DNA from: Obrimoposthia wandeli
Taxonomy: Eukaryota
NCBI GenBank assembly: GCA_977020255.1
Contig: CDROCS010000253.1
Location: 1,798,001 to 1,862,000 of the forward strand
Length of the DNA stretch: 64,000 nucleotides
Reading direction: 5' to 3'
Shown: positions 1 to 64,000 of the stretch, in pieces
How the letters are laid out: every line of letters starts with the position of its first letter
Numbering within the stretch: position 1 is the stretch's first letter
Notes under the pieces: model-generated
The model's database searches: none
Told to the model about the DNA's origin: nothing
What the model saw: only the letters and a program-made list of their open reading frames with translations
Translations under genes and position numbers: made by a program

Positions 1-1476
1 TTCAATCACTATTGCTTGTTCGCTATCTTCTTTAACAAAGTACACCGAAATTGCTCCTAATAACATTGAAATACCTGCCAGCATAATAATATAGATGGCT
101 TGGTTATCGAACACAGCCGTTAAAATCCAACCGGCAAAAATTCCAGAAACTATCTGCGGAGCTGCAATGGTGAAATTAAATATTCCCATATAAACGCCTG
201 TTTGCTTCACGGGTAATGAGCCGGCCAAAATAGCGTAGGGCATTGCTAATATTGCTGCCCAAGCGATGCCAACCCCAATCATAGGTAAAAATAACGACAC
301 GGCTCCTTGAGGCACTGAAATTTGGGTAATACCTAAATTAACCAGCGTTAACTCAGGGTTATGTACCAACATGATACTTAAATAGCCGATACCGCCAGCA
401 AGTAAAGAAAGTGAGTAAGTTAATTTACGGCCAATTTTATTGGCTACTTTCGCCATGAAAATGGAAGCAATAGCGGCAAATAATGAATACGCAGCAAAGA
501 TTATGCCCACCCAGTCACCAGCGGTGCCTTTAGCTTTAGCAATATGCTCTGGTATGGTGCCTACTGACTCTAGATACGTTGGATCAAACCATTTTGCATC
601 AATGCCCCAGATATGCTGTGCAATAGCTGGCATGGTGTAAACCCACATAATAAAGAGTGCAAACCAAGAGAAGAACTGCACTAGCGCAAGTTGCTTCATC
701 GTGGTCGGCATAGTTTTTACTAGCGAGAAAAACTCAACTAATTTCTCGCTAAGGGATTGTGATGCTCTTTGCTCTTCTAACTCAGCTAAACCATTAGTGC
801 CTGGTTGATACTCCTTAGTACGTAGTACTGTCCATAACACCGAGCCAAGCATTACCGTTGCGCCAATATAAAAAGCCCAAATTACTGAGGGGGCAACTTG
901 ACCTGTGCTAGCAGTGTTTTCTAAGCCAATGACGTTGGTTAAAACAAACGGTAAAATTGATCCAAAAACAGCACCAATATTAATTAAAAAAGATTGAATA
1001 GAGTAACCGACGTTTCGTTGCTCAGCAGGCACCATGTCAGACACTAACGCACGAAATGGTTGGAAAGCTAAGTTAAAAGAAGCGTCCATTAACGCCAACA
1101 TCATAGCGCCAAAAAAGAGTGGCGTGATAAAACTTGCTAACGTTGCTGAGTTTGGCATTAATAACATACCAATGGCTGCTGCAATACCACCCGCTAAAAT
1201 ATAGGGATTACGACGGCCTAAGCGATTCCACGTTTTATCTGAGGCAGAGCCAACAATGGGTTGAATAATTAAGCCCATGATTGGGGCAACTAGCCAAAAG
1301 AGTGATAAAGAGTGTAAGTCAGCGCCTAAATCAGAGAGTATTCTACTGGCATTAGCGTTTTGTAAAGCAAAACCAAACTGTACGCCCAGAAAACCAAAGC
1401 TAACATTCCAAATTTGCCAAAAACTCAAGCGTGGTTTATGTTGATTTTGTTGATTTTGATTACTCGTATCACTCAT
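1..1476 (-). CDS. MFS sugar permease (maltose/sucrose-type, SLC45-like), 3' end truncated by window edge
   Basis: Not in ORF track. ATG at 1476 reads MSDTSNQNQQNQHKPRLSFWQIWNVSFGFLGVQFGFALQNANASRI; the same frame ends ...VKEDSEQAIVIE at base 1 with no stop there. Lies in a GH13/GH31/glk cluster. Confidence 0.88.
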   Translation of the reverse strand, partial: MSDTSNQNQQNQHKPRLSFWQIWNVSFGFLGVQFGFALQNANASRILSDLGADLHSLSLFWLVAPIMGLIIQPIVGSASDKTWNRLGRRNPYILAGGIAAAIGMLLMPNSATLASFITPLFFGAMMLALMDASFNLAFQPFRALVSDMVPAEQRNVGYSIQSFLINIGAVFGSILPFVLTNVIGLENTASTGQVAPSVIWAFYIGATVMLGSVLWTVLRTKEYQPGTNGLAELEEQRASQSLSEKLVEFFSLVKTMPTTMKQLALVQFFSWFALFIMWVYTMPAIAQHIWGIDAKWFDPTYLESVGTIPEHIAKAKGTAGDWVGIIFAAYSLFAAIASIFMAKVANKIGRKLTYSLSLLAGGIGYLSIMLVHNPELTLVNLGITQISVPQGAVSLFLPMIGVGIAWAAILAMPYAILAGSLPVKQTGVYMGIFNFTIAAPQIVSGIFAGWILTAVFDNQAIYIIMLAGISMLLGAISVYFVKEDSEQAIVIE

Positions 1477-1585
1477 CTCAGGGCACTCTTATTGTTAGGT
1501 GTTGTGGTGCTTGCTTTTATAAAAAGCACATTATCATTGTAGATAAATTTTAATATACGCATTTTAGCGAATAACCACTAGATGT

Positions 1586-1599
1586 TACATACGTATTCA
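1586..1599. promoter_or_regulatory. LacI-family (MalR-like) operator TACATACGTATTCA
   Basis: Copy of the recurrent palindrome with central CG, between the glk stop and the MFS start. Confidence 0.75.
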
Positions 1600-1622
1600 G
1601 AGTACTGTTTATACCATTCGCA

Positions 1623-2651
1623 CTAGTTCTGTAATACAAAAGCCGCAGCGCCAAGTAACCCTGGTTGCTCTTCTGTTATCACGTAAGTGGGTGCTTGCTC
1701 GGTAATAGCTGACAAGCGGCCTTTGGTTTCGAAGCGCACTCTAAAGTCACTTGATTTTAAGTAATCAATAAAGCGCGGCACTATGCCACCAGCGATATAA
1801 ACACCGCCTTGGCTATTCATAATTAAGGCCAGATTACCGGCGAAACTACCGAGTACACTACAAAATAATGTCAATGTTTGCTCACAAATATTACACGTTT
1901 TGTTAAGAGCTTTGGTGGTGATCTCTTTAGCGGTAAGCTTATCGATCACTGTGGTGGTTTCTTTACCTTGATTAATAAATAATAACGCCTGATAGACTTG
2001 CTCTAATCCATAACCTGATAATAGTTGTTCATATGAAACACGTTTCTTTATGCCTTGGATAAACTTCATCACTTGTTGCTCGGTGTCATTCACCGGAGCA
2101 AAATCAATATGACCACCTTCACCACTAATGCAGTGCCATTGTTTATTACCTGCGACAGTTACTGGTACTAAATTAGCAACACCTAAACCTGTGCCTGGGC
2201 CACATACCGAAATCGGTTTACCTGCAATGCTTTCGCCGCCACCTATTTTTACTTTCTGTTGCTCTGATAGAAGCGGGATGGCCATGGCTATTGCGGTATA
2301 ATCATTAATAAAGTTTAACGAATTTAGCTTTAAGGTTTTTTGAAGCTCTTTTTGGGAAAATTTCCAAGGTAAATTAGTCATGCTAATTAAGTCTTTATTT
2401 ACCGGGCAAGCAATAGCAAAACATGCATTTATGATTAAGTTATCAAGCTTTTTAGCTTCAATGTAATGTGCGATGACTTGAGCTAAGCTAGTAAACTCTT
2501 GGCATTGATAAGTTTCAATGTCACTGATATCAATAGCACTGTTATCAGTGACAGGTTTAGCTGTTGCTTGAGCTATGCGAATATTGGTACCACCAATATC
2601 AGCAATGAGGTTGATGGTGTTATTTTCGGTGATAGGTAAATTAGTATTCAT
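1623..2651 (-). CDS. glk: Glucokinase
   Basis: ADIGGTNIR, INDYTA, GPGTGLG, EGGHIDFAP, GGVYIAGGI motifs. Confidence 0.95.
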   Translation of the reverse strand: MNTNLPITENNTINLIADIGGTNIRIAQATAKPVTDNSAIDISDIETYQCQEFTSLAQVIAHYIEAKKLDNLIINACFAIACPVNKDLISMTNLPWKFSQKELQKTLKLNSLNFINDYTAIAMAIPLLSEQQKVKIGGGESIAGKPISVCGPGTGLGVANLVPVTVAGNKQWHCISGEGGHIDFAPVNDTEQQVMKFIQGIKKRVSYEQLLSGYGLEQVYQALLFINQGKETTTVIDKLTAKEITTKALNKTCNICEQTLTLFCSVLGSFAGNLALIMNSQGGVYIAGGIVPRFIDYLKSSDFRVRFETKGRLSAITEQAPTYVITEEQPGLLGAAAFVLQN

Positions 2652-2654
2652 GAC

Positions 2655-5192
2655 TTATTGTATCGTTAAGGTTATAGGCTGATGTTGCCAAGTAAAAGTG
2701 ACCGTTAAGGTGTTATTTTTATCTTGCCAAAGCGCATTTTTTATCACTTTATTGTTCAAACTAACTGTACTTGGGGCTTGGGTAATATTATGAATAACCA
2801 CAGTCATGCTGCGCTCTTTAGGCATGTTGTTATAACCATTACCACTGCGATTAAGACTGATGCTTAAATGCTCTTGCTGCTTAGCTGAAAAGTGTAGTAA
2901 TTCAAATAAGCCTTTTTCAATCGCTTGATATGTTTTGCCATCATCTTCATACATTTCATAATTAGCAGAAGAGACTGAGCTATCAGCATAATAATGTAAG
3001 GTTAATTTGCTGGCGTCATAATCTTGTGTAGATTGAATATCATCAATCATTGGAATAAACGCACCAGCGCGCACAAGTACTGGCAGAGTTGCTAAACTCG
3101 TTGGTACATTGATGGTTTGATTGCCTTGATACTTTTTAGCGGGTTTATCTTTATTGATAAAGTAATCGAACCAAACACCCGCAGGTAAGTTAACCGCGAC
3201 AGAGCTGACATTAGCTGATACCACTGGCGTTACTAAAAAAGCATCGCCCCACAGGTAACTGCTAGCGTTATCAATAAGTAATGAATTTATATCATCCTCA
3301 AAGAATAGCGGACGCATTAATGGCATACCCGTGGTACTGTTTTGATAGGCTAGGGTGTAGTTGTACGGCAGTAGTTTATAACGGAGTTTTATATATTCTC
3401 GTAAAATATCTTGGGTACGTTTATCATGAAATACCGCTTCAGGTGCTATGTTATCTTGACCGTGAGGACGATAAATTGGCTGAAAAACCCCATATTGTAA
3501 CCAACGAATATACATTTCTTGATCAAATTTATCGCCGCCAGCAAAGCCGCCTAAGTCAGAGTGAGTATAAGCCATACCTAATAAACTCATTTGTAAGCTC
3601 AACTCAACTTGCGGTTTTAGGCCTCCCCAAGAGCGACTAACATCACCGGTCCACGGGATCATGCCATAGCGCTGTGAGCCAGCAAAACCTGAACGCATTA
3701 AAATAAACGGTCGTTGATCAGGGCTCATCTTCAATTGATTCTCAAAAACCATTTTTGCCCATTGATGGCCGTAAACATTATGAATGGCATCAGCATTCAC
3801 AACACTGCCATCGCTGAGGGTATGTAATGTGTCGCTGGGGTGAACTTCAGGCTCACCTAAATCACCCCACCACCCCGTGACGCCTTGCTGATAAAGCTTT
3901 TGGTAAATATTATTAAACCATTGCTGACCTTTATCATTAAAAACATCAACTAAGCCGGTATTACCAAAATAGAAATCAAATTTTTTCGCTTTACCGTGTT
4001 CATCTTTGGCTAAAGCCTCACTCTCAACGGCATCTTGCCATTTACTTGATGTGCTCAGCACAAAAGGTTCAGTGATTAAAATAGTGTTTACACCTTGAGC
4101 TTTAATATCACTGATCATTTTTTCAGGCTCAGGGAAGGCATTTTTATCCCAAGCTAAATTACCCATATGACCTTTAATATCTTTACCAAACCAATATAAA
4201 TCTAAGATCAGGGCATCAAGAGGGAAGTCTAAATCGATAAACTTATTTACCGTGTCGCGTGCTTCTTTTTCATTACGGTAGCCAAAGCGTGAAGCATAAT
4301 TGCCTAAAGACCAACGCGGTGGTAACGGTTGTTTACCGGTAACATCAACATAGTTATTGAGCAGTTTAGGGTAAGTATCAGCAGAAAAAATAATATAAGC
4401 CATGCGACCTGCAACGGCAGAAAACTCAAGGGTATTCTTTTCTTTTTTTGCTAAATCCATATAACCTTTGGCGGAGTTATCAAATAATACTATGTATTTA
4501 TTACTCGACATTACCGCAGGTATAGAGAAGTTCATTTGCTCTGACTGCGTGGTATAGCCGTAATGCGCACGGTTATATAAAGGGAAACTATGACCGCGTC
4601 TATCCATGCCTAATACTCGTTCACCACCACCGAGCAATTTCTCGGTGTCATTTAAGTGAAAGCGAAAACCTTGAACGGCTAAGTTTTTATTGTCTTCAAC
4701 AACGATATCGCTAAAGAAGCCTTGTTGCTCAGCGATGAGTAAAGTGTTTTGTTGTTTTTCGTTTTTCTGGTACTTATTTCTTTGGTACTTGTTTTTCTGG
4801 TAGTAACTAATAGAAAAAGGCGCTTTGTTGATAACCGCACTCAGCTTGTTCAAGGTTAAGGTCAGCTGCTTTTTATCTTCTTTTATAACAAACTTGCTGG
4901 GTAGTGCTTTTTCCTTGATGGCAAAAGAGGGCAGGTGGCTAGCAGGCAATTTTTTAGCTAAATTTTGGTAGTGTGTTGCTATTGCGCCTTCCCCATAAGC
5001 ACTTAAGGTTACTGTCGCTGAATTAGTGTTGATAACAACACTATTTCCCTCTAACTTATGATTTAGGTAATTGCCATTACTTGCCAATGCTAAGGCCAAT
5101 GACGGAGTTGATACGGCTACGCAAGCTAATAAGCTTGTTAATACAACAGTTAATAAATTAGCGCTGAAGTATTTCAATGTGAATAAACGCAA
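2655..5192 (-). CDS. Exported GH31 alpha-glucosidase
   Basis: Signal peptide; ILDLYWF, WWGDLGEPE (nucleophile), WTGDV (acid/base), SDLGGF motifs. Confidence 0.9.
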   Translation of the reverse strand: MRLFTLKYFSANLLTVVLTSLLACVAVSTPSLALALASNGNYLNHKLEGNSVVINTNSATVTLSAYGEGAIATHYQNLAKKLPASHLPSFAIKEKALPSKFVIKEDKKQLTLTLNKLSAVINKAPFSISYYQKNKYQRNKYQKNEKQQNTLLIAEQQGFFSDIVVEDNKNLAVQGFRFHLNDTEKLLGGGERVLGMDRRGHSFPLYNRAHYGYTTQSEQMNFSIPAVMSSNKYIVLFDNSAKGYMDLAKKEKNTLEFSAVAGRMAYIIFSADTYPKLLNNYVDVTGKQPLPPRWSLGNYASRFGYRNEKEARDTVNKFIDLDFPLDALILDLYWFGKDIKGHMGNLAWDKNAFPEPEKMISDIKAQGVNTILITEPFVLSTSSKWQDAVESEALAKDEHGKAKKFDFYFGNTGLVDVFNDKGQQWFNNIYQKLYQQGVTGWWGDLGEPEVHPSDTLHTLSDGSVVNADAIHNVYGHQWAKMVFENQLKMSPDQRPFILMRSGFAGSQRYGMIPWTGDVSRSWGGLKPQVELSLQMSLLGMAYTHSDLGGFAGGDKFDQEMYIRWLQYGVFQPIYRPHGQDNIAPEAVFHDKRTQDILREYIKLRYKLLPYNYTLAYQNSTTGMPLMRPLFFEDDINSLLIDNASSYLWGDAFLVTPVVSANVSSVAVNLPAGVWFDYFINKDKPAKKYQGNQTINVPTSLATLPVLVRAGAFIPMIDDIQSTQDYDASKLTLHYYADSSVSSANYEMYEDDGKTYQAIEKGLFELLHFSAKQQEHLSISLNRSGNGYNNMPKERSMTVVIHNITQAPSTVSLNNKVIKNALWQDKNNTLTVTFTWQHQPITLTIQ
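4761..4803. repeat. 15-bp tandem repeat (about 3 copies) inside the GH31 gene
   Basis: gtttttctggtactt / atttctttggtactt / gtttttctggtag, encoding YQKNKYQRNKYQKN. Confidence 0.8.
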
Positions 5193-5266
5193 AATAATAC
5201 CCTTAAAGTTGAGAAGAATACGAGAGTGTTAATGATAATAACCCTAGTCTAAGGTATGCAGCATCT

Positions 5267-5351
5267 TGAATACGTATGCAAGGCTGACTTCTCATTGAAT
5301 GGCTATTCCATACGTATGCAATTTAGGGAAATTGTTATACATACGTATGCA
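5267..5351. promoter_or_regulatory. Three MalR-like operators in the divergent GH31/GH13 promoter region
   Basis: TGAATACGTATGCA 5267-5280, TCCATACGTATGCA 5307-5320, TACATACGTATGCA 5338-5351. Confidence 0.8.
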
Positions 5352-5472
5352 AAGCCTTTCAGCTAACTTTTTATTTGCGTATTCTTATTTGAAAGAATTA
5401 ATAAATGCTTGTACACCAAGTACTAATAATAACTATCGGTACTTGAACAAGTATCAGTGTTGGGGTTTTCAA

Positions 5473-7101
5473 ATGAATGAACAAATGTGGTGGCGTGGCG
5501 CGGTAATTTATCAAATTTATCCACGTAGCTTCTATGATGCTAATCAGGACGGTATTGGCGACTTGCCAGGGATCATTAGTAAGTTAGATTATATTGCTAG
5601 CTTAGGTATTGATGCTATTTGGATTTCACCTTTTTTCAAATCCCCGATGAAAGATTTTGGTTATGATATCAGCGATTATCGTGATATTGATCCTATCTTT
5701 GGCACGCTAGCTGACTTTGATGAACTTGTCCTTAAAGCCCATGCGCTTGGCATTAAGATTATGATTGACCAAGTGCTTAGTCATACCTCTGATCAGCATC
5801 AATGGTTTATTGATTCACGTGAAGATCACAGTAACGATAAAGCTGACTGGTACGTATGGAGTGATGCCAAAGAAGATGGCACGGCACCTAATAACTGGTT
5901 ATCTATATTTGGCGGAACAGGCTGGACTTGGGAGCCAAGACGTCAACAATATTACCTGCATAACTTTCTAACAAGTCAGCCAGACTTAAATTTCCATAAC
6001 CCCGATGTACGCCAAGCGGTGTTAGACAATATTGAATTTTGGCTTAAACGTGGTGTTGATGGCTTCCGTCTTGATGCGATTAACTTTTGTTATCATGACG
6101 CTCAATTGCGTGATAACCCAGCTAAGCCTAAAGAGTTAAGGCAAAGTATTGGTTTTGATGAAAAAAATCCTTACGCTTATCAATATCATTATTTTAATAA
6201 TACCCAAGATGAAAATCTCGGTTTCATGGAAAATATTCGAAGCTTGCTTGATCAGTACCCAGGCACGGTCGCTTTAGGTGAAATATCTTCAGAAGATTCA
6301 TTAAAAACCATGGCGGAATATACTCAAGGCGAACACCGTTTGCACATGGGTTACAGTTTTGATTTATTAACTGATAATTTCAGTGCTAGTTATATTAAAC
6401 AAGTAGTGCAAAGCCTTGAAGCGCGTGTTTTAGATGGTTGGCCATGTTGGTCAATTTCAAATCACGACGTAGAACGTGTTGTTTCCCGATGGGGCGGCTT
6501 TAATAGTAAAAACTTTGCTAAAATGCTCTTTGCAATGATCTCCTCATTACGCGGCAGTGTTTGTAGTTATCAAGGTGAAGAATTAGGTCTAACCGAAGCT
6601 GATATTGCCTTTGAAGATATTCAGGATCCTTATGGCATAACTTTTTGGCCACAGTTTAAAGGTCGAGACGGTTGCAGAACCCCCCATCCTTGGCAGCATG
6701 ACTCAGCTAATGCTGGCTTTAGTGATGGCAAACCGTGGTTACCGGTATCAAGCGAACACTTTTCTCAATCTGTAGATTTACAAGATGAAGCGATTGATTC
6801 AGTGCTAAATAGCTACCGTCACTTTAACCGCTGGCGCAAAGAACAACCAGCATTACGTTACGGTGATATTAACTTTATTGATACCGCTGAACCCCTATTA
6901 GCTTTTGTTCGTCAATATCAAGGTCAGCAGTTATTAGTCTGTTTTAACTTTAGTGAGCAGAGTCAAAAAGTGGCTTTATCTTCACTTACTCAGCATAGTG
7001 ATAGCATCACCGAATTATTAGGTCATAAGTTAGTCAGCGCAACAATTACTGATGGCGTATTACAACTACCACCTTTTGGCTGTTTTTATAGCAAGCTTTA
7101 A
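5473..7101 (+). CDS. GH13 alpha-glucosidase (oligo-1,6-glucosidase-like)
   Basis: WWRGAVIYQIYPRSF, DGFRLDAIN, GEIS, SNHD. The ORF-track start 5299 runs through the operators; ATG 5473 (MNEQMWW) is the likely start. Confidence 0.92.
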   Translation: MNEQMWWRGAVIYQIYPRSFYDANQDGIGDLPGIISKLDYIASLGIDAIWISPFFKSPMKDFGYDISDYRDIDPIFGTLADFDELVLKAHALGIKIMIDQVLSHTSDQHQWFIDSREDHSNDKADWYVWSDAKEDGTAPNNWLSIFGGTGWTWEPRRQQYYLHNFLTSQPDLNFHNPDVRQAVLDNIEFWLKRGVDGFRLDAINFCYHDAQLRDNPAKPKELRQSIGFDEKNPYAYQYHYFNNTQDENLGFMENIRSLLDQYPGTVALGEISSEDSLKTMAEYTQGEHRLHMGYSFDLLTDNFSASYIKQVVQSLEARVLDGWPCWSISNHDVERVVSRWGGFNSKNFAKMLFAMISSLRGSVCSYQGEELGLTEADIAFEDIQDPYGITFWPQFKGRDGCRTPHPWQHDSANAGFSDGKPWLPVSSEHFSQSVDLQDEAIDSVLNSYRHFNRWRKEQPALRYGDINFIDTAEPLLAFVRQYQGQQLLVCFNFSEQSQKVALSSLTQHSDSITELLGHKLVSATITDGVLQLPPFGCFYSKL

Positions 7102-7194
7102 TACTTTCCTTAGTAAGCAAGGTAAGCAAGTTAATTAGGTGAAGAAATCTAAATCAGTAACTGTAACTACGGTAAACCAATTAAGAGAATCGCT

Positions 7195-9021
7195 ATGAAT
7201 TTTATCAGTAAATGTTCGGTACTCGCTGCAATAAGCTTGGCATGTTTTACCTCACAGCTAAGCCAAGCAAGTGAAGCTAAACTCGCAGTAAAAGTGACGG
7301 GAAAATTAACGGCCAAGGCGGCAACGTTAGCACCTTATCAACAACGTGATTTTCAAGAAGAAGTCTTTTACTTTGTTTTACCGGACCGTTTTCACAATGG
7401 TGATACCAGTAATGATTTAGGCGCTGCAGCGAATGATAAAAAGCGTGCTGTGTCTCGCGGCGGTTTTGATAAAAACCATAAGGGCATGTATCACGGTGGC
7501 GATCTAGCAGGCCTTACGGAAAAACTACCTTACCTTGATAACATGGGCGTAAGTGCCATTTGGTTAACGCCGATACTACGTAATCGCGCTATGCAAGCGG
7601 GAACCTCAGGTTATCATGGTTATTGGATTGTAGACTTCACTGAAATTGACCCGCACCTTGGCAGTAATGCTGAGCTGAAAAATTTTATCGACCAAGCACA
7701 CCAACGTAATATCAAAGTGTTTTTTGACATTATTACTAACCATACTGCTGACGTGATTAAGTATAAAGAATGTCACGGTGAAGACGGTTTAGGTTGGATC
7801 GTTGATGTAACTAAAGGCAATGACTGCCCCTTTATTTCAATGGCGCAACTTGCTCAAGGTAATCATTACAGCCCATTGATTCCTAAAGGTGATGAAACAC
7901 TAAAATATCCAGCATGGCTTAATGATGTCGATGTTTATCACAACCAAGGTGACTCATTTTGGCGAGGCGAAAGCTCAGTGCGTGGAGACTTTGCTGGCCT
8001 TGATGACTTATATACTCAAAAAGCCAGTGTTGTTAATGGCATGATTGATATTTACCAAAAAATCATTGATGAATTTAAGCCTGATGGCTTTCGAATTGAT
8101 ACCGTTAAACATGTCAACATAGAGTTTTGGCAGCAATTCTCACCAGCTTTAATGCAACACGCTAAGACACAAGGACTTGATAACTTTTTCATGTTTGGAG
8201 AGGTTTATAGCTTTGAACCTGAGTTATTGAGTCGCTTTACCACACAAGCGAAAATCCCTTCAGTATTAGACTTTGCTTTTCAAGGCGCGATGACCAAAGC
8301 CTTGGTTGAACAGCAGGGCACTGATGTATTGGCCCAATTATTCGCTAAAGACCATTTTTATCAAACAGAACACAAATATATCGCCAACACTAATGCTAAT
8401 CAGTTAGTTAATTTTACCGGTAATCATGACATGGGCCGTTTTGCTTACGCACTTAAACAAAGTCCTCATCACTATAGCGAACAAGCGCAAATTCAACGTA
8501 ACTTGCTGGCGCATGCGATGATGTTCTTTAGTCGCGGTGTTCCAGTGATTTATTATGGTGACGAACAAGGTTTTGTTGGTGATGGTGGTGATCAAGCTTC
8601 GCGTCAAGATATGATGCCTTCTTTCGTTGCCAGTTATAATGATGATGATTTACTGGCTACAAGTAAAAGCACAGCCGACGATAATTTCGATCCTAACCAT
8701 CTTTTTTATCAAAGTTTTGCTAAGTACGCGCAGTTATATCAGCAATACCCAGCGTTACGCTTTGGTGAGCAGGCGGTGGTATATTCTCAAGACGAAGCCG
8801 GTATTTTTGCCATAACACGTCAAATGAAAGCGACGAGTAAAACCAAGAGACAAAACTTATTGGTGGTATTCAATACCGCGATTAAAGCGCAGCGTTTAAA
8901 TGTATTAGCAGATAAGCTCGGCTTTAATCAAACAGAGAGTAAATTGCTTTATCGTTCAGTCAACGCTGAAAAAACTGATGAAATAGCACCTCTGAGCTTT
9001 GCTATTTATCAATTGAAATAG
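7195..9021 (+). CDS. Secreted GH13 alpha-amylase/cyclomaltodextrinase-like enzyme
   Basis: Signal peptide; FYFVLPDRF, GYHGYW, DGFRIDTVKH, GEVY, NHDMGR. Confidence 0.9.
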   Translation: MNFISKCSVLAAISLACFTSQLSQASEAKLAVKVTGKLTAKAATLAPYQQRDFQEEVFYFVLPDRFHNGDTSNDLGAAANDKKRAVSRGGFDKNHKGMYHGGDLAGLTEKLPYLDNMGVSAIWLTPILRNRAMQAGTSGYHGYWIVDFTEIDPHLGSNAELKNFIDQAHQRNIKVFFDIITNHTADVIKYKECHGEDGLGWIVDVTKGNDCPFISMAQLAQGNHYSPLIPKGDETLKYPAWLNDVDVYHNQGDSFWRGESSVRGDFAGLDDLYTQKASVVNGMIDIYQKIIDEFKPDGFRIDTVKHVNIEFWQQFSPALMQHAKTQGLDNFFMFGEVYSFEPELLSRFTTQAKIPSVLDFAFQGAMTKALVEQQGTDVLAQLFAKDHFYQTEHKYIANTNANQLVNFTGNHDMGRFAYALKQSPHHYSEQAQIQRNLLAHAMMFFSRGVPVIYYGDEQGFVGDGGDQASRQDMMPSFVASYNDDDLLATSKSTADDNFDPNHLFYQSFAKYAQLYQQYPALRFGEQAVVYSQDEAGIFAITRQMKATSKTKRQNLLVVFNTAIKAQRLNVLADKLGFNQTESKLLYRSVNAEKTDEIAPLSFAIYQLK

Positions 9022-9045
9022 CTTGGGTATAAGATAACTAATGAC

Positions 9046-9082
9046 AAAAAGCGGCTTCAATTTATATTGATGCCGCTTTTTT
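9046..9082. terminator. Bidirectional intrinsic terminator
   Basis: aaaaagcggc...gccgcttttt hairpin between convergent amylase and folE genes. Confidence 0.8.
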
Positions 9083-9142
9083 ACTGCGAGTAAAAGTATG
9101 TATGAAGCACACTTTTATTGGCACTGAGGTTGAGTATGTTAC

Positions 9143-9694
9143 TTACGATTTGACCAGCGATAACATTTCTTGTCTCGCAGACGAATTTTTTCTCATTTGT
9201 CCTAACATTACTGATGTTGTCATTGATGAGTTTTGTTTTTCTACACCACGCATCATCATACATAAATGCTGTGCTTCAATGATTACACCTACACCAATAC
9301 AGCCGGTTATCTCTTGAATAGATAAAGCTATTTCTCTGGCTAAGTTTTCTTGAATTTGTAATCGTCTGGCGTACATATCAACAATTCGAGCGAATTTCGA
9401 TAAGCCTAGCACTTTGCCACTAGGTATATAAGCAATATGGCATTTCCCTATAAAAGGCAGCATGTGGTGCTCACACATTGAATACAACTCGATATTTTTT
9501 ACAACAACCATTTCATCTGCATCAGACTCAAATAAAGCACCATTGACTACCTCATCAATGTTTTGTTGATAACCTTGAGTTAAAAACTCCATTGCTTTTG
9601 CTGCGCGCTTAGGTGTATCTATTAAACCATCTCGGTTAATGTCTTCTCCAATAGCAGAAATGATTTCTTTGTAGTTATTTTCCATATTTTTCAT
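9143..9694 (-). CDS. folE: GTP cyclohydrolase I
   Basis: [36 protein letters not shown]. Confidence 0.95.
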
Positions 9695-9890
9695 TTGATT
9701 ACGACCTAAGTTAATTGTTATATATTTTTAATTTGACCAAAAAATTTTATGACGATCTTTGTTATCAAAATAGACTTTAGCTTTCTTACGTAGTTATCTA
9801 TAAATAATAAACTGATTATTTTGTTTTGGTAATTAAATCATGGTTACATCTACTTGTTATTAATGCAAATATATCAGCTGTCGTTTGGTC

Positions 9891-10203
9891 TATACCCGTT
9901 CCACTTGAAGATGCTCGTTTCAGGAAACCTGAGCGAATCATAATCAAGGCACATTTTTTGTTAATGGTTATCCCCTTAGCAACAAATGTAACGACGGGTA
10001 TGTTTTGCTTAGTTTTCCCCAAAGGGCTGGTTTATAAACGCTTTATACTGCGTTATTGATTTCGACAATAACGCTACATGGATGTAGCTTATTAGAGAAT
10101 GCAGGAGATATTCTCCTGAATAACTATTCTCTTCAATCAATGCCTTGCCTAAAGGCGTTTATAATTCCAGCTGAATCCTGCATCTTCAAGTGGAGCGGGT
10201 ATA
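9891..10203. mobile_element. 313-bp non-autonomous MITE with ERIC-like termini
   Basis: 24-bp terminal inverted repeat TATACCCGTTCCACTTGAAGATGC / GCATCTTCAAGTGGAGCGGGTATA (1 mismatch), TA ends, nested internal hairpins, no transposase. Confidence 0.8.
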
Positions 10204-10263
10204 TAGCTAAGTAATTCGTCTAGTAGTAAGTCCATAAAACCACATTCACTTATCTAAGCGGTT

Positions 10264-10293
10264 CTAATTAAGACATTCTTATGTCTTAATTAG
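10264..10293. terminator. Perfect 13-bp hairpin downstream of purU
   Basis: ctaattaagacat-tctt-atgtcttaattag. Confidence 0.5.
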
Positions 10294-10374
10294 ACAAATA
10301 GCTATTTTATAAGCGTGTGGAATTCTCGTTTGAAATAGAGAGTCAACGACTAAAAATATATTGAGTGATTGGTA

Positions 10375-11259
10375 TTATTTAGAGAACACCACGGCTTTTT
10401 TACCGTGTAAGAAAATTCGATGTTCAATATGACAACGCACCGCACGCGACAGCGTTAAACATTCTATATCTCGGCCTTTCGCCGCTAAATCTTGTGGGTA
10501 ATAACTGTGATCAACCGTTTCAACCCCTTGGCTAATGATGGGCCCTTCATCAAGATCATCACTGACATAATGTGCGGTAGCGCCCACTAACTTGATGCCA
10601 CGGTCATAGGCTTGATAATACGGTCTAGCGCCCTTAAAACCAGGTAATAACGAATGGTGAATGTTAATGGCTTTACCGGACAGTTTTTTACACATCTCAC
10701 TCGAGAGCACTTGCATGTAACGTGCTAACACCACTAAGTCGGCTTCACAGTCTTGTATTATCTGCCAAACCTTGGCTTCTTGCGCGGGTTTCGTTGCCTT
10801 AGTGATAGGCAGATGGTAATAAGGAATGCCATGCCACTTGGCCAGCGCTTCTAAATCAGGATGATTAGAGATGATCGCCGGTATTTCTATATTCAGATCC
10901 CCCGTACGATAACGGTACAATAAGTCATTTAGACAATGATCGTGTTTTGACACCATGATCACGACTTTGGATTTATAAGGGCTCGAGGCCAGTTGCCACT
11001 GCATGTCAAATTCACTGGCGCGTTGTTCGAATTGTTGGCAAAAATCGTCTCGGTTAAAGGCGGTTGCCGTATCTGTATCGGCTCTAAACGCGATACGAAT
11101 GAAAAAACGCTGTTCGTCGGTATCATCAAACGAGTGGATTTCATTAATATAAAAGCCTTGCTCAAACAAAAAACGTGTCACTACATCCACCGTGCCTGGT
11201 TGGCTAGGGCAGCTTGCGGTGATGATATGGGTTTGTGGTGTTGGGGTGATATCAGACAT
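10375..11259 (-). CDS. purU: Formyltetrahydrofolate deformylase
   Basis: N-terminal ACT domain; MVSKHDHCL, VVLARYMQ, INIHHSLLPGFKGA, LDEGPII. Confidence 0.95.
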   Translation of the reverse strand: MSDITPTPQTHIITASCPSQPGTVDVVTRFLFEQGFYINEIHSFDDTDEQRFFIRIAFRADTDTATAFNRDDFCQQFEQRASEFDMQWQLASSPYKSKVVIMVSKHDHCLNDLLYRYRTGDLNIEIPAIISNHPDLEALAKWHGIPYYHLPITKATKPAQEAKVWQIIQDCEADLVVLARYMQVLSSEMCKKLSGKAINIHHSLLPGFKGARPYYQAYDRGIKLVGATAHYVSDDLDEGPIISQGVETVDHSYYPQDLAAKGRDIECLTLSRAVRCHIEHRIFLHGKKAVVFSK

Positions 11260-11437
11260 GGTCGATCCTTTTTTACAGTGAAAAACCGCTGAGTTTGATT
11301 AATACTCTGGGTATAAGCAAACGTGAGCGGTTTTGTTATGGTGGCTACCTATGCCTTCACGACCATTGAAATAACAAACAATGATCATGAAGGGAAGGGT
11401 GTTAGTTAAGCAAGCGTTAAGCAATACCTAAAAATAC

Positions 11438-12034
11438 TTAGACAATAGTTAAGCCGTATTCTTGGCTGCCTTGTTGTATCCATAACCACACGTAGTCAGA
11501 AAAACTACGGCGAACCACTAAATGGAACGTATGCTCATCAATACGTAAAATGTGCGCACCTGTTTTGGCGAACGTCGTGCCAACCACTTTACCAACCGGA
11601 AAGCTGTCCAGATGAAAATCATAACCGGTCGATTTTTTCATCAGCTCAATAACATGGCTACCACTGATTTCGAGCAGGGTTTGCGCGCCACTGATATCAC
11701 TGACGGCAAAATGACCTGTTAACGTCGCGCGCAGTGTTTGCTCAACCGCATATTCGCTGCCTGACGCAACAACAATCAACCATTCATCAGGGGCTAACCA
11801 CATGATTTGAGCAAGGTCGCTCTTGGCACTACTACACGGTGTGATAGGCAATGCTACGCCAAGGGCTGCTTGCACGCCCGCCAAAAAGGCGGGGTCTTGC
11901 ACGTTGCCACGTAAGTTAAGGTGGCCTAATAAGGCCGCCTCATGCAAGACAATGCCACCTGAATTCGATTGACCGATTAAACGGTCAAGCTGCGCATGGT
12001 GCAGCGGGGATTCTACTTGTACTGAATTAGACAT
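11438..12034 (-). CDS. soxG: Sarcosine oxidase gamma subunit
   Basis: WLAPDEWL, DISGAQ, VRRSFSDY. Likely start ATG 12034 (MSNSVQ) overlapping the soxA stop, rather than 12103. Confidence 0.9.
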   Translation of the reverse strand: MSNSVQVESPLHHAQLDRLIGQSNSGGIVLHEAALLGHLNLRGNVQDPAFLAGVQAALGVALPITPCSSAKSDLAQIMWLAPDEWLIVVASGSEYAVEQTLRATLTGHFAVSDISGAQTLLEISGSHVIELMKKSTGYDFHLDSFPVGKVVGTTFAKTGAHILRIDEHTFHLVVRRSFSDYVWLWIQQGSQEYGLTIV

Positions 12035-15000
12035 TTTGACGGTCTCCCTTTGGATCATAAAATACTGGGCTGCAAATTTCAGCTTCAACCGTGGTGCCAT
12101 CACTTAATGGCAAAAACACACTCTGTCCCTTGCGGTTGATACCACCTTTAACGACAGCTAACGCAAAAGAGTAACCCATACATGCACTGTAATAGCTGGA
12201 GGTCACATGACCTACCATAGTCATGGGAATACTTTGACCTTTCTCAAAGACAATTTGCGCGCCTTCAGGTAAAACAAATTTAGGATCTTTAGGTTTCAAG
12301 CCGACCATTTGTTTGCGATCATCACGTTTATTGTCATGGCGCGTCCAAGAGCGTTTGCCGATAAAGCTAAAGTCTTTTTTCTTGCCCACGACCCAATCCA
12401 TGTCTAAATCTTGTGGCGTCACCGAGCCATCGGTGTCTTGTCCGACAATGATAAAGCCTTTTTCTGCGCGTAAAATATGCATGGTTTCGGTGCCATACGG
12501 GGTGATATTAAATTCTTCACCCGCCGCCATCACCGCTTTCCACGCATGCATGCCATAGTTGGCTTGCACGTTAATTTCAAACGACAGTTCGCCCGTAAAC
12601 GAGATACGGAAAATACGTGCCTTAACCCCTGCAACCGTCGCTGCGCGCCAATCCATGTACTTGAAGCTGTCATTACTGACATCAATATCACAGATTTTCT
12701 CTAATACTTTACGTGAATTAGGGCCTGAGATGGTCATGGTTGACCAATGATCGGTCACGGTTGAGAAATACACCTCTAGCTCTGGCCACTCAGTTTGATG
12801 CCATAGCTCTAACCATTGCAATACGCCCGCCGCGCCGCCTGTGGTGGTGGTCATGATAAAACGATTGTCATCAAGACAAACCGTAACACCATCATCAAAG
12901 ACCATACCGTCTTCTTTACACATCACCCCGTAGCGACATTTGCCAACACCTAATTTGCTCCATGGGTTGGTATAAACACGGTTTAAAAATTCTCGTGCAT
13001 CTTTACCTTGGATATCAATTTTACCTAAGGTGGAGGCATCTAAAATACCGACACTGTTACGCGTGGCCAAACACTCACGTTCAAGTGACTGTTGCATGGT
13101 TTCACCCGGCTGTGGGAAATACCAAGGACGTTTCCATTGACCCACATCTTCAAACTCAGCGCCATTATCAAGGTGCCATTTGTGCATAGCACTAAAACGG
13201 GCGGGATCAAATAAGTGCTTCACATCAGCACCCGCTAAGGCACCAAAGGTTGTTGGTGTGTACATAGGACGGAAGATAGTCGTGCCCGTTTCAGGAATGG
13301 TTTTACCTAACGATTTAGCCGTGATAGCCATACCGTTGATATTACCTAGCTTACCTTGATCGGTACCAAAACCTAACGCAGTGTAACGCTTCACATGCTC
13401 GATAGACTCAAAACCTTCACGGTTTGCCAGCTCAATACCGGCAGCGGTGACATCGTTTTGATAATCGACAAATTGCTTCGGTGCTCTGCTGGTTCTTTTA
13501 CTGTGGGGCACGTGGAATAATGCCATTGAGGCATCTTCTTTTGGATCGTTAGTTTTAGGTAAGGTACCGCTATAACGTCCTTCACCTTTACCAGCCGCTT
13601 TAGCCGCGATAGCGCCGGTCGTGAAACCATTGCTTATCACTTTTGATAAGGCGTAAACGCCTTCAAGGCCGCCACAACTGTGTTGGTTTTGCACCGTATC
13701 ACCGGGGACAAATCCAGCCACGTCTTCGTTCCAGACCGGACGAGAGCCGGTGTGTGATGACAAATGTATCACCGGGCTCCAACCGCCAGAGCTGGCAACG
13801 GTGTCACAAGTGAAATGTTTTGCCGTGCCGGTAACGGTATGATTAGCCGCATTGATGGGGGCAATATCAACCCCTTTCACACGTTTGCTGCCTTTGACTT
13901 CGATAACGCCATGACCAAAGATGACCGTAATGCCCAGTTGTTTAGCTTTCGTGACCAAGTCGCCAGTTGAATTGGCTCGCGTATCAACGATTGCGACGAC
14001 ATTGCGACCCGCTTGATGCCAATCAATTGCTGTTTTGTAGGCATTGTCATTGGTGGTCATTAACACCAATTGCTTGCCAGGGACCACATCATAACGATTA
14101 ATGTAAGTGGACACGGCATTGGCTAACATACAGCCAGGTACATCATTATTACCGTAAACAAGCGGACGCTCATGGGCACCGGTGGCTAAAATGACCTGTT
14201 TTGCACGCACTTTATGCACACGCTGACGCGTGCTTTGTAATTGATGCTCACCTAAATGGTCGGTGCGACGCTCGTTAATACCGACCAAATTATGATCGTA
14301 ATAACCAAAGACTGTGCTGCGTGGTAACAACATAACGTTGTCCATGTCGCTAAGCTGCGCCACGGTTTTTTCAACCCACTGACTCGCTGCTTGACCGTCT
14401 ATTTGCTGGGTAGAGCATAATAAACTGCCACCAAATTCATTTTGTTCATCACTAATGATCACACGTGCGCCGGTTTGTGCGGCGGATAATGCCGCTGCTA
14501 AACCAGCGGGTCCCGCGCCAACAATCATCACATCACAATGGTGGTGCATTTTGTCATAGCTGTCGGGATCGTTTTGCTGTGGGCTTGCCCCTAAGCCAGC
14601 GCCTTTGCGTATTAAATGCTCATAAGACATCCATAACGACTGTGGAAACATAAAGGTTTTATAATAAAACCCCGGTGGCATCATAGCGCCACCGAGCTTG
14701 CCAACCGTTGACATTAAATCAAAGTCAACATTGGGCCAGCCGTTGGTCGAGCTCGCGGTCAAGCCTTGATAAAGGTCAGTTTGCGTAGCGCGTGGGTTGG
14801 GAATAGTGGTGGCTTGTGTTGAGCCAATTTGAAAAATAGCATTGGGCTCTTGCGAGTCACTGGTAATAATACCGCGCGGACGCGAGTATTTAAAACTACG
14901 CCCGACCACATCAACACCGTTGGCCAGCAAGGCTGATGCGACGGTATCGCCTTCAAATCCTTGAAACTCTTTACCGTTAAAAGTAAAGGTTAAGGTGCGG

Positions 15001-15050
15001 TTGCGATTAATGCGTTTGCTGCTTGCAGCGATTCGATTAACTTGGCTCAT
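12027..15050 (-). CDS. soxA: Sarcosine oxidase alpha subunit
   Basis: GDTVASALLANG, VGRSFKYSRPRG, GAGPAG dinucleotide fold, KRYTALGFGTDQGK, C-terminal GcvT-like domain. Confidence 0.95.
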   Translation of the reverse strand: MSQVNRIAASSKRINRNRTLTFTFNGKEFQGFEGDTVASALLANGVDVVGRSFKYSRPRGIITSDSQEPNAIFQIGSTQATTIPNPRATQTDLYQGLTASSTNGWPNVDFDLMSTVGKLGGAMMPPGFYYKTFMFPQSLWMSYEHLIRKGAGLGASPQQNDPDSYDKMHHHCDVMIVGAGPAGLAAALSAAQTGARVIISDEQNEFGGSLLCSTQQIDGQAASQWVEKTVAQLSDMDNVMLLPRSTVFGYYDHNLVGINERRTDHLGEHQLQSTRQRVHKVRAKQVILATGAHERPLVYGNNDVPGCMLANAVSTYINRYDVVPGKQLVLMTTNDNAYKTAIDWHQAGRNVVAIVDTRANSTGDLVTKAKQLGITVIFGHGVIEVKGSKRVKGVDIAPINAANHTVTGTAKHFTCDTVASSGGWSPVIHLSSHTGSRPVWNEDVAGFVPGDTVQNQHSCGGLEGVYALSKVISNGFTTGAIAAKAAGKGEGRYSGTLPKTNDPKEDASMALFHVPHSKRTSRAPKQFVDYQNDVTAAGIELANREGFESIEHVKRYTALGFGTDQGKLGNINGMAITAKSLGKTIPETGTTIFRPMYTPTTFGALAGADVKHLFDPARFSAMHKWHLDNGAEFEDVGQWKRPWYFPQPGETMQQSLERECLATRNSVGILDASTLGKIDIQGKDAREFLNRVYTNPWSKLGVGKCRYGVMCKEDGMVFDDGVTVCLDDNRFIMTTTTGGAAGVLQWLELWHQTEWPELEVYFSTVTDHWSTMTISGPNSRKVLEKICDIDVSNDSFKYMDWRAATVAGVKARIFRISFTGELSFEINVQANYGMHAWKAVMAAGEEFNITPYGTETMHILRAEKGFIIVGQDTDGSVTPQDLDMDWVVGKKKDFSFIGKRSWTRHDNKRDDRKQMVGLKPKDPKFVLPEGAQIVFEKGQSIPMTMVGHVTSSYYSACMGYSFALAVVKGGINRKGQSVFLPLSDGTTVEAEICSPVFYDPKGDRQNV

Positions 15051-15346
15051 GATTGGCCCTCTTCACTAGCGGTGACGCTGGGTTGTTGACCCATTTTGTA
15101 AGTTTCCATGATTTCATAGGTCACGGTGTTTCGGGTCGCGTTAAAATACTTGCGACAACCGGCGGCGTGTAACCACATCTCGTGATGTAACCCGCGCGGG
15201 TTTTTACGGAAAAATAAGTAACGCGCCCATTGCTCATCACTAATTTCTTCGGGTTGTAGTGGGCGCACGATATGAGCTTGTCCAGCAGGACTAAACTCTT
15301 CTTCTTCGCGCAGCTCTTCACAATAAGGACAGTGGATAAGTAACAT
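15047..15346 (-). CDS. soxD: Sarcosine oxidase delta subunit
   Basis: CPYC...WLHAAGCRKYF zinc site; between soxB and soxA. Confidence 0.95.
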   Translation of the reverse strand: MLLIHCPYCEELREEEEFSPAGQAHIVRPLQPEEISDEQWARYLFFRKNPRGLHHEMWLHAAGCRKYFNATRNTVTYEIMETYKMGQQPSVTASEEGQS

Positions 15347-15358
15347 AATAAATTCCTC

Positions 15359-16609
15359 TTAGTGCGCAACACCGGCAGCGCCGTGTTCGTCAATTAATTC
15401 GCCTGATGAAAAGCGGTCGATGCTAAAGGGTTTGGCTAACGGGTGTGGCTCATCGTGAGCGATAGTATGGGCAAACACATGCCCAGCACCTGGTGTGGCT
15501 TTAAAACCACCGGTGCCCCAACCGCAGTTAAAATACAGTCCTTTGATGTGTGTTTTTGAAATAATAGGACACGCATCTGGGCAGGTATCAACCACGCCGC
15601 CCCAGGCGCGATTAAGGCGCACACGACTAAAAATGGGGAACATTTCGATAATGGCGGCAATGGTATGCTCAACCACATTAAATGAGCCACGCTGACCATA
15701 ACCGGTATAACCATCAATACCCGCACCGATGACCAAGTCACCTTTATCGGATTGACTGACGTAACCGTGTACATGGTTTGACATCACAACGGTATCTAAA
15801 ATAGGTTTTAACGGCTCAGACACCATCGCTTGTAACGGATGGGATTCGAGCGGTAATTCCATACCGACCATTTTGGCGATAACGGTTGAGTTACCAGCGG
15901 CGACACACGCGACTTTATTGGCGGAGATAAAACCACGGTTGGTTTCAACGCCTTCTACTGCGCCGTCTTTACGACGAATACCAGTGACTTCAGTTTGTTG
16001 TAATAAATCCACGCCTAAGGCTTCAGCAGCGCGGGCAAAACCCCACGCGACAGCGTCGTGACGAGCGGTGCCAGCACGGGCTTGCCATGATGCGCCCATG
16101 ACGGGGTAACGTGCACCGGTAGAGCAATCTAAAATAGGCACCATTTCTTGTACTTGTGCCGTGGTCAGTACTTCACCATCAATACCGTTAAGACGGTTCG
16201 CATTGACGCGGCGTTCAATATCACGCATATCTTGTAGTGAATGACCTAAGTTTAAAACACCGCGTTGACTAAACATCAAGTTGTAGTTTAGCTCTTGTGC
16301 CAAGCCTTCCCACAGTTTTAAGGAATGCTCATACAAGTGTGAGGCTTCATCCCATAAATAGTTTGAACGCACTATCGTGGTATTACGCGCGGTATTACCA
16401 CCGCCTAAATAGCCTTTCTCAACCACGGCAATATTAGTGATGCCGTGTTCTTTAGCTAAATAATAAGCGGTTGCCAGACCATGCCCACCGCCGCCTATGA
16501 TGACTACGTCATAATGTTTTTTTGGGATCGGATTACTCCAAACCCGTTGCCAGTTCTCGTGATAAGTTAACGAGTGCTTTAACAAGCCAAATCCTGAATA
16601 TTGTTGCAT
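15359..16609 (-). CDS. soxB: Sarcosine oxidase beta subunit
   Basis: [30 protein letters not shown]-terminus. Confidence 0.95.
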
Positions 16610-16694
16610 GGTCTACCCTTTTTTCTCAATGGTATAATTGGACGAACAAGGTGACCTAACTTAAGTTAACTAAGCTAGGTCGACAGTGTATTAC

Positions 16695-17948
16695 TTAACG
16701 ATACACTGGGTTTTTATCACACAAGCCCAATACTTTATTACGTACATCGGTAATGGTTTTTTCATTAGTAATGTCATCTAAGACATCACAAATCCAGTCG
16801 GTTAACTGAGCAACGTCCTCAAGACCAAAACCACGACTGGTGATAGCGGGAGTACCAATGCGTAGGCCACTGGTGACAAACGGCGATTGTGGGTCGTTCG
16901 GCACAGAGTTTTTGTTGACGGTAATATTGGCACGACCTAACGCGGCATCGGCGTCTTTACCGGTAATGCCTTTATCGATTAAATCAAGTAAAAACAGATG
17001 GTTATCTGTACCACCCGACACCACCTTATAACCACGTTGTTGGAATACTCGGGCCATTTCACGGGCGTTGTCGATAACTTGTTGCTGGTATTCAACAAAG
17101 CCTTCAGATAAGGCTTCTTTGAAACAAATCGCTTTGGCCGCGATAACATGCATTAACGGTCCACCTTGACCGGCAGGGAAAACGGCTGAGTTTAATTTCT
17201 TAGCCAGTTCGTCATTTTTCTTAGCGATAATCAAACCGCCACGTGGGCCACGTAATGTTTTATGGGTAGTGGTAGTCACCACATCAGCAATTGGTACCGG
17301 GTTAGGGTATAAGCCAGCAGCGACCAAACCCGCAACGTGCGCCATATCGACAAATAACCACGCGCCAATGCTATCAGCAATGTCACGAAAACGTTGCCAG
17401 TCAACCACACGAGAATAGGCGGAGAAACCAGCAATAATCATTTTCGGTTGGTGCTCTTGGGCCAAACGCTCTACTTGCTCGTAGTCAATCTCACCGGTTT
17501 CTTCATGTAGACCGTATTGTACCGCGTTATAAATCTTACCGGAGAAGCTTACTTTGGAGCCATGGGTTAAATGACCGCCATGGGCTAAGCTCATGCCGAG
17601 CACGGTTTCACCGGGCTTTAACAAGGCCATAAAGACAGCGGCATTGGCTTGAGAGCCAGAATGGGGTTGTACATTGGCGTAATCGGCACCGAATAATGTT
17701 TTGGCACGATCAATAGCGAGTTGCTCAATCACATCGACGTGTTCACAGCCGCCGTAATAACGCTTACCGGGATAACCTTCTGCATATTTGTTGGTCAGTT
17801 GAGTCCCTTGAGCTTGCATAACACGGGCACTGGCATAGTTTTCAGATGCTATCAACTCAACGTGATCTTGTTGACGCTTATCTTCTTGCTGAATTGCTTG
17901 CCAAATGCTGTCATCGAAGCCTGCTATTTGATCATTTTTATAAAACAT
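16695..17948 (-). CDS. glyA: Serine hydroxymethyltransferase
   Basis: [34 protein letters not shown] (PLP lysine). Confidence 0.97.
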
Positions 17949-17999
17949 TTTCTTTCTCCGCGGCTGAACATGCCATTTTGTATTTTAGGTTTATTTTAA

Positions 18000-18023
18000 T
18001 ACTCGCTTGAACACAAACGAGTA
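18000..18023. promoter_or_regulatory. Inverted repeat upstream of glyA (operator candidate)
   Basis: TACTCGCTTG-AACA-CAAACGAGTA, 1 mismatch. Confidence 0.35.
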
Positions 18024-18094
18024 ATTACTTCATTAATGCCACTACTACATTGAATTACGAATTCTATGTAGTAGTGACGTAATTAATTATGCTA

Positions 18095-19603
18095 CTAAGC
18101 TTTTCTGGCGGACATAGTCGCACCTTTCCTTACTTCCATAGTCTTATTTTCAGACATTTCCTCTTCTTCCTGTTTATATCGTGCTAATTCAGCAGCAGAC
18201 ATTTTTGGTGAAAAGAGTCCAAGTGCCGCATAGGTCAAGCCAATTAATGGCGATAACCAACAGGCAAATGCTAACGGAATATAAAGTAGATTTTCAATAT
18301 TCCCCTCAGCAATTCCTAAACCTAATGCGGTAATAACAAAAGCACCACCAGCATTCCATGGTATTAAAGGAGAGATCAAGGTGCCACCTTCTTCAACAGC
18401 ACGTGATAAGTTCAGTTTTGAGTAACCTTTATCAACATAAGCGGGTGCAAACATTCGACCCGGTAACGCAATAGAAAGGTAAGGGTCGCCAGCAACAAGA
18501 TTGGTTGCTATTGCAGCACCCGTAGCTGAAGCTTGTAAGCCAAAAAATGATTTAACACGGCTAAGTATTGCCGTAATAATAGTTTCTAAACATTTAGTAC
18601 GCTCAAGTACACCGCCAAAGCCTAACGCAATGACAACTAACGTAATAACCCAAGTCATTGATTGAACACCACCGCGATTTAGCAAGCCATCAATTTCAGA
18701 AACGCCAGTTTCTATCTTGTATCCTGATTGCATAAAATTAAATATTTCATGCACTGAAGCGCCCTGAACAAATATAGCGAGTAACGCACCAGCAAATACA
18801 CCAGCGAACAACGAAGGTAGAGCCGGCATTTTTTTAAGGGCAAGCGCAATGACTAGTAAGGGTGGTAATAATACGTAAAAAGAAAGGTTAAAATTGCTTT
18901 CTAGACCATTAGTAATAGCTTCTATTTTAGAGAAGTCGACTTCATTCGAACCAATTAGATTAAATCCGACAAATATATAGATGACCAAAGCAATAAGCAT
19001 TGCAGGTACTGTTGTTGGTAACATATTACGAATATGGTCGAATAAATTGACGCCCGTTACGGCAGGTGCCAAATTGGTAGTATCAGAGAGTGGTGATATT
19101 TTATCACCAAAGAAAGCGCCGGAAACTACAGCCCCTGCAGTCCAGTACATTGGGACATCAAACCCAGAACCAATACCCATCAAGGCAAGGCCTACGGTAC
19201 CTGTTGTACCCCAAGATGTTCCTAAAGATACAGATACTACGGCACATAACACCATGGCTGCAGCCAAAAATATTTCTGGATTCAATACTTTTAATCCGTA
19301 GTATATGAGCGCTGGTACAGTACCAGAAGCAATCCAGACGCCGACGATCATACCAACGGTCATTAGAATAGCAATTGATGGAAGCCCGACACGAATAACG
19401 TGCATCACTCCTTTTTCCATATCATCCCAGCGATAACCACGAAACCATCCCAAAGTGGCTGTAATCGCGATCCCAATAGCGAGAGGAATATGAGGCGTAA
19501 AGTCGCCGTAATAGAATAATTGAATGCCTAGAATTGTCAGTGTTAATATTATTGGCAGTACAGCCAGAAATAAACTGGGTTTTATTATATTATTTTCAGT
19601 CAT
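18095..19603 (-). CDS. NhaC-family transporter
   Basis: Polytopic membrane protein; GTSWGTTGT, SGAFFGDKISPLSDTTNLA, LIPWN. Confidence 0.88.
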   Translation of the reverse strand: MTENNIIKPSLFLAVLPIILTLTILGIQLFYYGDFTPHIPLAIGIAITATLGWFRGYRWDDMEKGVMHVIRVGLPSIAILMTVGMIVGVWIASGTVPALIYYGLKVLNPEIFLAAAMVLCAVVSVSLGTSWGTTGTVGLALMGIGSGFDVPMYWTAGAVVSGAFFGDKISPLSDTTNLAPAVTGVNLFDHIRNMLPTTVPAMLIALVIYIFVGFNLIGSNEVDFSKIEAITNGLESNFNLSFYVLLPPLLVIALALKKMPALPSLFAGVFAGALLAIFVQGASVHEIFNFMQSGYKIETGVSEIDGLLNRGGVQSMTWVITLVVIALGFGGVLERTKCLETIITAILSRVKSFFGLQASATGAAIATNLVAGDPYLSIALPGRMFAPAYVDKGYSKLNLSRAVEEGGTLISPLIPWNAGGAFVITALGLGIAEGNIENLLYIPLAFACWLSPLIGLTYAALGLFSPKMSAAELARYKQEEEEMSENKTMEVRKGATMSARKA

Positions 19604-19691
19604 TTTTTACTCCTGTTGAGTTATCAGGTAATGAGCGAGACTTTAAAATTATGTTCTCTCTTTCTCATTCCCTGAATTACATTAAAGGGTA

Positions 19692-19732
19692 GATGTAAAC
19701 TCAGAATAAATAACATGTAAAAAGATGTAAAC
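19692..19732. promoter_or_regulatory. 41-bp direct-repeat box upstream of the NhaC-family gene
   Basis: GATGTAAACTCAGAATAAATAACATGTAAAAGATGTAAACG; near-identical reverse-complement copy at 24112-24153. Confidence 0.75.
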
Positions 19733-19780
19733 GAGCGATTAAGTGGAAAAGGTATATAAAGAACATGCCGATTCAGGTCG

Positions 19781-20059
19781 GCATTTATACAGTCAATGAC
19801 AAATAGATAGGAGAAAGTCCTGGTATGATTCTTTTTGTCGAGGCAAGCATTGACCTACGTAATAAAGCAGTTTAGCTTTTGTAGGTTGTACGAGCGTAGC
19901 GAGGCTTGACAATTTACCTTGGAAGGATATGAGTACAACGATCACTATAGGACTTTCAGTCCGCAAAAGAACCTACCGTCTTTAAGCGGTATGTAGTTCA
20001 GTTAGGTTATTTTATTAATATCTAGCCGTTACTATTCAATGTGGAGCGGGTATAAATGC
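19781..20059. mobile_element. Second, more degenerate MITE-like element
   Basis: Bounded by 10-bp IR GCATTTATAC/GTATAAATGC. Right end GTGGAGCGGGTATA is identical to the end of 9891-10203; internal AGGCAAG(G)CATTGA motif also shared. Confidence 0.55.
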
Positions 20060-20118
20060 ATTTCTCTTGCTAACTGGTATAGGTTTTCGTTTACTTTGAA
20101 TCATTGACTTTGAATAAT

Positions 20119-22485
20119 TTAACTACAGTAGCTTGCGGCCTTAGCTAAACTTTTTTCCATAATGGGATCGAGCTGTAAAAGTAGCTGTGCAACATGCTTA
20201 ATAGCACCCTTTTTGGCATTAAGCTCTAATTGACGTAAAAGTTGACTGGCTTGAGCAAAGCCCAGCATATCGCAGGCACCCGCCAGTTCATGCGCTTGGT
20301 GTTCTACTTCATAATGGTCGTCACTCGCTAGGCTTTGCTGCAATGCAGGCCAAAGTTGCTGCTGTATTTTACAAAAGCTTTGCATTAGTTTTGCTAATTT
20401 AGCAGCACCTAAAATTTGTAGATGCGTTTCGATCATTACAGGATCTAGTAATGGCGTATCACGGGTGGTATTTATTTTGGGAATAATTGACGATGGCTTG
20501 GCTTGTTGTGGGTCTAATGCTCGCTCTATAGCCTCTAATAATAGTTGCTGCCTCACGGGTTTAGCCACAACATCTTGTAGTCCTGCATTGAAGTAATCTT
20601 GAATATCGTCGGGACGAACGCTCGCAGTCAAGGCTATTATTGGGGTTTTGTAGTTGCAATATTCAGGTTTTTTTCGGATCTGCTCACTAATCTCTAGGCC
20701 ACTTATACCCGGTAAATGCATGTCCATTAGAATAATATCGAAGCTCTCACGACTGGCAATATCGATAGCACTATGACCATTATCAGCTAATTTAACTTGG
20801 TGTTGTTCCAACAAACCTAGCACCACTTGCTGGTTAATCTCGACATCTTCAACCAGTAATATTTTCAGTATTGGTAGTATTGGTAGTATTGATTTGGCTT
20901 TATATTCACTCGCGTCAGCTACTTTTAGCTTCACTTCAACCCAAAAAGTACTGCCCTCACCAAGCGTACTCTCAACGCCAATTTGCCCTCCCATCTCCTG
21001 ACTCAGTTGACGACAGATAGAGAGTCCTAGCCCAGTTCCTCCAAAGCGACGGGTGATTGATTCATCTGCCTGAGCAAAACGTTCAAATATATGTTCTTGT
21101 AGTGCCGGTTTAATGCCAATTCCGCTATCTCGAATTGAAAAGCGTAGCCGATGTTGTTTGTCAATCGGGTCAAGTTGAATGACACGGAGCAATACTTCAC
21201 CATGATCGGTAAATTTAATTGCATTAGCCAACAAGTTGGTTAGGATCTGGCGTAAGCTACCTACAGCGTCGTGATATAAATCGCCAACAATGGAAACGTC
21301 TAACTTTAGTTGTAAATTTTTTTCATCCGCTTTAGGTTGCATCAAACTGATAAGACTTTGTAGTAACTCATCGAGAGAGAAAAAGGACTCGGAGCAAACG
21401 TAACCCCCTTCTTCTAGTTGAGCGTATTGCAGCACATGGTCAAAGGTTTCAAGCAATGCTTCTGTTGAATCGTGTAATATTTTCACTCGATGGCATTGTG
21501 ACTCGATTAATTCATTGTTTTGTAATAGTTGAATCATTCCTAGCATGCCATTCATTGGTGTACGAATTTCATGGCTCATGGTTGCTAAGAATTGTGATTT
21601 TGCTTTGTTTGCTTCTTCTGCGACTTCCTTCGCTTTCTGTAAACTCATGGTTCTGCGTTTAACCATCTGTTGGAGTTGATCGCGATTATAGCGCAGTGCC
21701 TGCTTCTCTTGTTCGCGCCGGTTTATATCATGACGAATTGCCATACGCATTTCATTTAGTGCATTGACTAATTGGTTTAGTTCGTCGGAAGTGCGAGGTT
21801 GGCGACGTCTTAATGTCAGTGGTGCTTCAAGTTCACCGTCACCTATTGCTTTACTGTAACTCGCCATACTTTCGAGATGTCGAGTAATTAGCCGTTGTAA
21901 AATGAACATAATTACTAGCATGATGAGCACTACTAGTAATGTCTGGTTTAATAAAATACTAAAACCAGTTGCCCATAACCTAGCATTTATAGCGGCCAGA
22001 TCAGTAGCGATAATAAGTGTTCCAAGTTGACGTTTATTGATTTGTTTGACGTTACTTTCAATGTTGCCATTACCATTACCTTTGTCAGGAATACTGAGTG
22101 AAAAACTCGTTTTCATTACGCTTTTGTTGCTATCAAAAACTTGGTCTGGCAAACGGATAAAAGTATTATGGGTATGATCTTTAAGTTCAAGGGTCGCTAT
22201 GTCTGGCAGCGCTTTGATACCTTTAAGTTGCAGTTCAAGCTGTGTCTGATCAAAATCCCACAGGCTACGGGCTAAGCTTGCTGTATAACTAGTACGGATT
22301 AACTGGATCCGCTGATCAATATTACGCATCTCTCGCTGATAATCTAAGGTGATTTGTAGCAAAGTTGACAGCATAATGAATACAAAACTGCATAGAGTGA
22401 TATAAACTATCATGCGATAACTTAATGGATGGTCTTTAGGGTAACGGATCAGACGACGCCAGCCAGCTATGTTAGGGAATTTCAA
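20119..22485 (-). CDS. Hybrid sensor histidine kinase (TM-periplasmic-TM-HAMP-HisKA-HATPase-REC-Hpt)
   Basis: [50 protein letters not shown]. Confidence 0.93.
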
Positions 22486-23279
22486 TGAATATCAGTCTCG
22501 TTTGATGACTCAAGATAAATTTTACTGTACTTGGTTAGTAACTGTTGGATTTTGCCGTTTTCATGCAACTGCTTTAAACGTTGATTAATATAGGGCAGGT
22601 GCTGACTAATTTCACTATGGGGGCTTAGTGCTATATAATAATACTCGGTTTTTAACTTGAATGGTGCAACTATTATTTTTTTACTGTAGCCAAACTTTTG
22701 AGTTTGTAATTTACCACTAATAATACCTAAAGGCATGAAGTCAATTCTGCCAAGAGCCAGTTTTTCTAAGTTTTGTTTCCCCTCAGAAACATACTCTATT
22801 TGGTTATTTTTTCCGATAAACTTATCTAAACTATCACCAAAACTATCACCAAATAGCAAACCTACCGTTTTTCCTTTTAAATCACTAAGTGAATGATAGA
22901 TTTTACTATTATTCGGGTTAACATAAATACCAATGGGATCGTCAACAATATGTTGTTGACTAAAGTCGAAATCAGATTCGCGACTGGCTATTCGGTAGGC
23001 AGCTACCACGATATCAGCATGTCCTGTTTTTACTTCCCACAAACAGCGTTTCCAATTACCGACTGTATCAAGCCTAACTTGGTAGCCTAGTTCGCCAAAT
23101 ATTAGTTTAACTACAGCCGGTGCAACACCGATTACTTGCTGATGCTGGACCCAAGAAACGGGGGGATAATAGGGGTGTCCACATGCTATAAGCTCTCTTG
23201 CCTGACTTTTGGGTGATTGGAGTGTCACCATCAAGCAAAGTATTATAAAAAAATAATGCGCTAACAAGGATGGTTTCAT
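22482..23279 (-). CDS. Periplasmic solute-binding protein (SBP_bac_3-like)
   Basis: Signal peptide; HPYYPP, WKRCL...[19 protein letters not shown]; 4-bp overlaps with both neighbours. Confidence 0.82.
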
Positions 23280-24019
23280 ACGACATCGACAAGTTTAGGC
23301 GTAAATAGATAACCGGCGCCATGTACGGTTAATATTAAACGTGGAGCTGAGGAATCATCACAAAGTTTGCGACGCAATCGACCAATTAATACATCAACGG
23401 TACGATCAGTGGGTACCCATTCACGATTACGGATTTGATCAAGGATCTGATCTCTGGTCATAATTTGTCCGACATGATCCATTAGACATTTTAGTAATTG
23501 AAATTCACCTTCTGTTAGTTGCACTGTTACTTGTTGTTCATCAATCAGTTGACGTCTAATAGGGTTTAATTTCCAGCGATCAAATGCCTTTAGAGTATAG
23601 TCGCCATTATCTGCTAATTTTACCTGTTGGCAAAGTTTGACACGGCGGATTAGATTCTTAGCCCGAGCAAGAATTTCACGAGGATTAAAAGGCTTGGTCA
23701 CGTATTCATCAGCACCGCATTCAAGTCCGATAAGACGGTCAACTTCGTCCTGACTGCCGGTAACTAATATAATGCCAATTTCGTTGTTAATACGTAATTC
23801 TCTCGTTAAGGTCAGACCATCTTTACCTGGCATTCTAATATCAAGTAAAATAAGATCTACTGTGCCAAGAGCTAATAGCTCTTCAGCCGCTTCAGCGGTC
23901 GCTGCACATAACACTTCGTAGCCTTCGTTTTCAAAATAACTGCTTAATACCTGACGAGTCATCTCGTCATCATCAACAATTAAAATCTTTGATTCAGTTA
24001 ACATTATTATTTGATCCAT
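23276..24019 (-). CDS. OmpR-family response regulator (TorR/ArcA-like)
   Basis: ILIVDDD, LILLDIRMPG, GADEYVTKPF, RTVDVLIGRLRRKL, TVHGAGY. Confidence 0.93.
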   Translation of the reverse strand: MDQIIMLTESKILIVDDDEMTRQVLSSYFENEGYEVLCAATAEAAEELLALGTVDLILLDIRMPGKDGLTLTRELRINNEIGIILVTGSQDEVDRLIGLECGADEYVTKPFNPREILARAKNLIRRVKLCQQVKLADNGDYTLKAFDRWKLNPIRRQLIDEQQVTVQLTEGEFQLLKCLMDHVGQIMTRDQILDQIRNREWVPTDRTVDVLIGRLRRKLCDDSSAPRLILTVHGAGYLFTPKLVDVV

Positions 24020-24111
24020 TATTATTATTATTCTTATTCGGCTTAAGTTTATCGAAATATTTCACCCCGTCAAGTAACGCCAAAATGGCTTTAAAATTCA
24101 CAGTGATGGTT

Positions 24112-24153
24112 CGTTTACATCTTTTTACAAGTTATTTATCGTGGGTTTACATC
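24112..24153. promoter_or_regulatory. 42-bp direct-repeat box between the RR and porin genes
   Basis: CGTTTACATCTTTTTACAAGTTATTTATCGTGGGTTTACATC; TTTA(C/T) units at 24114, 24124, 24135, 24146. Confidence 0.75.
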
Positions 24154-24299
24154 AAAACGGTAGTGTTTTCCTGCGGGTGGATAAACCATCAAGCGTTGGC
24201 AGAACAATTTGACGGTCATTTACTCTTAATTACCGGCCTCGTTGCTTATAGCCTTCTCTAATAATTAAAATAACTTAACAATAAGTACAAGGAAATAGC

Positions 24300-25382
24300 A
24301 TGAAATATCCAAAATTAAAGTCGGTATTACTTCCTTTAGCCATAGCATTACCTGTTTTTGCCACTCAAGCGGCTGATGATTTAACTAAAGCTGAATTAGA
24401 AAGTCAGTTCAATGAAATTAAAATACGATTAGCGCAGTTGGAACAAAGCACAGTAACAACTGCACCACAAGAATCGAATACTGATATGAGCTTTTATGGC
24501 ACTTTACGACCTACTTTTGGTGTAACTAGCACTGATGATAGAGATGATTGGGATGTTGGTGATGCGCTTTCTCGTATCGGCTTTGCGGCGGAACATAAAT
24601 TAAGTAATGGCATGGTTGGCTTTGCTAAAGGTGAATTTAAAATCCAAATACAAGGCGATGCTCACTTTGGTGACGCCCGCAAAGCTTATGTCGGCATAAA
24701 AGGTGATTTTGGGCGAATAGCTATAGGTAAACAGGAAACAACTCAGTACGCGCTTGTCGGTACACCTGTTGATATCTTTAATCGAGGTGTTAACAGCCCT
24801 TTAGGTTATGATGATGTTAGTGTGTTCCGTCAGCAAGAGATGGTCTCGTATAGAAAGTCTTTTGGAAACTTTGAAATACGAGGTGAAGCTCAGTTTAAAG
24901 GTGAAGACAAAGTAAACGAAGGTAGTGATCTCGTCAATGCTGGTGTTAATTATATGGGCGATGACTATAGTGTAGCCGTAGCCTACTTGACTCGAAACTT
25001 TGCTGGTTCAGATCAAAATACCTTAGGTGTGTCGGCAAGTAAAAGCATTGGCGATTGGTATTTTGGCGCTGCTTATCTAGATATTGAACACGATGTTGTT
25101 GGTGGCGATATTACGACAATAGATGTCGTAGCGACCTATGCAATCAATAGCGAATATAAGCTATTGTTTGGTGTATCACAGCTTGATGATGAGCAAGCTG
25201 AAGTTAATTCAAAAGATGTTGCACGCTTTAATACCACACTTGAATGGCAAGGCAGCAAAGATTTCCGCTTATTTATTGAATATCAACATAACGAATTTGA
25301 CAATGATGACGTTAATTTAGCCGTTAACGATAGCGATCAATTAACAGTCGGTATGCGTTATAACTTTAATTATAACTTTTAA
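24300..25382 (+). CDS. Gram-negative porin with N-terminal coiled-coil extension
   Basis: Signal peptide; SFYGTLR, SRIGF, RKAYVGIKGDFGRIAIGKQ; ends VGMRYNFNYNF. Confidence 0.85.
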   Translation: MKYPKLKSVLLPLAIALPVFATQAADDLTKAELESQFNEIKIRLAQLEQSTVTTAPQESNTDMSFYGTLRPTFGVTSTDDRDDWDVGDALSRIGFAAEHKLSNGMVGFAKGEFKIQIQGDAHFGDARKAYVGIKGDFGRIAIGKQETTQYALVGTPVDIFNRGVNSPLGYDDVSVFRQQEMVSYRKSFGNFEIRGEAQFKGEDKVNEGSDLVNAGVNYMGDDYSVAVAYLTRNFAGSDQNTLGVSASKSIGDWYFGAAYLDIEHDVVGGDITTIDVVATYAINSEYKLLFGVSQLDDEQAEVNSKDVARFNTTLEWQGSKDFRLFIEYQHNEFDNDDVNLAVNDSDQLTVGMRYNFNYNF

Positions 25383-25460
25383 TCATTACTTTTAATAATG
25401 CGCATGATGGTGAAGCTATGAATAACCATTATTGTTCATAAACTTCATCATAATAGCAAT

Positions 25461-25497
25461 AGCGCGGCACTATTTTTAATGTTGTGTCGCGTTTTTT
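25461..25497 (+). terminator. Intrinsic terminator after the porin gene
   Basis: agcgcggcac...gtgtcgcg followed by a T-run. Confidence 0.55.
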
Positions 25498-25526
25498 AAT
25501 TTGAATTTACGGTCCTAGAGAAGTTT

Positions 25527-26308
25527 ATGATGAGTGCTTTTGACATGTTTAGTATAGGAATTGGGCCCTCTAGTTCACACACGGTAGGCCCAATGCGAGC
25601 TGCATTTCGTTTTAGCAAATTACTTGAGCACAAGAAACTTTTAGAACGTGTCAGTCATGTAAAAACTGAGTTTTTTGGCTCTCTTGGAGAAACTGGTATT
25701 TGTCATGGCAGTGGTAAAGCGGTCATTTTGGGATTGGCAGGTTTTGTACCTGAAACGATAGATCCTGAAATTATCGATGAATTTATTTTGCAGGTTGAAA
25801 CTACTCAGCGTTTATCATTACTCGGATTACATGACAGTAGCTTTCCAAACAAAAATGCCATCACTTTTCATTGTAATAAAAATCTGCCAGAGGATGCTAA
25901 TGCGATGGAGCTTAACGCCTATAGCGGAGATAAATTATTGCTAAGCAAAATATACTATTCGACCGGAGGTGGTTTTATTGTTGATAAAAGAGAAATGGAA
26001 TCATTAGACACGTATCAGAAAGATAGTGCCAAGTATTCATTTTCCAGCAGTACTGATTACATGAAATCATGTAAAGGAAATAGTTTGAGTATGCCTGCGC
26101 TGATGATGGAAAGTGAAAAACAACGCATTTCAGAACAACAAGTATGTAGTCAATAGGCAACAATCTAGCATGTGATGAAACACAATTGTCTGGAGGTTTA
26201 AAGTTATCTCTCAGAGGCGACTATTTGCTCAGATATTTTACAACTAATGAAAGCCATTGTGCAGATTCGTTAGCGGTAATACATTTTCAATTAATATCAT
26301 CAGTATGA
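25527..26308 (+). pseudogene. sdaA: Decayed L-serine dehydratase
   Basis: Starts MMSAFDMFSIGIGPSSSHTVGPM. Stop at 26154-26156, then ATI*HVMK in frame and LSGGLK...DSLAVI in the -1 frame. The C-terminal half with the Fe-S cysteines is absent. Confidence 0.85.
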
Positions 26309-26327
26309 TTCAAGGATAATAAATAAA

Positions 26328-26957
26328 ATGCGTGGAGAAAATAATATTGATATTTCCCCGTCAATGGTCGTGACAGATGATAAAGAAAATGCTCATATTG
26401 TAGAAAAAATCACTATTGGTGTACAGCTTAAAGCTATCCGAACAAGTAACAAGTTGACCCTTGAAGAAGCCAGTAAACTGACAGGATTAGCGCGTTCAAC
26501 TTTATCAAAAATAGAAAATAAGCAGATATCTCCAACCTTCACCGTTATGAAAAAACTGGCCTCAGGCCTTAATATTGAACTGCCACAATTGTTTACCAAA
26601 CCAAAGGTGCTACAGGCTACCGGGCGCCGTGATTTAACCTTGTGTGACACAGGGAAATCCCATGTAACTTCTACTTATGAGCATGAACTCTTAGCTACAC
26701 AGTTTAGCAACAAAAAAATGATACCGTATAAAAGTCGTGTTTACGCAAGATGTTTTGATGATTTTGGAGAGTGGATACGACACGAAGGTGAAGAATTCTT
26801 ATTGGTATTGGAAGGGGAGATTCAATTCCTTACCGAATTTTATGAAGCGACAACATTAACCAAAGGTGACAACGTATATTATGACGCAAGCATGGGACAT
26901 TTAGTCATTTCAGTCAGTGAAGAAGATGCCTTGGTCTTGTGGGTAAGTACAGAATAA
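26328..26957 (+). CDS. XRE-family HTH-cupin transcriptional regulator
   Basis: LTLEEASKLTGLARSTLSKIENKQISPT; RHEGEEFLLVLEG...SMGH cupin. Confidence 0.9.
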   Translation: MRGENNIDISPSMVVTDDKENAHIVEKITIGVQLKAIRTSNKLTLEEASKLTGLARSTLSKIENKQISPTFTVMKKLASGLNIELPQLFTKPKVLQATGRRDLTLCDTGKSHVTSTYEHELLATQFSNKKMIPYKSRVYARCFDDFGEWIRHEGEEFLLVLEGEIQFLTEFYEATTLTKGDNVYYDASMGHLVISVSEEDALVLWVSTE

Positions 26958-27390
26958 CGTCAAAGGTTTTCTGATTATCGCTTATCAATAACACAAAATA
27001 TGTACTTGGATCACCAGTAGATATAAATTTAGCTTTGTTATCACAACAATTACTTATCTAAAAAGCTCCATTTTATAATTAAATGATTTTATGAGATTTT
27101 TTTGGCAATATAATTCCGCTATCAAAGGAGATCTGCCACCAGCATTTTTACTCGTTTTTTGAGCAAACTTGAGCCTAGGAATTTATTATTGCTCTGTAAA
27201 CTTAATTGATAAGCTATTAGCTTTACTCCTCAGTTTATCTCGAATACCTCATCATTTGGTGCCGTCAGGAATGAAATAACCATTTTGAAATTTATTACCA
27301 TTTGTTTGGCATTATTCTAATTCTTAACAATAATATAGCTACTAATTTAAATTACTCAATTTATCAAATTTTACTATCCATTTTTGAAGT

Positions 27391-29103
27391 GTGATAAACG
27401 TAATTAGTCTACTACCACTCGATGTAGAATATATGTGCGATATAACGTTATCCGTTGCAAGTGAAGAGAATGATTTATTGATGACTGTCACTCCAATAGA
27501 AGGGCAGGCTAAAACTAACTTAAAAAAGATGCAAAAAGCGTTTACATCCTCTCAATATTCAACCTTTTTACTCATTGAAGGGGCGATAGAATTATTGTTA
27601 GAAGAACTAAGTAAAGCTGACGAAAGTGATGAGACAAAAGAGAGCCAGGGTTTTTCTACCATTATTGCAAATGCTGTTGATGCCACAGTAAAAGTTTCTT
27701 TAAGCCCTGATAACATGTCAGCCACGTTAGAAATTACAGCAGGTCATGGCGGTAAACAGCTGAATAACTCGGCTGTTGTTGAGGTATTAAAGGAAAACAA
27801 TGTAATCAAGGGAATCATCAAAGAGAACCTTGTTAATACTGTAACACAAGGTGTTTTACTTAAAGGGGGGGAAAGCATTGTTACTGAAATAGCCTCAGGA
27901 AAACAAAGTGTCAATGGTGACAATGGCTACATAAAATACTTAGTTGGTGATCCGGTTGACCGTATATTATGTCCTAAAAAGCTAGAAAACGGCAATGTAG
28001 ATATGCATGAATTAGGTGACTTGATTTACGTGAAAAAAGGCAGACCATTAGCGAAATTAATTCCGCCAACTGCTGGTGTTAAAGGTTTTAATGTTATCGG
28101 AGATAGTGTTGAAGCTACCCCAGGCGAAGCGTGTTCTTTAGAGGAAGCTGAAGGTTCTGCTTTTTTAGATGAAAAAAAGAATGTGATTATTTCTACTACT
28201 GACGGTATGCCGAAACACACGGATAATAGTGTTGAGATACATAAGGTATTAGAAATTGAAAATATTGATGTGGGTACCGGAAATATACGTTTTGATGGCT
28301 CTATTTATGTTAAAGGTAATGTATGTGAGGGGATGGAACTATCTGCGAGTGAAGATATAATCATAGGTGGAGTTGTTGAATCTGCGATGATTACCTCTGG
28401 TGGTAATATATCTATTGCACAGGGTGTTATCGGCAAAAAAGTATCAGAAAACGATGAGTCTGAAAACAGTACCATACTGCAAGCAGGTGGCGATATTAAT
28501 GCTCAGTTTGTTCAATATAGCGATGTTGTTGCTAAAAAGAACATTACGATTACCCAATATATTTCTCATAGCCAGATTATTGTTGAAGGTGATTTATGGG
28601 TGGGTAATATTGAAAAGGACAAAGCGGATGGTAAAATTTTTGGCTCATTTGTGCAATCGGGTGGTGCAATTCATGTGGGTACACTCGGTTCGACTAGTGG
28701 TGCTATGACTAACTTGAATTTTAATTATTGGTCTAATAGTGTTGAAGAGTTACGAGTTGCTGCAGATGAACAAACGACTAAAATAATCAGGCGATTACCT
28801 AGGATATATAAATTATTACAAAATGCGATTGCGCTAGATGATAAAGGGCCACAAATAGATCGTATTAAAAAGGCTTTACAACAACATTTAAGCTTACTCG
28901 GTAAGCTTAATCAAGAATGGCTAGAAAAAGAAGATAAGATAAACGAGCATTTAGAGATATTAGAACTCTCTGTATACCAATCAATACTGTCAGGTGTTGA
29001 TGTGACTATATCAAGTAAAACCTGTGCTTTTAAGCGTGATTACGAAGCAACTAAAGTACAGTGGCTTAATAATGACATTAGTGTCGATCCGATAGTTAGC
29101 TAG
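27391..29103 (+). CDS. DUF342/FapA-family protein
   Basis: VSLSPDNMSA, G.NVDMHELG, IDVGTGNIRFDGSIYVKGNV, beta-helix repeats; start may be ATG 27433. Confidence 0.85.
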   Translation: MINVISLLPLDVEYMCDITLSVASEENDLLMTVTPIEGQAKTNLKKMQKAFTSSQYSTFLLIEGAIELLLEELSKADESDETKESQGFSTIIANAVDATVKVSLSPDNMSATLEITAGHGGKQLNNSAVVEVLKENNVIKGIIKENLVNTVTQGVLLKGGESIVTEIASGKQSVNGDNGYIKYLVGDPVDRILCPKKLENGNVDMHELGDLIYVKKGRPLAKLIPPTAGVKGFNVIGDSVEATPGEACSLEEAEGSAFLDEKKNVIISTTDGMPKHTDNSVEIHKVLEIENIDVGTGNIRFDGSIYVKGNVCEGMELSASEDIIIGGVVESAMITSGGNISIAQGVIGKKVSENDESENSTILQAGGDINAQFVQYSDVVAKKNITITQYISHSQIIVEGDLWVGNIEKDKADGKIFGSFVQSGGAIHVGTLGSTSGAMTNLNFNYWSNSVEELRVAADEQTTKIIRRLPRIYKLLQNAIALDDKGPQIDRIKKALQQHLSLLGKLNQEWLEKEDKINEHLEILELSVYQSILSGVDVTISSKTCAFKRDYEATKVQWLNNDISVDPIVS

Positions 29104-29121
29104 CTTATTTTGACAAAATAG

Positions 29122-29144
29122 ATACCCGCTGCGAATCAAGATGC
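29122..29144. repeat. Solo degenerate MITE terminus
   Basis: ATACCCGCTGCGAATCAAGATGC resembles the ATACCCG(T/C)TCCACTTGAAGATGC termini of the 9891 element. Confidence 0.45.
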
Positions 29145-29238
29145 CTACTTTAACTAACTGACCATAATAACTATGACCAGCTAGCATCATTATAAACACG
29201 TTAACGAGGTTAGAACCTTCGAATAATAGGTCTGTTGT

Positions 29239-31413
29239 TTAAACGTTATCTTCAATATTATCAGACTGTGTCTGTATGGCTTCTTGTAATTGCTGCTCTA
29301 CAATGTCTTGTAAAGGCTTATCATCAATAGAAGTGGTTAACTCGCTGTCTTCAATATCGTCTGAATCTTGTAATATTTCGAGCACATCAGAGGCAACTTC
29401 GGGAAAAGAATCTACAAAGGTACTAGCAACATCCACTGCATGTTCGGGGATATTATCAACCATATGATTAATATAGTTATTTGTTGCATTCTCTATGTTT
29501 TCTAATGCATCTTCTGAGAACACTTGTTCATTTTTACTTTCATTTTCACCCTCGCTTTCACTGTCAATTAAATTCTGAACATAGGCTTCGGCAACATCAT
29601 TTGACGATTCAGGTAGTGATTCCGACACCGTGAAAGCAAGCTCTGCCGACTGCTCAGGAGATACATCGGTTAAACGATTATAAAGCTCTGTTGCTGTGTT
29701 TTCAGAGGCGGCAGCTACCCTATCGACTGGACGCATTGCCTCTAAAGAATCTGAAAAATTTGTCATGTATTCTTCGGTCATTTCCAGTAGTTCACTGGGG
29801 TATTCTTCGGCCATATTTTCAGCGGCTAATTCCATTAAATCAATACCGTTATCAGGCATTGCATTAGCAATCGCGACAACAATATTAGTAAATTGATCGG
29901 GATACTCAGAGGTGATCCAATCAACCAGTTGATCTGCTTGCTCAGGAGAAGCATTGGTTAATGCTTCTGCAATGTGAATACTCATTTGTGGGGCGGCCGA
30001 CGTTATTGCAGCGTATAATTTACCAATATCTATCGCGTCTATAGTACTTAATGCGGCAGCTAAGTTTGAGGCATTTTTTGGATCTCTAAGCACGATAGCT
30101 TTAACCATATTAACCGCAGCCGATGGGTTTTTATTAGCCAAGCTAATCGCAACTTCTACTTCCGCAGTTGATTCAAATTGTGCTTCTGCATAATGTGTAC
30201 GAGGATCCAGCTCAGACACTACGCCACTGGGTGTTTGCATGACAAAACTTTCTTGCTCATCAAGGGGTAACGCTTGTCGTAGTTTCATTCGAAGAATAAT
30301 AAAAAGTAACAGAGTTAAGGCGACGACATTCATAAAACTAAACAAAGCGCTGCTACCGAAGGCATCCATCACCACAGATGCAAGGTAAGGGCCTAAAATG
30401 CTGCCCAATGCATAGATCAATAATAGCGAACTCATGGCAGACAAAATTTGCTCTTTTAATACTTTATCAAAAGTTTCAGACATACTCATAGGGTAAAGAC
30501 AGGCAACTAATCCCGTGATCAGTGCAATTGCCAATAAGCTTAGTTTAAACATATTGATGGACATAAGGAATGGTACAAATAAGCATAATACAATGAGCGT
30601 TGCTACCATAAAAAGCATCACTTTTCGACGGTCAAAATTATCCGATAAATAGGCAATAGGGAACTGTAAAATAATCGCGCCAGAGATAGCTGCGCCCATA
30701 AATATTGATAAATCTAAATCGGTAATACCATTTTGACTGGCAAAGATAGGCAACATATTCATTAAACCGGCATATAGTACCCCACAATAAAAGCAACTTA
30801 CCACACCCAAAGGAGACAGTTTGAAAACCGTTATTAAAGACATTGATTGGCTATCTTCTATTTGGGGGCCTTTTTGTCTGCTAATAACGATAGGGGTAAT
30901 GGACAAGCTAAATAAAATACCGCAGATAACAAACAGGGTAATATCATCAATCGGAGCAACATTTAATAAAAATTGGCCCGAAAACAATGCTGTCATGATC
31001 ATCATCTGATTAATCGAGAGTATTCGACCTCTATTCTTTTCAGTGGCGCTATGGCTTAACCAACTATCAAGTGTGGCATTGGTGCAAACAATACAAAACC
31101 CAGTGACTATCCTCATAGCAGCAAGTATTAAAGGCTCTGGATAAAGGCCCGAAAGTAAAATAGCAACAGAGGTTAAACTACCACACATGGCAAATATTCG
31201 TATGTGACCAACACGTTGCAATAACATACGGCTATAATAGGCACCGATCAAAAACCCTACGGATAACATAGACAGCACTAAGCCCATATTATTCAGGCTC
31301 ACCCCATCGCTCTGCATACGTACAGGCAACAAAATATTGCTTAATCCATAACCTAACATCAACAAAAAACCACTTGTTAGTAATAGGATAAAAGGTCTAA
31401 GGGTCATTATCAC
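29239..31413 (-). CDS. YcaD-like MFS transporter fused to a ~320-aa acidic helical-repeat tail
   Basis: About 12 hydrophobic segments, RVGHIR, LSDNFDRRKV, then TPSGVVSELDP and Pro-periodic repeats. Confidence 0.85.
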   Translation of the reverse strand: MIMTLRPFILLLTSGFLLMLGYGLSNILLPVRMQSDGVSLNNMGLVLSMLSVGFLIGAYYSRMLLQRVGHIRIFAMCGSLTSVAILLSGLYPEPLILAAMRIVTGFCIVCTNATLDSWLSHSATEKNRGRILSINQMMIMTALFSGQFLLNVAPIDDITLFVICGILFSLSITPIVISRQKGPQIEDSQSMSLITVFKLSPLGVVSCFYCGVLYAGLMNMLPIFASQNGITDLDLSIFMGAAISGAIILQFPIAYLSDNFDRRKVMLFMVATLIVLCLFVPFLMSINMFKLSLLAIALITGLVACLYPMSMSETFDKVLKEQILSAMSSLLLIYALGSILGPYLASVVMDAFGSSALFSFMNVVALTLLLFIILRMKLRQALPLDEQESFVMQTPSGVVSELDPRTHYAEAQFESTAEVEVAISLANKNPSAAVNMVKAIVLRDPKNASNLAAALSTIDAIDIGKLYAAITSAAPQMSIHIAEALTNASPEQADQLVDWITSEYPDQFTNIVVAIANAMPDNGIDLMELAAENMAEEYPSELLEMTEEYMTNFSDSLEAMRPVDRVAAASENTATELYNRLTDVSPEQSAELAFTVSESLPESSNDVAEAYVQNLIDSESEGENESKNEQVFSEDALENIENATNNYINHMVDNIPEHAVDVASTFVDSFPEVASDVLEILQDSDDIEDSELTTSIDDKPLQDIVEQQLQEAIQTQSDNIEDNV

Positions 31414-31856
31414 AGCAATTCTCTTCTCATCATTAGGCGGTCAGCGTTTACGGTATTAAATGAGCGAAATTTTTATTAAAAATGAGGTTACTCATCGCTC
31501 AGTAAGAAAGTATGGTTACTACTTTAAAGTAGCTTATAATTGCGCAGCATAACAACAGAATGTGATGGATTACAGAAAAATATGTAAAATATATTTATCT
31601 AAGTTAGAGAGGTTTTATTAACGGAGTTTTAATCGTTATTTCTGTTTATATACTTGCAATGAACATGTGTTATGAGTCAAAAAAACTGTAGTGTTTTAAT
31701 GTGTTTAGTAGAGTCGGATATTTAAGGTGAAGTCTACAATATGAACGTTGTCTGGCCTTAGCCATTATTTACTTTGAGGTAACATTGTAACTAAGCTTCA
31801 ACGATAAAAAGTCGTGAACCAGAGCTACGCTTGATTGAGGTTGTTACTGCATCTAT

Positions 31857-32444
31857 TTAATTTGAGAATGATTGCCAAAACAGATTAAATGCCGCCTCGC
31901 TATATTTAGTATCTTGTGCGAGTTCAGTGTTGTTAATAAAGAACTGACTACTGGTTAGGAATTGACCATGAGCACTTTCTAACATTAGCTCTATCGGATA
32001 ATCAGCGATAAGTTGATGTTGTTGACCAAAGAGCATTATTTCTTTTAAAAAACCAAATTCATCAGCAAATATTTGCGCTTTAGTATTGGCCGAAAGCGGT
32101 TGGTATTGCATCACAAGTAAGCAAAATTGCTGTTGGTCAGCATTAGCTAAAGCCCAATCAATTGCTTGTTGCCAAATCACTTTAGCTTGTTGTTCTAATT
32201 GAGTTACATCGAGTTCGAATGGCGCTATTTGCAATGCAAATTCTTGTTTTATATTTTTATAAAGTTCGAGAACTAAGGCATCTTTTGAAGGGAAATGATG
32301 AAAAAGGGTGCCAGTGGCAACACCCGCTGTTTTGGCAATAGATGCGGTGGATGTTGCATAAATGCCTTGATTGACAAACAAGGCTAACGCGGCATCTAAG
32401 AGTTGCTGCTTTTTATTTTTAGGCTGGCTTGAATTTACAGGCAT
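31857..32444 (-). CDS. TetR-family regulator
   Basis: TSTASIAKTAGVATGTLFHHFPSKDAL. Confidence 0.92.
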   Translation of the reverse strand: MPVNSSQPKNKKQQLLDAALALFVNQGIYATSTASIAKTAGVATGTLFHHFPSKDALVLELYKNIKQEFALQIAPFELDVTQLEQQAKVIWQQAIDWALANADQQQFCLLVMQYQPLSANTKAQIFADEFGFLKEIMLFGQQHQLIADYPIELMLESAHGQFLTSSQFFINNTELAQDTKYSEAAFNLFWQSFSN

Positions 32445-32590
32445 ATATGCGTTTACTCTTTCTAAAGGTTTGAGACGTTTATTTGTGAATTGAAAAATAA
32501 TTTTTCATAGGCACTATTCAACCGTAGAACAGCGTCATTATAACACTGTGAAATTACAACATTATCGTCTTATTCTCATTTAATTAAATA

Positions 32591-34030
32591 TTATCTTAAG
32601 AAAAACTTCAGCATTAACCTTTGTATTAAACCTCCGTAGGGAGGGTGCACTAATTTTCCGATATTTAACTTGCCCCGAGACAGAACTGTTTTTGCTTTGG
32701 AAAAAGTTAAAAAACCTTCCTTGCCATGATATTGGCCCATACCAGAGTCTCCAATACCTCCAAAAGGGGCATCATCGGCAGCTACATGAAAGATTGTTTC
32801 ATTAATACAAACACCACCAGAGTGAGTTTGACTCAACAAATGTTGCTGGATATCGTTATCAAAACTCATAATATAAAGCGCTAAAGGCCGAGCGCGCTGA
32901 TTAATATAATCAATTGTTTCTGAAATATCTTCATAGCTAATAATTGGGAGGATTGGGCCAAAAATCTCTTGTTGCATTATTAGCATGTCATCGGTGGTTT
33001 CAGTGACTAATTGCGTGGCAAGCTCACGTGAATTGCGGTCAATGTCTTGCCCATTAGCTGAAACTACTTTTGCACCTTTACTCACCGCGTCATCTAACCA
33101 AGAAAGTAATCTATTATGCTGGGTTGAGTTTATTACATGGGCATAATCTGTACTTTGGTTTTTATCGCCATACATAGTTTGAAATTGTTTTTGATAACTA
33201 CTGATAAAGGCTTCAACTTTATCTTTAGGGCAAAGTATATAATCGGGTGCCACGCATATTTGTCCGGCATTTAAACACTTGCCAAAGATTAGACGCTCAA
33301 CGGCAGTATCTATCGGCATGTCTGGCGCAATAATCACTGGGGATTTTCCACCTAACTCTAAAGTGACAGGGGTTAGGTTATCAGCCGCTGCTCGCATTAC
33401 GTGACGTCCAACTGTAGTTGAGCCAGTAAAAATTAAGTGGTCAAAGGGTAAGCCAGAAAACTCTGCCGCGATGTTGGCTTCACCTTCAATACAGGCAACG
33501 GTATTTTGTTCAAAAATACTGCTTAACATTTTCTTAATAACTTGGTTGGTACTCGGGGTAAATTCTGACAATTTAATCATTGCTCTGTTGCCAGCAGCTA
33601 ATGCTGTGATTAACGGACCGACAGATAACATCACAGGAAAGTTCCACGGCACCATAATACCTACTACGCCTAAAGGTTGATAATGCACTTCAACTTTAGC
33701 TGGTGCTAATAATAGCCCAGCATGACGACGTTGTGGTTTCATCCACTTCTTAAGACGTTTAATGGTGTAATTAATATTGACGATACAAGGCATGATGTCG
33801 GCTATTAAACTATCTTGTGCGGGACGTTGTCCGTAATCTTCATTAAGTGCTTTGACCAAGTTGTCTTGATAAGAAAGTAGCGCAATTTTTAATGCTGATA
33901 GCTGTGCAATTCGCTCTTGAGCTGAAGGATTAGGAGCACTGCGGTATGCCTGTTTTTGGCCAGTTAGTATGCTTGATAAATCGCGCAGTTCTGTATTCAT
34001 TTTTTCTGACATATTCATCGGTAACTCCAT
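32591..34030 (-). CDS. calB: Coniferyl-aldehyde-dehydrogenase-like ALDH
   Basis: PWNFP, FTGST, LELGGKSP, NAGQICVAPDY, EIFGP, FGGIGDSGMG. Confidence 0.85.
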   Translation of the reverse strand: MELPMNMSEKMNTELRDLSSILTGQKQAYRSAPNPSAQERIAQLSALKIALLSYQDNLVKALNEDYGQRPAQDSLIADIMPCIVNINYTIKRLKKWMKPQRRHAGLLLAPAKVEVHYQPLGVVGIMVPWNFPVMLSVGPLITALAAGNRAMIKLSEFTPSTNQVIKKMLSSIFEQNTVACIEGEANIAAEFSGLPFDHLIFTGSTTVGRHVMRAAADNLTPVTLELGGKSPVIIAPDMPIDTAVERLIFGKCLNAGQICVAPDYILCPKDKVEAFISSYQKQFQTMYGDKNQSTDYAHVINSTQHNRLLSWLDDAVSKGAKVVSANGQDIDRNSRELATQLVTETTDDMLIMQQEIFGPILPIISYEDISETIDYINQRARPLALYIMSFDNDIQQHLLSQTHSGGVCINETIFHVAADDAPFGGIGDSGMGQYHGKEGFLTFSKAKTVLSRGKLNIGKLVHPPYGGLIQRLMLKFFLR

Positions 34031-34104
34031 TGTTCAAGTAGCTTGATATATAATTTAGGTGTAGACCTAGTTTTTGATGTGTACGGATAATCACCAAAAG
34101 AATA

Positions 34105-34120
34105 GACTGACTAGTTAGTC
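34105..34120. promoter_or_regulatory. Candidate TetR operator upstream of calB-tetR
   Basis: GACTGACTAGTTAGTC, near-palindrome about 75 bp upstream of the ORF start. Confidence 0.5.
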
Positions 34121-34247
34121 GGTGTGGGTATTTGAACTCAATACAACCATAATTGCAATATTTTGTTTGTTTTTTATTCAAAGTAATCACAAAAATTATT
34201 ATTAATTTATAACTAAAGTGAGGTTAGCTAGGCTCTCAAGCGATATA

Positions 34248-34282
34248 AATTAATTAGTCGTGGTCACTACGACTAATTAATT
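34248..34282. terminator. 14-bp perfect hairpin downstream of the methyltransferase gene
   Basis: aattaattagtcgt-ggtcact-acgactaattaatt. Confidence 0.45.
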
Positions 34283-34345
34283 ATTTCTGAGGAAAAATAC
34301 TGCGGAGCAACATATGTCTTTAAAATATGAGGTTGTTATAACTTT

Positions 34346-34903
34346 TTAAGTTTCTGCTTTACTGATTTTGTATAAATAAACTGGAGATTTATAAAAGTCA
34401 TTAAGTCGTATCGTTCTATAAGCTTGCCATGAGGGTAGTGCAAAATTATTACTAATAAGAAAGCTGACGTTAGATTTTTCTACTTGTAATTTATGGCTGA
34501 TTTTTTCCATCGCCTCGGGGAATAAATAGCACACTAATACAGAGGTCTTAGATAAGTCTGCCTGATAAAAGTTTTGTCGGTGTAAGGTTAGGTTTTTTAA
34601 GCCCAGTGCTTTTTTAAGAAATGTCGACATGAGCCAAGGTAGAAAGGATAGTTCGTATCCTACTATGTGTCTTTGCGGATATTTTTTGGCTATACGTAAA
34701 ACAAAGTTACCCCAGCCGCTACCCAAATCAACGATAGTACCTGACCCTGTTTCATCAATTAACTGCATCATGGCAAGGTAGGCTTTATTTGAACTTGGCA
34801 TAGGCGTTATACCTACTTTTATCGTACTGTATACGATAGAACCGGCTAAAAACAGCATTATAAAAGCTAAAATAATAAATAAAAACAGTTCAGAAATTAT
34901 CAA
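34346..34903 (-). CDS. Membrane-anchored class I SAM methyltransferase
   Basis: N-terminal TM helix; TPMPSS, VDLGSGWG, GYELS, VCYLFP. Confidence 0.8.
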   Translation of the reverse strand: MIISELFLFIILAFIMLFLAGSIVYSTIKVGITPMPSSNKAYLAMMQLIDETGSGTIVDLGSGWGNFVLRIAKKYPQRHIVGYELSFLPWLMSTFLKKALGLKNLTLHRQNFYQADLSKTSVLVCYLFPEAMEKISHKLQVEKSNVSFLISNNFALPSWQAYRTIRLNDFYKSPVYLYKISKAET

Positions 34904-34926
34904 AGTAAACTCTCAAATAGGAGGTG

Positions 34927-35826
34927 TTATTTCTCTATGTTTACGATATTTTCTACTAAAAAATCTAAGAAAACCCGTGTCTTTGGTGAAATAAGATCTC
35001 GTTTTAAGTATATGGCATAGGTTGCACTCAACTCTTCATAAGGGCTGAAAGTATATTCTGGCATTACTTGAATTAAGCTGCCATCTGCTAGTTCATTTTT
35101 GACGGCCCATAAAGGAATTAAAGCGAGTCCGGCATTATTCAATACAAGCTGTTTCTGACCATTAACAGAGTTAACCGAAATGGCTTTGTTAAGGGACAGT
35201 TTTGTTTTTTCATCAGCCATTAAAAACCAATCTTTCCATCGAGAATAATTGTATCGGATACATTGATGATCTTTTAAATCTTCAGGGGAGGGGGGCGTAC
35301 CATTGTTAATTAAGTAATGAGGACTTGCACATAATAGGAAATTATTTAACGTTAGTTGCCTTGCTATCATGCTTGAATCAGGTAAACGACCGCTTCGAAT
35401 CGCTACATCTATATTCTCTTCGACAAGATCTACAACCCGTTCGGTTAATTCCAGGTCTATCTCAATATTCGGATAGAGCGAGATAAACTTCGAAATCAGT
35501 GGCAGTACTACACTTTCACCAAAGCCCACTGTCATGCTTATATTAAGCTTACCCTTTGGCACTTCTTGTAAGTCATTAACAACTCTTTTGGCTTCATCAA
35601 ATTCTGAGACAATCCGTTGAGAGTATTCGTAATATTTATGCCCAGCTTCAGTTAAACCAGTATTTCTAGTGGTTTTATTTAGCAGTCGTACGCCAAGTTC
35701 TTGTTCGAGTACCGCGAGTTGCCTAGAAATTGAGGAGGGCTGCACATCAAAAATTCTACTGGTTTGGGAAATACTGCCAGTTTCGACAACACTGTTGAAA
35801 TAGAGTAACCGATTCAGTGAACTCAT
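34927..35826 (-). CDS. LysR-family regulator
   Basis: GSISQTSRIFDVQPSSISRQLAVLEQELGVRLLNKTTR; DLVEENIDVAIR. Confidence 0.93.
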   Translation of the reverse strand: MSSLNRLLYFNSVVETGSISQTSRIFDVQPSSISRQLAVLEQELGVRLLNKTTRNTGLTEAGHKYYEYSQRIVSEFDEAKRVVNDLQEVPKGKLNISMTVGFGESVVLPLISKFISLYPNIEIDLELTERVVDLVEENIDVAIRSGRLPDSSMIARQLTLNNFLLCASPHYLINNGTPPSPEDLKDHQCIRYNYSRWKDWFLMADEKTKLSLNKAISVNSVNGQKQLVLNNAGLALIPLWAVKNELADGSLIQVMPEYTFSPYEELSATYAIYLKRDLISPKTRVFLDFLVENIVNIEK

Positions 35827-35875
35827 AATGGCTGTTACATAGGACTATTTATATTGTTGTTACTTTAACTTCGCG

Positions 35876-35890
35876 TTGCTCAAAAGGCAA
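35876..35890. promoter_or_regulatory. LysR box TTGC-N7-GCAA
   Basis: Fits T-N11-A; lies between the divergent lysR and oxidoreductase genes. Confidence 0.6.
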
Positions 35891-35971
35891 ATATGATTTG
35901 CAGTCTAGGTTATGGTTTGTCCAATTGGCAATGTTTAAAATCGCCACATTGAAACGAACAGGCAAACTCGT

Positions 35972-35995
35972 AGCAACAGCAACAGCAACACCAAC
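35972..35995. repeat. (AGCAAC)3-ACCAAC hexamer repeat in the oxidoreductase leader
   Basis: Read directly from sequence. Confidence 0.75.
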
Positions 35996-36033
35996 ACGCA
36001 CGTAACCAAATAGACAATTAAAGAGAGAAAGTT

Positions 36034-37011
36034 ATGAAAGCAATGATCATCAAAGAAATTGGCTCTACTGAAGTATTCCAACTTGTTGAAAAAGCAAAAC
36101 CAATAGTTAAAGCAGGCCATATGGTAGTAGAAGTAAAAGCAACCAGTGTAAATCCAATTGATACTATGCTGCGTTCAGTTGAACTGCCTTGGTCAAATAA
36201 CTTACCAGAAATTCTTCACGGTGATGTTGCAGGTATTGTGAGTGAAATTGGAGAAGATGTTACTGACTTTAACGTTGGTGATGAAGTTTATGGCATGGCT
36301 GGTGGTATTAACGGCATTGACGGTGCATTAGCTGAGTTTATGTTAGTTGATGTACGATTGATGGCTAATAAACCTAAAACGCTAACGATGAAACAGGCGG
36401 CGGCTCTACCATTAGTAGCAATTACTTCCTATGAAGCGCTTGTTGATAAAATGAATGTGCAGCAAGGTGATAATGTTTTGATTCATGGCGCTACGGGTGG
36501 CGTTGGTCATATTGCGGTTCAGTTAGCCAAAGTATTGGGTGCGAATGTTACTGCAACTTATTCTCCTGCTAACGAAACGCTAGCAAAAGCACTTGGTGCA
36601 GACAACTTAGTTGATTATAAGACTGAGTCAGTATCAGACTACGTAAAGGATCACACCAGTGGTGTTGGTTTTGATAAAGTATTTGATACCGTTGCAGGAG
36701 ATAATATTGAAAAATCATTTGAAGCCGTTAAATTCAACGGTCATGTAGCGACTATTTTACCTATTGCGGATCCACTACAAATTGCTTTGAAAAGTTTGTC
36801 ATTCCACAGTGTTTTGGTGCTTATTCCATTATGCCATGATATTAACCATGTTTCACATGGTCGTATTCTTACTGAAATTGCAACGCTGGTAGACGCTGGG
36901 AAAATTAAGCCTATTATTGATGAGAGCGACTTCTCTATTTGGGACGTAGCAAAAGCGCACGATCGTCTTGCTTCAGGCAAAGCGGTAGGAAAAATCACCT
37001 TAACAGTATAA
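36034..37011 (+). CDS. MDR-family NADPH:quinone oxidoreductase-like protein
   Basis: SVNPID, HGDVAG, HGATGGVG, GKAVGKITL; no catalytic Zn cysteines evident. Confidence 0.88.
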   Translation: MKAMIIKEIGSTEVFQLVEKAKPIVKAGHMVVEVKATSVNPIDTMLRSVELPWSNNLPEILHGDVAGIVSEIGEDVTDFNVGDEVYGMAGGINGIDGALAEFMLVDVRLMANKPKTLTMKQAAALPLVAITSYEALVDKMNVQQGDNVLIHGATGGVGHIAVQLAKVLGANVTATYSPANETLAKALGADNLVDYKTESVSDYVKDHTSGVGFDKVFDTVAGDNIEKSFEAVKFNGHVATILPIADPLQIALKSLSFHSVLVLIPLCHDINHVSHGRILTEIATLVDAGKIKPIIDESDFSIWDVAKAHDRLASGKAVGKITLTV

Positions 37012-37080
37012 ATATTTGAGCTAACTAATTGAATAAAAATTGATTCAGCTTAGCTAGGTTTAGCTTAATTTTATTTAACA

Positions 37081-37112
37081 AAAGGTGCTAATGATCATTA
37101 ACATCTTTTTAT
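37081..37112. terminator. Hairpin between convergent genes
   Basis: aaaggtg.taatga / tcatta.catcttt followed by a T-run. Confidence 0.5.
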
Positions 37113-37136
37113 TTTCTGTCACTTAGCCAAAAATTT

Positions 37137-38717
37137 TCAGCAATTCTTTAGAAAAGCATTATGGCTTGGTAGTTTCTCAACAGTACGATTAATAAGTGTT
37201 TTTAAACTGACCATCAAATCGGTTAACTGCTTTTCGGATAAGGTATCAACTAAAGGGTGGTGATCTTCAGGTACATTACCTTGACCTATCATTACTTGCT
37301 GCCAGGCTACTTCGGTAAATAAGTCATCAGGTTTGCAAAAAACTTTGCCTGTTTTTTTAAATAACTCAATTTTATTAAATAATGATTCAGGTATTTCCAT
37401 CCTTTGACAAGCTCGCCAAAACTCACTATCACCACGATTATTTAATTTGTAATGTAGGATAATGAAATCACGAATGCCTTCTAGTTCGATTTTAGACTGG
37501 CAATTGAATTCATCAACCTCTGCTTGTTTAATGCCATTATGAGGAAAAAATTTCATTAAACGTATGGCTGCAGTTTGAATTAAATGAATATTGGTTGATT
37601 CCAGTGGCTCAAAGAAGCCACTGGATAAACCAATGGCAATAACATTCTTATGCCACTGCTTAAGGCGGCGACCGGTTTTAAAGGGGATAATTCTAGGCTC
37701 TGCCAGCGGCTTAGCGTCAAGGTTATTGAGTAGTAGTTCTTTCGCTTCCTCGTCGCTCAGGTGTTTACTTGAGTACACTAAACCATTGCCTGTTCTATGT
37801 TGCAGTGGAATACGCCATTGCCAGCCAGCTTTATGTGCAGTAGATCGAGTATAAGGCTCAATAGGTTCAACTTTTTCACAGGGGACTGCAATTGCGCGAT
37901 CACATGGCAGCCAGTGTGAGTAGTCTTCATAGCCAGTACTTAACGTTTTTTCAATTAATAAAGCTGCAAGTCCGCTGCAGTCGATAAATAGATCACCAGC
38001 AATACTGATATCATTTTCTAGTAATACGCTTTCGATAAAGCCAGAGTCACTATCCTGAATTACTTGGGTGATAGTGCCTTCAATACGTTTAACACCCATA
38101 CCCTGTGCATGTTTACTTAAAAACGTAGCGTATAAACCCGCATCAAAATGATACGCGTGGGCAAGGCCGGGTAAATTGGTATTTGGAATGTTATTAATCG
38201 GGGTAAATTTATTTTTTTTCGCTGCTTGGTAGTTTAGTGAGTAATCCCAGAAACTCTTACTATTGATATTAGCGCTATCGATATTGCTGCTATTTATATT
38301 AGTTTTACCAATCGTTTGATTACGGGTATTTTCATCTTGTTGAGCCCGTAGCCAAAAGTGATTAAAATCACAAAAAGGAAATTTTTTACCTATGCTGCCA
38401 AAAACATGCATGTAACTATCACCTTCTTGATGCCAGTTGTTAAATTCAATACCTAATTTTATCGTACCTTGAGTTGCCTTAATAAAAGATTTTTCATCAA
38501 TACCAATGGCACTATTAAAATTAACGATAGGTGGAATAGTGGCTTCGCCTACACCAACAATACCTATTTTTTCAGATTCAACTAGCGTTATAGTTAGAGC
38601 CTTTCCTAAGGTTTTTGCTAGTAATGAAGCTGTCATCCAGCCTGCAGTGCCACCGCCGACAATAACCACATTTTTAATTTTACTTTGAATTTTATTGCTA
38701 ATGTTGCTTTGTTTCAC
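37137..38717 (-). CDS. Flavin-dependent tryptophan-halogenase-family protein
   Basis: [41 protein letters not shown]. Confidence 0.88.
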
Positions 38718-38758
38718 AGGGCTTTCCTTATGTTAATCATTACTCTGATGGATGAAAT

Positions 38759-38798
38759 AAAAAAAGCCCCAGTAACACGTGTTCACTAGGGCTTTTTT
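38759..38798 (-). terminator. Intrinsic terminator between the TonB receptor and halogenase genes
   Basis: aaaaagccc...gggctttttt. Confidence 0.7.
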
Positions 38799-38820
38799 GA
38801 CAAGATTTAACTAAAACTTA

Positions 38821-41649
38821 TTACATTTTGTAGCTAAAGCCAAGTAAGTAAGTGCTACCGTAATCTTGGTAATCACGTACTTGCAATGCATTATCACCTT
38901 GTAACGAAGTAAATGGTTCTTTGGTTAAGTTATACGCTTGTAATGAGATTGATAAACCGTCCAAGTTTTTAAAGCCACCTTCACCAAAGTCATAACCAAT
39001 TTGTGCATCCCAAATGGTCTCACCGACAATATCAACTTGTACCGTATCAAAACCTACGCCGTACACATCACCTTTAAATGAATCACGTTTACGCATGCTA
39101 GCACGAGCGGAGAAACCATTTTTATCATAATAAAAGGTTGCGCTGGTGATACTGTCAGATAAACCTGGTAGTTGATAATCAGCACCATTTTGATCTTTCA
39201 TCTCTGACTCTATACCTGTATAGCTGGCGATAAGTCCAAAACCATCAAGGTGCTCCGTCATCATGTTAAATGGTAAGGTTGCTGAAAGTTCATAACCCCA
39301 AAGTGTGCCATCACCGCCATTAACTTTACCTTTACCTGTAGCTGTTGAGCGCTCTGCTGGCGGCACAATACCTGTATCAGGGTCGGCAACACCAGTCATA
39401 TCTACTTCATAATTGCCATCGAAGATCCAGTTTTTCAGGTCTTTGTGAAATAGTGCTACAGCGAAGTAACCTTCATCACTAAAGTAATTTTCATAAGATA
39501 AATCAATACCGATCGCTTCTTTAGGTTCAAGTGATGGGTTACCACCTTCTACACTCCAATAATTACCATTTTCATCAGGTTTTGACGTGGCGCTATCACC
39601 AAAATAATCACTAGAATAAGAGGCATTCATTTCGTCTAAGCGGGCACGAGAGATGGTTTTAGCAGCGCCGAAACGTAAGGTTTGACTGTCATCAATTTGC
39701 ATTGATAAATTTACGCTAGGTAAAAAATGATTATAGTCATGGCTAACATCGGTAGGCTCAGTAATCACTACGCCGTTAACCGTATTAAAGGCACTACCTT
39801 GTGAAGACTGGTCGGTATAGACATAACGTACACCAAAATTACCCGTTAATGGCATGCCAGCAATGTCAGTAACAAGTTCAGCTTGTATAAAGGCCGACAT
39901 TACTTTTTCATTAACCGTCCAAGATTTTGTCGCGTGTTTTGAGCTAGTTAAGCTTTCTTGCAGTAAGTCATAGTAACCAGCATTGATCAAACCCATAGTG
40001 TCATAAGCTATCATATCGCCCATGCCAATAAAGTCTAAATTAGCAGTACCTAAACGATATTCTTCAGGTACTGATTGCATACCTGGATTATCAAGACTAA
40101 AGTCACTTAATGTCATGAAATAACCTTCAGACTTTTTAGTTTTCTCACGTTCACGATAAGAAACACCGTAAGTAATGTCTGAAATGAAGTCCGAATCAAT
40201 CTCTTGGCTAGCTGCAATTTTTAATGACATTAACTCATCATCTATGCTTGGAGCATTAATAAAGCCATCTTGTGCTTGGTTTTGATAACCACTATCTTCA
40301 GTTAGGCCATACTTATCGTTAAGCGCTGAACTACCACCCCAGCTTAATGGGCCGCCTAATTGAATAAGATCGTAATTACTGTAATCAAGTCCATGGCTGA
40401 ACGTAGCGCCAGTATTACCTGAATCAAAGGTATAACCTAAATCATCAGCTGCACCACGGTTATCACCACGGCCAGTACCAGAATAGCTTTCAACACTGTA
40501 AGTATCACGCTCAACTTTTGAATAACTTGCATCAAAATCTAATGTCCAAGTATCAGTCGCTACCCAGTTAGTATTAAAGCCAAATGACATTAATTGGGCA
40601 TCACGTTCTTCGTAGTCATTACGCACAACAACACGTTGACCTTGCGTAATTGCACTGGTAACAAAGCCTGTAGCAGGATCAATGACAGCGGTATCAGCAG
40701 AAATAGAACCTTGACCCCATGCAAAGGGGGTTTCAATACCTCGTAAAATTTTAGTGTCTAAAAAGTCGACATAAAGCGCATCAAATGTCATTTTTAGATC
40801 ATCTCTTGGCGCTGATTCAACCACTAACATTGCCGAGTCACGATCTAAGGTAGAAGAACGTACAAATGGTTTTGCACCGCCCAAAATAGAACCTTTTGAA
40901 CCGTCCTCATACTCAAATTCTGGGTAACCCCATGCGTTCCAACGTTTTTCTTGGTTTGGTGATGTCATCGTAGTGTAAGCAAAAGCAACACCTAAGGTAT
41001 CGTCTGCAAACTGGTCCATGTAAAAGAATGTACCTTTTAAGCCAGCATCATCACCATCAGGGTTTAACTTATCAAAACTTGTTTTTTCGTAGGTGCCGTT
41101 AAATTGGATAACGCGACCATCTTGGTTTAGTGGTTTGATTGTTTGTAAATCAATAACACCCGCAATACCTTCACCTTCTAGGCTGGCATTAGGTGTTTTA
41201 TAAACGGTAACTCCGCTCATAATTTCAGAAGGGTATAGATCAAATTCAACGCCACGGTTATCACCGATAGACACTTGTTCACGACCATTTAAAGTTGTGC
41301 CACTTTCATTCTCACCAAAACCGCGAATACTAACTTTACTTGCACGGCCGTCAATGCGCTGTGCAGCAAGACCAGGTAAACGTGCAATAGATTCAGCAAT
41401 AGAAGAATCAGGTAACTTACCAATATCTTCAGCAGAAATGGCTTCAACAACGTTTGATGAATAACGTTTTAAGTTGATTGATTCAACGACACTTTTGCGA
41501 AAGCCCGTTACTTGAATAACTTCAACTGCTTCTTCAGCAGTTTTTTCTGCGGCTTTAACTTCTTCTGCGGCAAAAGCTTGTGTGCTTAATGCCATTAAGC
41601 CACTTGAAAGTAGCGCTAATGTCATTTTGCTTGGTTTAAAATGTAGCAT
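38821..41649 (-). CDS. TonB-dependent receptor, probably for maltodextrins
   Basis: EVIQVTG TonB box; AEDIGKLPDSSIAESIARLPG plug; operators upstream. Likely start 41649 (SD GGGGAG), not 41670. Confidence 0.9.
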   Translation of the reverse strand: MLHFKPSKMTLALLSSGLMALSTQAFAAEEVKAAEKTAEEAVEVIQVTGFRKSVVESINLKRYSSNVVEAISAEDIGKLPDSSIAESIARLPGLAAQRIDGRASKVSIRGFGENESGTTLNGREQVSIGDNRGVEFDLYPSEIMSGVTVYKTPNASLEGEGIAGVIDLQTIKPLNQDGRVIQFNGTYEKTSFDKLNPDGDDAGLKGTFFYMDQFADDTLGVAFAYTTMTSPNQEKRWNAWGYPEFEYEDGSKGSILGGAKPFVRSSTLDRDSAMLVVESAPRDDLKMTFDALYVDFLDTKILRGIETPFAWGQGSISADTAVIDPATGFVTSAITQGQRVVVRNDYEERDAQLMSFGFNTNWVATDTWTLDFDASYSKVERDTYSVESYSGTGRGDNRGAADDLGYTFDSGNTGATFSHGLDYSNYDLIQLGGPLSWGGSSALNDKYGLTEDSGYQNQAQDGFINAPSIDDELMSLKIAASQEIDSDFISDITYGVSYREREKTKKSEGYFMTLSDFSLDNPGMQSVPEEYRLGTANLDFIGMGDMIAYDTMGLINAGYYDLLQESLTSSKHATKSWTVNEKVMSAFIQAELVTDIAGMPLTGNFGVRYVYTDQSSQGSAFNTVNGVVITEPTDVSHDYNHFLPSVNLSMQIDDSQTLRFGAAKTISRARLDEMNASYSSDYFGDSATSKPDENGNYWSVEGGNPSLEPKEAIGIDLSYENYFSDEGYFAVALFHKDLKNWIFDGNYEVDMTGVADPDTGIVPPAERSTATGKGKVNGGDGTLWGYELSATLPFNMMTEHLDGFGLIASYTGIESEMKDQNGADYQLPGLSDSITSATFYYDKNGFSARASMRKRDSFKGDVYGVGFDTVQVDIVGETIWDAQIGYDFGEGGFKNLDGLSISLQAYNLTKEPFTSLQGDNALQVRDYQDYGSTYLLGFSYKM

Positions 41650-41724
41650 TGAATATTCTCCCCTAGCCATCCGTGATTAATTTTATAAGCTAACTTCCAT
41701 TTAGCCAAATAATTATATGTTTGT

Positions 41725-41874
41725 GTTTTACGTATGCAGTTATGTGGTCAAAGGTATTAATTAGTTATTATTTGTTAACAACTTTAATATAAAGGGGCAA
41801 ATTACAGATGGATAGTCGTTGCATACGTATTCAGAGTGCAGCTTAGGTCTCTATGCTCATTGAATACGTATGCA
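41725..41874. promoter_or_regulatory. MalR-like operators upstream of the TonB receptor
   Basis: GTTTTACGTATGCA 41725-41738 (partial), TGCATACGTATTCA 41820-41833, TGAATACGTATGCA 41861-41874. Confidence 0.8.
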
Positions 41875-42134
41875 GCGGTTGTTTTAAAAATAAACAAGTC
41901 CTTAGGTTAAAAGAGAAGCTAAAAAATAATAAAAGGAAAGTGTTTTTATTTTAACAAAAAGCTTAAAGCATATTTTACTTGTTACCCCAATTTCGGCAAG
42001 TCTGTTTATCTGTGAAACAAATGATATAACCACAGTAGCTGCTATGGTTGATACTCGTAACGCTGATGCTGCCAAAGTTCGACTATATATAGTTCATGAT
42101 ATAGTTCATTAATTTATTTTTTAATAAGAGCACC

Positions 42135-42276
42135 ATGGATAAATTTAAAGCCATCGCTTTGTCTATATCGATTATAGAAACAGGCAGCTTTTCTGTAACA
42201 GTCAAAAACATGCAACAGACCCATCAACAGTCAGTAAAGCATTAAAAAATTAGAAGAGCAGCTCGGTTTACAATAA
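42135..42276 (+). pseudogene. LysR HTH remnant
   Basis: MDKFKAIALSISIIETGSFS, then ATDPSTVSKALK, then LEEQLGLQ* in three different frames. Confidence 0.75.
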
Positions 42277-42309
42277 ATCGTATATTTGAAGTATCCGTGG
42301 GACAAATAT

Positions 42310-42323
42310 TGAATACGTATGTA
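42310..42323. promoter_or_regulatory. MalR-like operator upstream of the pullulanase gene
   Basis: TGAATACGTATGTA. Confidence 0.75.
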
Positions 42324-42400
42324 ACAGAGGAAAACTAGTATTTATCTGATCTCTGAACGAGTAAGTTAACATCCATAACAATTTTAACGACTCGTTTATT

Positions 42401-45400
42401 ATGAAAATGTCTTCTTTTTACCACCCTATCTCAAGCCCTAATAGTGCAATTTATATTGCGCTTTCTGCCAGTTTATTAGTTAGTGCTTGTAGTGAAACAA
42501 GTAAATCGACTCAATCTTATCAATTAGATGCGCAGGGTAGTAGTGTCGTAACTAAAACTGTCGAAGCGAAGGCTAATGCTATTAAGATAAGTGCCTTTAA
42601 AGCAAACGACCTAAATAATTTACCCAGTGATACTTCGGCTCATTGGCTAACCACCGAATTATTAGTATTACCAAAATCAGTTAATAAATATCAATACCAG
42701 CTGCTCAGCAAAAAATTAGATGGCTTTAATGCTATTGATTTATTACCGGTTAGCTTCCCTGAAAAATTGGCAACTAAGTTTCCTCATTTAGCTAACTTTC
42801 AAGCATTTACAGTGCAATTAACAGCAGAACAAAGCAAACGTTGGTTAAAACAACAAGTCATGGTGGTTGCGATAGATGCGAGTATTGATACAACCATTGA
42901 ACCTGCCCTTAATACAACTAAGCAAGCCAAAGAAGTGGCTTATGTGCAAATAGGCGCGGTAATTGATGCGCTTTATACTCAAGGAGATAATGATGCCGAT
43001 GAAGTGACTGACCTCGGCGCAACCATTGTCAGCAATCATGAAGGCGAGGGGGTTAGCTTTAAGTTATGGGCACCAACAGCACAAGCTGTTTCGGTGCAGC
43101 TTTTTGATGATAACTTACAAGCCATCACTGGTGGCAAGCTTGCCATGGTAGAAGATACCAACACAGGTGTTTGGCAGGTATTATCAGCTAGCCAAGCGAG
43201 TTACGCTTATTATAAATATCAAATTGATGTTTATCACCCCGTATCAAAAAAAATTGAATCTTTATCAGTTACCGACCCTTATTCTTTAAGTTTATCTATT
43301 AATAGTGAGTACTCACAGGTTGTTGATTTAAATGATGTAGCTACTCAACCAGAAAACTGGCTTACACAGCCAATACCTACCGTTAAAAATGTTGAAGATA
43401 ATGTTTTTTATGAAACACATATTCGTGATTTTAGTGCCAATGAAAAGCAGCTTAGTAACTCTAAATTTAAAGGGAAATATAAAGCCTTTAGCGAGAACAA
43501 CTCTGATGGCATACAACATTTAAAAGCGCTGCAAGTTGCCGGATTAAATAACATTCATTTATTACCTACTTTTGATATAGCTACCGTTAATGAAGATGAC
43601 AGTAAACATCTTGATATAGATGATAACTTGGCTAAAGTTTGTGCCATTACACCGAATATCACACTATGTCAGCAACCTTACAATGAAAAACAGACAATAA
43701 AGTCATTATTACAGAGTTATGCGGTTGCTGGAGAGAATGCACAGCAGTTAGTCAGTGAGTTACGTGAAGTTGATAACTACAATTGGGGTTATGACCCTTT
43801 TCATTACACCGTGCCTGAAGGAAGTTACGCTGTTGATGCTAAAGGTGTTTCACGCTTAATCGAATTTAGAGAAATGGTGCAAAGCCTACATGGTATGGGC
43901 TTTAGGGTGATTATGGATGTGGTATATAACCATACTCACCAAGCAGGGTTAGAGCCTAATGCTGTATTAGATAAAATAGTGCCTACTTATTATCACCGAT
44001 TAGACGTTATTACGGGTGCAATTGAACAATCTACTTGTTGCGATAATACCGCGACAGAGCGTGTAATGATGGCAAAATTGATGACAGACTCATTAGTGGT
44101 CTGGGCGCGTGATTATAAAATAGATGGTTTTCGTTTTGACTTAATGGGACATCAACCAAAAGATGCCATGTTGACCGCAAGAGAAGCAGTACGCCAAGTA
44201 GACAGCGATACTTACTTTTACGGTGAAGGTTGGAACTTTGGTGAAGTAGCGAGTAATAGCCAATTTGTTCAAGCCAGCCAGTTAGAATTAGGAGGCAGCG
44301 AAATAGGCACTTTTTCAGATAGATTACGTGATGCTGTTCGTGGTGGTGGAAACAATACTCGAGATTCTCAAGGCGTTGGTAATGGTCTATTAACTTTTCC
44401 CAATAATAAAGAGGCCAATGAAAAGCAAAACCAAGAAAAAAATTATGCAGATTATGCGCTACGCATGGACCAATTACGTATTGGCTTAGCTGGTAATTTA
44501 ATTAATTTCCCTTTAAGAACCCTTGTCGGTGAAAGTGATAACGGTGAAAAAAATGGCAAAAAAGTATTAGGCAAAGATATCCCTTATGGCGACCAGCCAA
44601 CAGGATATGCGTTAGACCCTGCCGACACTATCAATTATGTTTCTAAGCATGATAATCAAACGCTTTGGGATAACAGCCAATACCGCTTACCATTTGACGT
44701 TTCAACAGATGATAGAGTAAGAATGCATGTTCAAAGTTTGTCTTTCGCCTTATTCGCTCAAGGGATCCCTTTTATTCACATGGGCTCAGAGTTTATGCGC
44801 TCTAAGTCATTTCTTCGAGACAGTTATGATTACGGTGACTGGTTTAATCGTGTCGATTTTTCCAAGCAAGATAACTTCTATAATGTAGGACTACCACCTG
44901 CAGAAAAAGATCACGCTAACTGGCCTTTAATAAAACAAGTACTTGCCGGTCACCAAGCTCGTGATCAGGTCAATGCTAAGCATATTAAACGCAGCAGTAA
45001 CGCTTTTATCGACCTGTTAGCAATACGTATGAGTAGCCCATTATTTAGGTTAACTAGCGAACAGAGCATTATTGATAAAGTGAGTTTTCTTAACGCCGGT
45101 ATATTAAAGCAGGGAACAAAGCAGGACACAAAGGAAGGTACTGAGAAAATATCAGAGCAACAAATTGGTTTGTTAGTGATGCATATTGATGACTCTGCTG
45201 GTGAAGCAGTTGATGATAAATATCAATGCTTAATGGTTATCTTTAATACCAGTGATAAAACACAGACGTTTAACTATAACTTTGAAGATGACTTGAACGC
45301 TAACAGCACTCAACGATATCAATTACACCCAATCCAGAAGGAGGGGACTGACGAAGTGGTTAAACAAAGTAAAGTTACAGCAAAGGGCTTTACTGTACCA

Positions 45401-45439
45401 CCACTGAGCAGCGTAGTATTTGTAAAACCAAGAAGTTAA
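42401..45439 (+). CDS. Lipoprotein pullulanase-type alpha-1,6-glucosidase (GH13)
   Basis: Lipobox LLVSAC; FKLWAPTA, YNWGYDP, MDVVYNH, DGFRFDLMG, GEGWN, YVSKHDN. Confidence 0.92.
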   Translation: MKMSSFYHPISSPNSAIYIALSASLLVSACSETSKSTQSYQLDAQGSSVVTKTVEAKANAIKISAFKANDLNNLPSDTSAHWLTTELLVLPKSVNKYQYQLLSKKLDGFNAIDLLPVSFPEKLATKFPHLANFQAFTVQLTAEQSKRWLKQQVMVVAIDASIDTTIEPALNTTKQAKEVAYVQIGAVIDALYTQGDNDADEVTDLGATIVSNHEGEGVSFKLWAPTAQAVSVQLFDDNLQAITGGKLAMVEDTNTGVWQVLSASQASYAYYKYQIDVYHPVSKKIESLSVTDPYSLSLSINSEYSQVVDLNDVATQPENWLTQPIPTVKNVEDNVFYETHIRDFSANEKQLSNSKFKGKYKAFSENNSDGIQHLKALQVAGLNNIHLLPTFDIATVNEDDSKHLDIDDNLAKVCAITPNITLCQQPYNEKQTIKSLLQSYAVAGENAQQLVSELREVDNYNWGYDPFHYTVPEGSYAVDAKGVSRLIEFREMVQSLHGMGFRVIMDVVYNHTHQAGLEPNAVLDKIVPTYYHRLDVITGAIEQSTCCDNTATERVMMAKLMTDSLVVWARDYKIDGFRFDLMGHQPKDAMLTAREAVRQVDSDTYFYGEGWNFGEVASNSQFVQASQLELGGSEIGTFSDRLRDAVRGGGNNTRDSQGVGNGLLTFPNNKEANEKQNQEKNYADYALRMDQLRIGLAGNLINFPLRTLVGESDNGEKNGKKVLGKDIPYGDQPTGYALDPADTINYVSKHDNQTLWDNSQYRLPFDVSTDDRVRMHVQSLSFALFAQGIPFIHMGSEFMRSKSFLRDSYDYGDWFNRVDFSKQDNFYNVGLPPAEKDHANWPLIKQVLAGHQARDQVNAKHIKRSSNAFIDLLAIRMSSPLFRLTSEQSIIDKVSFLNAGILKQGTKQDTKEGTEKISEQQIGLLVMHIDDSAGEAVDDKYQCLMVIFNTSDKTQTFNYNFEDDLNANSTQRYQLHPIQKEGTDEVVKQSKVTAKGFTVPPLSSVVFVKPRS

Positions 45440-45511
45440 TAAGCGAGCTAAGCATAGCTAGTTAACCTGAACTCTTTTGTTACCGTGAGTATCTAGGTGG
45501 GATTAAAACTA

Positions 45512-45555
45512 AAAGGCCCTGTTAATCCATTGTAAAATAGATTAACAGGGCCTTT
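45512..45555. terminator. Bidirectional terminator, 16-bp stem
   Basis: aaaggccctgttaatc / gattaacagggccttt between convergent genes. Confidence 0.8.
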
Positions 45556-45600
45556 GTTATTTAACGCTTAGCTTCAGTACTTAACTTAAATAAGGGCGAA

Positions 45601-46473
45601 TTAAACGCTCGGTGATAAATGTAAAAAACAGCCACGACCGGCAAAAGTCAATTGATAGCTAGGCTCGCCATTTTTATCACTACTGACATTTTTTTCTAAC
45701 AGGCCTTTATCAATTAAGTAATCCAGCATAGTTGTTGATAACTCACCTAGTTTTGCTTTGGTGGTAATTTCAACCTTAGTGGCGACACCTTTAAAGGAAT
45801 ACAACGCTTTGATTATCTTTGCTTCAGCTTCAGATATTTTCGGCATACAACCTTTGTATGCGGGGTATTGATCTAATGGGAATTTACCTTGAATACTTTC
45901 ATAAGAAGCTTGAATAGCTTTGATGTCACTGTTTCTATCTTCCGTTAACTTAAAAGTGTGAAAAACCCCAGCTTCTTTGCTTAAGTAGTCAACCTTAGCT
46001 AAAAAAATAGGTAAATCACAGCCTTGAGCTACATGGTAAAAGCCTGATTTCCATTTAGGTACTGGGCCACGGGTGCCTTCAGGAGTAAACAGAAAAAATA
46101 CCCGATTTAATTTTTGGCTATTGATAAATTGTTTAATCTGCTCAACTTGGCCTACGCCTTTTGCAGAACGATTAATCGGTATAGCGCCTAGATACATCAT
46201 CCAAGTGCCTAATACTGGCACTCGACATAAGCTGTCTTTTACCGAAAAGTAAATTTTTACATCTTGTAAAATGGCGGCACCGAGGGCGTAAACAAAATCC
46301 CAGTTTGAGGTATGTGGTGCAGCAATCGCAACACCAGCACCTTCAGGCGCAATTTTACAAAGTTTCCATCCAGCGAGTTTAAACCACAGGGTGAAGATAA
46401 ATTTTAAGAAGTATTTTGTGAAAATACCGTCGAAGATAGTTTTTTCTCGGATGGTGAGTTCTTTTTTAGCCAT
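45601..46473 (-). CDS. PlsC-like acyltransferase with a winged-helix-like C-terminal extension
   Basis: APHTSNWD, GAIPINRS, TPEGTRG, WKSGFY; extra ~70 aa C-terminal domain. Confidence 0.85.
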   Translation of the reverse strand: MAKKELTIREKTIFDGIFTKYFLKFIFTLWFKLAGWKLCKIAPEGAGVAIAAPHTSNWDFVYALGAAILQDVKIYFSVKDSLCRVPVLGTWMMYLGAIPINRSAKGVGQVEQIKQFINSQKLNRVFFLFTPEGTRGPVPKWKSGFYHVAQGCDLPIFLAKVDYLSKEAGVFHTFKLTEDRNSDIKAIQASYESIQGKFPLDQYPAYKGCMPKISEAEAKIIKALYSFKGVATKVEITTKAKLGELSTTMLDYLIDKGLLEKNVSSDKNGEPSYQLTFAGRGCFLHLSPSV

Positions 46474-46966
46474 GATAAAGTCAATATAAAGTTACTACTG
46501 AGATAGCGCAATTGTAGCAGGAAAGTATTGAGAAATATTGATGTAGGTAGCAATTTTGTTTACTTAGCATCTGATAATATAATTAAAGCTAATGTGTTGT
46601 TTGAAAATGATTATTTACTGTTTGTGATAATTTGTACTGTTATTAGCAATAACAAACGCTTAACTGATTTTTTTACAGGTAAATAAACCTCTATTGTATT
46701 GGTTTTCCGTTTAAAACATGTTGTTTCAATTTCTTGTTTACTATTTTTCTGGTTTTTTATTGGAATTTATTTCAGTTTATTACCTAAGAATCGCTTGTGT
46801 AAGGCGCATCTTTTGTATTTTCAGTGAGCAGTGGCTTCATGCCATGATTAAGGTAGGGGAATATAACTTACTATCTTCACTAGAAGAGTCTCTGGTATTT
46901 ATATACAATCATATTTCCTATGCATTTTGCATTTTTGTAATAACTTAACGTATCAATGATAATCAT

Positions 46967-47980
46967 ATGGCTGCTATTTTAAATCTAAATAATAAAAACG
47001 AAGCGTTAAGTTATTTGAATGCGTGTCATTGCTTTGGTCGTTCACCAACTAATGTTGATACTGTTATTAATGCTCAGGAAGTTTCCCGTATCCACGCAGT
47101 CGTTGAATGGAGCAATAATCAATGGCTTATTCGAGATCTTAGTAATAATGGTACTTGGGTAAACAATCAAAAATTAGTCAAAAATAACCCGCATAAACTT
47201 AAAGTGGACGATAAAGTATTTTTCGCTTCAGGTGAGAGTCACGGCTTTGCTATACAAGATCTAAGACCGCCACAAAACATGTTATTGCCAATTGGGCAAG
47301 ACGGTGAGCAAGTCACTGCATTGCCAATTATTTTATCGGATGGCAATTTACTTCCCAGCGAAGAAAAACCTGAGGTGGCATTGTTTTATGTGCCGAGTAA
47401 AGACCAATGGTATAAAGAGTTTCTTGTTGATAGCGACGGTAGCGCTTACCCAATGGCAAATTCAGATTTATTATTTTTCAATAACCAAAAGTGGCAGCTA
47501 AAATTAATCCCTTTAACTGAAAATACCGTGTTAATGGCTAAAGCTAAGTTAACGGTTCACCAGATAATGTATCGTTTTAATTTAAGTTTAGATGAAGAAA
47601 ATACTGAATTGACCGTAACAACGGATGATGAAAAATTTTGTTTAGCAAATAAAGCCCATCATTACCTAACGTTGAGTTTGGCTAGGCATCGTGATGAAGA
47701 TGCTAAACAAGGTATTGATGCCGACAATCAAGGCTGGCGCTTACCAGAAACACTAACAAAAGAGTTAGGGTGTGACATCACTTTATTCAACACACATGTT
47801 TGCCGAGCTAAGCAGCAATTTAGAGATATCTTCGATGGCGCTTGCGATGGCGATGAATTAATTGAGCGCAAAGGTAAAAAAATACGCTTTGCTGGTGTTT
47901 TTTATCGTATTTATAAAGGCAGTGAACTGATCGTTAATCGCGGACAAGATAAGGTATCCCTTACGGTATTACATGGATAA
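46967..47980 (+). CDS. FHA-domain protein with a putative C-terminal HTH DNA-binding domain
   Basis: FGRS...VSRIHA...DLSNNGTWVN (FHA); GWRLPETLTKELGCDITLFNTHVCRAKQQF resembles an HTH. Confidence 0.8.
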   Translation: MAAILNLNNKNEALSYLNACHCFGRSPTNVDTVINAQEVSRIHAVVEWSNNQWLIRDLSNNGTWVNNQKLVKNNPHKLKVDDKVFFASGESHGFAIQDLRPPQNMLLPIGQDGEQVTALPIILSDGNLLPSEEKPEVALFYVPSKDQWYKEFLVDSDGSAYPMANSDLLFFNNQKWQLKLIPLTENTVLMAKAKLTVHQIMYRFNLSLDEENTELTVTTDDEKFCLANKAHHYLTLSLARHRDEDAKQGIDADNQGWRLPETLTKELGCDITLFNTHVCRAKQQFRDIFDGACDGDELIERKGKKIRFAGVFYRIYKGSELIVNRGQDKVSLTVLHG

Positions 47981-50696
47981 CAAGTTACCTCATTACAGCC
48001 GTGAAAGATTATTGGGTGAAGGTGGCATGGGTAAAGTTTACCTAGCCCAAGATAACCAATTACAACGACAAGTTGCCATTAAAGAATTAACCTATCAGCC
48101 TAAAGGTGAGACGGTTAATCATGCCCTACAAGAAGCACGTTTATTAGCACGTGTTAACCATTCTAATATTATACAAATTTATAATGTCCATGATGAAGGT
48201 GATCATATCTCCTTGGTCATGGAGTATTTCCATAGTAAAACATTGACTCAGTTTCAACAGGAAACTTACTGCACCCTCATTCAAAAGCTTGATTTATTGC
48301 AACAACTCTCTGCTGGGTTAGCTGCAGCGCATAAAAATAATGTGATTCATTGTGATTTAAAACCAACCAATATATTGGTCAATGAGCAAGGGCAGCTAAA
48401 AATCACCGATTTTGGCATCGCTTTGATAGCAAGTAATGAAAACAGTATTGATACAAAGGTAAGTAATGAATCTTCAGGTAATGGTGAACCTTCAGCAGAT
48501 CATGAGCCAGTGCAATACGGTAGTTTACTTTATATGTCACCGGAGCAAATACAAAAGCACGCGGTAGATTATCGTAGTGATATTTTCTCCTTCGGTATAG
48601 TTGCTTATCAATTAATGGTGGGTAGTCACCCCTTTGGTCGGGGCTCAGCGACAGATATAGCGCAAAGAATATGTGAAAGCACACCAGAGCAGGCTAAAAA
48701 CTTAATGCTAAATGCACCGAGTGCGTTAACTGATTTGTTAATGGAAATGTTAATTCAACCACTTGAGCAAAGAACATTAACGGCGAGTGCCATAGAAAAT
48801 CGGTTAAAGCATATTAGAACGGCGTTAATGCAAGCAGAGATTAGCGAACAAGTGACAATGCCTTTAGGTGAGTTACCTTTGTCTTCTGGTTTAGCTGGCA
48901 TAGGCAGTGATGATACTGCTTCGTATACTCAGCCTATTCAGATAAATAATGCTTTCCAAAATGCTCAAAATATCCAGTCACCTGAAAACCTACAAAGATC
49001 ATGGTTTTCACCTAGTCGCCCAATTGTTGCTAGCATCGCTTTAGTATCTCTGGTGCTGATTCTTTCCTTTTGGTTTAACATCACTAAAGAAGTTGCAACA
49101 AAACAAATTGTTATTTTAAAGCCGACCTTGGCTGATAGCCCATTAATGGCGGCAATGCAGCAAGATTTAGTTATTTCAGCGGTGGAAGATGCTTTGCGAC
49201 AAGCGGTAATAAATACCAAGAATATGTATTTAATCTCGCAGCGAGAAGTAAATGCTATAACCAAAGAATACCCGGATGACCTTAAAAGGCTTAAGCAAGC
49301 GGTTGGTGCTTCAGACATTATTTCAACGTCACTAGAGTGTGATAATAGCCGTTGTAAAGTAAGCTTTTCACGTTTAGTGGCTAATAATAACAATAACAAG
49401 TTAATCGTAAAATCCGAGAGAAATTGGTTAGCACCGATAGATAAATTTAATGTTATTTTTAGTACCAGCCAAACACAATTCGCTTCACTTTTTCCAGAGC
49501 ACTCAGAAATCAATCAATCAGGCCTAGTGCAGCGCCCTATTAATGAAGAGGATTATCGTGAATACATAGCGCTTTATAGCCAAATTAAAGGTCATGGTAA
49601 TTATAGTGCAGAGAGTTTGACTCAATTAGAAGCACTGTTAACACGCTCGCCTTATTTATATGCTGGTTATGGTTTATTCCGCGAAACCGCTTCAAATTTA
49701 TATACAGATACCCGTGATAAAGGTCACCTCGAACGACTTGAATTAATACTACAAAAGTCGCCACCTGAATATCGTTATAGTTTTTACCACGCGATAGATA
49801 GTTTTTTTGTAGCGTATAAAATTAAAGAGCTTGATATTGCGCAGCAACAAATAATAGAAGCTAAAAATAGAGGTGCTAGTAGTTTTGTTTTAAGTGATCT
49901 TAATGCAATTTTATTTTTTTCCAAAGGCCAATACCAAAAAGCCGCAAATACTTTTGAGCAAGCGATTTCTCTTAGGCCCAGTACAGCGTTACTTTATAAT
50001 CTAGCCTTTAGTTATTGGCGTATGGGCGATTTAGCTAGAGCAGAAAGTTCACTAAATATAATGTTAGAAATTGTCCCTAATAATTATAAAGCAAAACGCT
50101 TACAGGCAAATATTTGGCTTTTGCAAGGGCGTCTTGAATTAGCCATAACAACTTATGAAAAAATTGTAATAAGCTTAAATAATGGCACAGATTTAACCAA
50201 TTTAAGTATGGCTTATGCATTAAATAGGCAATATGATAAGTCGTTAGAGTTTGCCCAAAAGGCGTTAAAACAAAATCCAAAACACCCGTTGAAATTGTTA
50301 AATTTAGCCGATATTGAAATGATACTGGGAGATGAAAAATCAGCAATATTACATTATCAACAGGTAGTAGCTATTTTGGCAGGAAAAAATGAGATTAAGT
50401 CGTTAACATATTTAGCGCAAGCTTATGGCCAGTTAAATCAAGCAACCTTAGCGATAGAAGCTGTAAGTAAAGCGCAATCCCTGGCACCTGGAAGTGGTGA
50501 AGTATCTTATACATCGGCTATTGTTTACAGTTTGCTGAAAGAAGAGACTTCGGCTGTTCATCATGTGAAAGCGGCATTAAAAAATAATGTCGGTGTGGTG
50601 TGGTTTAACCTTCCTTGGTTTGATAATTTATGTGATGACGAAGAGTTTGACCTGTTAATGGTGAAATACGATAATAAAAAACGTTGTAAACCTTAG
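47973..50696 (+). CDS. Hanks-type Ser/Thr kinase, TM helix, then periplasmic alpha/beta and TPR domains
   Basis: GEGGMGKVY, VAIK, HCDLKPTN, DFG, YMSPEQ; TM IVASIALVSLVLILSFWF; multiple TPR-like helices. Confidence 0.92.
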   Translation: MDNKLPHYSRERLLGEGGMGKVYLAQDNQLQRQVAIKELTYQPKGETVNHALQEARLLARVNHSNIIQIYNVHDEGDHISLVMEYFHSKTLTQFQQETYCTLIQKLDLLQQLSAGLAAAHKNNVIHCDLKPTNILVNEQGQLKITDFGIALIASNENSIDTKVSNESSGNGEPSADHEPVQYGSLLYMSPEQIQKHAVDYRSDIFSFGIVAYQLMVGSHPFGRGSATDIAQRICESTPEQAKNLMLNAPSALTDLLMEMLIQPLEQRTLTASAIENRLKHIRTALMQAEISEQVTMPLGELPLSSGLAGIGSDDTASYTQPIQINNAFQNAQNIQSPENLQRSWFSPSRPIVASIALVSLVLILSFWFNITKEVATKQIVILKPTLADSPLMAAMQQDLVISAVEDALRQAVINTKNMYLISQREVNAITKEYPDDLKRLKQAVGASDIISTSLECDNSRCKVSFSRLVANNNNNKLIVKSERNWLAPIDKFNVIFSTSQTQFASLFPEHSEINQSGLVQRPINEEDYREYIALYSQIKGHGNYSAESLTQLEALLTRSPYLYAGYGLFRETASNLYTDTRDKGHLERLELILQKSPPEYRYSFYHAIDSFFVAYKIKELDIAQQQIIEAKNRGASSFVLSDLNAILFFSKGQYQKAANTFEQAISLRPSTALLYNLAFSYWRMGDLARAESSLNIMLEIVPNNYKAKRLQANIWLLQGRLELAITTYEKIVISLNNGTDLTNLSMAYALNRQYDKSLEFAQKALKQNPKHPLKLLNLADIEMILGDEKSAILHYQQVVAILAGKNEIKSLTYLAQAYGQLNQATLAIEAVSKAQSLAPGSGEVSYTSAIVYSLLKEETSAVHHVKAALKNNVGVVWFNLPWFDNLCDDEEFDLLMVKYDNKKRCKP

Positions 50697-50698
50697 TT

Positions 50699-51070
50699 TT
50701 ATTGCATTATATCGCCATCATGAATAGCTCCAAAAGTTGAATACACCGGCTCTTCTACTGTTAATTCTTGCGTTGTTTCAGCATTCTTAATCGTTACTAA
50801 TTTCTCAAATATCGCAGGGTTTGACTCAGCTAAATTTAACAATTTTTCTAGCTGAACAGCGTCTGAATCTGCCAGTTTCAATAATTGATTGAGTAGTTTT
50901 GGATCTGTTAAGGCAATGTCATTTAACCGTTCAACGAGAACAGGGTTAGTTTCTGCAATAGTGATTAGCATGTGAGTAGAGCTAGTAGTGCTAGCTGCAA
51001 TAGCGCTTGGTAAATAAACACTGCTAGTTAAGGCCAGTACTATAGATAAAACTTTAATATATTTGTTCAT
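50699..51070 (-). CDS. Small secreted protein with four 14-aa repeats
   Basis: Signal peptide MNKYIKVLSIVLALTSSVYLPSAIA; SD AGGAA upstream; stop 2 bp from the kinase stop. Confidence 0.8.
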   Translation of the reverse strand: MNKYIKVLSIVLALTSSVYLPSAIAASTTSSTHMLITIAETNPVLVERLNDIALTDPKLLNQLLKLADSDAVQLEKLLNLAESNPAIFEKLVTIKNAETTQELTVEEPVYSTFGAIHDGDIMQ

Positions 51071-51532
51071 GACATTATTTCCTGTTGAGTTTTGTGATGT
51101 ATGTTGTGTATGTAAAGTGATTTATGTTGATAAGGGGGTAGTTCCCTTCAAAGCTGGATGTAAATTTATAGACTTGGTGCTCCTTAAACCATGACAACCA
51201 ATTACAGTCTATTTAATCTTGTTGTTTATTTTGTTTTTTACTATTTCCCCTTCTAATAAGTTGTTGTTAAATAATTGCTTGTTGTGTTTTTTTATTTTTA
51301 TCAATCATTACGTTTTAAAATTACTTAAATTTAATTTTCGTAAGGTAGTGTCATCTTATTGCACAATCACCCTAAAAATTGCACTTTTGTCACAGCTTTT
51401 TTTATCGATGTCATCGCTTTTGTAATGGCGTGTAATGTCCTTTGATATTTAATTATGGGATAGTTAATTGAGGCTAAAAATAATAGATCACTCTGAAAAC
51501 ACAATACTTTTTAGATTGAGGAAGACAAAGTA

Positions 51533-51907
51533 ATGCATGCAATGTTATCACTAGACTTAGATTTAAATATTTTTTCAAAGCCAGAGATAAGTGCTGTAAC
51601 GCGTGGATTAAAGGTAATAACTATGAATGATTCGGTGCCATGCAAAAAAGTTCACGCAAGGCAATTAGATGAAAATATGCTTACAAATTTAGCTAAGCAT
51701 CAATTACATGCTAAGGGAGCACACAAGTGTTGTCAATGCGCGTATAACTCAGGATACCAGCAAGGCTCTTTGTTACAAAAATTCATTAGTTTGGATATTG
51801 AAAGTTTGGGTGATGCACAAGTAAATAAAGATGGTAATCAAAAGAGTATTCATCAAGCTTTTGCCTTAGGGTACAGTGATGGCGTTAATTCTTTCATTAG
51901 AAATTAA
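51533..51907 (+). CDS. Hypothetical protein, putative Zn-binding (C-x3-H...HKC-x2-C)
   Basis: ORF with SD GAGGAAG; CKKVH...GAHKCCQCAY. Confidence 0.65.
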   Translation: MHAMLSLDLDLNIFSKPEISAVTRGLKVITMNDSVPCKKVHARQLDENMLTNLAKHQLHAKGAHKCCQCAYNSGYQQGSLLQKFISLDIESLGDAQVNKDGNQKSIHQAFALGYSDGVNSFIRN

Positions 51908-51924
51908 TAACATTTTCGAAATAG

Positions 51925-52206
51925 TTGCTCATACTAAAGGGAACGGACTGCTTTTTGTACCGAGTTTTGCAACTGGAGTTGTACATGAAAAATAGAAAAA
52001 CACTCGTGAGTAAGTCTGGTTTCAATTTGGTTCAAGTCGATGTATTGGATGGAAATGATAACGTAATAAGGACTTCTTACGAGGTGGTCGATCCTGATGA
52101 GGATGCTATAGGTCGTTTTGGCAGTTTAACTGAGGCTCATAATTTTATTAATATGTTATGCCATCTGAACCAGCAAGACCAAGCTATCCCAATAGGTAAA
52201 GGATAA
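51925..52206 (+). CDS. Small hypothetical protein (likely start 51985, MKNRK)
   Basis: SD GGAG before the ATG of MKNRK; followed by a terminator. Confidence 0.6.
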   Translation: MLILKGTDCFLYRVLQLELYMKNRKTLVSKSGFNLVQVDVLDGNDNVIRTSYEVVDPDEDAIGRFGSLTEAHNFINMLCHLNQQDQAIPIGKG

Positions 52207-52276
52207 TAAAAATTCTCATATATTATTTCTTCTTTAAAGTAACCAATACTCTTTAATTAAGCGTTAATTCAAACAT

Positions 52277-52313
52277 AAAAAGGGTAACTAGTTAACACTG
52301 GTTGCTCTTTTTT
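52277..52313 (+). terminator. Intrinsic terminator
   Basis: aaaaagggtaactag...ctggttgctcttttt. Confidence 0.65.
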
Positions 52314-52494
52314 GTCCGTTATGAATGATACGTTTTTCGCATTTGTATCTTCTATTACACTATGTACCTTAGCTAATTTCATTTAAATTCCTACTGGAAT
52401 CCTATACTCGGAATAGCCGTGAGTACAAATATCACCTCTTAGCTATTGAAAATGAGTTGTTAGACTCCATATTTATACTCCATCCTTATTTTGA

Positions 52495-53487
52495 TTGGCA
52501 GCTTACATGACATACGCACTAGAAATTAGCGCACTGGAAAAAACGTATAAAGGCGGTTTTCAAGCGTTAAAAGGTATTGATTTAACCGTAAAACAAGGCG
52601 ATTTTTTTGCTTTGCTTGGCCCTAATGGTGCTGGTAAGTCTACTTCTATTGGCGTGATAACCTCACTGGTTAATAAAACCGGTGGTCAAGTAAAAGTCTT
52701 TGGTTATGATATTGATATTGATTTAGAAAAAGCTAAAAGCTTTATCGGCTTAGTGCCGCAAGAATTCAACTTCAGTCAGTTTGAGCCGTTGGTTAATATT
52801 TTAGTCAATCAAGCTGGCTACTATGGCGTAAGTAAGCCAGTGGCGATACAACGCGCAGAAAAGTATTTAAGGCAGTTAGAGTTATGGGACAAGCGTGACG
52901 AACCCGCTCGTGCACTTTCTGGTGGAATGAAACGTCGTTTGATGATTGCACGTGCCTTAATGCACGAGCCACAAATGCTGATATTAGATGAACCAACTGC
53001 TGGTGTTGATATTGAACTGCGTCGCTCAATGTGGGATTTTCTTCGTGAGTTAAACGAGCAAGGTATTACCATTATTCTCACCACGCATTATTTAGAAGAA
53101 GCTGAAATGCTTTGTCGCAATATTGCCATTATTGATGGTGGTGAAATTGTTGAAGATACCAGTATGAAAAAGTTATTAGCACAATTGGATGTGGAAACTT
53201 TTGTGTTTGATCTACAAGTAAACTTGTCATTGGATGTATTAACCCAGTTTACTGAGCAATCACAATCAATCGCGTACCGTGTTATTAATGATCATACCTT
53301 GGAAGTCGATTTAAATAAGTCGCAAAACCTCAATCAAGTATTTGAACAATTAAATATAGCCAATATTGAAGTGCTGAGTATGCGAAATAAAAGTAACCGC
53401 TTAGAAGCCTTGTTTGTTAGTTTGATCAATAAAAAGTCGAGCGTTAGGCAAACTAAACCGCAAAGTGTTGTTGTGGGAGCAAATTAA
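52495..53487 (+). CDS. yadG: ABC-2 ATP-binding protein (YadG-like)
   Basis: GPNGAGKS, LSGGMKRRL, ILDEPT, TTHYLEEAE. Confidence 0.88.
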   Translation: MAAYMTYALEISALEKTYKGGFQALKGIDLTVKQGDFFALLGPNGAGKSTSIGVITSLVNKTGGQVKVFGYDIDIDLEKAKSFIGLVPQEFNFSQFEPLVNILVNQAGYYGVSKPVAIQRAEKYLRQLELWDKRDEPARALSGGMKRRLMIARALMHEPQMLILDEPTAGVDIELRRSMWDFLRELNEQGITIILTTHYLEEAEMLCRNIAIIDGGEIVEDTSMKKLLAQLDVETFVFDLQVNLSLDVLTQFTEQSQSIAYRVINDHTLEVDLNKSQNLNQVFEQLNIANIEVLSMRNKSNRLEALFVSLINKKSSVRQTKPQSVVVGAN

Positions 53488-54252
53488 ATGAATAACTCTA
53501 TCGCGTTAAAAAGTATTTTAACGAAAGAAATCCAGCGTTTTACCCGTATTTGGGTGCAAACCTTAGTACCACCAGCCATAACCATTAGCTTGTATTTTGT
53601 CATTTTTGGCTCATTAATTGGATCACGTATTGGTGAAATGGATGGTTTTGATTATATGTCGTTTATTGTGCCCGGCTTGATTATGATGAGTGTTATTACT
53701 AACTCATATTCTAATGTGGCTTCGTCATTTTTCAGCGCTAAGTGGCAGCGAAATGTAGAAGAGATGTTAGTAGCACCTGTGCCTAATTGGGTGATTGTTG
53801 CTGGTTACGTTGGCGGCGGTATGTGCCGTGGTATTTTAGTTGGTTTGATTGTTACTTTAGTTTCATTGTTATTTGTTGATATTCAACTGCATAATATCTG
53901 GGTGATTATTGCGACGGTTACGTTAACGTCGGCAACCTTTGCTTTAGGTGGTTTAATTAACGCTATTTTTGCTGGCAGTTTTGATGATATTTCAATTATC
54001 CCTACCTTTATTTTAACGCCATTAACTTACCTTGGTGGTGTGTTTTATTCGATTAGTTTATTACCTGAATTTTGGCAGGGCGTTTCTCAAATAAATCCTA
54101 TTGTTTATATGGTTAATGCTTTTAGATACGGTTTTTTAGGTATCTCTGATGTGAGCCTAGTTACCGCTTTTGCTGTAATCAGTTTCTTTATTGTCACTTT
54201 ATTTACCATTGCGATGGTACTTATCTCTAAAGGTATAGGATTAAGAAGCTAA
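53488..54252 (+). CDS. yadH: ABC-2 permease (YadH-like)
   Basis: RIWVQTLVPPAIT, NSYSNVASSF, PLTYLGGVFYS. Confidence 0.88.
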   Translation: MNNSIALKSILTKEIQRFTRIWVQTLVPPAITISLYFVIFGSLIGSRIGEMDGFDYMSFIVPGLIMMSVITNSYSNVASSFFSAKWQRNVEEMLVAPVPNWVIVAGYVGGGMCRGILVGLIVTLVSLLFVDIQLHNIWVIIATVTLTSATFALGGLINAIFAGSFDDISIIPTFILTPLTYLGGVFYSISLLPEFWQGVSQINPIVYMVNAFRYGFLGISDVSLVTAFAVISFFIVTLFTIAMVLISKGIGLRS

Positions 54253-54253
54253 G

Positions 54254-55021
54254 ATGACCACTAATACAGCAGGAAGTATGACAGCTAATAAGGCCGGAAA
54301 TATGAACACAATAGATACTCAAACATCACTTGGTGATTCTAAGACGATTATTAGTAATCAAGAAGGCATTCACGAAAAGCTTGACGAGGTGGTGAAAAGA
54401 CACCTAACGCATGCTTCCCAAAAGCCTTATCAAAAACATACTGAAGAGGCCTTTGCGCAAATGGATACCTTGGTGAATGCCTTTTTAGTGGCAAACCCTG
54501 AGGGTGAAATTATCTTAGATGCTTGTTGTGGAGTTGGTCAAAGTACGCGTATTTTAGCTAAACAAAATCCACAAGCGTTAGTCATTGGTGTGGATAAGTC
54601 AGATCATCGAATTAATCGTAATGTTGAAGGCTTTGATGTTGATGACGGTTTTAGTGCAGAAAACTATCATTTAGTGCGTGCGGATTTAAACGATTTTTAT
54701 CGATTAGTAAAAGCCGCTGAATGGCCGGTATCAAAACATTATATTTTATATCCAAACCCTTGGCCTAAGTCTAAACACCTACAGCGCCGTTGGCATGGCA
54801 GTGCAGTTTTCCCACAAATGACGAGTATTGGCCAGCAACTTATTTTGCGTAGTAATTGGCGAATCTATTTAGCTGAGTTCCAACAAGCAGCTAAATTAGT
54901 TGATTTACAAGGTAGAATAGACCCTTTGCCTGTGGTTGATTCTTCGTTAGCATTAACGCCGTTTGAAGCAAAATACCAAGCCAGTGAGCAAATTTGTTGG
55001 CAATTAATACTGCAACGATAA
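54254..55021 (+). CDS. TrmB-like SAM-dependent methyltransferase
   Basis: LDACCGVGQS, GVDKS, YPNPWPK..H..RRWH, TPFEAKY. Confidence 0.75.
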   Translation: MTTNTAGSMTANKAGNMNTIDTQTSLGDSKTIISNQEGIHEKLDEVVKRHLTHASQKPYQKHTEEAFAQMDTLVNAFLVANPEGEIILDACCGVGQSTRILAKQNPQALVIGVDKSDHRINRNVEGFDVDDGFSAENYHLVRADLNDFYRLVKAAEWPVSKHYILYPNPWPKSKHLQRRWHGSAVFPQMTSIGQQLILRSNWRIYLAEFQQAAKLVDLQGRIDPLPVVDSSLALTPFEAKYQASEQICWQLILQR

Positions 55022-55183
55022 TAAAGATTGTCGCTTTGGTGACGAAATGACGAGACTTTTGCGCTATTTTTTATTAAAGTTCATTTTTCGCGGTTAGTTA
55101 CAAATAGCCAATAATTATAAAACTTGCGTGTGTTCATAACGTTGACCAAGCAAGTGAGTATAGTGAAAGTAAAGTGAATAACT

Positions 55184-56815
55184 ATGAGAGCAACTAAGCG
55201 CATTGCAGAAGCAACGCAAGAGTCTTTACATCGAATTTTTACCATTGCTGAAGCCCCTGATTCTACTCTAGGACGTCTTGAGCAAGAGATGTCGCAAAAT
55301 TTGGTAGGTTTTTTAAACAATCATATTGTTGCTAGTAAAAATGCTTTAACGGATATTGAGCAAGACTTTATAAATCCTCATATCCCAGAACAGCCTGAAT
55401 TCGTTTCAGACCACATGCACCACTTGCTCGATAAATTAGTCGCGCAATCAGTGCATACTTCAAGTCCTAGTTTTATTGGTCATATGACCTCGGCGTTACC
55501 CTCGTTTATTTTACCCTTGTCTAAATTGATGGTGGGTTTAAATCAAAACTTAGTTAAAGTTGAAACATCAAAAGCTTTTACGCCATTAGAACGTCAAGTT
55601 TTAGGCATGATGCACAATTTGGTCTATCAACAAGATGATGTTTTTTACCAAAATTGGATGCATAGTGCTGAGCATTCCCTTGGCGCCTTTTGTTCCGGTG
55701 GTACTGTCGCTAATATTACCGCTTTGTGGGTAGCACGTAATAAGCTACTAAAGGCTGATGGTGATTTTAAGGGCGTGGCTCGCGAGGGATTACATCGAGC
55801 TATGAGGCATTATGGCTATCAAGACTTAGCTATTTTAGTGTCTGATCGTGGTCATTACTCCTTGAAAAAATCAGCTGATATTTTAGGTATCGGCCAAGAA
55901 AATGTTATTGCGATACCTACAGATGAGAATAATAAAATAGATTGTCAAAAGCTGGCGGAAAAATGTCAGCAACTTGCGGCACAAAATATCAAAGTACTCG
56001 CCATTGTTGGTGTGGCCGGCACAACTGAAACCGGTAATATTGACCCGCTTGATAAAATAGCTGAAATCGCTCAGCAAAATCATTGTCATTTTCATGTTGA
56101 TGCCGCTTGGGGCGGAGCAACGTTATTATCGAACAAATACCGTGCTTTGCTTAAAGGTATTGAACAAGCCGACTCAGTAACCATTGACGCCCATAAACAG
56201 ATGTATGTTCCTATGGGCGCAGGTTTGGTTATTTTTAAAGATCCAGCTTCAGTGAGTGCAATTGAGCATCACGCAGAATATATATTACGTAAAGGCTCAA
56301 AAGACTTAGGTAGTCATACGTTAGAAGGCTCTCGCCCGGGAATGGCAATGTTAGTTTATGCCAGTTTGCATATTATTAGCCGACCTGGTTATGAAATGCT
56401 TATTAACCAGGCCATTGAAAAAGCGGAGTATTTTGCTGAGCTTATTAATCAACATGATGATTTTGAGTTAATCACTCGTCCCGAGTTGTGTTTATTAACG
56501 TATCGCTATGCGCCTAAATCAGTACAAGCTCTATTAGCTCGCAATGATGATGAAGCGAATAAGTCGGTGAACGTGTTACTTGGTAAGTTGACCAAGTTTA
56601 TTCAAAAGCGTCAACGTGAGGATGGTCGCTCTTTTGTCTCACGAACCCGTATTGAAGTAAGTAGATATGGGGGTGAAAAAGTTATCGTTTTTAGAGTTGT
56701 GTTAGCAAACCCGTTAACCACCGAAGAAATTTTACAAGATATTTTGCAGCAGCAATGCTTGTTAGCACAGGAAAGTGAAAAGTTTTTACCTGAGTTGCTA
56801 CACGCAGCCAAATAA
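55184..56815 (+). CDS. panP: Pyridoxal-dependent aspartate 1-decarboxylase
   Basis: FIGHMTSALP, SGGTVAN, HFHVDAAWGG, DAHKQ (PLP lysine), LEGSRPG. Confidence 0.88.
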   Translation: MRATKRIAEATQESLHRIFTIAEAPDSTLGRLEQEMSQNLVGFLNNHIVASKNALTDIEQDFINPHIPEQPEFVSDHMHHLLDKLVAQSVHTSSPSFIGHMTSALPSFILPLSKLMVGLNQNLVKVETSKAFTPLERQVLGMMHNLVYQQDDVFYQNWMHSAEHSLGAFCSGGTVANITALWVARNKLLKADGDFKGVAREGLHRAMRHYGYQDLAILVSDRGHYSLKKSADILGIGQENVIAIPTDENNKIDCQKLAEKCQQLAAQNIKVLAIVGVAGTTETGNIDPLDKIAEIAQQNHCHFHVDAAWGGATLLSNKYRALLKGIEQADSVTIDAHKQMYVPMGAGLVIFKDPASVSAIEHHAEYILRKGSKDLGSHTLEGSRPGMAMLVYASLHIISRPGYEMLINQAIEKAEYFAELINQHDDFELITRPELCLLTYRYAPKSVQALLARNDDEANKSVNVLLGKLTKFIQKRQREDGRSFVSRTRIEVSRYGGEKVIVFRVVLANPLTTEEILQDILQQQCLLAQESEKFLPELLHAAK

Positions 56816-56844
56816 AAAGCTAATTAGTTACTGGTTATAACTGC

Positions 56845-56893
56845 AAAAGGCTCAAGTTAATCAATTAAATGCATTGATTAACTTGAGCCTTTT
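56845..56893. terminator. Bidirectional terminator, 21-bp stem
   Basis: aaaaggctcaagttaatcaat / attgattaacttgagcctttt. Confidence 0.8.
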
Positions 56894-56974
56894 GTTTCAA
56901 ACGGATAAATAAATTGGGGTAAGTTAGCTACCCGGCTATCTTTTTTTCACTTTATTAGTCATGTTTTAATCATG

Positions 56975-57781
56975 TTAGTAGTTATGGTACAAGCCGAATT
57001 TTTGGTTTATCTTCAAGTTTTGCTTATTAGCCCAAACGTAATATTCTTGATCTTCTAATTCATTTGCCGCTTCTTTATCAAGTAATATAATAGCGTTTTC
57101 ATGTAGCTGTAACGCAGATGCTGGACAAGCCGAGGATAATGCACCTGTTACCATATCTTTTACTGCTTTTGCCTTATTTTTACCCGTTGCCATAAGTAGT
57201 ACATACCTAGCATCTAGGATGGTAGCAATGCCCATAGTCATGGCTAACGTTGGTTGAAACTCATCAGCAGTAAATAAACGACTGTTATCAGCTACGGTTT
57301 GTTGAGTGAGTGTTTTAATGCGAGTACGTGACGCTAAACTTGAAGTCGGCTCATTAAAGCCAATATGGCCATTGGCACCAATGCCTAAAATTTGTAAGTC
57401 TACACCACCAGCTTGAGCAATCTTATCTTCGTAAGCTAAGCCTTTTTTTCTGGGATTTTCACCCTTATGACAAGTAGGTACGAAGGTCTTAGATTTATCA
57501 ATATCAACATGATTGAATAAATTTACATTCATGAAGTGACGGTAACTTTGTTCATTTTTTTCATCAATACCTAAGTATTCATCTAAATTGAAACTTGTGG
57601 TATTACTAAAACTAAGTTCGCCAGCTTTATATTTATTAACTAATGCTTGGTAAAGGCTAATAGGCGTGCTGCCTGTTGCCAAACCTAAAACAGGATTTGA
57701 CTTTTTATTGATTAACTCTGTAACCCATTCGGCTGCACTTTCAGCAACTTGTTGTGCATCATCAAAAATAATAACTTGCAT
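56975..57781 (-). CDS. nagB: Glucosamine-6-phosphate deaminase
   Basis: GLATGSTP, NLDEY, GIGANGHIGFNEP, TMGIATI, CPASALQLH. Confidence 0.95.
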   Translation of the reverse strand: MQVIIFDDAQQVAESAAEWVTELINKKSNPVLGLATGSTPISLYQALVNKYKAGELSFSNTTSFNLDEYLGIDEKNEQSYRHFMNVNLFNHVDIDKSKTFVPTCHKGENPRKKGLAYEDKIAQAGGVDLQILGIGANGHIGFNEPTSSLASRTRIKTLTQQTVADNSRLFTADEFQPTLAMTMGIATILDARYVLLMATGKNKAKAVKDMVTGALSSACPASALQLHENAIILLDKEAANELEDQEYYVWANKQNLKINQKFGLYHNY

Positions 57782-57883
57782 GTTTTTTCCTTAGAAAAAT
57801 TAAATTAAATACAGGAACGCAGTGCCCTCACATTTAAAGCGATATACTTTTTATAATTATATAGCATACACATTATTAAAAAA

Positions 57884-57897
57884 TGACAGCGCTGTCA
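57884..57897. promoter_or_regulatory. LacI-family (NagR-type) operator TGACAGCGCTGTCA
   Basis: Perfect 14-bp palindrome about 100 bp upstream of nagB. Confidence 0.75.
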
Positions 57898-58091
57898 ATT
57901 ATTAATGATGTTTGTCGTAGCTACCTACAACTATTTATCTGTTCCTCGCTATAGCCATGTTATCTCCGAATCCTACCTGTGGAGGTGGCATGGGTATAGT
58001 TGTTTTTTTCGCTAAAATTTTAGACATAATACCTTATTGAGCGCATGATGAACTTCATGCTTTACTAAAAGATAATCATTGAGAAATTGTC

Positions 58092-59549
58092 ATGAGTAAT
58101 AAAGGCTTACGAACCACTGAGCAGTGGATTGATCTTATCGCTAATAGTGAACTACCCGCTATTACCTCTACTGCGAAAATGTTAGATACATTTTCTAATG
58201 ATGATAAGTCATCGTTAACAAAATTAAGTGAGGCTATCTTGCATGATCAAGGTTTATCCTCGTGCTTGCTTAAAGTGGCTAATAATATTCAACATATTAG
58301 TATTAATAAAGTCACCACAGTTTCTCGAGCAACAGTAGTGCTTGGTACTCAAACAGTCAAAAACATTTGCTTAACGTCAAAGTTAGTCTCTAGCTTATTG
58401 GCGTCGAAGAACCTTGATATTAATGTTTATGAGCATTTAACCCAGCTTATGGCTAATTCATTTTATGCCGGTATGCTAGCTAAAATGATGGTGCCTAATT
58501 ATAGCGAGGAACTGCAAGAAGAACTTTATCTTGCGGCTATGTTATATCGTATAGGTGAAACTGCTTTTTGGAGTACGGGCGGTGATGTAGCTAAAAAACT
58601 GGCAAGTTATGAGGCGAAATCTACTCAAGATTTTAATCAATATTGTCAGCAAGAAATGGGCACCAATTTTAATGAATTAAGTAAAGGCCTTGCGGGGAGT
58701 TGGAGTTTGAGTGATCTATTAATCAAAGCATTGGATCAGCCTACTACGCGTACCAATGAAGTGAAAATGATCTACTTTGCCGATAAACTCAGTACTGTTA
58801 TTGCAAAGCCAGAGGGTAGTGAGGAAGACTACCGTCGTTTATTAGCAGACATTGCCAAAATGATGAATATTACGACTAGACAATTAACGGTAAGAATCAA
58901 TCATACTCGAGAGCAAGCAACTAAGTTACTATCATCCTATAACGCAGAGATATTAACGGACCGTATTAAGAGTCTTCCTACGAGTAAAGACTTTGCAGTT
59001 CACGAGGAAGCGTTTAACACTGCAGAACCTGAAAGTAGGGATAAAGCTTTACTAAATAGCTTTATGAAACTTACTAAATTGATGCAACATAGCAAAGATT
59101 TTAATGAGTATTTTCAGATTGCATTAGAAGATATAGCTAATATCTTCGCTTTTGATCGAAGCTCATTTTTAATGCTGGTTGATGATAGAGTTAGGGTTAA
59201 GTCACGATTAGTGGTTGATAGAAATGCACAAGACGATGAGATAAAAATTAATATTGATATTAAGCAAGTTGACAATATTATTAGTAGGGTGTTTAGCACG
59301 GACACACCTGTCTTGATTAATGATCAGCAAGATATTCGTTGGTGTGATTTAATCACTCAAGATATTAGTGAACTCATTGATGATGGTGTCGTCGCTTTTA
59401 TTCCCGTAAAAATAGGGCGAAAAGCTATAGGTTTGATATGTATACAGCTAACGACACCTAATGAAAAAATATCTAAGCAAGATTTTCAGCAAGTATGTGC
59501 CTTTATTGACCACCTTAATATGTGTTTAACCATGATAAAGTACAGTTAA
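58092..59549 (+). CDS. HDOD-domain protein with a C-terminal GAF-like domain
   Basis: ELPAITST, ILHDQGLS..LLKVAN, AAMLYRIGE; C-terminal PVKIG..AIGLI. Confidence 0.82.
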   Translation: MSNKGLRTTEQWIDLIANSELPAITSTAKMLDTFSNDDKSSLTKLSEAILHDQGLSSCLLKVANNIQHISINKVTTVSRATVVLGTQTVKNICLTSKLVSSLLASKNLDINVYEHLTQLMANSFYAGMLAKMMVPNYSEELQEELYLAAMLYRIGETAFWSTGGDVAKKLASYEAKSTQDFNQYCQQEMGTNFNELSKGLAGSWSLSDLLIKALDQPTTRTNEVKMIYFADKLSTVIAKPEGSEEDYRRLLADIAKMMNITTRQLTVRINHTREQATKLLSSYNAEILTDRIKSLPTSKDFAVHEEAFNTAEPESRDKALLNSFMKLTKLMQHSKDFNEYFQIALEDIANIFAFDRSSFLMLVDDRVRVKSRLVVDRNAQDDEIKINIDIKQVDNIISRVFSTDTPVLINDQQDIRWCDLITQDISELIDDGVVAFIPVKIGRKAIGLICIQLTTPNEKISKQDFQQVCAFIDHLNMCLTMIKYS

Positions 59550-59685
59550 ATATTAGGCTAAGTTTATCGTCTATTTTTCAGCTAATCATGACGTTAATAC
59601 GTTTGTAAATGTAGATACAATTAGTTACTCGTTTTAGCAGGTCTTCTGATAAACTAGCCATAATTTTATTTGTTAATGCACTATA

Positions 59686-60231
59686 GTGCCTAAATTCCCA
59701 ATGACCCAATCTTCAACATCTCAACTAAACTCATATACAGCCAGCTTTACTTTAGATAAAGCCCACTATAACGAATGCTATACTCAATCTAGTACTTTAG
59801 CACATGATAAAAAAACCTATTTCAAAGCTAATGTTTTAACGGTGTTTGGTTTGATTATTTTATTCGCTACACCAGTAAATCCATACGCCGCTTGGTTTGT
59901 TATTGCATTAGGACTAATAGAAACGGTTAGTGTTTATTATCATAAACCTTGGTGGGTGATTAGACAGATGCTTAGTAAAGCGTCTAACAGTGTAGTAAAA
60001 CTTACCATTGATGACCAAGGCATATTGACAGAGTCATTTCATATAAATAGTCGTATTTTGTGGGCTGATGTTACTACTATCACTGAAAAAGACTTAGGTT
60101 TTGTGATTTTCTTTACTTTAGGGAAAAGTCTTACTGGCAAAGATATTGCTAGTAAGAGCTATATATCTAAAGCTTGTTTATCAGATGGAGCTAGCGCTTT
60201 TATCGCGAATAAAAACCCCGCTATAGCTTAG
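59686..60231 (+). CDS. YcxB-family membrane protein
   Basis: Two TM helices followed by the IDDQGI...ILWADV soluble domain. Confidence 0.7.
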   Translation: MPKFPMTQSSTSQLNSYTASFTLDKAHYNECYTQSSTLAHDKKTYFKANVLTVFGLIILFATPVNPYAAWFVIALGLIETVSVYYHKPWWVIRQMLSKASNSVVKLTIDDQGILTESFHINSRILWADVTTITEKDLGFVIFFTLGKSLTGKDIASKSYISKACLSDGASAFIANKNPAIA

Positions 60232-60481
60232 GTCAACACAGCTACATTAGAATGGTTAAATATGAAGTAGCTCAGTTGAAATAAAGACACCTATGGCTAA
60301 ATATGCATTCAGGCGGGTATCAAGCTCTAAAGGTATAGTGCCATTTTAGTGTTATGAGCCTGCTTACTTTGAACTGTCGGCGTCATATTTACCTCCTCAG
60401 ATGAAGTTTTTTGGTTTGTTGGTTACTGCTAAGTGGTGCTGTTAGCTTACGTTAAACGTCAATGAGATAATAAAAACCTTA

Positions 60482-60531
60482 ATAAGAATGATTCGTAAAA
60501 GCCTTGACAGTTGTTGTTGTCCTTGTACAAT
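60482..60531 (+). promoter_or_regulatory. Fur-like box plus sigma70 promoter of the Fe(III) ABC operon
   Basis: TAAGAAT-G-ATTCGTA (7-1-7 like) just upstream of TTGACA (60504-60509)-N16-TACAAT (60526-60531). Confidence 0.65.
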
Positions 60532-60560
60532 TCGCTCATAGTATTTTACTGAGTCTACTT

Positions 60561-61583
60561 ATGTTGACAAAATTTTTTATTCCCCTGTTTATCACATTCT
60601 TTTTTACAACGAGTTTTATGAGCGCTTTTAGTGCTAGTGCCAGTGAAGAAGTTAATGTTTACTCCTACCGACAACTATTCCTTGTTGAGCCTTTATTTAG
60701 CCAATTTACCGAGAAAACTGGTATTAAAGTCAATGTGGTTTTTGCTAAAAAGGGTATGGCTGAACGTTTAGCTCGTGAAGGTAAGTATAGTCCGGCTGAT
60801 ATACTACTCACCACAGATATTAGTCGTTTGATTGAATTACGCGATAAAGATTTAGTGCAAGCAGTTAACTCTTCAATATTAAGCAGCGCTATCCCTAAGC
60901 AATATCAAGCACAAGACAATACTTGGTTTGCCTTAACAACGCGCGTCCGTAATATTTATTCAGCGAAACGTTTAGGAAAAATAGATCTAAATTATGAAGA
61001 TTTAGCGGATGAAAAATATAAGGGCCGTGTTTGTACGCGTAGCGGTAAACACCCTTATACTGTTGCCTTAGTTGCGTCTATGATCAGTGAACATGGCGAA
61101 GCTTATACGCTAGATTGGCTGAAAAAAGTTAAGAATAACTTAGCACGTAAGCCTCAAGGCAGTGACCGTGCTCAAGTGCAGGCGATTCATCAAAAGCTGT
61201 GTGATCTTTCTTTAGGTAATAGTTACTACTTTGGCAAAATGCTAAAGGATGAAAAACAAAAAATTTGGGCTGATGAAGTGTACATTAATTTCCCTAACCA
61301 AAAAAATCGCGGTGCCCATATTAATATCTCAGGCGTTGCCATGGCTAAATATGCCCCTAACGAAAAAAATGCTAAAGCGTTAATGGAGTTTTTAGTCTCT
61401 AAACCTGCGCAAGCGTTATACGCACAAACGAATATGGAATATCCCGTTCGAGAAGATGTTGCTGTATCCAAGCTGGTTGCTTCTTGGGGCAGTTATAAAG
61501 CAGATACTTTACCGCTAGAAGATATTGCTAAAAACCGTAAAACAGCATTAAAGCTACTAGATCAAGCACAGTTTGATTTGTGA
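60561..61583 (+). CDS. fbpA: Fe(III) ABC substrate-binding protein (FbpA/FutA)
   Basis: VNVYSYRQ, SPADILLT, HPYTVAL, GNSYYFG. The ORF-track TTG at 60504 is the -35 element, so ATG 60561 is preferred. Confidence 0.9.
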   Translation: MLTKFFIPLFITFFFTTSFMSAFSASASEEVNVYSYRQLFLVEPLFSQFTEKTGIKVNVVFAKKGMAERLAREGKYSPADILLTTDISRLIELRDKDLVQAVNSSILSSAIPKQYQAQDNTWFALTTRVRNIYSAKRLGKIDLNYEDLADEKYKGRVCTRSGKHPYTVALVASMISEHGEAYTLDWLKKVKNNLARKPQGSDRAQVQAIHQKLCDLSLGNSYYFGKMLKDEKQKIWADEVYINFPNQKNRGAHINISGVAMAKYAPNEKNAKALMEFLVSKPAQALYAQTNMEYPVREDVAVSKLVASWGSYKADTLPLEDIAKNRKTALKLLDQAQFDL

Positions 61584-63208
61584 TAGCACTGTACAACAGT
61601 AGAACATGGAAGTTATCTAGCTATTCAATAGCACTGGTATTGATAGTGCCAGTGTTGGTTATGCTAGTCGGTGGCGTTAGTGCTTCAACGCAGCTGTTTG
61701 TCCATTTATGGCAAACAGTGCTGCCCAGTTATCTTGAAAATACTTTATTGCTTGCCTTTTGGGTGGTGTTATTGGCGTTATTTTTTGGCGTGTTTAGTGC
61801 CGCCATCATCACACAAACCAACATTGTTTTTAAGCAACAGCTACGTTGGTTATTACTCTTACCCTTAGCGATGCCCGCCTATTTAGTTGCTTACTTATAT
61901 ACTGATTTATTTGATTATGCTGGCCCAGTACAGCGTGCTTTAAGAGGCTGGTTTGGTTGGCAATCGCCAAATGATTATTGGTTTTTTGATATTAGGACCT
62001 TACCTGGTGCTGCTTTAATGTTGGCGTTGGTGTTATTTCCCTATATTTATATGCTCACTCGTGGCGCTTTTGAGCAACAAGATCAAAACTTAATTCGCGC
62101 GAGTCGATTACTTGGTTTAACAGTAAAACAAAGTTTCTTTAAAGTTGCCTTACCTTTAGCAAGACCTGCTATTGCCGTTTCGGCGAGTCTTGTTTTAATG
62201 GAAACCCTAGCTGATTTTGCCACTGTACAATATTTCTCTGTTAATACCTTAACGACTGCTATTTATGATACTTGGCTTGGTTATGGCGATCTTGGTGCAG
62301 CTAATGCCCTAGCTAGTATTTTGATGTTATTAGTATTATTTGTCGTGTTAGCAGAACAAAGAAGTAGGGCAGGGCTACGTCACCAAAGCGCTAGACCTAA
62401 CTTAAATCGAGAACTTATCGAGTTATCTGTTAGCCAACAACTTATTGCCAGTGTTTTTTGCTGGGCACTGGTCATTTTAGGTTTTTTATTACCGTTAACC
62501 TTGTTGATTATTATGGCGGTTCAATACAGTGATGTTACACAATTATCTGTTTTATTGTCTACCGGTGTTAATTCATTGAAGGTGTCAGTCTTTGCGGCGA
62601 CAATTGCGGTAGTTATTGCGTTATCATTAGGTTTATATCAGCGTTTACACAATGATAAATATCGAAAAATTCCACAACTGATATCAGGTTTTGGTTATGC
62701 GGTACCTGGAACCGTGCTCGCTATGGCTATGTTGTCGACATTAGGGCCATTAGATCACTGGATTAATGGGGTTGCTGAGTTTTTAGGTTTTACCGCGCCA
62801 GGATTAATCTTATCAGGTTCATTGTTCGCTATTGTATTTGCGCTGGTCGTACGTTTTTCAGCGATAGCTAATGGCACCATTGCCAGTGGCATAAAACAAA
62901 TTCCTCAATCCTTAGATTATGCACCAGCAACGTTAGGCGTTAACCTGACTGGGAGTTTAACTAAGGTACATTTACCTATTTTAACGCCGACAATTCTGGT
63001 GGCATGGTTATTAGTTTTTGTTGAAGCAATGAAAGAATTACCGGCAGTATTATTATTACGGCCTTTTAATTTTGAAACGTTAAGTAGTCAAATTTATCAG
63101 CTTATTTCTGATGAAATGTTAGAGCAAGGCGCTTTAGGGGCAATCCTCATTGTGTTGTTTGGCCTATTACCTATAGTGTTGCTGAATAAGAGTAAGGAAA
63201 AAGTATGA
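61580..63208 (+). CDS. fbpB: Fe(III) ABC permease
   Basis: Duplicated permease halves; LPLAMPAY, LPLARPA, KELPAVLLLRPFNFETL. Confidence 0.9.
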   Translation: MIALYNSRTWKLSSYSIALVLIVPVLVMLVGGVSASTQLFVHLWQTVLPSYLENTLLLAFWVVLLALFFGVFSAAIITQTNIVFKQQLRWLLLLPLAMPAYLVAYLYTDLFDYAGPVQRALRGWFGWQSPNDYWFFDIRTLPGAALMLALVLFPYIYMLTRGAFEQQDQNLIRASRLLGLTVKQSFFKVALPLARPAIAVSASLVLMETLADFATVQYFSVNTLTTAIYDTWLGYGDLGAANALASILMLLVLFVVLAEQRSRAGLRHQSARPNLNRELIELSVSQQLIASVFCWALVILGFLLPLTLLIIMAVQYSDVTQLSVLLSTGVNSLKVSVFAATIAVVIALSLGLYQRLHNDKYRKIPQLISGFGYAVPGTVLAMAMLSTLGPLDHWINGVAEFLGFTAPGLILSGSLFAIVFALVVRFSAIANGTIASGIKQIPQSLDYAPATLGVNLTGSLTKVHLPILTPTILVAWLLVFVEAMKELPAVLLLRPFNFETLSSQIYQLISDEMLEQGALGAILIVLFGLLPIVLLNKSKEKV

Positions 63209-64000
63209 CCGCGTTGTTAACTATCCAACAGCTTTCTATCACACTGCAAAATAAAGTTATCTTATCCGCGTTCGATTTAAGTCTTAATGAAGGAGATATT
63301 TTAGGACTTGTTGGCGCCAGTGGTTGCGGTAAAACAACCTTACTTAATGCTATTGCTGGTTTTAGTAAGCCAAGTAAAGGGCAAATTACAATTGATGGAC
63401 ATTTACTGAATGATGGTGGGCACAATGTACCGGCAGAGCAACGTCAAGTAGGTATGATTTTCCAAGATTATGCGTTATTTCCACACTTAACAGTAAAAGA
63501 GAATATTGCTTTTGGCATAAGTAAACTAAGCAAAACAGAGCAACTTCAACAAATTGAGCTCTTACTGACGATATTAAAGCTAAACGATCACAGTAATAGC
63601 TATATTCATCAGCTTTCTGGTGGTCAACAGCAACGTGTCGCCATTGCGAGGGCTTTAGCACCGAAACCTAAATTATTGTTACTCGATGAACCCTTTTCAA
63701 ATATTGATGCCCGCCTTAGAAATGAATTGATGGTAGAGATAAGGCAGTTGTTAAAGCAGTTTAAGACGACCGCTATTTTTGTAACCCATAATAAAGATGA
63801 AGTATTCACTTTTGCTGACAAAATGGCAGTGATGGCACAGGGGAGATTATTACAATTTGATGGGCCAAGTATTCTTTGCCAGCAACCGAATAGTTATCAG
63901 GTTGCTGATTTTTTACAGCTTGGCAGTTGGCTTCCTTGCCAAGTTAACTCAGTAAGTGCGCAGTGTTTGTTAGGTGATCTTGCTATAGAAAATAGTAGTG
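63205..64000 (+). CDS. fbpC: Fe(III) ABC ATP-binding protein, truncated by window end
   Basis: Not in ORF track. ATG 63205 overlaps the fbpB TGA; GASGCGKTT, FQDYALFPHL, LSGGQQQRVA, LLDEPFS. Confidence 0.9.
   Translation, partial: MTALLTIQQLSITLQNKVILSAFDLSLNEGDILGLVGASGCGKTTLLNAIAGFSKPSKGQITIDGHLLNDGGHNVPAEQRQVGMIFQDYALFPHLTVKENIAFGISKLSKTEQLQQIELLLTILKLNDHSNSYIHQLSGGQQQRVAIARALAPKPKLLLLDEPFSNIDARLRNELMVEIRQLLKQFKTTAIFVTHNKDEVFTFADKMAVMAQGRLLQFDGPSILCQQPNSYQVADFLQLGSWLPCQVNSVSAQCLLGDLAIENSS

Follow-up and report, generated by a model that had tools for sequence, protein, structure and literature searches.

A binding-protein-dependent (three-component) phosphorelay is encoded on the chromosome of a marine Colwellia bacterium. 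It probably governs how a small methylated amino acid enters the cell, with sarcosine the likeliest candidate. The window (the whole 64,000-nucleotide stretch of DNA that was analysed) contains an operon for a response regulator (RR), a periplasmic solute-binding protein (SBP) and a hybrid kinase, and a repeat box lies on each side of it (Table 1). The system very probably switches on the uptake of a sarcosine-like compound, since one box precedes the transporter gene that leads into the sox genes and the other precedes a porin gene. A preliminary description of this DNA proposed a three-component sensor with a box-defined regulon of a transporter and a porin, tied to the catabolism of a methylated amino acid, and the comparative evidence supports this proposal.

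Table 1. Features of the sensor locus, in window coordinates
Feature	Position	Strand	Evidence or remark
glyA, soxB, soxD, soxA, soxG, purU	10375..17948	-	NCBIfam, Pfam; sarcosine to glycine to serine, with C1 handling
NhaC-family membrane transporter, first gene after box 1	18095..19603	-	PF03553, TIGR00931; proposed importer of the sensed compound
TAATGT, probable -10 hexamer of nhaC	19679..19684	-	9 nt after the fourth repeat, 75 nt before the start codon
Box 1, putative RR site upstream of the NhaC-family gene	19692..19733	-	four TTTACA-like direct repeats, 10/11/11
Intrinsic-terminator-like hairpin, end of the sensor operon	19765..19784	-	31 bp before box 1
Hybrid sensor histidine kinase	20119..22485	-	TM1, CHASE5, TM2, HAMP, HisKA, HATPase, REC, Hpt; Pfam
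Periplasmic family-3 SBP, Sec signal peptide	22482..23279	-	PF00497; proposed co-sensor
RR, OmpR/PhoB family	23276..24019	-	REC and winged-helix Trans_reg_C; Pfam, NCBIfam
Sigma-70-type promoter of the RR-SBP-kinase operon	24046..24073	-	TTGACG-16-TAAACT
Box 2, putative RR site upstream of the porin gene	24112..24153	+	same four-repeat box; back to back with the RR promoter
TAGTGT, probable -10 hexamer of the porin gene	24161..24166	+	9 nt after the fourth repeat
Outer-membrane porin (Porin_4), first gene after box 2	24300..25382	+	PF13609
Stand-alone serine-dehydratase beta-domain protein (SDH_beta), 209 aa	25527..26156	+	PF03315

The sensor operon

The Pfam domains of the RR (PF00072 and PF00486) place it in the OmpR/PhoB family. 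Its acceptor motif, DLILLDIRMPG, is intact in the translation and a KPF motif is also present. The closest named NCBIfam models are TorR and then ArcA, both of which score below their cut-offs. SBP_bac_3 is the sole Pfam match of the SBP, and the AF2 model of this protein (pLDDT 87) has Foldseek matches to class-II amino-acid binding proteins with TM scores of 0.7-0.8 and identities of 15-23%. The motifs ACGHP..PP.SW, GNW.RC and GDSFGD are invariant in the SBP. The kinase carries its H-box (SHEIRTP), HATPase, receiver Asp motif and Hpt histidine (HELAGA) in one protein, which makes it a hybrid (unorthodox) kinase. Its periplasmic domain is about 120 aa long, with CHASE5 assigned by Pfam to residues 48-108. 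The AF2 model of this domain consists of one long helix and four strands at low confidence (pLDDT 67), and its structural matches are weak and limited to PAS/Cache-like domains, including the sensor of HptS; none is to TorS.

The preliminary description gave ATGA overlaps at both gene junctions. The 4-bp coupling holds at both, with ATGA where the RR stop overlaps the SBP start; the SBP/kinase overlap is instead TTGA, with a TTG start in the Colwellia genome and ATG in one relative (L021). More than 10 genomes and about 19 metagenome contigs share the gene order and the translational coupling. At the orthologous loci compared, all of which have RR, SBP and kinase genes with the 4-bp overlaps, neither a permease gene nor an ATPase gene of the ABC type was found next to the SBP gene; this is the gene arrangement of SBP-dependent sensor kinases. 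The NhaC-family gene adjoins the sensor genes in almost every relative, the exceptions being L048 and contigs that end before the gene. The promoter element upstream of the RR is kept in three relatives (L021, L022 and L024), of which L021 does not have the porin box. With its separate consensus-like promoter and its terminator, the sensor operon probably maintains a basal level of expression.

In the proposed mechanism, the secreted family-3 SBP would capture its ligand in the periplasm, and the loaded SBP would dock on the periplasmic part of the kinase, a small CHASE5 (PAS/Cache-like) domain. Docking of the SBP on the kinase is likely. Phosphate would then pass from His to Asp to the Hpt His and finally to the Asp of the OmpR/TorR-type regulator.

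Boxes and promoters

The two boxes are 42 bp each, are identical at 38/42 positions and face their downstream genes, which start at 19603 (-) for the NhaC-family gene and 24300 (+) for the porin gene. The nearly identical pair and its common orientation were therefore described correctly before. The earlier extent of box 1 (19692-19732, 41 bp) and its spacing of 11/11/9 were not correct, however, since one A had been left out; the box has 42 bp and the spacing listed in Table 1. A degenerate 42-mer matched only boxes 1 and 2 in the window and had 0 matches in 100 shuffles. A search for at least 19/24 matches to four TTTACA hexamers spaced 10/11/11 found 2 sites in the window, both with 22/24, and the mean expected from 200 dinucleotide shuffles is 0.07 per window.

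The TA(G/A)TGT after each box is, judging from its conservation, probably a -10 hexamer. Its position and sequence are kept at 9/9 sites, exactly 9 nt past the fourth repeat. For the 9 sites (6 genomes), identity is 0.83 in the box, 0.94 in the hexamer and 0.32 in the upstream flank, in a comparison that took in non-homologous nhaC and porin promoters. The similarity between sites ends at the box and the hexamer. The distance from the hexamer to the nhaC start is 74-76 nt in five genomes. The result is a very clean cis-element of four repeats and a fixed -10 hexamer, with two sites per genome.

The box upstream of the NhaC-family gene is kept in five relatives (L021-L024 and L044). Box 2 is kept in L024 and in G000:C4138, plus 8 metagenome matches, and the SDH_beta gene lies directly behind the box where the porin gene is missing. 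Many genomes have a single box (L021, L022, L044 and the distant loci). Four distant GC-rich genomes, with an SBP about 40% identical, have degenerate TTTACA-type repeats followed after 9 nt by TAGCCT or TAGTCT and then nhaC. The genome-wide scan suggested by the preliminary description found the pattern at two sites only on the bacterial chromosome (C253, >4.5 Mb), both at the sensor locus and with up to 2-3 mismatches allowed, although patterns this strict would overlook weaker ArcA-like sites. Among 241 million metagenome records, 28 of the 29 exact box matches are at a sensor locus (15 before nhaC, 8 before the porin gene, 2 before SDH_beta and 3 beside the RR at a contig end); no sensor gene lies less than about 700 bp from the other match (L066).

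It is quite likely that the RR binds the TTTACA box. The phosphorylated RR would sit as two tandem dimers on the four repeats, which end 9 bp before TA(G/A)TGT and would fill the -35 position, the layout of activator-dependent promoters of the PhoB type. Promoter 1 would turn on the NhaC-family gene and probably read into glyA-soxBDAG-purU in Colwellia-type genomes, and promoter 2 would turn on the porin and SDH_beta genes.

Target genes and the sensed compound

The transporter scores 220 bits with PF03553 and 455 bits with TIGR00931 (cut-off 370), which places it in the NhaC family (TC 2.A.35). The ArcD amino-acid antiporter model scores 400 bits on the same protein. Its NCBIfam equivalog name is Na+/H+ antiporter, which counts against reading it as a sarcosine importer. 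The porin has two paralogues elsewhere on the chromosome (66% and 60% identity), and pattern scans found no box at either of them. No terminator was found between the porin and SDH_beta genes, and the two are probably co-transcribed. SDH_beta is kept at full length in L023 and L024.

The glyA-purU block lies downstream of nhaC on the same strand and adjoins the sensor system in both gene arrangements. Neither a terminator nor a consensus promoter was found in the 146-bp gap between nhaC and glyA, and a transcript shared by nhaC and glyA-soxBDAG-purU is slightly favored. In L044 the formaldehyde dehydrogenase gene fdhA comes after nhaC. A conserved palindrome is present upstream of glyA and the gene of an HTH-cupin regulator (HTH_3-cupin) is close by; therefore, sox could have its own control. 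At Colwellia-type loci nhaC is head-to-tail with glyA-sox, and no SouR/GbdR-type gene was found in the window or within the 10-kb flanks of these loci; L022 has, about 8 kb away, just an AraC-type gene of 34% identity. The sole loci with a SouR/GbdR-type AraC regulator ahead of sox are those of distant relatives, in which sox forms its own divergent operon.

The sea is rich in the osmolytes glycine betaine, dimethylglycine and sarcosine, which are a real source of carbon and nitrogen. A 2025 Vibrio study describes BCCT carriers for glycine betaine and dimethylglycine and identified none for sarcosine, to which SouR responds in Pseudomonas (PMC12093977). The locus offers a candidate sarcosine importer and porin, together with the signal path that would turn both on. 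In their Colwellia paper, Collins and Deming list CPS_2472 (porin) and CPS_2476 (NhaC) near sox in C. psychrerythraea 34H, with unknown substrates. These genes of a cultured strain probably belong to the locus described here.

Sarcosine itself is a reasonable but not assured candidate for the ligand. The sarcosine oxidase set is the only group of catabolic genes consistently linked to the sensor. In the distant relatives the sensor box is at the transporter only and the SouR-type regulator is at sox; sarcosine is favored as the imported compound because this layout would be expected for its import. It is somewhat unlikely that the same system responds to another signal, such as dimethylglycine, glycine betaine, creatine, glycine, serine or another methylated amine. 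The pocket of the SBP cannot be read from sequence, its PDB relatives being just 15-23% identical. In binders of the HisJ/LAO/GlnH type a conserved Arg holds the carboxylate and an Asp holds the alpha-ammonium group. A HMMER alignment to PDB 4oen, at about 20% identity, suggests that the SBP keeps the Arg (invariant R100) but has Leu or Gly in place of the Asp by which classical family-3 binders hold the alpha-amino group. GbcAB-like oxygenase genes adjoin the RR in L021, and the SDH_beta gene and fdhA would suit any amine pathway that releases C1 units. A further reading concerns the SBP, which might serve elsewhere, for example with a transporter encoded at another locus, while CHASE5 senses the ligand directly. 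CHASE5/PAS-like domains are able to bind small molecules, and SBP relatives at 37-40% identity occur alone, without a kinase gene. This is improbable, however: at every orthologous locus the RR, SBP and kinase genes follow one another in this order, each stop codon overlapping the next start, and genes for a permease or an ATPase are absent, which is the pattern of known SBP-dependent kinases (PMC8050422).

The box might also be bound by a regulator other than the neighboring RR. On the reverse strand the repeats read TGTAAA at 10-11 bp spacing, which differs at one position from the direct-repeat half-site of ArcA, TGTTAA. ArcA is the second-best NCBIfam match of the RR, and repression by ArcA would fit a pathway in which sarcosine oxidase requires O2; the HTH_3-cupin gene, 2 kb away, encodes another candidate. 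A global regulator such as ArcA should have many sites, but the chromosome has just two copies of the full pattern, and metagenomes have it almost exclusively at the sensor locus. Four phased direct repeats also suit a tandem winged-helix regulator rather than a dimeric HTH-cupin protein, and the box travels with the sensor genes across three gene arrangements. Binding by another regulator is thus quite improbable, and regulation by the RR is preferred. The boxes also form an inverted pair around the 4.4-kb RR-SBP-kinase block, as would the terminal inverted repeats or duplication scars of a mobile cassette with the three sensor genes. This origin is extremely improbable: no transposase gene is present, many genomes have a single box, and the similarity is confined to the box and -10 hexamer. 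The internal 10-11-bp periodicity and the fixed distance to the downstream start codons also argue against it.

Comparison with known systems

The preliminary description called the system TorRTS-like. As in TorT/TorS/TorR, genes for an SBP, a hybrid kinase (HAMP-HisKA-HATPase-REC-Hpt) and an OmpR-family regulator stand together, and among named models the Colwellia kinase and RR score highest with TorS and TorR. At torC the TorR site consists of four phased direct repeats; however, the TTTACA repeat of the Colwellia boxes differs from the tor box. A TorT-type binding protein was rejected, since the SBP belongs to SBP_bac_3 and not Peripla_BP_1 and resembles class-II amino-acid binders. The TorS equivalog TIGR02956 was rejected at 429 bits (cut-off 676.5), with the cytoplasmic part alone covered, and the TorR equivalog NF008034 at 241.7 (cut-off 275). 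The genes after the boxes encode an NhaC-family transporter and a porin, so a TMAO reductase target of the torCAD type was also rejected. A TorS-type sensor, which is a double four-helix bundle (PMC8050422), was rejected because the kinase has a CHASE5 domain with a predicted alpha/beta fold, albeit from a low-confidence model. The system is therefore Tor-like only in its cytoplasmic phosphorelay; the relationship is one of analogy and not membership.

The promoters resemble those of PhoB. In the pho-box, tandem direct repeats stand in for the -35 element, and about 10 bp separate their end from the -10 hexamer downstream; the last Colwellia repeat ends 9 bp before TA(G/A)TGT. The repeat sequence differs, four repeats are present instead of two, and contact with sigma-70 is presumed here.

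In the GltB/GtrS/GltR system of Pseudomonas aeruginosa and the HptA/HptS/HptR system of Staphylococcus aureus, an SBP-stimulated kinase likewise controls the uptake of the sensed nutrient. GtrS controls gltBFGK-oprB, which encodes a transporter and a porin; the target of HptS is uhpT (PMC8050422). These systems differ in having SBP_bac_1 or SBP_bac_11 proteins and sugar or sugar-phosphate ligands, and their kinases are not hybrids. GltB has a second role in an ABC transporter, whereas the Colwellia system has no linked ABC genes. Only two SBP_bac_3-receptor pairs are listed in PMC8050422, ScrB/ScrC and GlnH with GlnX/PknG. ScrB of Vibrio parahaemolyticus is an SBP_bac_3 protein encoded in an operon with a membrane receptor, but its partner ScrC is no histidine kinase; it is a GGDEF-EAL enzyme, with c-di-GMP as the output. 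The pairing of a family-3 SBP with a CHASE5 kinase is absent from this 2021 catalogue of SBP-dependent kinases (PMC8050422). No paper describing the Colwellia sensor system was found in the literature searched, so that within this literature it may still be called undescribed.

SouR and GbdR of Pseudomonas regulate sarcosine and glycine betaine catabolism and act on the same pathway genes, with glyA, soxBDAG, purU, fdhA and sda among their targets (PMC12093977). These AraC-GATase1 proteins differ from the Colwellia system in being cytoplasmic one-component sensors of an unrelated family. Tentatively, the family-3 SBP and the CHASE5 kinase may form a periplasmic sarcosine sensor, the NhaC-family protein, as its main target, may be the sarcosine importer of marine gammaproteobacteria, and this envelope sensor may have replaced the cytoplasmic SouR for the entire sarcosine oxidase operon in the Colwellia/Psychromonas lineage. 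If so, a new pairing of binding-protein family and sensor domain joins the short list of SBP-dependent kinases, one and the same catabolic operon answers to an envelope sensor in one lineage and to a cytoplasmic AraC regulator in another, and the locus could be used as a compact sarcosine-responsive switch. The locus is another member of the known binding-protein-dependent two-component class, for which we infer the ligand, the binding of the regulator and the control of sox.

The two boxes and their setting

The preliminary description had reported two near-identical intergenic boxes around three sensor genes, which encode an OmpR-type regulator, a family-3 binding protein (SBP) and a hybrid kinase. 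This observation was confirmed overall, and its interpretation as a three-component sensor whose own binding box defines a transporter-plus-porin regulon is supported by strong comparative evidence. The boxes are identical at 38 of 42 positions. A degenerate 42-mer built from both matches those two places in the window and has no match in 100 shuffles. Read toward the downstream gene, the box hexamers are TTTACA, TTTACA, TTTAT(T/C) and TTTACA, with starts 10, 11 and 11 nt apart. Two sites in the window match this four-hexamer arrangement at 19 or more of 24 positions (both 22/24), versus a mean of 0.07 in 200 dinucleotide shuffles. Box 1 itself stands, but one A was missing from the string as first read, which gave a false "11/11/9" spacing and put the end of the box one base short. 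The 4-bp ATGA overlap said to couple each pair of sensor genes is present between regulator and SBP, whereas SBP and kinase overlap by TTGA, the kinase gene starting with TTG.

Gene map and elements of the locus (window coordinates)
Feature	Position	Strand	Remark
purU	10375-11259	-	
soxG, soxA, soxD, soxB	11438-16609	-	
glyA	16695-17948	-	
palindrome, 22 bp	18001-18022		ahead of glyA
NhaC-family transporter (nhaC)	18095-19603	-	
box 1	19692-19733	-	read toward nhaC
terminator-like hairpin	19765-19784		between kinase gene and box 1
dispersed repeat, 329 bp	19790-20118		
hybrid kinase	20119-22485	-	
family-3 binding protein	22482-23279	-	
OmpR-type regulator	23276-24019	-	
regulator-operon promoter	24046-24073		
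box 2	24112-24153	+	
porin	24300-25382	+	
serine-dehydratase beta-domain protein (SDH_beta), stand-alone	25527-26156	+	
HTH-cupin regulator	26328-26957	+	

The window comes from contig C253, a bacterial chromosome that measures 4.5 Mb or more and belongs to a 1.35-Gb assembly which also contains contigs of other bacteria. The names attached to related loci are Colwellia and Psychromonas. A second Colwellia-like copy of the locus in the assembly (G000:C4138:1179-4048) has an SBP 83% identical to that of the window and a box followed by a porin 78% identical. Three more SBP relatives of about 50% identity are on other bacterial contigs (C6832, C2735 and C6885). Therefore, the sample holds several related bacteria. 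The 335-bp gap between the kinase gene and box 1 was considered as part of the system, but turned out to be a dispersed repeat, which fills the 329 bp from the kinase stop to the terminator. At least eight other full or partial copies lie elsewhere on the chromosome, some as tandem units of ~95 bp, and other bacterial contigs carry copies as well; its position in relatives holds only ~20 bp (L021) or <200 bp (L022).

Conservation and confinement of the box

Orthologous loci were collected with the SBP as query. Four come from named genomes (L021-L024); further loci are L044 (58% SBP identity) and L045-L048 and L050 (about 40%, GC-rich genomes). The box before nhaC is kept in the five closer genomes (L021-L024 and L044). 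The porin box is also kept in L024, while L023, which has no porin, carries a box directly upstream of the SDH_beta gene, and L022 has lost the porin and retains a decayed relic. The alignment of nine sites revealed a further conserved element, TA(G/A)TGT, exactly 9 nt past the fourth repeat. Mean pairwise identity among these sites is 0.32 in the 40 nt upstream of the box, 0.83 in the 38-nt repeat block, 0.51 in the 9-nt spacer and 0.94 in the hexamer. The same contrast is present between nhaC promoters and porin or SDH_beta promoters; therefore, what the sites have in common is a motif rather than a duplicated stretch of DNA. The hexamer retains T1, A2 and T6 of the -10 consensus and is 74-76 nt from the nhaC start codon in five genomes. 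The distant GC-rich loci have TTTACA, TTTACA, GCACAA and CATACA before nhaC, then 9 nt and TAGCCT, and L045 has five repeats and the hexamer TAGTCT. The nhaC-upstream site is the sole weight-matrix match in three distant 20-kb loci; the L045 site was picked by eye.

A genome-wide scan for the box had been proposed, and pattern scans were run on contig C253 and on metagenome records. On C253, only the two boxes match a 35-position pattern at 2 mismatches or fewer, and the same holds for a 29-position pattern at 3 or fewer; weaker extra sites may exist. When 241 million metagenome records were searched for exact occurrences of a 53-position pattern made of the four repeats and the hexamer, 19 contigs carried 29 matches, which were placed by mapping the window's proteins onto those contigs. 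Fifteen are directly before nhaC, 8 before the porin and 2 before SDH_beta, and 3 adjoin the regulator gene at a contig end, so that 28 of 29 are confined to this locus. The only metagenome box with no sensor genes nearby (L066, a 1,083-nt contig, 308-360) is of the porin type and precedes a 49-aa ORF whose N-terminus is membrane-like. Elsewhere on the chromosome (G000:C253:4372136-4372158) there is a partial match with 1 mismatch, in which one repeat is followed after 8 nt by TAGTGTT.

The motif resembles an ArcA site, and ArcA or another regulator could use the box; however, such confinement is not expected of a global-regulator site and counts against this reading. Some genomes have a single box, and the geometry of the boxes relative to the downstream genes is fixed; in practice, this excludes a mobile cassette with the boxes as its terminal inverted repeats.

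Promoter layout, and the likely target genes and signal

Two tandem dimers of the winged-helix regulator would fit on the four repeats. Between the end of the proximal repeat and the putative -10 hexamer there are 9 bp, and a -35 element is absent. Repeats which end just before the -10 without a -35 element are the layout of PhoB-type activator-dependent promoters, and these boxes share it. A promoter within the box, in which a scan paired repeat 1 with a "-10" of TATTCT/TATCGT, was dropped because this hexamer varies among relatives (CATTCT, AATCCT, AATCGC). The fourth repeat was also tried as a -35, and there is no -10-like hexamer 16-18 bp downstream of it. No RNA element in the leaders was found in Rfam at E<=1 (17900-24400). 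A single metatranscriptome contig (n=1, 97% identical) spans the 5' half of nhaC and ends ~40 nt upstream of the start codon, which is compatible with the predicted transcription start and proves nothing. The sensor operon has its own promoter, TTGACG-16-TAAACT, conserved even in relatives without box 2, and closes with a hairpin terminator ahead of box 1, so its expression probably does not depend on that of its targets.

The NhaC-family gene is the constant companion of the sensor genes; it scores above the NhaC model cut-off and also resembles an arginine/ornithine antiporter model. Genes of sarcosine catabolism form the constant neighbourhood. Colwellia-type loci have glyA-soxBDAG-purU after nhaC on the same strand, and neither a terminator nor a consensus promoter was found in the 146-bp nhaC-glyA gap. 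In L044 a glutathione-independent formaldehyde dehydrogenase gene follows nhaC (784 bits vs a cut-off of 637). The distant loci differ in that sox is a separate divergent operon with no box, preceded by an AraC-GATase1 regulator gene (SouR/GbdR type); the window has no such gene, nor do the 10-kb surroundings of the locus in L021, L023, L024 and L044. In Pseudomonas, SouR activates sox in response to sarcosine, and sarcosine is converted via GlyA and serine dehydratase to pyruvate; the study that describes this pathway identified BCCT carriers for dimethylglycine and glycine betaine and no carrier for sarcosine (PMC12093977). On the simplest reading, the envelope sensor would detect external sarcosine and open an entry route that combines the porin with the inner-membrane carrier. 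The nhaC promoter probably drives the catabolic genes as well in the Colwellia lineage.

Several neighbouring features touch on this pathway. The 209-aa SDH_beta protein contains only the beta (ACT-like) domain of L-serine dehydratase, and no alpha-domain remnant is beside its gene. It is kept at full length in two relatives, with the box directly ahead where the porin is missing, and the sole full sdaA of the chromosome is far off (C253:4310021). The protein may be regulatory or accessory in the sarcosine-to-pyruvate route. The palindrome, 35-55 nt ahead of the glyA start, reads ACTAG..TGA..TCA..CTAGT in relatives and has a symmetric change in both arms in the window. This palindrome may serve a second regulator as operator, or may form an RNA hairpin, and is relevant to whether sox is controlled separately. 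The HTH_3-cupin regulator (PuuR-like, XRE family) encoded after the porin and SDH_beta genes is a candidate for acting there; XRE regulators follow both sox operons of C. psychrerythraea 34H (Collins and Deming, PMC3691474). In the Colwellia MAG locus L021 (6346-9094), the place of the porin beside the regulator gene is taken by a Rieske oxygenase and its reductase, which are GbcA/GbcB-like (glycine betaine demethylation type) and have no box.

The sensor proteins and known systems

The regulator combines a REC domain, in which the acceptor aspartate is present, with a winged-helix domain, and the H-box, receiver aspartate and Hpt histidine of the kinase are all present. The system had been called TorRTS-like. 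TorR and TorS are indeed the best named models, but both score under their cut-offs and the TorS match covers the cytoplasmic part only. The SBP has a signal peptide, the invariant motifs ACGHP..PP.SW, GNW.RC and GDSFGD and two invariant cysteines, and its confident model (pLDDT 87) is similar to class-II amino-acid binding proteins, with which it shares 15-23% identity. Linked genes for an ABC transporter are absent. The stand-alone SBP relatives L049 and L051 were tried as ligand clues and adjoin unrelated genes. In the distant locus L048 (G079:C3, 8434-12636) a SouR-like gene is directly followed by those for the SBP and the kinase, while a response regulator gene and nhaC are both missing within 10 kb; this is a decayed or rewired version of the system.

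Sarcosine is a plausible but unproven ligand, inferred from context only, and a different ligand is quite possible. It has also to be considered that the CHASE5 domain senses directly and the SBP has another job; this fits poorly, since the coupling of regulator, SBP and kinase is invariant.

Collins and Deming placed the porin CPS_2472 and the NhaC antiporter CPS_2476 near compatible-solute genes in C. psychrerythraea 34H, stated their substrates as unknown and suggested that sox is regulated by XRE and GGDEF proteins; that paper uses no two-component terms (PMC3691474). The literature search found no other paper naming either gene, none linking sarcosine to a two-component system, and, for CHASE5, nothing on this system.

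The periplasmic part of the kinase (~120 residues) matches CHASE5. Its low-confidence model, a long helix followed by four strands, gives weak matches only, to PAS/Cache-like sensor domains (LapD, WalK, CitA, HptS), and no match to TorS. Among the nine sensor kinases for which a 2021 review of SBP-dependent signalling gives an SBP partner, none has a partner of family 3 (PMC8050422). The system is a new, unstudied addition to the binding-protein-dependent two-component systems, with a sarcosine signal that is plausible rather than proven and a regulon of two promoters that is unusually well defined.

What the first reader, a model, noticed from the sequence alone, without database searches (positions are those of the whole stretch)
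46967..51070. Candidate peptide-sensing system: FHA regulator, non-RD receptor kinase with TPR ectodomain, and convergent secreted pro-peptide
Seen: the FHA-HTH gene overlaps the kinase gene by 8 bp. The kinase has one TM helix and a large extracytoplasmic TPR region. A 123-aa secreted protein is encoded tail-to-tail with stops 2 bp apart and ends in a short unstructured tail (EEPVYSTFGAIHDGDIMQ). Established: FHA domains bind pThr, and TPR domains bind short peptides in Gram-positive Rap/Phr and RRNPP signalling. Inference: the secreted protein or its C-terminal peptide is the ligand, the kinase autophosphorylates and recruits or phosphorylates the FHA regulator, and transcription changes. 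This would be a eukaryote-like, possibly quorum-type circuit in a marine Gram-negative; I know of no description of this trio.
Basis: partly seen in the sequence, partly recalled or inferred. Interest (0 to 1): 0.8.

Follow-up and report, generated by a model that had tools for sequence, protein, structure and literature searches.

The report
Receptor kinase module controlling a secreted peptide
A marine Colwellia bacterium carries a conserved three-gene unit, a membrane Ser/Thr kinase with a periplasmic TPR sensor, an FHA-plus-winged-helix regulator and a gene for an exported short Gly-rich peptide, in which the regulator appears to switch on the peptide gene; this is a testable candidate for peptide signalling in a Gram-negative bacterium.

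Summary
In detail: all three ORFs, the 8-bp overlap, the 2-bp tail-to-tail gap, the HCD (non-RD) kinase, one TM helix, the periplasmic TPR region, a Sec signal peptide and a conserved C-terminal tail.

New evidence:
- The regulator's C-terminal domain has an OmpR/PhoB-type winged-helix fold.
- A direct repeat, TGTAAT-N4-TGTMAT, marks loci of this regulator family across genera. It lies about where a -35 element would sit upstream of the small gene, so the small gene is the regulator's predicted direct target.
- The trio stays together in four different genomic contexts.
- In two genomes and one metagenome contig the 123-aa protein is replaced by shorter exported precursors. They keep the signal peptide and carry 1.5 to 4 tandem copies of the tail motif, joined at K/R. 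The tail is therefore the functional unit.
- Sister modules carry an unrelated cytoplasmic DP-EP-like gene at the same position, usually with the same repeat.

That the peptide is the kinase's own ligand is not shown. Complex prediction gave no answer, and no covariation with the TPR domain was found. I put it at about one in three.

This scan flagged the paralogous module elsewhere in the same genome (s1-224271).

Verdict: a real module, and a new variant of kinase plus FHA-regulator signalling.

The parts
46895..46911 (+). Conserved promoter-region element of the FHA-kinase operon. It contains a palindrome (TTGTAT-N4-ATACAA in most relatives; one mismatch in the window).
   Evidence: Near-invariant block in the alignment of 18 upstream regions; unique in the window. 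It does not contain the TGTAAT direct repeat.
46967..47980 (+). Regulator gene (337 aa): FHA domain (aa 1-100), small beta domain (aa ~105-180), OmpR/PhoB-type winged helix (aa ~195-325).
   Evidence: Pfam FHA 60.2 bits. Model pLDDT 87. FHA fold Z 15.8 to EmbR. The C-domain model's top 17 VIA matches are all OmpR-family DNA-binding domains, Z 9.6-7.4. Family-wide invariant or near-invariant FHA positions include G24, R25, H43, N61 and G62, and helix-3 positions N275, R280 and Q284 are near-invariant.
47973..50696 (+). Receptor Ser/Thr kinase (907 aa): kinase domain aa 8-274 (HCD), juxtamembrane linker, TM ~350-371, periplasmic N-domain aa ~380-560 with a Cys pair, TPR region aa ~617-872, C-terminal Cys pair.
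   Evidence: Catalytic residues are invariant. C456 and C461 are invariant, and C887 and C905 are near-invariant.
48855..48866 (+). Juxtamembrane T295-M-P-L: candidate phospho-Thr docking site for the FHA domain (pT+3 = Leu/Ile).
   Evidence: T-x-x-[LI] is kept in 23 of 24 kinases, including relatives at 29-38% identity. Its role is inferred from the known pTxx[I/L] preference of FHA domains.
50699..51070 (-). Gene for a Sec-exported 123-aa precursor: signal peptide aa 1-26, acidic helical repeat domain aa ~32-94, variable linker, conserved tail.
50702..50740 (-). Tail motif (aa 111-123), core G-x-I-x-D-G-G-I-I-R: the unit that is tandemly repeated in the variant precursors of related genomes.
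   Evidence: Conservation profile. L087 has 4 copies of an 11-residue unit with a 33-bp DNA period at 94% matches. L088 has 2 copies. P0178 has 1.5 copies.
51165..51170 (-). -10-like hexamer (TATAAA) of the small gene's promoter, 20 nt downstream of the repeat. No -35 consensus is present.
   Evidence: Six of seven bases of a C-N2-TAAATT block are invariant at a fixed distance from the repeat in 18 loci. The sigma-70 consensus scan reports no promoter there.
51189..51207 (-). Proximal operator: direct repeat TGTAAT-N4-TGTCAT with a 10-bp period, about where a -35 element of the small gene's promoter would sit.
   Evidence: Strongly conserved across the 18 aligned upstream regions; an exact repeat match in 15 of the 17 related loci. 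Unique in the window. Kept with one base changed per half-site (CGTAAT, CGTCAT) in the tandem-repeat variants.
51421..51436 (+). Distal operator TGTAAT-N4-TGTAAT facing orf124, 216-230 bp from the proximal site.
   Evidence: The spacing between the two sites is kept even where the divergent gene differs (L021, L024).
51533..52206 (+). orf124 and orf93: two conserved genes with no family match, divergent from the small gene; candidate co-regulated operon.
   Evidence: Present in the core Colwellia loci and not detected in L021, L024, L025, L091, L093 and L094. No Pfam or NCBIfam family.

Best explanation
This is a three-gene signalling module of the Colwellia group.

Shown:
- An intact single-pass Hanks-type kinase carries a large periplasmic sensor (a Cys-containing N-domain followed by TPR repeats).
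- The gene whose end overlaps the kinase start by 8 bp encodes an FHA domain joined to an OmpR/PhoB-type winged helix.
- A direct repeat TGTAAT-N4-TGTMAT is concentrated at loci of this regulator family. It lies about where a -35 element of the convergent small gene's promoter would sit, and again about 230 bp upstream, facing orf124.
- The small gene encodes a Sec-exported precursor. Its conserved unit is a Gly-rich tail of about 11 residues, which occurs in 1.5 to 4 tandem copies in variant precursors.

Inferred:
- A periplasmic signal activates the kinase, which autophosphorylates the conserved juxtamembrane T295-x-P-L.
- The regulator's FHA domain docks there, or the regulator is itself phosphorylated.
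- The winged helix then binds the repeat and activates the peptide gene and orf124-orf93.
- The precursor is exported, and the tail is released or exposed as the active peptide.

Whether that peptide returns to the module's own TPR sensor (autoinduction) is open. I put it at roughly one in three.
For: Domains and fold.

Active-site and Cys conservation. Conserved T295-x-x-[LI] in 23 of 24 kinases.

Operator:
- Strongly conserved in 18 aligned upstream regions.
- Only 10 exact sites in a 5.2-Mb Colwellia genome (reversed-pattern control: 6). Four of the 10 lie in its two FHA-kinase loci.
- 26 sites in 15 of 20 loci of distant family members, against 0-2 for reversed, re-spaced or scrambled patterns.
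- The same repeat lies upstream of the convergent DP-EP-like gene in four of the six sister loci checked.

Linkage:
- The small gene is adjacent to the kinase in 17 of 17 loci found with the small protein.
- A motif-bearing exported precursor sits at the convergent spot in 11 of 11 complete loci found with the regulator.
- The trio is intact in four different flank contexts.

Peptide unit.
Against: - There are no expression, phosphorylation or DNA-binding data, and no RNA runs hold the locus.
- The winged helix has no sequence-level family hit. Foldseek gave nothing at E <= 0.001. The assignment rests on VIA Z scores of 8-9.6, which are moderate.
- The repeat resembles a Pho box, so another OmpR-family protein could bind it.
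- In the 123-aa form no basic residue precedes the tail, so release of a free peptide there is uncertain.
- The FHA-kinase operon's own promoter in this clade lacks the repeat.
Confidence: 0.55

Rival explanations
1. Closed autoinduction loop. The exported tail peptide binds the kinase's own periplasmic TPR domain. The kinase then activates the FHA-winged-helix regulator, which induces more peptide. This would be a quorum-type circuit.
For: - The peptide gene is the predicted target of the regulator and is never separated from the receptor.
- Multi-copy precursors indicate a diffusible peptide.
- The TPR domain and the precursor both diverge about twice as fast as the kinase domain and the regulator: 34% and 42% against 18%. 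Pheromone-receptor pairs often behave this way.
- From general knowledge, TPR domains commonly bind short peptides.
Against: - No covariation between precursor and TPR remains once phylogeny is controlled (partial r 0.065, p 0.28).
- The lineage that switched peptide type has a kinase that is more diverged in all domains, not specifically in TPR, and it is a single lineage.
- Sister modules with homologous sensors pair with a cytoplasmic protein, so the ancestral sensor had another ligand.
Confidence: 0.3
2. The full-length 123-aa helical protein acts in the periplasm as a feedback modulator of the sensor. CpxP plays this role for CpxA: a small helical periplasmic protein, induced by the pathway's own OmpR-family regulator, that damps the sensor.
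For: - The mature protein is predicted to be exported, acidic and helical.
- Its gene is the predicted target of the pathway's regulator.
- The helical domain is well conserved in 76 sequences.
Against: - The helical domain is dispensable. Two genomes and one metagenome contig keep only the signal peptide plus tail repeats at the same position.
Confidence: 0.08
3. The linkage is positional only. The repeat is bound by another OmpR-family response regulator such as PhoB, and the small gene is functionally unrelated to the kinase and the FHA protein.
For: - The half-site resembles the Pho-box half-site CTGTCAT (from memory).
- Most of the 17 loci share genus-level synteny, which alone would keep the genes adjacent.
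Against: - The repeat has a 10-bp period, not the 11 bp of a Pho box.
- Genome-wide, 4 of only 10 exact sites lie in the two FHA-kinase loci.
- The repeat travels with FHA-winged-helix genes across genera and gene contexts, including loci without any kinase.
- The trio is kept in four unrelated flank contexts.
Confidence: 0.07

Closest known systems
PknH-EmbR of Mycobacterium tuberculosis (receptor Ser/Thr kinase plus FHA-containing OmpR-type transcription factor)
   Same: A membrane Hanks-type kinase with an extracytoplasmic sensor signals to a regulator that combines an FHA domain with an OmpR/PhoB-type winged helix. EmbR is the top FHA structural match (Z 15.8), and its DNA-binding domain also matches the C-domain (Z 6.3).
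   Different: The domain order is reversed (FHA first, winged helix last). There is no BTAD domain; a small beta domain stands in its place. The host is Gram-negative, the sensor is a TPR region, and the two genes overlap. A conserved operator and a peptide-precursor target are specific to this family.
PknS of Xanthomonas citri (transmembrane Hanks kinase with periplasmic TPRs; PMC13147305)
   Same: A Gram-negative receptor kinase with an N-terminal cytoplasmic kinase domain, one TM helix and a periplasmic TPR region needed for signalling. Its ligand is unknown.
   Different: PknS acts by phosphorylating an ECF sigma factor (EcfK). No FHA regulator and no adjacent peptide gene are described for it.
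Sec-exported Phr-type pro-peptides and multi-copy peptide precursors such as yeast alpha-factor (from general knowledge)
   Same: A signal peptide, a variable spacer and a short conserved C-terminal peptide. In the variants the peptide unit is tandemly repeated and the units are joined at basic residues.
   Different: Phr peptides are re-imported and sensed by cytoplasmic TPR proteins (RRNPP). Here the TPR is periplasmic and fused to a kinase. No processing protease or released peptide has been shown.
CpxA-CpxR-CpxP envelope stress circuit
   Same: An OmpR-family regulator induces an adjacent gene for a small helical periplasmic protein.
   Different: Cpx uses a histidine kinase and an Asp-phosphorylated receiver. 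The helical domain here is dispensable in the tandem-repeat variants.

Membership tests
FHA domain (PF00498) | Profile match above the curated cut-off | tested here: met
   60.2 bits against a cut-off of 20.7, residues 23-84.
FHA domain (PF00498) | Phospho-Thr-binding residues (Gly-Arg, Ser-x-x-His, Asn-Gly) and the 11-strand sandwich fold | tested here: met
   G24, H43, N61 and G62 are invariant and R25 is near-invariant in 38 family members; the Ser of S-R-x-H is the majority residue. Fold Z 15.8, rmsd 1.6 A over 92 residues to the EmbR FHA domain.
Hanks-type Ser/Thr protein kinase (PF00069) | Profile match and catalytic Lys, Glu, Asp, Asn and DFG Asp | tested here: met
   174.3 bits. K37, E54, D128, N133 and D146 are invariant in 24 sequences.
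RD kinases | Arg immediately before the catalytic Asp (HRD) | tested here: not met
HCD in the window and in 22 of 24 aligned kinases; HRD in L058 and HKD in L060.
OmpR/PhoB-type winged helix (Trans_reg_C) | Sequence profile match | tested here: not met
   No Pfam or NCBIfam hit to the C-terminal half at E <= 0.1. A profile search of PDB sequences gave only E about 1 to lambda Cro helix-turn-helix.
OmpR/PhoB-type winged helix (Trans_reg_C) | Fold: N-terminal beta sheet, three helices, C-terminal hairpin wing | tested here: met
   C-domain model pLDDT 87.6. The top 17 of 48,161 chains are all OmpR-family DNA-binding domains (BaeR Z 9.6, GlnR 9.2, VicR 8.8, ToxR 8.4, CadC 8.0), covering residues 9-125 of 146. 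Foldseek alone found nothing at E <= 0.001.
OmpR/PhoB-type winged helix (Trans_reg_C) | Binds direct repeats spaced about one helical turn apart | tested here: inconclusive
   A 10-bp-period direct repeat co-occurs with the family. Binding itself cannot be tested with these tools.
EmbR / SARP family | Bacterial transcriptional activation domain (BTAD) between winged helix and FHA | tested here: not met
   No BTAD match, and the domain order is reversed. It works like EmbR but is not a member.
RRNPP / Rap-Phr peptide sensing | Cytoplasmic TPR receptor that binds a re-imported peptide | tested here: not met
   The TPR region lies C-terminal to the single TM helix and has conserved Cys pairs, so it is periplasmic. 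It is fused to a kinase.
RRNPP / Rap-Phr peptide sensing | Sec-exported precursor with a short conserved C-terminal peptide | tested here: met
   Signal peptide, variable linker and conserved tail; tandem-unit variants. Release of the peptide is not testable here.
Pho box / PhoB regulon | CTGTCAT repeats with an 11-bp period upstream of phosphate-regulon genes | tested here: not met
   The period is 10 bp; patterns with 3-, 5- or 6-nt spacers are not enriched. Four of 10 genome-wide sites lie in the two FHA-kinase loci. The Pho-box consensus is recalled from memory.
DP-EP family (PF08985), for the partner gene in sister modules | Profile match above the cut-off | tested here: not met
   Best 18.8 bits against a cut-off of 25, so only a remote resemblance. 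There is no homology to the 123-aa protein (hhalign probability 0.09%).

The most novel reading that the evidence does not exclude
A Gram-negative bacterium uses a linear, Sec-exported, unmodified peptide as an autoinducer. In some species the peptide is cut from a multi-copy precursor. It would be sensed in the periplasm by the TPR ectodomain of a non-RD Hanks-type receptor kinase. The signal would pass through phospho-Thr and FHA docking to a winged-helix regulator that re-induces the peptide gene. In layout this is a receptor-kinase/peptide circuit like those of plants, and it would be a new class of bacterial quorum sensing.
Probability: 0.3. Interest if true: 0.88.

Novelty: new variant of a known kind. 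Interest (0 to 1): 0.7.

Why it matters
Signalling from receptor Ser/Thr kinases to transcription is well worked out in few bacteria, and ligands for periplasmic TPR sensors in Gram-negatives are unknown.

This module offers a complete and compact test case: a sensor, a regulator with a predicted operator, and a defined target gene. Culturable, sequenced Colwellia strains carry it.

If the exported Gly-rich peptide proves to be the kinase's ligand, it would be a peptide-based cell-cell signal in a Gram-negative, a group where acyl-homoserine lactones and other small molecules dominate.

Even if it is not the ligand, two results stand. The operator assigns candidate regulons to an uncharacterised family of FHA-winged-helix regulators. 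That family also sits beside RiPP-type peptide clusters, GGDEF genes and ABC transporters.

Tried and rejected
- Complex prediction of the periplasmic domain (380-907) with the mature small protein scored 0.01, which is 'no answer'. It counts neither for nor against binding.
- Mirror-tree test: distances of the small protein against the TPR domain, controlling for regulator distances in 18 loci, gave partial r 0.065, permutation p 0.28. No covariation was detected, and power is low.
- Test of whether the lineage with tandem-repeat peptides has a specially diverged TPR: all kinase domains are somewhat more diverged and it is one lineage, so the result is uninformative.
- Homology between the small protein and the DP-EP-like partner of sister modules: none.
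- ESM Atlas look-alikes of the small protein: nothing usable, best score 0.75.
- Rfam scan of the window: no hits.
- Public runs: 11 holders, none recorded as RNA, so I did not lay reads.
- Foldseek on the whole regulator returned only FHA matches. The C-domain had to be modelled alone.
- Intrinsic terminator between the kinase and the small gene: none found, and only 2 bp are available.
- GlyGly-CTERM or other C-terminal sorting signal for the tail: rejected, because there is no hydrophobic helix after the motif and the motif occurs in internal tandem copies.
- The first search of relatives failed because the window's assembly is eukaryotic in size. I worked around this through the handles of loci.


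Full report
**Setting**

The window lies on a 4.68-Mb contig (C253) of a 1.35-Gb, 6,912-contig assembly. It is therefore a bacterial chromosome co-assembled with a eukaryote. Every named homologue of the three proteins comes from Colwellia or close relatives.

**Observation**

The overlap is 8 bp and the tail-to-tail gap is 2 bp.
- Pfam finds FHA (60 bits), Pkinase (174 bits) and several TPR families over residues about 617-872.
- The catalytic loop reads HCD. The catalytic Lys, Glu, Asp, Asn and DFG Asp are invariant in 24 aligned kinases, so this is an active non-RD kinase.
- Hydropathy gives a single TM segment at about 345-372. The small protein has an N-terminal signal-like segment ending A-I-A.
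- Conserved Cys pairs after the TM helix (C456/C461, C887/C905) fit a periplasmic location.

**The regulator**

- An AlphaFold model built from 38 homologues (pLDDT 87) shows three domains: FHA, a small beta domain and a C-terminal alpha/beta domain.
- The FHA domain matches EmbR and many others at Z 14-16. Its phospho-Thr-binding residues are conserved.
- The C-terminal domain has no sequence-level family, and Foldseek found nothing at E <= 0.001.
- Modelled alone (pLDDT 87.6) and aligned to 48,161 chains, its 17 best matches are all OmpR/PhoB-type DNA-binding domains: BaeR Z 9.6, GlnR 9.2, VicR 8.8, ToxR 8.4, CadC 8.0. They cover nearly the whole domain.
- The Z values are moderate, but the list is uniform. 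I accept an OmpR-type winged helix at fold level.

**The kinase linker**

In the juxtamembrane linker, T295 followed by Leu or Ile at +3 is kept in 23 of 24 kinases, down to 29% identity. From general knowledge of the domain, pT-x-x-[I/L] is the usual FHA ligand. This is the likeliest docking site, but that is an inference.

**Linkage of the trio**

- A scan of species genomes seeded with the small protein returned 17 loci. All have the kinase and the regulator adjacent.
- Most share genus-level synteny. Three of them (L021, L024, L025) have entirely different flanks and still keep the trio.
- Because that scan was seeded with the small protein, I repeated it from the regulator. Fourteen of 401 family genomes carry this clade. 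Of 11 complete loci, 9 have the 123-aa gene.
- The other two carry a shorter ORF at the same convergent position. Each has a homologous signal peptide, a short acidic spacer and tandem copies of an 11-residue unit: four copies in Colwellia echini and two in another Colwellia.
- The echini array has a 33-bp DNA period at 94% matches.
- A third variant from a metagenome has 1.5 copies in the same gene context.
- The unit aligns with the tail of the 123-aa protein, with the shared core G-x-[IF]-x-x-G-G-[ILV]-[IM]-[KRQ].
- In the 123-aa family the tail is re-conserved after a variable, indel-rich linker.
- The tail is thus the one part retained everywhere, and the helical domain is dispensable. 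This is the architecture of a peptide precursor.

**The operator**

- Aligning 260 bp upstream of the small gene in 18 loci shows a strongly conserved direct repeat, TGTAAT-N4-TGTCAT, with a 10-bp period. It lies 20 nt upstream of a near-invariant -10-like element, and no -35 consensus is present.
- A second copy faces the divergent orf124, at a conserved distance of 216-230 bp.
- In a 5.2-Mb Colwellia genome the pattern has only 10 exact matches, against 6 for the reversed control. Four of the 10 lie in that genome's two FHA-kinase loci.
- In 20 loci fetched around distant regulator homologues (25-38% identity), there are 26 matches in 15 loci. Reversed, re-spaced or scrambled controls give 0-2.
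- The repeat also appears where the regulator has no adjacent kinase.
- The winged helix's third helix is among the most conserved parts of the family.
- Direct repeats one helical turn apart are what OmpR-family domains bind. I therefore read the repeat as this family's operator and the small gene as its direct target. A site over the -35 region without a -35 consensus suggests activation.
- It is not a Pho box: the period is 10 bp rather than 11, and the genome-wide distribution does not fit.

**Sister modules**

- The same contig carries a paralogous pair 530 kb away. Homologous pairs occur in other genera.
- In six of six examined, the convergent gene behind the kinase is a 166-201-aa protein without a signal peptide. 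It ends in S-Q-D-P-x-I-x-x-x-R and has a weak, sub-threshold likeness to DP-EP. It is not homologous to the small protein.
- The same repeat lies upstream of it in four of the six.
- A tree places the window's clade as a long-stemmed, well-supported (100/100) group among these.
- The architecture (regulator, kinase, convergent target with operator) appears to be old. In the Colwellia duplicate a secreted-peptide gene occupies the target position instead of the DP-EP-like gene.
- This supports the view that the small gene is an output. It weakens the argument from mere adjacency that it is the ligand, because the ancestral sensor must have recognised something else.

**Is the peptide the ligand?**

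- Complex prediction gave no answer.
- Distances of the small protein do not track the TPR domain once the regulator's distances are removed.
- The lineage that changed peptide type shows a generally, not specifically, faster kinase.
- For the idea: the TPR domain and the precursor both evolve about twice as fast as the kinase domain and the regulator. In addition, peptide genes placed under the control of an adjacent receptor are very often that receptor's signal (general knowledge).
- I put autoinduction at about 0.3.

**Known systems**

- The nearest working analogue is PknH-EmbR. This protein lacks BTAD and has the reverse domain order, so it is not a member.
- PknS of Xanthomonas shows that periplasmic-TPR Hanks kinases exist in Gram-negatives, but it signals to a sigma factor.
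- Literature searches found no description of this regulator family, its repeat or the peptide.
- An earlier first-stage note of this scan (s1-224271) flagged the paralogous module. I found that module independently and confirmed its parts.

**Verdict**

This is a new variant of Ser/Thr-kinase plus FHA-regulator signalling, with a predicted operator and a secreted-peptide target.

Noticed in passing
whole window; G000 contig C253: The window belongs to a 4.68-Mb contig of Colwellia-like sequence inside a 1.35-Gb, 6,912-contig assembly. A near-complete bacterial chromosome has been co-assembled with a eukaryote, as a symbiont, surface associate or contaminant. Small shares of the stretch's words are also held by runs labelled ice and seawater metagenomes.
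   Followed up: partly
L009 (G000:C253:1262000-1271999), genes at 4921-5490(+), 5498-8299(-), 8301-9353(-): A paralogous module on the same chromosome: FHA-winged-helix regulator, TPR kinase (38% identity) and a convergent cytoplasmic 189-aa DP-EP-like gene. A one-mismatch copy of the repeat lies 162 bp upstream of the regulator.
   Followed up: yes
L057, L061, L072 (other genera): Relatives of the regulator sit beside roughly 1,370-aa kinases. Next to these are genes I read by eye as YcaO/TfuA-like, two small ORFs resembling nitrile-hydratase-type leader peptides, and (next to a 316-aa kinase) a LanC-like gene. None of these ORFs was scanned against a family library. If the readings are right, the family may often control ribosomal-peptide gene clusters.
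   Followed up: no
L063, L064, L066-L069, L074, L075: Other relatives have no adjacent kinase. They follow a gene I read by eye as a GGDEF-type diguanylate cyclase, and some precede an ABC ATPase, an 811-aa permease and a putative lipoprotein gene. The TGTAAT repeat lies upstream of these operons.
   Followed up: partly
window 46895-46911 (+): The FHA-kinase operon's promoter region holds a conserved palindrome, TTGTAT-N4-ATACAA. It resembles the gammaproteobacterial LexA box CTGT-N8-ACAG (recalled from memory) but does not match it. Its binding protein is unknown.
   Followed up: no
window 51533-52206 (+): orf124 (with a C-C-Q-C motif) and orf93 have no family match. They are conserved beside the peptide gene in core Colwellia and are preceded by the distal repeat, so they are probably co-regulated.
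   Followed up: partly
alignment A4, columns about 740-800 (kinase residues about 600-660): Among very close relatives (regulator 92-94% identical) the sensor region falls into two distinct block types. This suggests recombination or rapid diversification of the ectodomain. The three loci with one block type also share a G-D-[IL]-M tail ending, but they are also one another's closest relatives.
   Followed up: partly
L087 4495-4773 (-) and L088 4592-4804 (-): The repeated units begin F-G-G-F (Colwellia echini, which I recall as a sea-urchin gut isolate) and Y-G-G-I. This recalls the F/Y-G-G-F start of animal nociceptin and enkephalins, whose precursors are also multi-copy and cut at basic residues (from memory). 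It is most likely chance in a short Gly-rich motif. It was not tested.
   Followed up: no
L081 (G001:C46:137916-140931), site at 1501-1516: One of the six other exact repeat sites in the Colwellia reference genome lies 160 bp upstream of two adjacent genes that look by eye like TIR-domain genes (not scanned). Four of those six sites are intergenic, so the regulon may extend beyond the two modules.
   Followed up: partly
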